The notes under the pieces: generated by a model
Databases searched by the model: none
Told to the model about the DNA's origin: nothing
The model's input: the letters and a program-made list of their open reading frames with translations, nothing else
Program-made: the position numbers and the translations under genes
Virus record (IMG/VR): IMGVR_UViG_3300031184_000008
Coordinates: 1-25,956 of that record
DNA: 25,956 nt
From: a virus
Taxonomy: Duplodnaviria > Caudoviricetes
Direction: 5' to 3' (one strand)
In this document: in pieces, positions 1-25,956 of the stretch
How the letters are laid out: the number at the start of each line of letters is the position of its first letter
How positions within the stretch are numbered: the first letter of the stretch is position 1

Positions 1-1211
1 ATCTCGCGCCGGTTCAGTTCCCGAAGCTGCTCGAAGTAGGCGAACTGCTTCGGCACCTGCTTGAAGGCGTCGCGGTTATCCGAGACCCAGTCCTTCGCGT
101 TGCTCGCAAGGGTCTTTCGCAAGGTCGCGTCTTCGATCAGGAGCGAAAGCTGCGCGACGAACTCGGCCGGCGTCTCGAACAGCAGGCCGGTCTCCCCGGG
201 CAGGATCTCGTCCTTGTAGGGGCCGGTCGCCTGCGCCAAGGTCGCCGCCGGCTTCTTCAGGACCGAGCCCTCGTAGAACTTGATCGCCGAGCGACAGCGG
301 TTGAAGCGGTTGTTGTTGAGCGGTGCGAGGTTGATGTCGTGGTTCATCATCGCGAGCCGGAGCTTGTATTCCGGGTACGGGCACCAGTTCTTGAACGTGT
401 AGCGGTCCGGGGGGATCAGTTCCGTCACCCAGTTGTACATCTGCCCCCAGATCGTCCAGTGCACATGCGGGTACTTGCGCGTGATCTCGCCCAAGGCCTC
501 GCGCAGCGGATACCAGTCCTCGTAGTGGCTCGCCCCACCCTGCCAGAGAATGTTGAGCCGCGCGGGATCCTGTGCCAACGCCACCTGCTCGTAGTGGTCG
601 AAGCGCACCAGATTCGGGAACACCTGCACGCGCCGCGGCTTCGCGTCCGCCTTCACGCACGCCGCCACGTGCGGCGTCGAGCACGTCACCGCGTCCGCCA
701 TGTCGACGATCTGGCGATAGGTCTCGATGGTCTGGCGGTTGCGCGTGATGTCGAAGCCGTCCTTGCCGTCCTGCCAGAGCACCTTCTTCTCGCCGTTCTG
801 CATCACGCCGATCATGTGCCCGGGCGGGATGTCCACCCCCTCGTGGTCGCGAATCCCCAAGCCCCGATAGGCGACGTTGTAGGGATTCACGTTGAACAGG
901 TTGTCGTCGGTGTCGATCACCACGCTCGGGGGATACTTCCAGCCGCCGTCGCGCTTGGACGGCAGGAAGCGCTTCGCGGTCCGCAGATTCTGCAACGTCG
1001 CGTCGCTCACCGCCTGATACAACTGGATGATGTCGGCTTCGCAGAACGCCGTCATCCGCTGCTGCGGGTCCACCGACCCGTCAGTGTCCACGTGCACACG
1101 GATCGGCAGCCCCAAGTCGCGTGCCGTGTGATACGGGACGAACAGGCGGTAGTAGAAGCTCGCGTTCCAGTTGCTCGGAATGTACGTGTAGAAGACGAGG
1201 GGCTCGGCCAT
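1..1211 (-). CDS. GT-B (GT4-like) glycosyltransferase, 3' end truncated by window edge
   Basis: Not in the ORF track; translated by hand from ATG 1211 (TAATG overlap): MAEPLVFYTYIPSNWNASFYYRLFVP...VVIDTDDNLF...ADAVTCSTPHV...ILWQGGASHYEDW...DINLAPLNNNRFNRCRSAIKFYEG...GETGLLF, open to the edge (>400 aa). These motifs are typical of phage GT-B proteins. Confidence 0.85.
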   Translation of the reverse strand, partial: MAEPLVFYTYIPSNWNASFYYRLFVPYHTARDLGLPIRVHVDTDGSVDPQQRMTAFCEADIIQLYQAVSDATLQNLRTAKRFLPSKRDGGWKYPPSVVIDTDDNLFNVNPYNVAYRGLGIRDHEGVDIPPGHMIGVMQNGEKKVLWQDGKDGFDITRNRQTIETYRQIVDMADAVTCSTPHVAACVKADAKPRRVQVFPNLVRFDHYEQVALAQDPARLNILWQGGASHYEDWYPLREALGEITRKYPHVHWTIWGQMYNWVTELIPPDRYTFKNWCPYPEYKLRLAMMNHDINLAPLNNNRFNRCRSAIKFYEGSVLKKPAATLAQATGPYKDEILPGETGLLFETPAEFVAQLSLLIEDATLRKTLASNAKDWVSDNRDAFKQVPKQFAYFEQLRELNRRE

Positions 1212-1429
1212 TACTTCTTCCGGAACTTGGCGATCACGCGCTTGCCGAAGTTGACGAGCTTCTCGCCCGGCGTCTCGGCGTTGAACTCGGGATGCGCGCC
1301 GGGCTGAATACCGCCCCCGCTGCGCGCCGCACCCACGTTGCGGCTCTCCAAGTCGTTCGTCCGGAAACCGACCTTCACGCTGTCGGGCCGCGACTTCACG
1401 GAACGCTTCCCAAAAATCGTCAGAGGCAT
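1211..1429 (-). CDS. Small basic hypothetical protein (72 aa)
   Basis: ATG 1429 overlaps the upstream stop (TGATG) and its stop overlaps the GT start; MPLTIFGKRSVKSRPD... Confidence 0.7.
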   Translation of the reverse strand: MPLTIFGKRSVKSRPDSVKVGFRTNDLESRNVGAARSGGGIQPGAHPEFNAETPGEKLVNFGKRVIAKFRKK

Positions 1430-1782
1430 CAGAGCGCCACCTTCCCGTCGATCATCGTCAGTTGCTTCGAGATCGGATCCTTGCGCCGATCGTACGTGCA
1501 GTGCTGCGGGTGCTTGGAAAGCCACCGGTAGAAGTCCTTCTTGTTCTTCATCCAGTCCGGGTTCAGCACGTGCGCGAGCGACTCGATCGGCCCCTGCAAG
1601 CTCGCGACCCGGTAGAAGCCGTTCGCCTTCGCTGCCTCGTCGACACCCATCACCGTGCCCATGCGGTCCTGCTGGCGCAGTTCGTGGATCGCGTTGTAGC
1701 GGTCCGCGTACGCCGGATTCGCCGCCATCCGCTCGGTGACGAGATCCAGCGCCTCGTCCGACTTGTCGACGAAGAAGCTCAC
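1429..1782 (-). CDS. Hypothetical protein in head module (117 aa)
   Basis: GTG 1782 in a GTGA overlap; C-terminal part of track ORF 1429..2211 (VSFFVDKSDEALD...). Confidence 0.75.
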   Translation of the reverse strand: MSFFVDKSDEALDLVTERMAANPAYADRYNAIHELRQQDRMGTVMGVDEAAKANGFYRVASLQGPIESLAHVLNPDWMKNKKDFYRWLSKHPQHCTYDRRKDPISKQLTMIDGKVAL

Positions 1783-2096
1783 TTGGCCCCCGGCATCCCC
1801 GGATAGGGGTCGGCGTGGGTGCCACGCTTCGCGTCGCTGCCCTGAAGATCGTGCGCCTCGGAGCGCTTCGCCCAGTCGGGCGTGCCCGGGGCCGAGCCCT
1901 GTTCCGGCGAGTGGCCGACGAAGGTCGGATCGCTCATCGCGCCCGGGATCGGGCCGCCGCCGTCCGTCTGATACGGCGTCTCGCGCACGTTGTAGTCGGC
2001 CTCGATCGAGCCGAAGCCCTGAATCACGTCGGGATCCCAGCCGTTCTGCTTGCTGATGATCTTGAGCGAGCGCGACTGGTTGTTCATGCGAGACAT
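1779..2096 (-). CDS. Hypothetical protein downstream of major capsid (105 aa, G/P/D-rich)
   Basis: Strong SD (GAAAGGAG) upstream of ATG 2096; coupled to the next gene. Confidence 0.75.
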   Translation of the reverse strand: MSRMNNQSRSLKIISKQNGWDPDVIQGFGSIEADYNVRETPYQTDGGGPIPGAMSDPTFVGHSPEQGSAPGTPDWAKRSEAHDLQGSDAKRGTHADPYPGMPGAK

Positions 2097-2122
2097 GCTG
2101 ATCTCCTTTCCGGTTCAGCCGA

Positions 2123-2144
2123 GGCGGGGCCAACACGCCCCGCC
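2123..2144 (-). terminator. GC hairpin after the capsid gene (attenuator or mRNA-stabilising stem)
   Basis: GGCGGGGC-caacac-GCCCCGCC perfect 8-bp stem just after the capsid stop; no U-tract. Confidence 0.4.
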
Positions 2145-2162
2145 CCAGCGTCCCCGAATGAA

Positions 2163-3167
2163 CTACGACACCAGACCCGCGGCGCCCGTCACGAACGTGA
2201 AGGCCGCCCACGAGGACGGGTGCGAAAGCTCAAGGGTCAGTTCCATCAGGAGCAGCCCCTTGGTGTTGTCGCCGGTCTTGCCCATCTCCTTGTGCTGCGG
2301 CGGGCGGTAGAATGCGAGCTTGCCCATCGAGCGATCGCCGAGGAAGTAGGCGTAGCCGTTCGCCGACGTCGTCCCCATCGGAATGAACCGATCGGTGATG
2401 ACCGCGAACAACTGGTTGAACGGCGTCTCGAAGACGTCGATGTTCGCCACCAGCCGCTGATCCGTGGCCGCGATGTTGCGGACATTGATCGCCGTGCCCA
2501 TCGTCTGATTCACGAACTGGAGCTTGCTGGACGGCGCGAACCAGACGGAGTCGGGCTCGGCACCGTTGTTGAACATCGTCATCGCGAGATTGACCATGTC
2601 GCCGGTCGCGAAGACCGTCACCGCCGCGGCCGAGGCCGTGGAGATGGAGCCGCCGCCACCGAACAGACCGCGCAGACCGACCATGAGCGGCGAGTTGGAA
2701 ACCGCCGAGGACTCGATACCCGTTGCCGCCGAGGCGGTGATGGACGAGTTCTTGAAGATGGTGTACTCGCAGTTGCGGGCGAGCACCTTCATCTCCTTCA
2801 TGATCTGGTGGTCGTACATATCGCGAATGCCGGCCGGGTTGGCAACCCGCTCGCGATCCGACACGGCCACGTCACGCCGGAAGATCTGCGTGTTGTTGTA
2901 GAGCCGCAGCGGCGTGGTGAGCGCGTCGCCCGCGTGCTCGGCGCCGTCCGGCGAGCCCGCCGACGAAACCGCCGTCAGCGAGTCGATCGGCCAGCTATGG
3001 ACCACGTCCCGGGCTCGGATCTTCGGAGCACCCGAGAAGAACGGGGTCTGGAAGCTGTCGATGATGGTGAGAACGTCGGTCAGATCCTCGTGATGGACCG
3101 CACCGGCGCTCGGAAAGAACCCGATGTCGAACGTCGACAGCAGGTTGGCAGGAAGTGCACCAGCCAT
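2163..3167 (-). CDS. Major capsid protein, SU10/DUF5309-like
   Basis: 334 aa with EDLTDVLTII..QTPF, HSWPIDSL, NNTQIFRRDVAVS, FETPF and ELTLEL motifs; follows portal and scaffold; SD AAGGAGGGAG. Confidence 0.9.
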   Translation of the reverse strand: MAGALPANLLSTFDIGFFPSAGAVHHEDLTDVLTIIDSFQTPFFSGAPKIRARDVVHSWPIDSLTAVSSAGSPDGAEHAGDALTTPLRLYNNTQIFRRDVAVSDRERVANPAGIRDMYDHQIMKEMKVLARNCEYTIFKNSSITASAATGIESSAVSNSPLMVGLRGLFGGGGSISTASAAAVTVFATGDMVNLAMTMFNNGAEPDSVWFAPSSKLQFVNQTMGTAINVRNIAATDQRLVANIDVFETPFNQLFAVITDRFIPMGTTSANGYAYFLGDRSMGKLAFYRPPQHKEMGKTGDNTKGLLLMELTLELSHPSSWAAFTFVTGAAGLVS

Positions 3168-3205
3168 TGTTCGCTCCCTCCTTGGAGCGGCAACCTCGTG
3201 ACGTC

Positions 3206-3871
3206 TTACTTATTCAGGAAGTCGTCCGAGACCGCCTGTGACAACCGCGCCTTAGCGAAGGCCCGAGGATCGCCCGTCTTCTGGTAGTGCTCCCACGTCC
3301 GGTTCAGCCGCTCGTCCTGCTGGGCGGCCGGCTGGGTGCGCGCATCGCCGGCTCGGCTGCTCGGAATCTGCGCCTCAGAACGCGCGATCTGCTGCGGCGT
3401 CGAGTCCCCGTTCGGGTGCTCGCGACGCTTCACATCGCCGTACTTGAGAAACGCGAACTCCATCGCCGAGACCGGATCCGCCGCGAACAGCTTCTGATAG
3501 CTCTGCGACAGGGAGGGGTCTTCGTTGATGAACTGGGCGACATCGGCCTCGTATTTCTGGTAGTCGGGGTGTGACGACAGCATCGAGTTGCGGGCCATCG
3601 CGCCACGCGCGATCGGCTCGAACGTCTCGTTCACTCGCGAGCGAACGTATTCGTCGAGCGCATCCACCGGCACGCCATATTCGGCAAGCCGGCTCGCGGG
3701 GTCGCCACGCTGGGGAACGGCCTGTCGCTGAACCTGCTGTTCGAGCAGGGTGCGGGCCGCCGCTTCCGCGGTGTCAGCGCGTTGACGCTGACGCTTCCCT
3801 TCGTCGCTCGACGATCGGTAAGCCTTCACCAGATCATCGACCGAATCGTATCCTGCAAACTCGTCTGCCAT
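3206..3871 (-). CDS. Putative capsid scaffolding protein
   Basis: Charged helical ~221 aa protein directly upstream of the capsid gene; YDSVDDLVKAY N-terminal motif. Start 3871 preferred over 3880 on SD spacing. Confidence 0.7.
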   Translation of the reverse strand: MADEFAGYDSVDDLVKAYRSSSDEGKRQRQRADTAEAAARTLLEQQVQRQAVPQRGDPASRLAEYGVPVDALDEYVRSRVNETFEPIARGAMARNSMLSSHPDYQKYEADVAQFINEDPSLSQSYQKLFAADPVSAMEFAFLKYGDVKRREHPNGDSTPQQIARSEAQIPSSRAGDARTQPAAQQDERLNRTWEHYQKTGDPRAFAKARLSQAVSDDFLNK

Positions 3872-3886
3872 CTTGAGCATCCTTGC

Positions 3887-4201
3887 TCACGGGTTCGCCG
3901 TGCTTGGGGTTCCATCCCTCCCGCGGTCGAGTTCGTCGAGGCGGGCGTTGCGGTCGTGGACGAGAAGTTCGTTCTCCCACGCCGTCACCATCCACTCATC
4001 CTCACGGATCATCGCACGAAGCACATCGTCGTCCGTGTCGAAGACCGTCTTCGCGTAGCTCGTGGCTCGTTCGGAGCGCGAGAGCGTCAGCGCCTTGATC
4101 GCGGTTCGTGCCCGATCCGCGATCTTCGGCTTCATCACATCATTCCATCCGTCGCCGGTCAGCACAACCCGAATTTTGTTGATCTGGTCCTCGTTGAGCA
4201 C
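3887..4201 (-). CDS. Small head-module protein between portal and scaffold (104 aa)
   Basis: GTG start abuts the portal stop; helical, charged. Confidence 0.75.
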   Translation of the reverse strand: MLNEDQINKIRVVLTGDGWNDVMKPKIADRARTAIKALTLSRSERATSYAKTVFDTDDDVLRAMIREDEWMVTAWENELLVHDRNARLDELDRGRDGTPSTANP

Positions 4202-6133
4202 CTAGCCCCCTGTCCCGCCGGTCATGGTGCCCACCATCGAGGGCGCCGCGTTGTTGCCGAGCATCTGGAGCAGGCCCGGATTGAGCCCCTGCAAGGGCTG
4301 GCCGGCGGCGTTTGCCACCGCCATCGGGTCCATCCCGCTCTCCTGCGCCATCATGTTCACCATCGGCACCTGCTGGACGAGCAGTTCGTCGACGTTCGGG
4401 TAGTCGAACAACTCGAACGCCTGCCGCGCGAAGTTGGCCCAGTTGACGATCTGCATCATCGCCGGGTTCGCGTTCAACACCTGCAAGAGCGAGACGAGGT
4501 TCTGCTGGCGGACCGAGCGCGACAGCATCTGGCTCGCCCCCACCGCGCGGGCGCGGTAGTCGGGGACGAGGTCGTCTTGGTCAATCGACACGTCGGTCGA
4601 CTGGTACGGGAGCCCGGTCCCGGGGTTCACCGTGGCGAGGCTCCCCAAGATCTTGATCTCATGCGGGAGGTCGAGCATCACGCGGTCCTGATTGCGAAAC
4701 TCGTTGGCGAGCGGCTCGACGAACTGTTCCTCCAAAAGCCGCGCCTCGAACGAGAGCCGCGTCATCACGTTCTCCTGCCGGCCGAGGAAGCCGCGCGCGG
4801 TCTCGCGATCGCCCTGCGAGAGACCCATGATGATGTCGTTGATGCCCACGCCCAACTGCATGAACTGCCAGAGTTGGCCGATCTCCTGATACGCGGCCTG
4901 CACCCCCTGCATGTTGGGCGCCATCGCGCGGACGTTGCTGTCGTCGGCGGCACCGTCCACCAAGAGGATCCGCCCCGCGCGCGTGAACAGGTTCTGCGAG
5001 TTCACGTTCGCCGAGTTCGACATCACCCACATCGGGTCGATCAGTTGATCGAGCGCGTCGAGCTTCTGGTTGGCAAGCCGGTTGGCGGTCATCTGCGGGC
5101 CGTAGGCGACCTCCGCCTTGCCGACGCCGTCGAAGCTGTAGGGGTCGGGCATCGGCGCGTAGGAGAGCCACGGCTTCTTGCCCGGGAACTGGCTGGGCCG
5201 GTTCTTCAGGACGACGCGGCCGTTGCCGATCGCGATGCAGCGATCGCGAATCCCGTCGGGTGCGAACTCGGCCGGCACCGTCCCGTGCATCTCCCACACC
5301 TCGATCGGCTTGTTGAAGCGCAGGGACGAGCGCGCGGTGTAGTCGTATTCGTTGCGGTACATGACGCGGCGCTCCTGAAACATCGTCTGCGCCCCTTGGC
5401 CCATCGGGTAGTCGCGCAAGAGGCGGACCGCGATCGGGTCGAAGTAGCCGTCCGGCTGCTGGGCATCCTCCAGCATCTCGTCCAAGTCGAGCCAGTAGCG
5501 CTCGATCGCCCAGTCCATGTCCTCGATCCGCTTCTTCGCCGGCTGCTGCCAGAAGTCGAGCCGGTCAATCGCCTTCCACGTCGGGCCGTTGAATAGTTCG
5601 CTGTCCTGCTCATGCAGTACCGGCACCCGCAGCCCCGGGGCGATCGACTCGTAGCGGACGAACTTCGACTTGCGAACGGTATGCTTCCAGCCGTAGCGCG
5701 CGACCGCGGTGCCGCAGATGTCGGCTTGCAGCATGAAGTCCACGGCGTTCAGGAGCGAGCCGCAGTCCTTCATCTGGGCCGAGATCAGGACGCTGTTCTT
5801 CTTGGCCCGCCCGACGTCTTCCGGTGCGTACCCTTCAAACTCGACGATCGGCCATGCGCCGAACGTGGTCTGCACCTTGCGCGCGACGTCCGACTGGATC
5901 ATCGCGAAGGTGAAGGGCAGCGTCACGTTGTTGCGAAACTGCGAGAGCCGCCCCTGCCAGTAGCCGCGGTAGCTGTTGTACCAGTTCTGGAGGCGCGCGA
6001 AGATCGAGTAGTTGTAGCGCAGCGACTCCTGCCGGCGGGTGTCGACCAGTTCGATCGTCCGCGCACTGCTCGGCCCCGCCACGCGGGAGTCGCGCGACGG
6101 GGCGCCGGTGTTCAGATTGATTCCGGAGGCCAT
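4202..6133 (-). CDS. Portal protein
   Basis: 643 aa between terminase and scaffold; ICGTAVARYGW, PDPYSFDGVG, ETARGF motifs and Q/M/G-rich C-terminus typical of SU10/P22-like portals. Confidence 0.88.
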   Translation of the reverse strand: MASGINLNTGAPSRDSRVAGPSSARTIELVDTRRQESLRYNYSIFARLQNWYNSYRGYWQGRLSQFRNNVTLPFTFAMIQSDVARKVQTTFGAWPIVEFEGYAPEDVGRAKKNSVLISAQMKDCGSLLNAVDFMLQADICGTAVARYGWKHTVRKSKFVRYESIAPGLRVPVLHEQDSELFNGPTWKAIDRLDFWQQPAKKRIEDMDWAIERYWLDLDEMLEDAQQPDGYFDPIAVRLLRDYPMGQGAQTMFQERRVMYRNEYDYTARSSLRFNKPIEVWEMHGTVPAEFAPDGIRDRCIAIGNGRVVLKNRPSQFPGKKPWLSYAPMPDPYSFDGVGKAEVAYGPQMTANRLANQKLDALDQLIDPMWVMSNSANVNSQNLFTRAGRILLVDGAADDSNVRAMAPNMQGVQAAYQEIGQLWQFMQLGVGINDIIMGLSQGDRETARGFLGRQENVMTRLSFEARLLEEQFVEPLANEFRNQDRVMLDLPHEIKILGSLATVNPGTGLPYQSTDVSIDQDDLVPDYRARAVGASQMLSRSVRQQNLVSLLQVLNANPAMMQIVNWANFARQAFELFDYPNVDELLVQQVPMVNMMAQESGMDPMAVANAAGQPLQGLNPGLLQMLGNNAAPSMVGTMTGGTGG

Positions 6134-6154
6134 CCGTGGCCTTTCTGCGCTCGC

Positions 6155-6985
6155 CTACGCGGGCGCTTCGACTCCGACGTGCAGCCATCGGTCGCGAAAC
6201 GCGGGCCATGTGTCCCGCAGTTCGCGTTCCGTGTCGTTGATCTGATTCTCGCCCAAGTTCGACCAGATGACCTTCGCGTACTCGCCGATCGGGTCGTGCA
6301 CCCGCACGCAGGGGATCCCCAGCAAGCTCGCCAAGACCACGTTGGAAGACCCCGAGCCGATCACCATCTTCGCATTCGCCATGAACTCGGCGAGCTTCAA
6401 GAAATCCCCCTGATCGTCGAAGGAAGTCCACTGCGGGTAGACCTCCAAGGCGCGCGCGCGTTCCTCGTCCGTCCCGACGAAGACGATCTCGTCGAAGCGG
6501 GTTGCCAGATCGTCGGCCTGATCGGAGAGGAAGCGCCAGAAGCCCGGAACACCGCTCATATGGCTCATGAACGTCCCGTGCAGGACCAACCGGCGGTGCT
6601 CGATCGCGGGGGAGACCACCGTCAGGCAGCGCTGGTTATCGCGCCGAGTGATCGAGAGCGGCACCTGATCGAGTGCGTCGAGCGTGATTTGGCGCATCGG
6701 GAAGCGGCGCATCCCGAGGTGGTAGATCTCGTGGTCCATGTGGTCCTTCATCGAGAGGCCGAAGTCCCACGGCTGCCCGCCCATATGCCAACTGGTGATC
6801 CCCGGCTTCAACTCGACGGCGTCGACGAACGGCTGTGCCGCGAACAGCTTCACCAGCGGCTTGCAGGTCGTCTCGTCGAGCCAGATCGTGCACGTCGTCT
6901 TCTGGTCCACGCAGTACCAGTAGGCGACCGGGAACTCGTGGAGCGAATCGCCCAGCTTGCCGGGCATCGTGAAGACGAGGCTCAT
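6155..6985 (-). CDS. GT9 (heptosyltransferase)-like glycosyltransferase
   Basis: ATG 6985 (ATGA overlap); N-terminal PGKLGDSL and C-terminal LAEFMANAKMVIGSGSSNVVLASLLGIP match GT9 signatures. Confidence 0.75.
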   Translation of the reverse strand: MSLVFTMPGKLGDSLHEFPVAYWYCVDQKTTCTIWLDETTCKPLVKLFAAQPFVDAVELKPGITSWHMGGQPWDFGLSMKDHMDHEIYHLGMRRFPMRQITLDALDQVPLSITRRDNQRCLTVVSPAIEHRRLVLHGTFMSHMSGVPGFWRFLSDQADDLATRFDEIVFVGTDEERARALEVYPQWTSFDDQGDFLKLAEFMANAKMVIGSGSSNVVLASLLGIPCVRVHDPIGEYAKVIWSNLGENQINDTERELRDTWPAFRDRWLHVGVEAPA

Positions 6986-8187
6986 AGGACCAGTCCGATG
7001 TCGGGCAGGGGATACAGGAACGTGGTGCCGGCGGCGCGGACGTGCGCTTCGCGGATGTCGAACTCGGGCTTGAACGCCCACGGCAGCGCCAAGGCGTAGC
7101 GCGGCGCCGCCTCGCGGAACTCGGCCTCGCTCTTGATCGGCAGCCACGTGCCGACCATCCGCAGGCCGTGCTTGCGCGCGTTGCGGTCGGCGACCGCCTC
7201 GAAATACTCGTGCATGTCGAGGTACTGCATCAGGGTCGAGCCCTTGGTGGACGCCCCGTAGGCCCACAGGTGGGGGCCGATGTTCGCGATCAGGTTGCCG
7301 AAGACGTGGCGCCACTTCCGCACGCGCTTCGCGAACGCCTCGGCGTCGTCGCTGGAGACGTTCGCGATGCCGCCCAACAGCCCGACCGGGGGCGAGAGGA
7401 CGCCCGAGGCGCGGCGCGCGATGACGCGCATCGAGGATCCGTTCGTCTCGTTGAAGGAGATGGATTCGATCAGGAGGCCGTGGCGGCGGTAGAGAGCGTC
7501 CAAGCTCCACGCGTCGTAGTAGCAGACGTGCTCGTGACAGATCGCGTCGAACGCGTTCTGCTGGAGCATGGAGGGGGCGTCGTTCAGTTGGTTGATCCAG
7601 ATGCCGTGCTCGGTGAGGGAGTCGTAGATGTCATCGAGGAAGGGACCGGGGCGGTCCAAGTCGTAGAACATCGCGGCCGAGGTGATGACGTTGAAGCGCT
7701 CGCCGCCGGTCGCCTTGGCCGTGAAGTAGTCGCTGACGACGTGGTCGGCCAGTTCCTGAAGCTCGCTCGCGAAGTTCAACGCCGGCTCGACCGCGACCTT
7801 GCGAAACTCCTGACTCACGCACGAGAGCAGGTAGCCGTCGTTCGCCCCGATGTCCAGCCACGCGCCCGCGGTGAAGAACATCTCGCCCACCCGCACGATG
7901 TCGGCGAGCGAGGCGCGCATCGACTCGTTGATGCCGCTGCGATACCAGAACTCTCGGTACAGCAGGTCGGGATCGACGGTGTGCGCGAGTTGCAGCAGGC
8001 CGCACTCGGCGCAGCGGATCAATTCGAGGGGCGCCTTCGGGAGGTCGGTGTCGGCTTCGGGGACGAAGCGGGGCAGATACTGGACGCCGAGGTCCAAGAT
8101 CGGCATCAGGTGGTGGGATTCGCAGGCGCGACAGGTCGCGCGCGGTTGGAAGATCGGCGTTGCGGTGCTCTGGGGCGCTGGCTTCAT
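6982..8187 (-). CDS. NDP-hexose C-methyltransferase-like SAM-dependent methyltransferase
   Basis: CRAC...CAECGLLQL Zn site, LDIGANDG SAM motif, FDAICHEHVCYY and YGASTKG: architecture of TylCIII/NovU-type sugar C-methyltransferases. ATG 8187 overlaps the terminase stop. Confidence 0.88.
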   Translation of the reverse strand: MKPAPQSTATPIFQPRATCRACESHHLMPILDLGVQYLPRFVPEADTDLPKAPLELIRCAECGLLQLAHTVDPDLLYREFWYRSGINESMRASLADIVRVGEMFFTAGAWLDIGANDGYLLSCVSQEFRKVAVEPALNFASELQELADHVVSDYFTAKATGGERFNVITSAAMFYDLDRPGPFLDDIYDSLTEHGIWINQLNDAPSMLQQNAFDAICHEHVCYYDAWSLDALYRRHGLLIESISFNETNGSSMRVIARRASGVLSPPVGLLGGIANVSSDDAEAFAKRVRKWRHVFGNLIANIGPHLWAYGASTKGSTLMQYLDMHEYFEAVADRNARKHGLRMVGTWLPIKSEAEFREAAPRYALALPWAFKPEFDIREAHVRAAGTTFLYPLPDIGLVL

Positions 8188-10064
8188 GATCTGATCGGCT
8201 CCCGGGGACAGTCCCTGATCCATTCCGCGGCCTCACTGTCGTCGAACATCTCGCGCGCGAGCCCTTCCACCGCCATCGCGGTCGCGCCCGGCTCGTAGGG
8301 CGCCTTCTGCGGACCGACCCGGCGCATCGGCTGGTAGAACTCGGGCTGGAAGGCGTCCGAATGGGCGTCAGCCCAGTCGTTTCGCAGCTTCGGGTTCACC
8401 ATGTACTGCCCGATTTTCGCCATCTGCTCGGCGATGCGCTCCACCCCGGGAGCAGACTCTACCACCCTTACATGACCGTCAACCCAAAAGGAGGCCGCCG
8501 AGACCATCCGCATGTACTTTTTCGTGTCCCCGCGGTTGTACTCGTAGTAGGGGGGCATCGGCTCGTTCGCGTCGGCGAAGAAGTTCTTCAGATTCGCCGC
8601 CAGCGAACCTTTCAGCCCCGCGCGGGCGGTTTCGCCGGAGATCCCGATGATGCGCCGCCCCTGCCGGCGATAACGCTGGACGGTCGCCACCAAGCGGTGC
8701 CCGAAGTCCTCCATGCGCCACGTCGGCGAGCCGTAGGCTTCGATGATGTAGACGTCGCCGCTGCCGTTTCTCGGGTAGCCGTGGACGATCATGACGGTCT
8801 CGTCCTTCTTCTCGCGGCTCTTGCCGTCCCAGAAGGCGATGTCGGTGGTGATGCCGAAGCGCAGGGAGGACCACGGCACCTCGGAGGACTTGATGTAGCA
8901 CTGCTTGATCTGGTCCTTCGTGATCGGGTTGAACTCCGAAAGCTCGGGGTCGTTCATCACCTGTGAAGCGAAGCGCAAGGGATCGCGGCGCTGGTAGTCG
9001 TTCAGCCGCGTCTCGGGCCACACCTTCGGGCTCGTGGGCTTGCCCGCCGCGTCGCGGCCGGCGAGGAAATACACGTCCCACTTCCCTTCCGGGCTCGCCT
9101 CCATCGACTCGCAGGGCATCCCCGCCAAGGAGCGGATGCCTTCCTCGCGGAATGCGACGCCGAAGTGATCCTCGTCGTCGTAGCGCGTCCCGACCCAGAC
9201 GACGATGCCGTCGCTCTGGAGCACGGGAAAGAGACTCGTCACCTGCGAGTTGACCGAGGTCAGCCAGTTCTCGTCGGAGAGCATCCGCTCGTAGCTGATC
9301 GGGTCGTCGTAGAAGATCGCGTCGGGATGTGCACCGACGATCGAGGTCTCGACGGCGAAGGTGCCAAGGCTCGGATCGGCGCGTGAGGTCTGCTTGCGCG
9401 CGGAGTGGGTCATCGCGGTCGCGGTCCACTGCCGGGCGTTGGCGGCCCAGTTGCCGTAGAGCTTCGTGAACAACGAATAGGGGTCCGAGCCGTCCAAGAC
9501 TCCGCGCATGATGCTGGCGAGCTTGGTCGCGAGTTGGATGCTTTCAGACCCCGTGTAGCTGGACAGTTCCGGGTCGCGTAGGTGGAGCCAGAGTTGCCCG
9601 GCCGCCGAGATCATCCGGCTCTTGCCCATCTCGCGGTGCACGAGGACCGCGAGGTGCTTCTGGAGCGTCAAGCCCTTGGCGCGGTTCTCCAGCCATTCCT
9701 CGACGTTCTTCTGATACCAGTTCGCCATCGGCTCGTGAATCGCGGGGTCGATCCACTTCTGCCCTTTGGGCGAACGGCCGTCGCCGAAGCAGTGCAGGAA
9801 GAACGTCCAGAAATCGCGCCGGCCCAACTCGCGCATCAATTCGAGTTCGTCGTCGCTCTGCCAGCCGCCGATGTGGCGCGCCATGCCGGCGCGGGCGGCG
9901 GCACGCAGTTTGTTCCGCGCGGCGGTGCGAACCTTGTTGTAGCAGGTCCAGCACTCGCCGCGACGCGATTGACCGGGTGGCATCTCCCTCTTGCAGTTCG
10001 CGCAGAACTTGAGAAGGGGAGTCAGCTTCGGGTTATTGGGATCCTTCGCTGTGAAGCGGGCCAT
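8184..10064 (-). CDS. terL: Terminase large subunit
   Basis: Walker A VHREMGKS, Walker B AIFYDDP, coupling motif VGTRY, FASQVMNDP, nuclease acidic motifs ITTDIA and NDWADA. Start uncertain (10103, 10064 or 9984). Confidence 0.88.
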   Translation of the reverse strand: MARFTAKDPNNPKLTPLLKFCANCKREMPPGQSRRGECWTCYNKVRTAARNKLRAAARAGMARHIGGWQSDDELELMRELGRRDFWTFFLHCFGDGRSPKGQKWIDPAIHEPMANWYQKNVEEWLENRAKGLTLQKHLAVLVHREMGKSRMISAAGQLWLHLRDPELSSYTGSESIQLATKLASIMRGVLDGSDPYSLFTKLYGNWAANARQWTATAMTHSARKQTSRADPSLGTFAVETSIVGAHPDAIFYDDPISYERMLSDENWLTSVNSQVTSLFPVLQSDGIVVWVGTRYDDEDHFGVAFREEGIRSLAGMPCESMEASPEGKWDVYFLAGRDAAGKPTSPKVWPETRLNDYQRRDPLRFASQVMNDPELSEFNPITKDQIKQCYIKSSEVPWSSLRFGITTDIAFWDGKSREKKDETVMIVHGYPRNGSGDVYIIEAYGSPTWRMEDFGHRLVATVQRYRRQGRRIIGISGETARAGLKGSLAANLKNFFADANEPMPPYYEYNRGDTKKYMRMVSAASFWVDGHVRVVESAPGVERIAEQMAKIGQYMVNPKLRNDWADAHSDAFQPEFYQPMRRVGPQKAPYEPGATAMAVEGLAREMFDDSEAAEWIRDCPREPIRS

Positions 10065-10620
10065 CCACGACGTCCTTGTCGTTGCGTACCACCGCGTCGC
10101 CATCGGCGAGCGCCTGCTGTGCGTCCGCGCGCTCTCGCGCGGCTCGTTCCACTTCGAGCTTCAGTGCCTGATCCTGACACCACGCGGCCTTGATCGCGAT
10201 GGATCTGCCGCTCGGGAAGCCGCGCGGCACCCCGCGGATCTTCGCCTCGGGGTACGCCTTGTTCAGCATCTTCAGGCTGGTGATGCGCTTGGCACGGAAG
10301 CGCATCTCGGGGGTTGCGTCCTCGGCCTCCGGCTTCGGCTTGAAGACGGTCGTCCGGTTCGCGTTCGGAAACGCGTAGCCGTACGCCGCCTGCGTCAGTC
10401 GGGCTCCTGCCCCTTTCATCACGCGCGCGAGACGTTCCACCACTTCGCCATCCGCCTGCGGCTCGGGCATGACGACGCTGGCACTCTCGGTGGTCGCGAG
10501 CATCTTGAGTGCTCGGAAGCGGTCGGCGCCGGCCTCGGGATCACGCGCGACCTCGGTGACGTGATCCAAGATCTCGTCCAAGGACATGCGTCGCTTCTGG
10601 GGGAGGGTCTCGATCGTCAT
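10033..10620 (-). CDS. Possible terminase small subunit-like protein (195 aa)
   Basis: Immediately upstream of terL; LDEILDHVTEVARD...DRFRALKMLA resembles TerS oligomerisation helices; ATGA overlap at start. Confidence 0.5.
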   Translation of the reverse strand: MTIETLPQKRRMSLDEILDHVTEVARDPEAGADRFRALKMLATTESASVVMPEPQADGEVVERLARVMKGAGARLTQAAYGYAFPNANRTTVFKPKPEAEDATPEMRFRAKRITSLKMLNKAYPEAKIRGVPRGFPSGRSIAIKAAWCQDQALKLEVERAARERADAQQALADGDAVVRNDKDVVDGPLHSEGSQ

Positions 10621-11420
10621 TTGTAGAGGTTCCCGTCGACCAGCCAGTAGGCGGCGGGAGCCGCGAGTTGGCGGCTCGACTCGGTGCCGCTGATGAAGCC
10701 GGTCGGGAACGCGCGGCTCGCCTGAGAGATCCAGCCCTGCGCGCCACCGCCGATCGGGTTGCCGACCAAGGAGACGCCCTGCTGCACGGTGGCGGGTGCC
10801 GCCCATGTGCCGGTGTCGGTGGTCGGACCGAAGTCGAAGGAGTTGTAGACCGCGATTAGGTTGGGGGTCGCGTTGGAGCCGGCGGTGAAGGTCGTGATCG
10901 TATCGTCGTCGCCGGTGCCGGTGTTGTCCTGATGCGCGCCCTGAACGAACTGGGTGGCGCCGATCAGGCGAAACACGATGATGGAAATCGCTTCCAAAGC
11001 GGGGTCGTTGAGCGAGATGGTCAGGTTGGCGGTCGCGGTCGCGCTGACCAAGAGGACGAACGTGTCGGTCAGGATGACGCTGTTGCCGCCCGGGTTGGTC
11101 TGCGCGAGTGGGGTCGCGCCCCACGTGACGCTCGGGAACACCGCGAGTGTTCCGTCATTGGCGGCGGCGACGTAGCAGCATAGGAGCGTGCCAGCCTGTA
11201 CGGTCAGGTTCATGACCGAGAGCGTGATCGAGGTGCCGCTGCCGGTATCGGTGCCGATCGCCTCGTAGACGAGCGGTGTCACGACCGCGCCCCCCGCGCC
11301 TTCGACGTAGCCCGAGAGGACCACCTCGCCGAAGGGCTTGCGCTCGAAGCTGCAACGCGGGCAGCGCGCCCCCTGTAGCGGAGCACCGCAGTAGTTGCAG
11401 GTCTGGGGCCAGTTACTCAT
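10617..11420 (-). CDS. Zn-ribbon plus Thr/Gly/Ala-rich beta protein (267 aa), possible virion or surface protein
   Basis: N-terminal CNYC..CPRC, then alternating hydrophobic/Thr beta-strand pattern. Confidence 0.6.
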   Translation of the reverse strand: MSNWPQTCNYCGAPLQGARCPRCSFERKPFGEVVLSGYVEGAGGAVVTPLVYEAIGTDTGSGTSITLSVMNLTVQAGTLLCCYVAAANDGTLAVFPSVTWGATPLAQTNPGGNSVILTDTFVLLVSATATANLTISLNDPALEAISIIVFRLIGATQFVQGAHQDNTGTGDDDTITTFTAGSNATPNLIAVYNSFDFGPTTDTGTWAAPATVQQGVSLVGNPIGGGAQGWISQASRAFPTGFISGTESSRQLAAPAAYWLVDGNLYK

Positions 11421-11622
11421 CGGGGATCTTCTGCGGGGGCGGGCCGAACGCCTGCGCCTCGCCGTCCTTGTAGACGATCACACCCCAGTCGTGCGGACCG
11501 TTCTCGGGACGCGCGTCCACACACCAGTAGTCGGCCCCCTCGGCCGGGCGGCGCGTCTGGACGTCCTCGCACGAGTAGACGAGCGACGCCCCGCAACGGC
11601 ATTTGGTCTTCCACGCGCTCAT
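11413..11622 (-). CDS. Small Cys/His hypothetical protein (69 aa)
   Basis: MSAWKTKCRCGASL...YWC...HDW; SD GAGGA; overlaps the next start. Confidence 0.6.
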   Translation of the reverse strand: MSAWKTKCRCGASLVYSCEDVQTRRPAEGADYWCVDARPENGPHDWGVIVYKDGEAQAFGPPPQKIPDE

Positions 11623-11624
11623 CG

Positions 11625-12365
11625 CTACATCCTCTCCCGAACCGCCTTCACGATACGCTTGCGCTCGGTGATGCACCAGCGCGCGAAGCGCTCGCAGTCC
11701 TCGGCCGGCAGCCCGCTGGAGCCGAGGGTGGGCTGGTAGTCGTGGATGACCTCGACGTCGGAGGTCTTGGCGTACACCATGCGGGTCGCGTCGCCGACCA
11801 GTTCCATCGCGGTGTCCCAGTACCACGCGTGCGCCGACGAGGGAATGGCGTAGTAGCCGATCGCCCCGACCATGTTCGCCGAGAGGGCGTAGAAGTTGAT
11901 GTACTCGGCGTGGCCGCCGTCGTGGGCAAGCCCAACCACGCCGATCTGGTTGGGGAAGCCGTGGATGGTGCGGATCAGGTACTGGTCCCAGCCGGCTGGT
12001 CTGATCGTGGAGTCGTCGGTCATGTAGGTGAAGATGTTCGCCTGTGGGAACAGGCGGCGCAGCCCCGCCTCGGGGTGCTCGCCGTGGACGGCTTGGCAGA
12101 GCGTGTTGATTGCGTTCACGGGTCCGAAGCGCGGGCCAATCACGATCGTGAAGCGCGGGTCGGAGTCGCGCACGCGCAGGTAGGTGTTGTTCCCGGGCTT
12201 GTCGACCCGCACGACATGCGCCGGCAGCCCCTCGTAGAGCGCTTCCTGATCGGCGTCGACGTAGGCGAGGACGCACGCCCGCGAGGTGTCGCGCACCGAC
12301 TCCCACGCCTTCAGGAGCAATTCGGGCCGGTTGCGGCTCGGGATCAGGACGACGACTTCGTTCAT
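11625..12365 (-). CDS. GT-A (GT2-like) glycosyltransferase
   Basis: ATG 12365; VVVLIPSRNRP, VDAD, YMTDD, GWDQ and WYWDT motifs. Confidence 0.85.
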   Translation of the reverse strand: MNEVVVLIPSRNRPELLLKAWESVRDTSRACVLAYVDADQEALYEGLPAHVVRVDKPGNNTYLRVRDSDPRFTIVIGPRFGPVNAINTLCQAVHGEHPEAGLRRLFPQANIFTYMTDDSTIRPAGWDQYLIRTIHGFPNQIGVVGLAHDGGHAEYINFYALSANMVGAIGYYAIPSSAHAWYWDTAMELVGDATRMVYAKTSDVEVIHDYQPTLGSSGLPAEDCERFARWCITERKRIVKAVRERM

Positions 12366-13015
12366 CGCAGCACCGCCCGCAACTTCGCGAGGTCGGCGGC
12401 GAAGTCCTGCGTGATGTAGGCCAAGAACTCGTAGACGTCGGCGCGCGCGGCTTCCTGATAGCCGTCTCGGCGGACGACGTGATGGACCACCGCCTCGGGC
12501 GCGATCTGTGTGATGCGATTCAACGCGATCGCGAGCACTTCGATGACGGTGTCGACGCAAAAGTTCTTCAGGCGCGGACACTCCAGCCAGCCGAGGGTCT
12601 CGATCCAGCGCCGCGAGACGCACGGGAAGTTCACGTGCGGCAGGCCGTTGTCGGAGGCGAGATGCACGCAGCCGATGTCGTCTCCGAAAGCATCCATCGC
12701 GGCGATCACCTCGGCGTCCCAGCCCTTGCGCGTGAACGTGCAGTCGTCGGCGGTGACGAGAAACATCCGATACGTCTCTCCGAAGCTGTGCGCCAGCGCG
12801 TTGACCGCGCCGACGCGGCCGACCGGAGCGCCGATGACGGTGAACACCCGGTCCTTGTATTCGAGGTGAGACCACGAATCCCAGTAAGCGGCGAGGTCGT
12901 CCACGTCGTTGTATATCAGGACGTCCGCACGGCTCGTCGTGAGCGCGGTCGCGATCATGGTGTGCAACGCCTCGGGGCGCCCGCGCGAGGGACAGACGAT
13001 CGCGAGTGGCTTCAT
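12362..13015 (-). CDS. GT-A (GT2-like) glycosyltransferase, paralog of 11625..12365
   Basis: LAIVCPSRGRP, NDVDD, VTADD, GWDA and FCVDT motifs. Confidence 0.85.
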   Translation of the reverse strand: MKPLAIVCPSRGRPEALHTMIATALTTSRADVLIYNDVDDLAAYWDSWSHLEYKDRVFTVIGAPVGRVGAVNALAHSFGETYRMFLVTADDCTFTRKGWDAEVIAAMDAFGDDIGCVHLASDNGLPHVNFPCVSRRWIETLGWLECPRLKNFCVDTVIEVLAIALNRITQIAPEAVVHHVVRRDGYQEAARADVYEFLAYITQDFAADLAKLRAVLR

Positions 13016-13608
13016 CGGACGTAGATCCAGTCGAACTCCATGTGCTCGACCATGCGATAGCCGTGGGGTGCTAAGTGGGCGGCGATCGCCTGCTGGTCTT
13101 CATCGGCGACCGACTCGACGATGAACGCCTTCGGCAACCAGTGCCCGATGTCGAGCCCCTTCAAGACATCGAGTTCGGTGTGCTCGACGTCGATGCTGAC
13201 CAAGTCGAGGCGCGGAAAGGCGTGCTTCTCCAGAAGCTGATCGAGCGTTCGCACGTTGATGATGTGCCGGTTGTAGAAGTGCTTGGAGTCGCTATAGCGC
13301 AACGAAGACTCCGACATCGGGGCGGCGGGGTTGACGTAGAAATAGGCGTCGTCCTGCGACGCGGCGCCCGCCGCACAGATTTCAACCAACGTGCGGCGCT
13401 TGCGTAGCACGTCCTCGTACTCCGAGTTCGCTTCGATGCACAGCACGGTCCAGCCACGCACCTCGGCGGCGATCGTGTTGCTGTTGAACCAGCCGTCGTT
13501 GGCACCCGCGTCGATCGCGTATCCACTATCGAGCGGCAGGTTGTTGAAGACCCACTGCTCCTGTCCGGCGCTCGAATAGTGCGTACGGCCCCGAAAAAGC
13601 CGAATCAC
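13012..13608 (-). CDS. FkbM-family SAM-dependent methyltransferase
   Basis: GTG 13608; YSSAGQE, IDAGANDGWFNSNT, GWTVLCIEAN, LDLVSIDVEHTELDVLKG. Confidence 0.9.
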   Translation of the reverse strand: MIRLFRGRTHYSSAGQEQWVFNNLPLDSGYAIDAGANDGWFNSNTIAAEVRGWTVLCIEANSEYEDVLRKRRTLVEICAAGAASQDDAYFYVNPAAPMSESSLRYSDSKHFYNRHIINVRTLDQLLEKHAFPRLDLVSIDVEHTELDVLKGLDIGHWLPKAFIVESVADEDQQAIAAHLAPHGYRMVEHMEFDWIYVR

Positions 13609-13823
13609 GCAGGCGGCTCGAAAGTGTCGATCGTCAGGATGACGGTCGAGAGGCTGCCCGGCATTCCGCCGATCAGGGGCTTGATCGCGTCCAACGCGGC
13701 GTTCGGATTCGCCGCGGAGGCGACGTTGTCGATGACGCCGTCGGTGGTGTCGAGCCGGTCGAACGTCCACGTCCAGCCGGCGGGGTTTGCGACCTTGAAG
13801 ATCTTAGCCTGTGCGCGTGCCAT
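13605..13823 (-). CDS. Hypothetical protein (72 aa)
   Basis: SD AAGGAGG; GTGA-coupled to the FkbM gene. Confidence 0.7.
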   Translation of the reverse strand: MARAQAKIFKVANPAGWTWTFDRLDTTDGVIDNVASAANPNAALDAIKPLIGGMPGSLSTVILTIDTFEPPA

Positions 13824-14019
13824 CCGTGGCCTCCTTGCCAGTCTGTCGGATTTGAATCTGGGGCGTGCTCGCGGAGAGCGTTTTTTCGGCGTGGTTCAAG
13901 AGGTCGACGATCCGGTCGATGATCTCGGGGTCGGTGGATGACGGGTAGCTTGTGCTCGGAATTCCGCGCGAGCCGTCGAACGCGAGCCAGCCGCCCTCAA
14001 TCGCGATGCGCTGCCACAT
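13804..14019 (-). CDS. Hypothetical protein (71 aa)
   Basis: SD GGAGG before ATG 14019 (MWQRIAIEGG...). Confidence 0.55.
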   Translation of the reverse strand: MWQRIAIEGGWLAFDGSRGIPSTSYPSSTDPEIIDRIVDLLNHAEKTLSASTPQIQIRQTGKEATDGTRTG

Positions 14020-14155
14020 CGGCGTCCTCCAGTGAAATGAGTTCATCGACGATCTTGTTGAGACCCTCGTCCCGCCCGTCGATCCCCCAGATCGGGTCGA
14101 TGGGGTAGAACACGAGCCTCGCCCACAGCCACTTCTTCCGCAACCACCGCGTCAC
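13997..14155 (-). CDS. Hypothetical protein (52 aa)
   Basis: GTG 14155 in a GTGA overlap (VTRWLRKKWLW...). Confidence 0.5.
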   Translation of the reverse strand: MTRWLRKKWLWARLVFYPIDPIWGIDGRDEGLNKIVDELISLEDADVAAHRD

Positions 14156-14394
14156 GTGATCTTCACGCGCGGATCGACGCGCGCCTTCCCGCTCGCCGCG
14201 GCGTCCGCGAGGCACTGGTCGATCTCGGTCATCAAGCGATTGCGTTCGAGATTGAGATTCACCGAGCGCGCGACGGTTTCGGGGCCGACGCCGGTGCCGT
14301 TGGTATTAGCCTTATGCAGTTCGTCTTGTACGAACCACAGTTTGATATTCGTGATTGAGAGGCGGTCGACGAGGTCGCCGAGGGTGTGGCTCAC
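14152..14394 (-). CDS. DUF4254-like helical protein (80 aa)
   Basis: TLGDLVDRLSITNIKLW and LNLERNRLMTEID match the two DUF4254 motifs; GTGA overlap. Confidence 0.7.
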   Translation of the reverse strand: MSHTLGDLVDRLSITNIKLWFVQDELHKANTNGTGVGPETVARSVNLNLERNRLMTEIDQCLADAAASGKARVDPRVKIT

Positions 14395-14624
14395 TTCTTG
14401 GGCTCCCAGCCGTGGGGGGCAGATCGAATGTCCATTTCGGTGATGCGCTCGTGGGTGTCTTCGGCGGCGCCGCCAACCTCGTCGGCGCACTGATCGCGCG
14501 TCCATTCCATCTGCCGGATGCACTCGCGGACGATCGGCATCCAGAAGTCGCGGTCGTCTTCGGGGTCGAGCCCGTGGGTGGTTTCGCGGATCTTGTCGTA
14601 GAGCGCGTCTTCGAGGTTTTCCAC
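14391..14624 (-). CDS. Acidic hypothetical protein (77 aa)
   Basis: GTG start with GGGAG SD; coupled to the downstream gene. Confidence 0.6.
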   Translation of the reverse strand: MENLEDALYDKIRETTHGLDPEDDRDFWMPIVRECIRQMEWTRDQCADEVGGAAEDTHERITEMDIRSAPHGWEPKK

Positions 14625-14714
14625 GCGGGGCTCCCGGGAATTGGAGCGGGGGCCGGTTCCCTCGGAGCGTTGTCACCACCGGACCCCCGCGATGTGCAGG
14701 TGACGAATTGAATG

Positions 14715-15065
14715 CTAATCCTTGGGATCGGGGGTGGTCAAGGACTCGATCGCGTGCTGGAGCTTGGCGTGGGCCTGCTCGGCCTTGTGCACCATGCGCG
14801 CGTGGCCGGCTTCGGCTTCGTCCCACGTGGGGTAGCGGTCCATGTCTTGATCGGTGGGGCCGCCGAAGGTCATCGACTCGAACCAGAAGTCGCCGGATCC
14901 GGTCCACCAGTGGTTGAGCCCGAGGAAGACGGTCGAGACGTGGATGCCTTCGGCGACGTCGGTGCGCGCGACCCGGCGATCGCGCTCGAAGTTGCGCGCC
15001 CACTCGTCGCTGTCGCACGGGACAACGTTCTTCCCGTCGAGCTTCCCGTAGAGCATCCGCTTCAT
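14715..15065 (-). CDS. Phage hypothetical protein (116 aa)
   Basis: VSTVFLGLNH...FESMTFGG...RYPTWDEAEAGH pattern recurrent in phage proteins; ATGA overlap. Confidence 0.75.
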   Translation of the reverse strand: MKRMLYGKLDGKNVVPCDSDEWARNFERDRRVARTDVAEGIHVSTVFLGLNHWWTGSGDFWFESMTFGGPTDQDMDRYPTWDEAEAGHARMVHKAEQAHAKLQHAIESLTTPDPKD

Positions 15066-15460
15066 GTCGCGACCCAGCGGCCGGCTCTCCAGCCGGCGCC
15101 TTGGAGCGCGCCGCGGCCGGAGCGCTTGACGGCTTCTTCGGCGCTGGAGGACGTCGGAACGAGGGGCCAATCGTCGTAACTGTCGAAAGCGACCCACAGG
15201 TAGCGGTTCGGGAACGCGAGGGCGTAGCGCTCGTCGATGACCGCGGCGAGGTCGGCCGGCGACAAGTTCGACGCTTCGCGCGTCCGGATCAGGATCCGGA
15301 TGTGGGTCTCCGACTCGCTCTCTACGTCCGCGTGTGGGTTCCACCCTCCGTTCAGGGTGAACGATCCGCGGGATTTGGACTCACCATACTTGGAGGGTGG
15401 TCGGCGAGCCGTACGGCGATCCTCGGGCTCTTGGGAGGGTTCGAAGAAATCATCCGCCAT
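15062..15460 (-). CDS. Hypothetical protein (132 aa)
   Basis: Track ORF overlapping both neighbours in the operon. Confidence 0.6.
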   Translation of the reverse strand: MADDFFEPSQEPEDRRTARRPPSKYGESKSRGSFTLNGGWNPHADVESESETHIRILIRTREASNLSPADLAAVIDERYALAFPNRYLWVAFDSYDDWPLVPTSSSAEEAVKRSGRGALQGAGWRAGRWVAT

Positions 15461-15680
15461 TTTCGGGGATCTCCGGCTCGTAGCGCTGTTTCAGGCTTTG
15501 GGGTTTCATCGTGAAGGGGATGCGGTCTTCGGTGGCGCACTGGATTTCGGTCCGGGTGCCTTGGGCGGGGCAGAGGGTGCCGTCCGAGTCGAGTTGGAGG
15601 ACTTGGATGCGTTCGTGGCCGGGGCCGAAGCCGGGCTTACGGCGCCAGAAGTGCCAGCTAGAGACGAAATTGGGGCTCAT
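15450..15680 (-). CDS. Hypothetical protein (76 aa)
   Basis: ATG 15680 overlaps the initiator stop (ATGA). Confidence 0.55.
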   Translation of the reverse strand: MSPNFVSSWHFWRRKPGFGPGHERIQVLQLDSDGTLCPAQGTRTEIQCATEDRIPFTMKPQSLKQRYEPEIPENGG

Positions 15681-16528
15681 GTCGCGACTCCGTTCAGCGC
15701 GGGCGGTGGATCCAAGAAAGCGGCCCCGGAGAGCCACGAACTCGGATGGGGGACGAATTGGAGTTCAGTCTTGCTATCCGCGTAGTGATTGGCCCAGTCA
15801 GCGGCCCGGTCACAGATCATGTCTTCGGTCCATGTTGGATGCCTGCGAAGGGCGCTATGCCACGCGACGTTCGCGAAATGCCGCTTGACGCGCCGCGGCC
15901 AGATCTTCTCGTAGAACTCGACGAAGCGCTCGGTCTCGGCGACGCCGACGAGCGAGCGTGACGTCCGCGGCTTCTTCGGCGGCTTCGCAGATGCGGAGCT
16001 ATCAGGAAAAAGAGTCGTCAGAACCTCCGGTTCGGACAAGTCTTTTGACTCTAATGCTTCTGCTTCTGCTTCTGCTTCTGCTTGGGTGGACATTCCACAT
16101 TGGTCCACAGTTGTCCACGCGCGTCCACGTCCGTCATCACGTGTCATCACGTCCTGCTGACGCGTGGCTGACCGCGCGCGGGCCTTCGACTCGCGGTACT
16201 GGCGCTTGCGCGTCTCCTTGTCGCGGATCTCCCGGTATTTCATGTAGTTGACGATCTGCCAGCCCCACGAGCGGTGCTCGTCGAGCCGAACGATCCGCCG
16301 CCCGCCGGCCTCCCCGGTCCGACTCTCCGGATCCTCCGCCTCCAACACCACGATCGCCCCCCGCACCTGCTCCAAAGGGATCCCGGTCCGCGCCGCGATC
16401 GCCTGCGGCGTCAAGTCCAAGACCCCATCGTCCGTCGCGCTCGCGATCATGAAGACGAAAACCGACCACGCCGGCCAGTCCGTCGCCAACGTCCCGTCCC
16501 ACAAGCTCACGAAAATCTTCCCGAACAC
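15677..16528 (-). CDS. Phage replication initiator / replisome organizer
   Basis: N-terminal wHTH-like FGKIF...IAARTGI...WQIVNYMKYR, low-complexity AEAEAEA linker, C-terminal FYEKIWPRR...HPSSWL domain; SD GGGAGG, GTG start. Confidence 0.8.
   Translation of the reverse strand: MFGKIFVSLWDGTLATDWPAWSVFVFMIASATDDGVLDLTPQAIAARTGIPLEQVRGAIVVLEAEDPESRTGEAGGRRIVRLDEHRSWGWQIVNYMKYREIRDKETRKRQYRESKARARSATRQQDVMTRDDGRGRAWTTVDQCGMSTQAEAEAEAEALESKDLSEPEVLTTLFPDSSASAKPPKKPRTSRSLVGVAETERFVEFYEKIWPRRVKRHFANVAWHSALRRHPTWTEDMICDRAADWANHYADSKTELQFVPHPSSWLSGAAFLDPPPALNGVAT
16055..16083. repeat. (TGCTTC)x~5 tandem repeat in the initiator linker
   Basis: Seen directly; encodes AEAEAEAEA. Confidence 0.9.
16086..16150. 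repeat. Iteron-like 10-bp-phased repeats (putative origin)
   Basis: TCCAC at 16094, 16104, 16114 and 16124; GTCATCAC at 16133 and 16143. Confidence 0.7.
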
Positions 16529-16681
16529 CGAAACCTCCCTGTCAGGGTGAGTCAGAGCGGCGGCCGGGCTTGATTCCGGCTCGTGTAGTGGGCCTCCAAA
16601 CAGCCGGACACTTCCAGAGCATCACCACGCGCGCCAGTCCGGGTCGCGCTGCGTGTCCTTCCACGCCGCGCCGCTCATTTC

Positions 16682-16723
16682 GTGGACACGTCCACACTCT
16701 ACCACCACGCGAGTGCGTAGCAA
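16682..16723 (-). promoter_or_regulatory. Leftward sigma70-type promoter with palindromic operator at +1
   Basis: Minus strand TTGCTA-N16-TAGAGT with extended TG; GTGGAC-AC-GTCCAC at 16682-16695. Confidence 0.5.
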
Positions 16724-16764
16724 GAGCAGAATTGTATAGGTCCGCCACCGTGCGGAGACCCAGC

Positions 16765-16858
16765 CTCGCGCGTACGCGTACATACACGCGCGCGCACGCG
16801 CGCCCGGCGAAAGACTCTACGCAGCGTAGATTCTACGCCGCGCGTACGCGCGCGCGAG
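16765..16858. repeat. Alternating purine/pyrimidine tracts flanking a hairpin
   Basis: 37-bp perfect alternation at 16767-16803, 18 bp at 16839-16856, AGACTCTACGC-A-GCGTAGATTCT at 16812-16834. Confidence 0.8.
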
Positions 16859-17210
16859 CGGGACCGCGGCGTGCGCCGGTTTCCGTGCGCCGATTTTCTG
16901 CGCGGGATTGGCGCGTGGGTATTCCCTCCACGCAACGATCGAGCGGGGGCCCTCCCGCCGCCCCGCGCCACGCGCGCGTGCGTGCCCGTGCGTGGCAGCG
17001 CGTGCGCAGGCGTGCCCCTGCGCCCACGCGCGGCGCGCGAGCGTGCGTGCGGGCACGTACGGCGCGCTGCGTGCGTTTCCGCTACGTGGCGCGTGGCGAA
17101 TCCCCTCGTGCACGCTGCACGCGCGTCGTGCGTCCTGCACACTCGCGCTCCCGGCGTCGTTCGTCGTTGCGTTCCGCATCGTCGTCCGTGCGGATTGCAT
17201 AGTATAAGCC

Positions 17211-17219
17211 TGTGGATAA
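17211..17219 (-). promoter_or_regulatory. Perfect DnaA box
   Basis: TGTGGATAA is the reverse complement of TTATCCACA; intergenic, single copy. Confidence 0.5.
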
Positions 17220-17224
17220 CTCTG

Positions 17225-17271
17225 TAACTCGTTGCGGCACAACGCTAGCGGCACATGGCACAGTGTTAGCA
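17225..17271 (+). promoter_or_regulatory. Putative sigma54 (-24/-12) promoter with upstream IHF-like site
   Basis: TGGCAC-AGTGT-TAGCA (17256-17271) with exact GG-N10-GC spacing; TAACTCGTTG at 17225 partly matches YAA-N4-TTG. Confidence 0.55.
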
Positions 17272-17325
17272 ATGCTCCATGGTGCCCGGTCATGGTGACC
17301 GAAGGCGGAATGAGCGGAGCGGAAC

Positions 17326-17532
17326 GTGAAGCGCTATCAGGTTAGGACGTACCGGGCCAGCGTGACCTTGGTGCCGGTCAATTCGGGAGTTGACGCCTAC
17401 GCGTGGGACGTCGTGGACGGGGACGGCAACACCCTGCACGCTGGCTGCGCGAAGACGGAAGCCGCCGCGTGGATCGAAGCGAGCGCAATGCTCGCGAACG
17501 CGGCACAGAAGGCGGTGCGCGATGACGCCTAA
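17326..17532 (+). CDS. Small early protein (68 aa)
   Basis: GTG start, GGAG SD; first gene of the right arm. Confidence 0.65.
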   Translation: MKRYQVRTYRASVTLVPVNSGVDAYAWDVVDGDGNTLHAGCAKTEAAAWIEASAMLANAAQKAVRDDA

Positions 17533-17620
17533 CGCGCTGGTCTTCGCGACTCTCGCGCTCATCTGGCTGCCGGTCATCGTCCTTGCGGTTGCGATGGAAG
17601 CGCGCGGGGGGAAGTCATGA
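17522..17620 (+). CDS. Single-pass membrane peptide (32 aa)
   Basis: MTPNALVFATLALIWLPVIVLAVAMEARGGKS; overlaps both neighbours. Confidence 0.55.
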   Translation: MTPNALVFATLALIWLPVIVLAVAMEARGGKS

Positions 17621-17841
17621 GTCAACACTATTCGGACCCTGCGCGGGAGACGGACCCGCACGCGCTGCCCGACACCGAAGTATTCCACTCCGACGAATAC
17701 CCCGCAGAGGATGGCGAAACCGCTCTGGAAAGCGGCTGGTACTGGTGGCCGTGCTTTCCCGGATGCCTGCCCGATGGCGACGCCTGCGGCCCGTTCGCGA
17801 CGGAGGCCGAAGCGCTCGCCGATGCGCGGGGGGACGCGTGA
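17617..17841 (+). CDS. Small acidic early protein (74 aa)
   Basis: GWYWWPCFPGCLPD...GPFATEAEA; ATGA overlap. Confidence 0.75.
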   Translation: MSQHYSDPARETDPHALPDTEVFHSDEYPAEDGETALESGWYWWPCFPGCLPDGDACGPFATEAEALADARGDA

Positions 17842-18032
17842 CCGCGCGCGTCTGGGCAATCCCGCTCGCCGCGCACGGCTTCGTCTCCGTGCACGAGACC
17901 GCAAACCCGGTTCGCTGGCATCTGGAAGACTACGACACTGGCAAGCTAATCGCCCCGTGGGGGGAAGGCTTTGCCACCAAGGCCGAAGCCGAAGCGGCGG
18001 CACGCGCGCGCGGCTACGACGTCCAAACCTAA
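17838..18032 (+). CDS. Small early protein (64 aa)
   Basis: GTGA overlap; ...GEGFATKAEAEAAARARGY. Confidence 0.65.
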   Translation: MTARVWAIPLAAHGFVSVHETANPVRWHLEDYDTGKLIAPWGEGFATKAEAEAAARARGYDVQT

Positions 18033-18049
18033 ACCGCGAGGCTAACACC

Positions 18050-18940
18050 ATGTCTAACAACGCATATGATGCCGTGACGGAACGCGTCCTTGCCATGCTG
18101 GAAGGCGGCACGGCGCCGTGGCGCAAGCCGTGGCGCGAGACCGATTCCGGAGGCGTCGCGAATCTGGTAACCGGGCGGAACTATTCCGGGGTCAACGCCT
18201 TGCTACTGCCCGCGCTAGGCTTCCCGTCCCGCTTTTTCCTGACCTTCAATCAGGCACGCAACCTAGGCGGGCACGTGCGAGCCGGCGAGAAAGGCTTCCC
18301 CGTCGTATTCTGGAATTTCCTCGACCGTGAGGACAAAGACGGCAAGGCGCGCCGCTTCCCCCTGCTCAAGCGCTTTACGGTTTTCAACGCGTCGCAGTGT
18401 GAGATACCGGACGGCAAGATGCCGCAACGTGCGCTTGTCGTTGTGCCGCGCCCGGATAGCATCCCCGCGTGCGAGGCAATCGTGCGCGGCTACCTCAACG
18501 GTCCGTCCATGGCCGAAGGCGGAAACGTCGCGTGCTATTCGCCGTCGCGCGATGCGGTCACGATGCCGCCGGCCGGCGCCTTCTCCACCATGGAACACTA
18601 CTACTCGACTCTCTTTCATGAACTGGGCCATAGCACGGGCCATGCGAGCCGGTTGAACCGCACCATGAAAGGCGGTTTCGGAAGCGAACCCTACGGGCGC
18701 GAAGAACTCGTTGCCGAAATGACCGCGGCTTTCCTCGCGGCGGAGACCGGCATTGACGGTGCCACCATCCCCGACTCGGCTAGCTACCTCGCCAATTGGA
18801 TAGGCGCCTTGCGCGCGGATCCGAAAGCCGTGGTAGTCGCGGCCGGCGCCGCGCAGAAAGCCGCGAATCTAATCCTCAACCGATCGGCTAGCACGGCCGA
18901 TACCTCCACCGACACCCAAACCGAAAGCGAGGCTGCATAA
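18050..18940 (+). CDS. ardC: ArdC-like antirestriction protein (ssDNA-binding domain plus zincin-like metallopeptidase domain)
   Basis: PWRKPW, YSGVNALLL, FLTFNQA, VRAGEKG, FTVFN, TLFHELGHSTGH, YGREELVAE, SASYLANW; ATG 18050 with GAGG SD. Confidence 0.92.
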   Translation: MSNNAYDAVTERVLAMLEGGTAPWRKPWRETDSGGVANLVTGRNYSGVNALLLPALGFPSRFFLTFNQARNLGGHVRAGEKGFPVVFWNFLDREDKDGKARRFPLLKRFTVFNASQCEIPDGKMPQRALVVVPRPDSIPACEAIVRGYLNGPSMAEGGNVACYSPSRDAVTMPPAGAFSTMEHYYSTLFHELGHSTGHASRLNRTMKGGFGSEPYGREELVAEMTAAFLAAETGIDGATIPDSASYLANWIGALRADPKAVVVAAGAAQKAANLILNRSASTADTSTDTQTESEAA

Positions 18941-19404
18941 TGAACCGCGAAATCGAGAGAGTCACACTCGCGGCACACGTGGATGAGTCTCCCGACCTGT
19001 CGTGGATTGGCGCGTATTCCGACAAGCCGGGGCCGGCCGCGAAGACTAAGATTTGCCACGACGGATCCGACCGCCGCACGTTCCGCTATTTCATCTCCGC
19101 CAATGCCGAAAACCGCGCGCACGCGCACGAGGATTGGCGCCGCATGGAAGCCTATAACCGGGGTGACTGGTGGATGGTCGGAGTCTACGCAACCGCGACC
19201 ATCCGCCTCACGGATGAGCGCGGCACGTCGCACACGCAAACGCTCCGCTCGCCCGGCATCTGGGGAATCGAGTCGGATAGCGACCCGTCTTTTCTGAACG
19301 AGACCGGCCGCGAGGAATGGACCATGCTCAAAGCGGACCTGTCCGCCTTGGGTTTCACCGATGCCGAATTGGACGCGGTCGACCCGGGCGAGGTGCAGTC
19401 ATGA
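18940..19404 (+). CDS. Hypothetical protein (154 aa)
   Basis: TAATG overlap; GDWWMVGV...GIWGIESD. Confidence 0.75.
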   Translation: MNREIERVTLAAHVDESPDLSWIGAYSDKPGPAAKTKICHDGSDRRTFRYFISANAENRAHAHEDWRRMEAYNRGDWWMVGVYATATIRLTDERGTSHTQTLRSPGIWGIESDSDPSFLNETGREEWTMLKADLSALGFTDAELDAVDPGEVQS

Positions 19405-19775
19405 GCGCATGGATGACGTCACCCCGACACGTCGCGGCTATCGTTCGCTGGTACACCCACAACGACGCGAACGGCGAGCCGGACGATTGCATCGCCTTGG
19501 CCGATATGCTCCACAAAGAGAACGCGTTGAGCGTGAACTACCGCTATCCGAATCACCCGGCGGAGATGCCGCACCGCTTCACGCTCGCGGACGTCAATGC
19601 GGCCCCGAGCCTGTCCCCGGTCGAAGTCATCAAGGCGTGCGATTGCCTTGAGTACCAGTCATGCGAGCATCCCGGCTGGAAGCAAAGCCGCGCCCGGGAA
19701 CTGGTCCGCACCATCCGCGGCGCCGCTATCAACGCGCTCCCCGGCTACGATGCCGCCCCGTGGGGCATCGACTAA
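19401..19775 (+). CDS. Phage hypothetical protein (124 aa)
   Basis: ATGA overlap; ENALSVNYRY and CLEYQSCE motifs recurrent in phage early proteins. Confidence 0.78.
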   Translation: MSAWMTSPRHVAAIVRWYTHNDANGEPDDCIALADMLHKENALSVNYRYPNHPAEMPHRFTLADVNAAPSLSPVEVIKACDCLEYQSCEHPGWKQSRARELVRTIRGAAINALPGYDAAPWGID

Positions 19776-20143
19776 TGGCGAACCTCAACGGCAAGCCGCG
19801 TTTCCGTGGCAAATGGGTCAACTGCATTGTGTCGTCCGGCGCGGTCGGCGGTCGGCCGAACAAGCTAGCGGCCGGCATGACAAATACGCTGCGCCGGCAC
19901 AAGCGCGGGCATTCCGACGATGCGAATACGCTGGCGGTCAAGGGGACGCTGGATCCCCTGTCCGGCTGGTATTGGAACGTCCGGCAGACCTTCGCCCCGG
20001 CGCGCTGCCCGTGCTGCGGCTCCACCCACCCGAACGCGAAAGAGGCGCGCTACACCCTCTCCACCCATGGCCGCGGGCGTCTCGCACGGCTACGCAATGC
20101 ACGACGCACGATTGAAAGGAATACAAATGAACCGCCTCTTTAG
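19775..20143 (+). CDS. Basic hypothetical protein with CPCC motif (122 aa)
   Basis: TAATG overlap with the upstream stop. Confidence 0.5.
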   Translation: MANLNGKPRFRGKWVNCIVSSGAVGGRPNKLAAGMTNTLRRHKRGHSDDANTLAVKGTLDPLSGWYWNVRQTFAPARCPCCGSTHPNAKEARYTLSTHGRGRLARLRNARRTIERNTNEPPL

Positions 20144-20249
20144 CTTGCAGGTCGGCACGTTCGTTGCAGCACTGGGACGCTACGCTACCACGCGCGGCAC
20201 CACGTGGATGCTGCGCTTCGGTCGCACCGTTCACTACTTGACCGTCTAG
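20127..20249 (+). CDS. Small hypothetical protein (40 aa)
   Basis: SD GAAAGGA 6 nt before ATG 20127. Confidence 0.5.
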   Translation: MNRLFSLQVGTFVAALGRYATTRGTTWMLRFGRTVHYLTV

Positions 20250-20266
20250 TAATTAGCTGCTAGACT
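20238..20266 (+). promoter_or_regulatory. Sigma70-type promoter
   Basis: TTGACC-N17-TAGACT with extended TG; inverted repeat GTCTAG-N10-CTAGAC overlaps it. Confidence 0.7.
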
Positions 20267-20303
20267 CTCCGCTGTCCTACCTCTCACCCTGCGAGGCTGC
20301 ACC

Positions 20304-20633
20304 ATGGAAACGATGTATCTCGACAAGAGCGCCGCCGCCGCCAACGTGCGCGACGGCTGCGACCCGACTTCGGTCGGCTGGTACTGGCGGCCGGCCGACG
20401 ATGGCCCCGACCCGGCCGATTGGATTGGACCGTTCCGCAGCAAGGAGAAGGCGGAGGCCGACGCCAACGCGCCGCCCACGCTCGACAGCATCACGCCCGA
20501 GATGATCGTCACGAAGCTCTACCCGCTCGCCGGCCACCTCATGCTGGAAGGCAAGACCAACAGCGACCGGCGAGCACTGGCCGAGGCGGAGCGCTACCTC
20601 GACGCGATCCGCTCGCTCGCGAGGGGCGAATGA
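20304..20633 (+). CDS. Hypothetical protein (109 aa)
   Basis: GAGG SD; GWYWR...GPFRSKEKAEADA, similar to 17617..17841. Confidence 0.72.
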   Translation: METMYLDKSAAAANVRDGCDPTSVGWYWRPADDGPDPADWIGPFRSKEKAEADANAPPTLDSITPEMIVTKLYPLAGHLMLEGKTNSDRRALAEAERYLDAIRSLARGE

Positions 20634-20863
20634 CAGCGCTCACCAAGCCCGTCACCCGAACCGCGCGCCTCGTGCGCGGCGTCATCCACGTGACACTACA
20701 CCCGGACGGCCGCATCGAGTTTCGCGAGCGCGGCCGGCGCAAGAGTTTCGCCTTGGACCTGAACGCGCTCTTTGCCCGCGCCGTCGCGGCAGCCGTCGCA
20801 AGCGAGCGCGCGGAGCGCAAGCGCGAGCGGCAGGCGAGCGCGCAGCTTCGGAGGCGCAAGTGA
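20630..20863 (+). CDS. Basic hypothetical protein (77 aa)
   Basis: ATGA overlap; MTALTKPVTR... Confidence 0.7.
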   Translation: MTALTKPVTRTARLVRGVIHVTLHPDGRIEFRERGRRKSFALDLNALFARAVAAAVASERAERKRERQASAQLRRRK

Positions 20864-21108
20864 CCGCCCGCGTCTATCTGCTGGCCGACAGCGGCGACGG
20901 GCCGAAGGTGGTCAGATGGCACCCCGATCGCGTTCCGGGGGAAGCGATTCTGTGGGCCGCCGCCGCCGACCTTCGGGGCGTTCCTCACTGGCTGGTGGAG
21001 GCGGAGAGCGCGGACGCGGCGCGGCTTACGATTCGTGTGGGATCGGCCGGGCCGCTCGCGCGCATGTGCAAGCTCGGCCGCATCCTCGACAGCGGCGGTG
21101 CGGCGTGA
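20860..21108 (+). CDS. Hypothetical protein (82 aa)
   Basis: GTGA overlap, GGAGG SD. Confidence 0.6.
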   Translation: MTARVYLLADSGDGPKVVRWHPDRVPGEAILWAAAADLRGVPHWLVEAESADAARLTIRVGSAGPLARMCKLGRILDSGGAA

Positions 21109-21305
21109 GTGGGCCGCGAATGACTCCGAAGGTCCGCCGGGGGCTGATCGAATTGGCAGAGTACGGGCGGTGTTTCTTGGAGGCGGACGAGTGGAGCATC
21201 CCGCAGGCCGAAGACGCCGAAGACAACGGCACGCGCGTCTCGGACATGGAGACCGCGCTGGCTTGGGCGGGATACGCCGAGTTTGAGAAAGGTGGTAGCG
21301 AATGA
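21105..21305 (+). CDS. Acidic hypothetical protein (61-66 aa)
   Basis: GTGA overlap at 21105 or ATG 21120; coupled to the next gene. Confidence 0.6.
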   Translation: MSGPRMTPKVRRGLIELAEYGRCFLEADEWSIPQAEDAEDNGTRVSDMETALAWAGYAEFEKGGSE

Positions 21306-21646
21306 AGTTCACTGACGCGCAGTTCATCGAAGCGATCCGCGCGGTCGCCGCCGAAGCGCCGGAGTACCGCTATCTCGGGCGCAAGGATCTGGCGCCGCAG
21401 TTCGTCTACCACCGGCGCGACGGGGATCCCGGCTGCTTGATCGGGGAAGCCTTGGCCCGGCTCGGAGTCGAGCAGGACGTGTTGCTCGGCCAGCGCGGGG
21501 CTACCGCCTTGGAGATGCTCCCGGACTTCGGTCTCTCCGACCGGCTGACGGAAATCGCGAACGAGACCCAGTCGCTACAGGACTGCGGCGTAAGTTGGGG
21601 CCGCTGCCTCCACGAGTTCAACGCCGCCTTGGGCGACCCGTCATGA
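21302..21646 (+). CDS. Phage hypothetical protein (114 aa)
   Basis: PGCLIGEAL...QSLQDCGVSWG pattern; ATGA overlap. Confidence 0.75.
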   Translation: MKFTDAQFIEAIRAVAAEAPEYRYLGRKDLAPQFVYHRRDGDPGCLIGEALARLGVEQDVLLGQRGATALEMLPDFGLSDRLTEIANETQSLQDCGVSWGRCLHEFNAALGDPS

Positions 21647-21677
21647 GCGAGCCGAAGAGCCGGATCTGCTTCCCGAA

Positions 21678-21965
21678 GTGAAGCGCCGCCTCCCGGAGCT
21701 ACCGCCCGCGCGCCACAAGTGGCATGTCCGGGGCGCGTGGCGGGCCGATACGATCTGGGCGATCCCGGGCAAGCTCCCGAGTCGACAGCGTGTGTTCGAT
21801 TGGGCATTATCTATGCGCCGCTCCAGCCTGCGCCACTGGCGCGCGGGCGCCTTGCAACGGGCCGCAAACGAACGGGCCGCCCTGCGCGGCTTTCTTCAGC
21901 GTGTCAGACAACTCCACGGAAGGAGTACAACGAGACCATGGGACGCCTCACTCGAAGTTTACTAG
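21678..21965 (+). CDS. Arg/Trp-rich hypothetical protein (95 aa), uncertain
   Basis: GTG start coupled through a 12-codon mini-ORF at 21643-21681. Confidence 0.4.
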   Translation: MKRRLPELPPARHKWHVRGAWRADTIWAIPGKLPSRQRVFDWALSMRRSSLRHWRAGALQRAANERAALRGFLQRVRQLHGRSTTRPWDASLEVY

Positions 21966-22201
21966 GGCAAGCCCGCATGGCCGCGGGGCTAGCAACTGCG
22001 AAGGCCGCGGCTGACGCCTTGGGCATCTCGCGCCAGTACCTGCTCATGATCGAGTCGGGGCGCGGCTCCCCCGGGCCGGCCTTGTTCGATCGCATGTGCA
22101 TCACGTACCAGCTTTCGGCCGAACAGCTTGCCCATATTCTACATAACACGCGCACCGAACTGTGGCGCCGGCAACTGGCTAAGGCACGACATACCGCTTG
22201 A
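21938..22201 (+). CDS. XRE/Cro-CI-type HTH transcriptional regulator (87 aa)
   Basis: ARMAAGL...AADALGISRQYLLMIESGRGSP; AAGGAG SD-like sequence upstream. Confidence 0.85.
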   Translation: MGRLTRSLLGQARMAAGLATAKAAADALGISRQYLLMIESGRGSPGPALFDRMCITYQLSAEQLAHILHNTRTELWRRQLAKARHTA

Positions 22202-22228
22202 CGGCTCACTAAACGTTATGCTAACGTT
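22198..22228 (+). promoter_or_regulatory. Sigma70-type promoter with 17-bp palindromic operator
   Basis: TTGACG-N18-TAACGT with extended TG; AACGTTA-TGC-TAACGTT at 22212-22228. Confidence 0.65.
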
Positions 22229-22240
22229 CCACGTGGAACA
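22225..22240. promoter_or_regulatory. parS-type ParB binding site
   Basis: cGTTCCACGTGGAACa: perfect 14-bp palindrome matching the chromosomal parS consensus. Confidence 0.75.
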
Positions 22241-22255
22241 AACCCGGAGGATCCC

Positions 22256-22660
22256 GTGAACATGCAGTACGCTCCGATCTGTCCCGATCACCAGACCCCG
22301 ATGAGCCCGTCGCCGAAGACCGGCGGCTGGTTCTGCCCGAAGAAGCGAGCGGACGGCTCGTGGTGCCAGCAGAAGGCGCCGGCCGGCGGCCCGATGCCGA
22401 TGCCGCAACCGCCCCTGCCGACGCAGCAGACGCCCGTCACGGGCGTTCAGTGGACGCCCCCGACCCCACAGGCACCCGCCGCACAGTCGTCGCTCCTGAG
22501 CGATTCTAGCGACGCGGTCCTCGCCGGGGAATCCTTGCGCTTCGGTGCTCACATCATCGCGGCGCGACCGATCGAGCACAACACGGCGGACGAGGCGGCG
22601 GCGGCAGCGATCAGCATCGCGATCACGGCCTATCGGACCATGAAGGCGTACCTGCCGTGA
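22256..22660 (+). CDS. Zn-finger protein with Pro-rich linker (134 aa)
   Basis: CPDH...WFCPKK...WC; GGAGG SD, GTG start. Confidence 0.72.
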   Translation: MNMQYAPICPDHQTPMSPSPKTGGWFCPKKRADGSWCQQKAPAGGPMPMPQPPLPTQQTPVTGVQWTPPTPQAPAAQSSLLSDSSDAVLAGESLRFGAHIIAARPIEHNTADEAAAAAISIAITAYRTMKAYLP

Positions 22661-22842
22661 ACCCGCTGCCCTGCCCCTGCGGACAAGAGTCCGTTGTTGA
22701 CACCTACGAGCGGAGCTATCGGGTCCGCTGCTACGACCTGTCGTGCGTGCTGCTTCCCGGCGAAGAAGCCAAGAAGTCCGACACGGCCATCTGGCGCTGG
22801 AACACCATGGTGCGGCTATTCAATCTGGAGCGCGGCCGATGA
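22657..22842 (+). CDS. Lar-like (restriction alleviation family) Zn-ribbon protein
   Basis: LPCPCG...VRC...C...AIWRWN matches the Lar family pattern. Confidence 0.6.
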   Translation: MNPLPCPCGQESVVDTYERSYRVRCYDLSCVLLPGEEAKKSDTAIWRWNTMVRLFNLERGR

Positions 22843-23663
22843 GCGAGATGGAGCCCGGCTACACGTATGGGCAGGAGAATCCGTTCCCGGCGGCCGGCTC
22901 GGTCTACTTGGTGAAGGTCGGCCGGCGCGAGTGCTACCGGACCCCGCACGGCGACATGAAGCGAACGACGAACGTGCTCAGGGCGCTCGGCTTGAAGACC
23001 GAGGGGCTCGTTCGCTGGTCGGCGTCGGTCGAGCGCGAGGCGATGATCGCGGCGGCGGCGGAAGTGTTCGCGGGGGGGCAGGCGGAAGACGTCCAGAGTT
23101 TCATCGACCTGATCTGGGCGAGCCTGCCGGCGGTGAAAGAAGGCGAGCGCCGCAAGACGGAAGCCGGCGACTTGGGCACGTCGGCGCACGACGAGATCCG
23201 GCGCCGCACGCTCCTGATGCTCGGAGCACCGGCCCCGGCGGAGATGCCGCTACGAATTGAAGCGGCCCACGCGGTCGAAGCGTGGGAGCGCTGGATGCAC
23301 GACGAGCAGATCACGCCGTTTCTAGCCGAGCAGCCGGTCTACCACGCGCCGAGCATGACGGCCGGGACGATCGACCTGCTCGCTTACGACCGGCACGGGC
23401 GCTTGGGGATCCCGGACTATAAGACCAGCAAGGCGATCTATCCGGACCATCACGTGCAGGTCGCGCACTACTGCCGCATGGCGCGCCAGTGGGCGCCGAT
23501 CGAGTGGGCCTCGATCGTCCGGCTGCCGAAGAACGTGAACGACGAGGCGTTTGAAGTGGTCCCCTTGGGGCACTTGGATTCCAAGCGGACCCTCACCGAA
23601 GAAGAACTGCACGAGGTCTTCGACGCGGCGAATCGCGTCTACGACCTGCTGATGGCGGCGTAA
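22839..23663 (+). CDS. PD-(D/E)XK superfamily phage exonuclease
   Basis: GTSAHDEI, AEQPVY, AGTIDLL, DYKTS, QVAHY motifs; ATGA overlap. Confidence 0.88.
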   Translation: MSEMEPGYTYGQENPFPAAGSVYLVKVGRRECYRTPHGDMKRTTNVLRALGLKTEGLVRWSASVEREAMIAAAAEVFAGGQAEDVQSFIDLIWASLPAVKEGERRKTEAGDLGTSAHDEIRRRTLLMLGAPAPAEMPLRIEAAHAVEAWERWMHDEQITPFLAEQPVYHAPSMTAGTIDLLAYDRHGRLGIPDYKTSKAIYPDHHVQVAHYCRMARQWAPIEWASIVRLPKNVNDEAFEVVPLGHLDSKRTLTEEELHEVFDAANRVYDLLMAA

Positions 23664-23687
23664 CCCTCTAACGAATTGGAGTCGGTA

Positions 23688-24221
23688 GTGGCGACCACCA
23701 AGAAGAAGCTCGCGAATAAGAAAAAGCGACCCCTGAGCCCGCTCATGCAGTTCCGCGCAGAGCTTCGCGCGGCGGCGAAGGCCGGTCGGCCGGCCCGTCT
23801 GCGCGGGGTTGATATTCAACTGCATCGGCTCGATCTGTCGGAGGCGCCCCTTCGGAACGCCGACTTGAGAGGCGCGAACCTGCGCTACTGCCACGTGCGC
23901 GGCGCCGACTTCTCGGGGGCGGACTTGCGAAGCGCGAGCCTGCCGTCGCCGAGCGTCATGCTGACCGCGTACTGGCCGAATCTCGACGACGACAAGCTGG
24001 TCCGCGACCTGATGCGCTACGACGCGGAGAATCACGAGAACCCCGATGCGTTCGAGACTTGGGCGGCGGGCGGACCGTGTCCCTACGAAGACTCCACGTT
24101 TAGCCGCGCGGCCAATTTCAACGAGGACACTGAAGCGTTCAAGCCCGGCCGCGCGCCGCGCGCTTACGATCTGATCGTGCGCGTGTTCAAGGCGGCCGGC
24201 GTCAAATGGGGGAGGATCTAG
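23688..24221 (+). CDS. Pentapeptide-repeat-containing protein
   Basis: LDLSE-APLRN-ADLRG-ANLRY-CHVRG-ADFSG-ADLRS; GGAG SD before GTG 23688. Confidence 0.8.
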   Translation: MATTKKKLANKKKRPLSPLMQFRAELRAAAKAGRPARLRGVDIQLHRLDLSEAPLRNADLRGANLRYCHVRGADFSGADLRSASLPSPSVMLTAYWPNLDDDKLVRDLMRYDAENHENPDAFETWAAGGPCPYEDSTFSRAANFNEDTEAFKPGRAPRAYDLIVRVFKAAGVKWGRI

Positions 24222-24222
24222 C

Positions 24223-24756
24223 ATGGCGACCACGATCACGGAAGCACTCGCAGAACTGAAGACCCTGACCGCGCGCATCGGCAAGAAGCGCGAGTTCGTC
24301 ACCGGGATTCTCGGGCGGCAGGAGGCGTTCAAGGATCCGCACGAGAAGGACGGCGGCTCGCGCGGCCTGATCGAGCGCGAGCGGCAGGCAATCGGCGATC
24401 TCGAAACCCGCGTCGTCGCGATCCGCTCGGCGATCCAGTTGGCGAACCGCTCGAACCAGATCACGGCCGGCGAGAAGACCAAGAGCATCAACGACTGGCT
24501 CACGTGGCGCCGCGACGTCGCCCCCGAGCAGAAGCGCTTCCTCGCCACGATCCAGAGCCACGTCGGGAAGATCCGTCAGAACGCGCAGACCAAGGGGCTC
24601 GCGGTCAACGCGGGCGAGACAGCGAAGCCGACCGACGTCGTCATCAACGTCGACGAGTACGCGTTGGCGAAGGAGATCGAGGCGCTCGAAGAAATCCTCG
24701 GGCACTTGGACGGGCAGCTTTCACTGAAGAACGCGACCATCACGATCGAGGTCTAG
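24223..24756 (+). CDS. DIP1984-like helical protein (177 aa)
   Basis: TITEALAELK...IRSAIQLAN...SINDWLTWRRD...LAKEIEALEE..LDGQLSLKNATITI follows the DIP1984 pattern (LAEAL, I..xN, LD..IQ.xN); GGAGG SD. Confidence 0.7.
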   Translation: MATTITEALAELKTLTARIGKKREFVTGILGRQEAFKDPHEKDGGSRGLIERERQAIGDLETRVVAIRSAIQLANRSNQITAGEKTKSINDWLTWRRDVAPEQKRFLATIQSHVGKIRQNAQTKGLAVNAGETAKPTDVVINVDEYALAKEIEALEEILGHLDGQLSLKNATITIEV

Positions 24757-24758
24757 CG

Positions 24759-25115
24759 ATGATCGAGGGCTTGAAGATTGGCGTCACGGGTAGCGAGCTT
24801 CGGGAGCGTCTTCTGCGGCGCGTCGAGTGGCACCGCAAGCGGGCCGAGGCGAACGAACAGAAGCGCGCGGCGATCGTGGGCGCGGGCGTCGAGGCGCGCG
24901 GCCGGCTCGAAGCCGAGGACATGGACGACGTCGAGATCGACGAACTGTTGAGCAATACCCAAGTCTACGCGCGGGGCACCGCGCGCGAGTACGTCGGCAA
25001 GATCATGCACAGCCGCCGCCGGGCTGATGCGCTTCAGTTCTTCGCCGAGCACGTCGAGGTGACGGAAAAGTACCTGCTGACCGAACGCGAGTTGACGGAG
25101 TTCGAGATTCTATAA
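24759..25115 (+). CDS. Hypothetical coiled-coil protein (118 aa)
   Basis: ATG 2 nt after the upstream stop; MIEGLKIGVTGSELRERL... Confidence 0.75.
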   Translation: MIEGLKIGVTGSELRERLLRRVEWHRKRAEANEQKRAAIVGAGVEARGRLEAEDMDDVEIDELLSNTQVYARGTAREYVGKIMHSRRRADALQFFAEHVEVTEKYLLTERELTEFEIL

Positions 25116-25350
25116 GGACACGCGCGCCTTGGCAGGCGAATCGGGAGAAGCACGAGCGACCTAGTACCGCACTTGAAAATGCGGTGGCACTTGGAGCCAC
25201 TTGAAGTACGACGAAGAAGGTCAGGGCTCACACGGTCAAACGCTCGGATGCTCACACGATCACCAGTTCACGGCTTACAAGCTCGACCAAAATCCCGCAG
25301 TGCCGAGATGTGCCGCTGAGAGGCGGCCGGCGCCCAGCGCTCATCGGGCG
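25116..25350 (+). ncRNA. Candidate structured ncRNA with phased short-repeat array
   Basis: ~290-bp gap in a tightly packed arm; closing helices 25128-34/25301-07 and 25142-46/25293-97; nine GNTCA/G units at 25219-25285; three CACTTG copies; GNRA hairpin at 25312-25327. Confidence 0.6.
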
Positions 25351-25405
25351 TTCCCATCGGGCGGGCAGCATGTTCGAGGCACGCGCCACTTTTCAACGCG
25401 GAGGC

Positions 25406-25714
25406 ATGATGGACGAAACGATCGCCGTACAGGTGGCGCGCGGCGCCGAGTGGCTCGATGCGGTGGCGCCGGGCTGGGAGCACAAGGTCAACACGACGGC
25501 ACTCGACATGGACCACAACTGCGTCATCGACCAAGCCCTCCCCGCGGGGGGCTGGACGAAGATTTATGTCGAGAGCGGGCCGGGCTGGGTCGTGAAGCAC
25601 GGGTTCGGATCGCGTGGCCGCGACGAGTGGATCGCGACGATCGAAGCACGGCGCGCGGAGCAGCGCACGCCGCTCGAAGTGCACGCTGAAGCGGAGGTGG
25701 TTCATCATGGGTAG
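25406..25714 (+). CDS. Phage hypothetical protein (~102 aa)
   Basis: VARGAEWLD...PGW...LDMDHNCVIDQ pattern; GGAGG SD. Confidence 0.72.
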   Translation: MMDETIAVQVARGAEWLDAVAPGWEHKVNTTALDMDHNCVIDQALPAGGWTKIYVESGPGWVVKHGFGSRGRDEWIATIEARRAEQRTPLEVHAEAEVVHHG

Positions 25715-25956
25715 CGGATCCTTCGACCCGAAGGCGTATGCGGCGTACACCCGAACGACGACCGGCAAGAGCACGGCCGACCTCTACACCGCCGGCACGC
25801 TCCACGCCGACCTCAACCCCCGGGGCGTCGCCATGCGCGAGAGCCGCGACAGCACCGACAACCCGCAGAGCACGCCGGTCATTGTCGCGCTGGACGTGAC
25901 CGGCAGCATGGGGATGCTGGCGGACGTGATCGCGCGCAGCGGGCTCGGCGTGCTGT
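25707..25956 (+). CDS. VWA (MIDAS) domain protein, truncated by window edge
   Basis: Hand translation MGSGSFDPKAY...RESRDSTDNPQSTPVIVALDVTGSMG; DxTGS MIDAS motif. Confidence 0.8.
   Translation, partial: MGSGSFDPKAYAAYTRTTTGKSTADLYTAGTLHADLNPRGVAMRESRDSTDNPQSTPVIVALDVTGSMGMLADVIARSGLGVL

Follow-up and report, generated by a model that had tools for sequence, protein, structure and literature searches.

A structured non-coding RNA, virtually certain to be real, lies on the + strand of a tailed-phage sequence (IMG/VR record IMGVR_UViG_3300031184_000008, Duplodnaviria; Caudoviricetes; "the window" is the whole stretch of 25,956 nucleotides analysed), downstream of the gene of a remote DIP1984/DUF6847 relative. 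Judging from sequence comparison, this RNA is probably bound by the product of that gene. As shown by comparison of homologous loci, the RNA combines a conserved fold, a fixed number of unpaired seven-nucleotide repeats and a tRNA-derived insert, and it is linked to the protein gene in both search directions (Table 1). The double-pseudoknotted core together with the counted array is a new RNA family, even if the counter-defence role considered below should fail.

Table 1. Features of the protein-RNA locus in the window
Position	Strand	Feature	Basis or remark
24223..24756	+	Gene of a 177-aa protein (helical hairpin) remotely related to DIP1984/DUF6847 and proposed to be the RNA-binding subunit	
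24759..25115	+	118-aa ORF between the protein gene and the RNA	Outside the conserved unit
25126..25380	+	Entire structured non-coding RNA, 255 nt	Covariation; sole covariance-model match in the window
25126..25137	+	P1 closing helix, 5′ strand	Pairs with 25368-25380; two-sided changes in 11/12 pairs, 94.7% of cells paired
25143..25147	+	Pseudoknot PK1, 5′ strand	Pairs with 25351-25355; two-sided changes in 5/6 pairs
25150..25158	+	Pseudoknot PK2, 5′ strand	Pairs with P6 loop 25338-25345; two-sided changes in 8/8 pairs, 76.1% of cells paired
25159..25216	+	Variable insert; in the window two small hairpins with imperfect anticodon-like loops	Sequence and homolog comparison
25217..25285	+	Nine-heptamer array, A-(A/C)-G-N-U-N-A	No conserved pairing
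25290..25367	+	Compact core (P3, P4, P5 GNRA hairpin, P6)	Covariation
25294-25298 with 25361-25365	+	P3	Core helix
25303-25306 with 25357-25360	+	P4	Core helix
25312-25327	+	P5 GNRA hairpin	Core helix
25331-25335 with 25346-25350	+	P6	Core helix
25368..25380	+	P1 closing helix, 3′ strand	Covariation

When loci were collected by the protein gene (153 loci, one being the window and several being duplicates), the RNA was found on the + strand in 145 of them (78/80 and 67/73) by means of a covariance model that covers only the 3′ 168 positions of the element and was trained on 50 of the 153 loci. Seven of the eight misses were loci cut short, and the other, L141, was a true miss, with the gene present and 822 nt downstream of it without any match to the RNA. 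The element was the only match of the model in the window, with a score of 78.5 bits, the window itself being part of the training set. In the reverse direction, a search that started from the RNA pattern gave 61 loci, 27 of which hold the RNA; the gene was found on the same strand and within 3 kb in 26 of these, the RNA of the 27th being placed at a contig end, and in none of the 34 loci lacking the RNA. The gene-based collection had not included 13 of the 27 contigs. A structure parser was applied with a threshold of 22.9, passed by 2/109 upstream controls (a value of 20.5 was too loose, with 28/109 passing), and the final counts were taken from the covariance model because the parser misses real elements. 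The sequence-only reading of the window had proposed a structured non-coding element with a repeat array behind a DIP1984-like gene; this association proved to hold in both directions, and the closing stem of the array RNA covaries across 98 homologs.

The 98 non-redundant elements measured 215-347 nt. The RNA begins at most 35 nt past the stop codon of the gene in 76 of these loci and more than 130 nt downstream of the gene in 12, the window among such cases, while in L040 and L053 it is placed upstream; the upstream and the distant placements fit a trans-acting partner. Apart from the homologs of the 24223-24756 protein, no neighbour recurred in more than 6 of the 98 loci. The short distances are favourable to an alternative, considered unlikely, in which the RNA would be a stabilizing or autoregulatory structure on the mRNA of its own gene, bound by the protein as HutP is on a terminator, and would serve as a site where tRNA genes insert and decay. 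The promoter scan of the window, which returned no promoter-like + strand site before the RNA, also speaks for such a cis-acting structure. However, the RNA can be located upstream of the gene or be split from it by unrelated ORFs, a T run was observed 3′ of the element in only 36/98 cases, and the covariation described below revealed neither an alternative terminator fold nor helices involving the array.

The two ORFs listed by the sequence-only reading, at 24223-24756 and 24759-25115, are both present, and the second had been taken as the partner gene of the first. This candidate was ruled out, since none of 58 candidates was a homolog of the 118-aa ORF, searches against Pfam, NCBIfam and PHROG gave no match, no usable Atlas feature matched it, and the gap between the first gene and the RNA is short in most other loci. 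In the window, phage-type genes coding for an ArdC-like protein, a PD-(D/E)XK exonuclease and a helix-turn-helix protein were identified near the element by Pfam and PHROG searches. An ORF for a pentapeptide-repeat protein (23676-24221) precedes the protein gene, and a cut-off ORF (25707-25956) with a PHROG 2971 match and, by eye, a von Willebrand A-like motif lies 3′ of the RNA; neither is recurrent in the homolog loci. Farther away, the region 339-10626 contains several large ORFs (200-600 aa) with no Pfam or PHROG match.

The fold of the RNA was recovered from covariation. Mutual information calculated on sequence-only alignments, with no prior fold for the inner helices, revealed P1, P3, P4, P5, P6 and the two pseudoknots, PK2 emerging de novo. 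The element ends had been set by a parser favouring P1, PK1 and P3, so these three are less independent, while P4, P5, P6 and PK2 were not selected for. In a separate alignment of 44 sequences, 89.7% of the cells were paired, versus 65.5% after shuffling and at most 49% in slid controls, and two-sided changes were observed in 45 of 48 pairs, these covariation statistics ignoring kinship. The window RNA forms all the conserved helices, PK2 being present with 7 pairs and with its register shifted relative to the family alignment. Moreover, the 39 paired columns of the 44 sequences contained 211 G-U versus 33 A-C cells, an excess that establishes the + strand as the RNA strand, as the sequence-only reading had supposed. 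The GAGA-loop hairpin that it had noticed at 25312-25327 covaries across homologs as well; its loop is of the GNRA type in 37 of 44 sequences, and the loop sequence varies together with the P1 pair 25136:25369 (GAGA with G-C in 48 cases, GCAA with G-U in 12), which suggests, from the alignment, a tetraloop-receptor contact.

The long-range pairs that had been thought to enclose the array, CGGGA(25142)/TCCCG(25293) and CTTGGCA(25128)/TGCCGAG(25301), were right in their 5′ strands and wrong in their 3′ partners: these strands are complementary in the window only, and in the 98 homologs the 5′ strands covary with 25351-25356 and 25368-25380. Consequently, the element ends at about 25380, past the boundary of 25350 assigned before. 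The folding energy of the single sequence was ordinary (z +0.73, with 153 of 200 shuffles folding as well), and therefore the structure rests on covariation and not on energy. An open frame was found in only 16/98 elements, whose lengths are not multiples of three. In Rfam 15, a comparison that had been suggested along with the sequence-only reading, no family was found for the scaffold: the window gave 0 matches at E<=1, and in 12 homolog loci and nine phage loci only tRNA scored above the gathering score. A minimal element, L121:3035-3222, is missing the entire insert as well as the 5′ strand of PK1 and keeps P1, the array and the core, and it could be a natural deletion or an assembly artefact.

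The architecture of the core recalls RNase P, in which P1, P2 and P4 seem to be arranged much like the closing helix and the crossing helices found here. The core could thus be a derived RNase P-like ribozyme, or a relic of one, acting on the tRNA in its own loop, a reading for which the closing helix and two crossing helices beside a conserved strand rich in A in which a single base varies, together with the presence of a tRNA in cis in 21/98 elements, can be adduced. It is nevertheless very unlikely, given that no Rfam RNase P match was obtained in the window (E<=1), in the 12 homolog loci (E<=0.1) or in the nine phage loci (E<=1), and that the invariant bases face each other as A-C, which is not a standard pair.

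In the window, the heptamers of the array start at 25217, 25224, 25232, 25240, 25248, 25256, 25264, 25271 and 25279, and the chain reached a score of 21.4 versus a shuffle maximum of 10.7, none of 2000 shuffles attaining it with a profile learned on a set that included the window. The nine motifs of the GNTCA/G type reported from the sequence alone are indeed in place, each corresponding to the last five bases of a heptamer; the true unit, deduced from 821 units, is A-(A/C)-G-N-U-N-A and not GNTCA alone. The number of units is nine in 49 and ten in 22 of the 98 elements (9 or 10 in 71/98), and the lower counts, in the printed rows, were mostly chains interrupted by inserted hairpins or by divergence. 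The step between units is 7 nt in 537 of 723 cases, and the last unit starts 14-15 nt 5′ of P3 in 84/98 elements. Units 1, 4 and 9 are the most conserved, the junction between units 4 and 5 is irregular, and in 5/44 aligned RNAs inserted hairpins separate unit 1 from unit 2 with the later register kept. No Watson-Crick covariation was detected within the array, where the top APC was 0.24, versus up to 1.39 in the helices.

By analogy, such a counted, unpaired and base-specific array would be what a protein lattice reads. TRAP is a homo-oligomer that reads short motifs at fixed spacing in single-stranded RNA. HutP, another homo-oligomer, likewise uses short fixed-spacing motifs in single-stranded RNA, comparable to the periodic unpaired motifs found here; the available portion of its description reports motifs read 7 nt apart, so such a spacing can be read by a protein, and a model RNA whose motif copies are separated by spacers of 4 nt and fall into two groups located on two hexamer faces (PMC2425495). 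The irregular junction between units 4 and 5 is reminiscent of that two-group layout, as far as it is described there. However, HutP and TRAP are ligand-gated attenuators acting on an mRNA leader, whereas the RNA around the phage array is closed and double-pseudoknotted, covariation gives no sign of a second fold, and the protein is folded differently. An attenuator-type array over a terminator/antiterminator in an mRNA leader was not encountered: the RNA is mostly 3′ of the gene, no terminator-like site was found at the element in the window, and the array showed no alternative helices.

Other repeat-containing RNAs were also compared with the array. The antitoxin RNAs of type III toxin-antitoxin systems consist of tandem pseudoknot repeats. 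In the accessible part of one account, these systems join an endoribonuclease toxin with an RNA antitoxin (PMC12283969). This candidate was rejected, the repeats here being 7-nt and unpaired and the protein having no nuclease family match. VIPR, in the part of its description that is available, also combines a phage protein (Vipr) with an RNA (vrRNA) of short tandem units that have constant and variable bases, and with a pseudoknotted part that follows the repeat tract as a tail (10.64898/2026.04.26.720920). The array might accordingly be a VIPR-like non-contiguous guide, in which the variable bases would specify a nucleic-acid target. Positions 4 and 6 of the unit are indeed variable (entropy 1.81 and 1.83 bits), and in seven near-identical, non-independent pairs position 6 had an identity of 0.87 versus 0.96 at four-fold sites. 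On the other hand, at 70-90% protein identity the variable positions were as conserved as four-fold sites or more so (0.72 and 0.58 for positions 4 and 6 versus 0.58 in 4 pairs; 0.56 and 0.53 versus 0.43 in 15 pairs), the 26 pairs of the whole comparison not being independent. Moreover, each locus holds one RNA, and Vipr, as far as it is described, is a RAMP/RRM protein with hypervariable guide bases, whereas the protein model obtained here is a long helical hairpin, the bases are not hypervariable and the unit count is nearly fixed. A guide function is thus extremely unlikely.

Regarding the protein, a word search retrieved 1299 homologs, and a profile search gave 1306 clusters (50% identity); scanning viral contigs with the single window protein gave no relative, and the relatives emerged with the family alignment. 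No Pfam match and no relevant NCBIfam match were obtained for the window protein, including PF20935 and NF038048 at their curated cut-offs (27 bits and 70 bits), and neither the family profile nor the protein of Ralstonia phage RsoM2USA had a significant sequence match among solved structures. PF20935 was weakly matched (E<=0.1) by 23 of 113 family members, with a best E of 1e-4. The predicted structure (pLDDT 93.9) comprises four long helices and short strands, and among solved structures 3KDQ of Corynebacterium diphtheriae matched best (Z 11.2; 151 residues aligned, rmsd 7.6). In Foldseek, 3KDQ was found with E 1.4e-3 and TM 0.51, nothing in the PDB reaching E<=0.001. It was the top match in both structure searches, with 151/152 residues covered and a high rmsd (7.6-8.7), which indicates the same overall fold, and 3KDQ is itself a close sequence relative of a NF038048 (DIP1984) member (E 3.3e-34). 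On these profile matches and the predicted fold, the protein is a remote DIP1984/DUF6847 relative and not a member by either family cut-off, so the by-eye DIP1984 assignment was borne out as remote kinship only.

The sequence-only reading had also proposed that this protein oligomerizes on the RNA. In a four-copy complex prediction, the self-association score was 0.67, versus 0.00 for the best control, one of the three runs scoring 0.02; the contacts agreed by at least 20% between runs, with a partner pLDDT of at least 71. In the calibration, which did not use four-copy jobs, 20 of 30 solved pairs and 1 of 23 single chains attained the mark used for self-association; likeness to the solved 3KDQ may contribute to the score. 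The protein is therefore predicted to self-associate through a symmetric interface; the confident contact is a single two-chain one, and no ring was predicted.

The protein also matches PHROG 1491 (E 1.9e-10), and the label of this group, like that of many records, is that of a tail fibre protein. Under the least probable of the readings weighed, the protein would be a virion tail-fibre part and the repeats a signal acting in the DNA or a short coding stretch. This is opposed by T5.085, the homolog in phage T5, whose neighbours are metabolic and tRNA genes and not structural ones. The excess of G-U over A-C cells, the GNRA loops, the tRNA loops and the rarity of open frames argue against a signal or coding function of the repeats, as does the period of 7, which is not a codon multiple. 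As a separate observation, T5.085 (L245:5506-6144) and many of its orthologs are labelled tail fiber protein and yet are located outside the structural genes, before an unannotated array RNA.

Between PK2 and the array, the insert consists of 25-158 variable bases, being absent from L121. In the window, its two loops comprise 8 nt (25172-25179) and 7 nt (25189-25195, with A32 and C33). Among the homologs, a tRNA was called in 21 of 98 inserts with a relaxed threshold, and Rfam scored 6 of 12 tested inserts as tRNA. The D and T motifs appeared in the order D-then-T in 19 inserts and in the permuted order T-then-D in 4, while 16 had only a T loop and 59 had neither (n=98); overall, a T loop was present in 38/98. 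Hairpin loops of 7 nt numbered 106, versus 19 in shuffles, a five-fold enrichment, and the 70 non-T loops of this size preserved C32 in 61%, U33 in 67%, a purine at 37 in 81% and A38 in 69%. An anticodon-like hairpin was also found in 32 of the 60 inserts without D and T motifs, versus a shuffled mean of 3.0 and maximum of 9, the other 28 having no canonical one. The commonest anticodon was UGA (10/49, a count that ignores relatedness), and the anticodons span many amino acids. Other tRNA genes were located nearby in only 11 of 66 loci of at least 4 kb. As shown by this comparison, the insert appears in homologs as tRNA-derived, in the form of whole, permuted or reduced tRNA pieces that are often anticodon-like hairpins. 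The CCA end is kept in 10 of 19 normal-order tRNA inserts, which may simply be working tRNAs, and this favours the cis-acting, tRNA-carrying structure considered above; the retention of anticodon-loop signatures in decayed inserts, in turn, goes against it. The circularly permuted modules (T arm, stem-loop, D arm) resembling YrlA were seen in the L018, L027, L063, L153 and L161 inserts.

The Y RNAs of Ro60/Rsr, such as YrlA (RF02553), are a close parallel to this organization, since the available part of their description places the RNA beside its protein gene, in bacteria and phages, with a protein-binding and a tRNA-mimic module (PMC4201824). The permuted T-then-D inserts are a further likeness to YrlA, D and T motifs occurring in 23/98 elements and T only in 16/98, not in the window copy. 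In the main rival explanation, which is considered rather unlikely, the same particle would work as a Y-RNA-like tether, with the tRNA-like module recruiting a host factor that handles tRNAs (in processing, repair or decay, or at the ribosome), and not as a nuclease sponge. It draws on this two-module logic, as far as that source presents it (PMC4201824), on the permuted inserts, on the frequency of T loops and on a weak YrlA match in L161, whose 41.9 bits fall short of the gathering score (69). However, binding to one constant host partner would be expected to require a constant module, whereas the insert ranges from none to a whole tRNA with anticodons for many amino acids, and a nuclease, ligase or Ro60 gene was not recurrent nearby. 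YrlA gave no match above its gathering score in the window, the 12 homolog loci or the nine phage loci, and no TROVE-domain protein was detected, the linked protein having no Pfam match and the flanks of 2.5-4 kb no recurrent large neighbour. The phage system also differs from Ro60/Y RNA by its repeat array as the proposed binding site, by a larger pseudoknotted RNA and by a highly variable tRNA module, often with an anticodon loop.

In the preferred reading, the RNA would be co-transcribed with the gene and then processed out, and P1, both pseudoknots and the GNRA contact would clamp its ends into a stable core. Within each heptamer, the protein would recognize the conserved positions A, G, U and A, its oligomers binding the array unit by unit to form a ribonucleoprotein particle from which the insert would project outward as the effector. 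The displayed tRNA-like hairpins could then be decoys for host tRNA-cutting defence nucleases, a main role that is suggested by analogy and put forward only tentatively. This last step is proposed because anticodon-loop signatures are kept in non-translatable inserts and because counter-defence roles of phage tRNAs have been published: phage tRNA sequences, according to the accessible parts of two reports, oppose host tRNA-cutting defences (PMC10264068; 10.1101/2023.03.15.532788), and the mycobacterial data of the first one name Ser-UGA/CGA/GGA as targets of nucleases, which mycobacteriophages leave out of their own tRNA sets (PMC10264068), UGA being also the commonest anticodon of the inserts. 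The phage tRNAs with such a role, as far as those descriptions go, are free molecules that work as tRNAs and replenish the pool, whereas many of the inserts here are partial, permuted or hairpin-only pieces within a scaffold. Against decoys stand the 59 of 98 inserts without a D or T motif and the imperfect loops of the window itself.

The bacterial members of DIP1984/DUF6847 (NF038048, PF20935; 3KDQ) share with the phage protein a fold match over the whole length and a conserved downstream RNA-like element, and they differ from it in that the window protein is longer, has mostly viral relatives and is accompanied by a different RNA. Neither a function nor an RNA partner of this family was found in print. 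Bacterial DUF6847 genes were present in 14 of 201 genomes of one phylum, and those compared (L163-L173, L177) had another conserved element behind them, roughly 200 nt long, whose ends are complementary; it contains short repeats inside and a G-rich motif at its 3′ end, and some copies also have a T-loop. This element had no Rfam match, and the phage covariance model matched 0/11 bacterial loci; it is likely the bacterial counterpart RNA. Since these genes carry a different RNA, the core role of the family need not be anti-defence. In two genomes, tandem DUF6847 paralogs are located 2 kb apart (L165/L178 and L166/L177), the element of the second copy being without the G-rich 3′ motif.

Among cultured phages, a distant homolog in Ralstonia phage RsoM2USA led to 747 records. 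All nine loci analysed matched the family protein profile, with a gap after the gene, and had the P1 and P3 junction, identified in seven by script and in L156 and L161 by eye; the covariance model matched at E<0.001 in 5/9, and the repeat profile was significant (0/200 shuffles) in 5/9 gaps. In T5, 11 heptamers lie just 3′ of T5.085, in a gap unannotated in the T5 record (about 43145-43495, minus strand), and the array RNA was the sole covariance-model match in 18 kb (E 6e-6); T5-type array RNAs have 10-12 units instead of 9. With T5 and hundreds of cultured lytic phages included, the system is tentatively regarded as a possible widespread new class of phage ribonucleoprotein, in which a helical oligomer on counted heptamers and a pseudoknotted clamp would show an exchangeable tRNA-mimic cassette against tRNA-cleaving immunity, bacterial DIP1984 being a sister class with its own RNA. 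The system resembles HutP or Ro60-Y RNA in parts and belongs to neither. In the literature searched, no description of the array RNA, DUF6847, T5.085 or related identifiers was found, and supplementary candidate-RNA lists may contain the RNA. These findings supply a probable RNA partner, and thus a testable function, for a DIP1984/DUF6847-like family often labelled 'tail fiber protein', and they reveal an unannotated RNA in a classic model phage. If the proposal is true, phages would oppose host defences in a new way, by means of a scaffold whose tRNA-mimic loop can be exchanged, which bears on why phages keep tRNA-like sequences. At about 1.6 kb from the array RNA, T5 also carries the annotated RNAX (L245:2849-3567), a stable 719-nt RNA.
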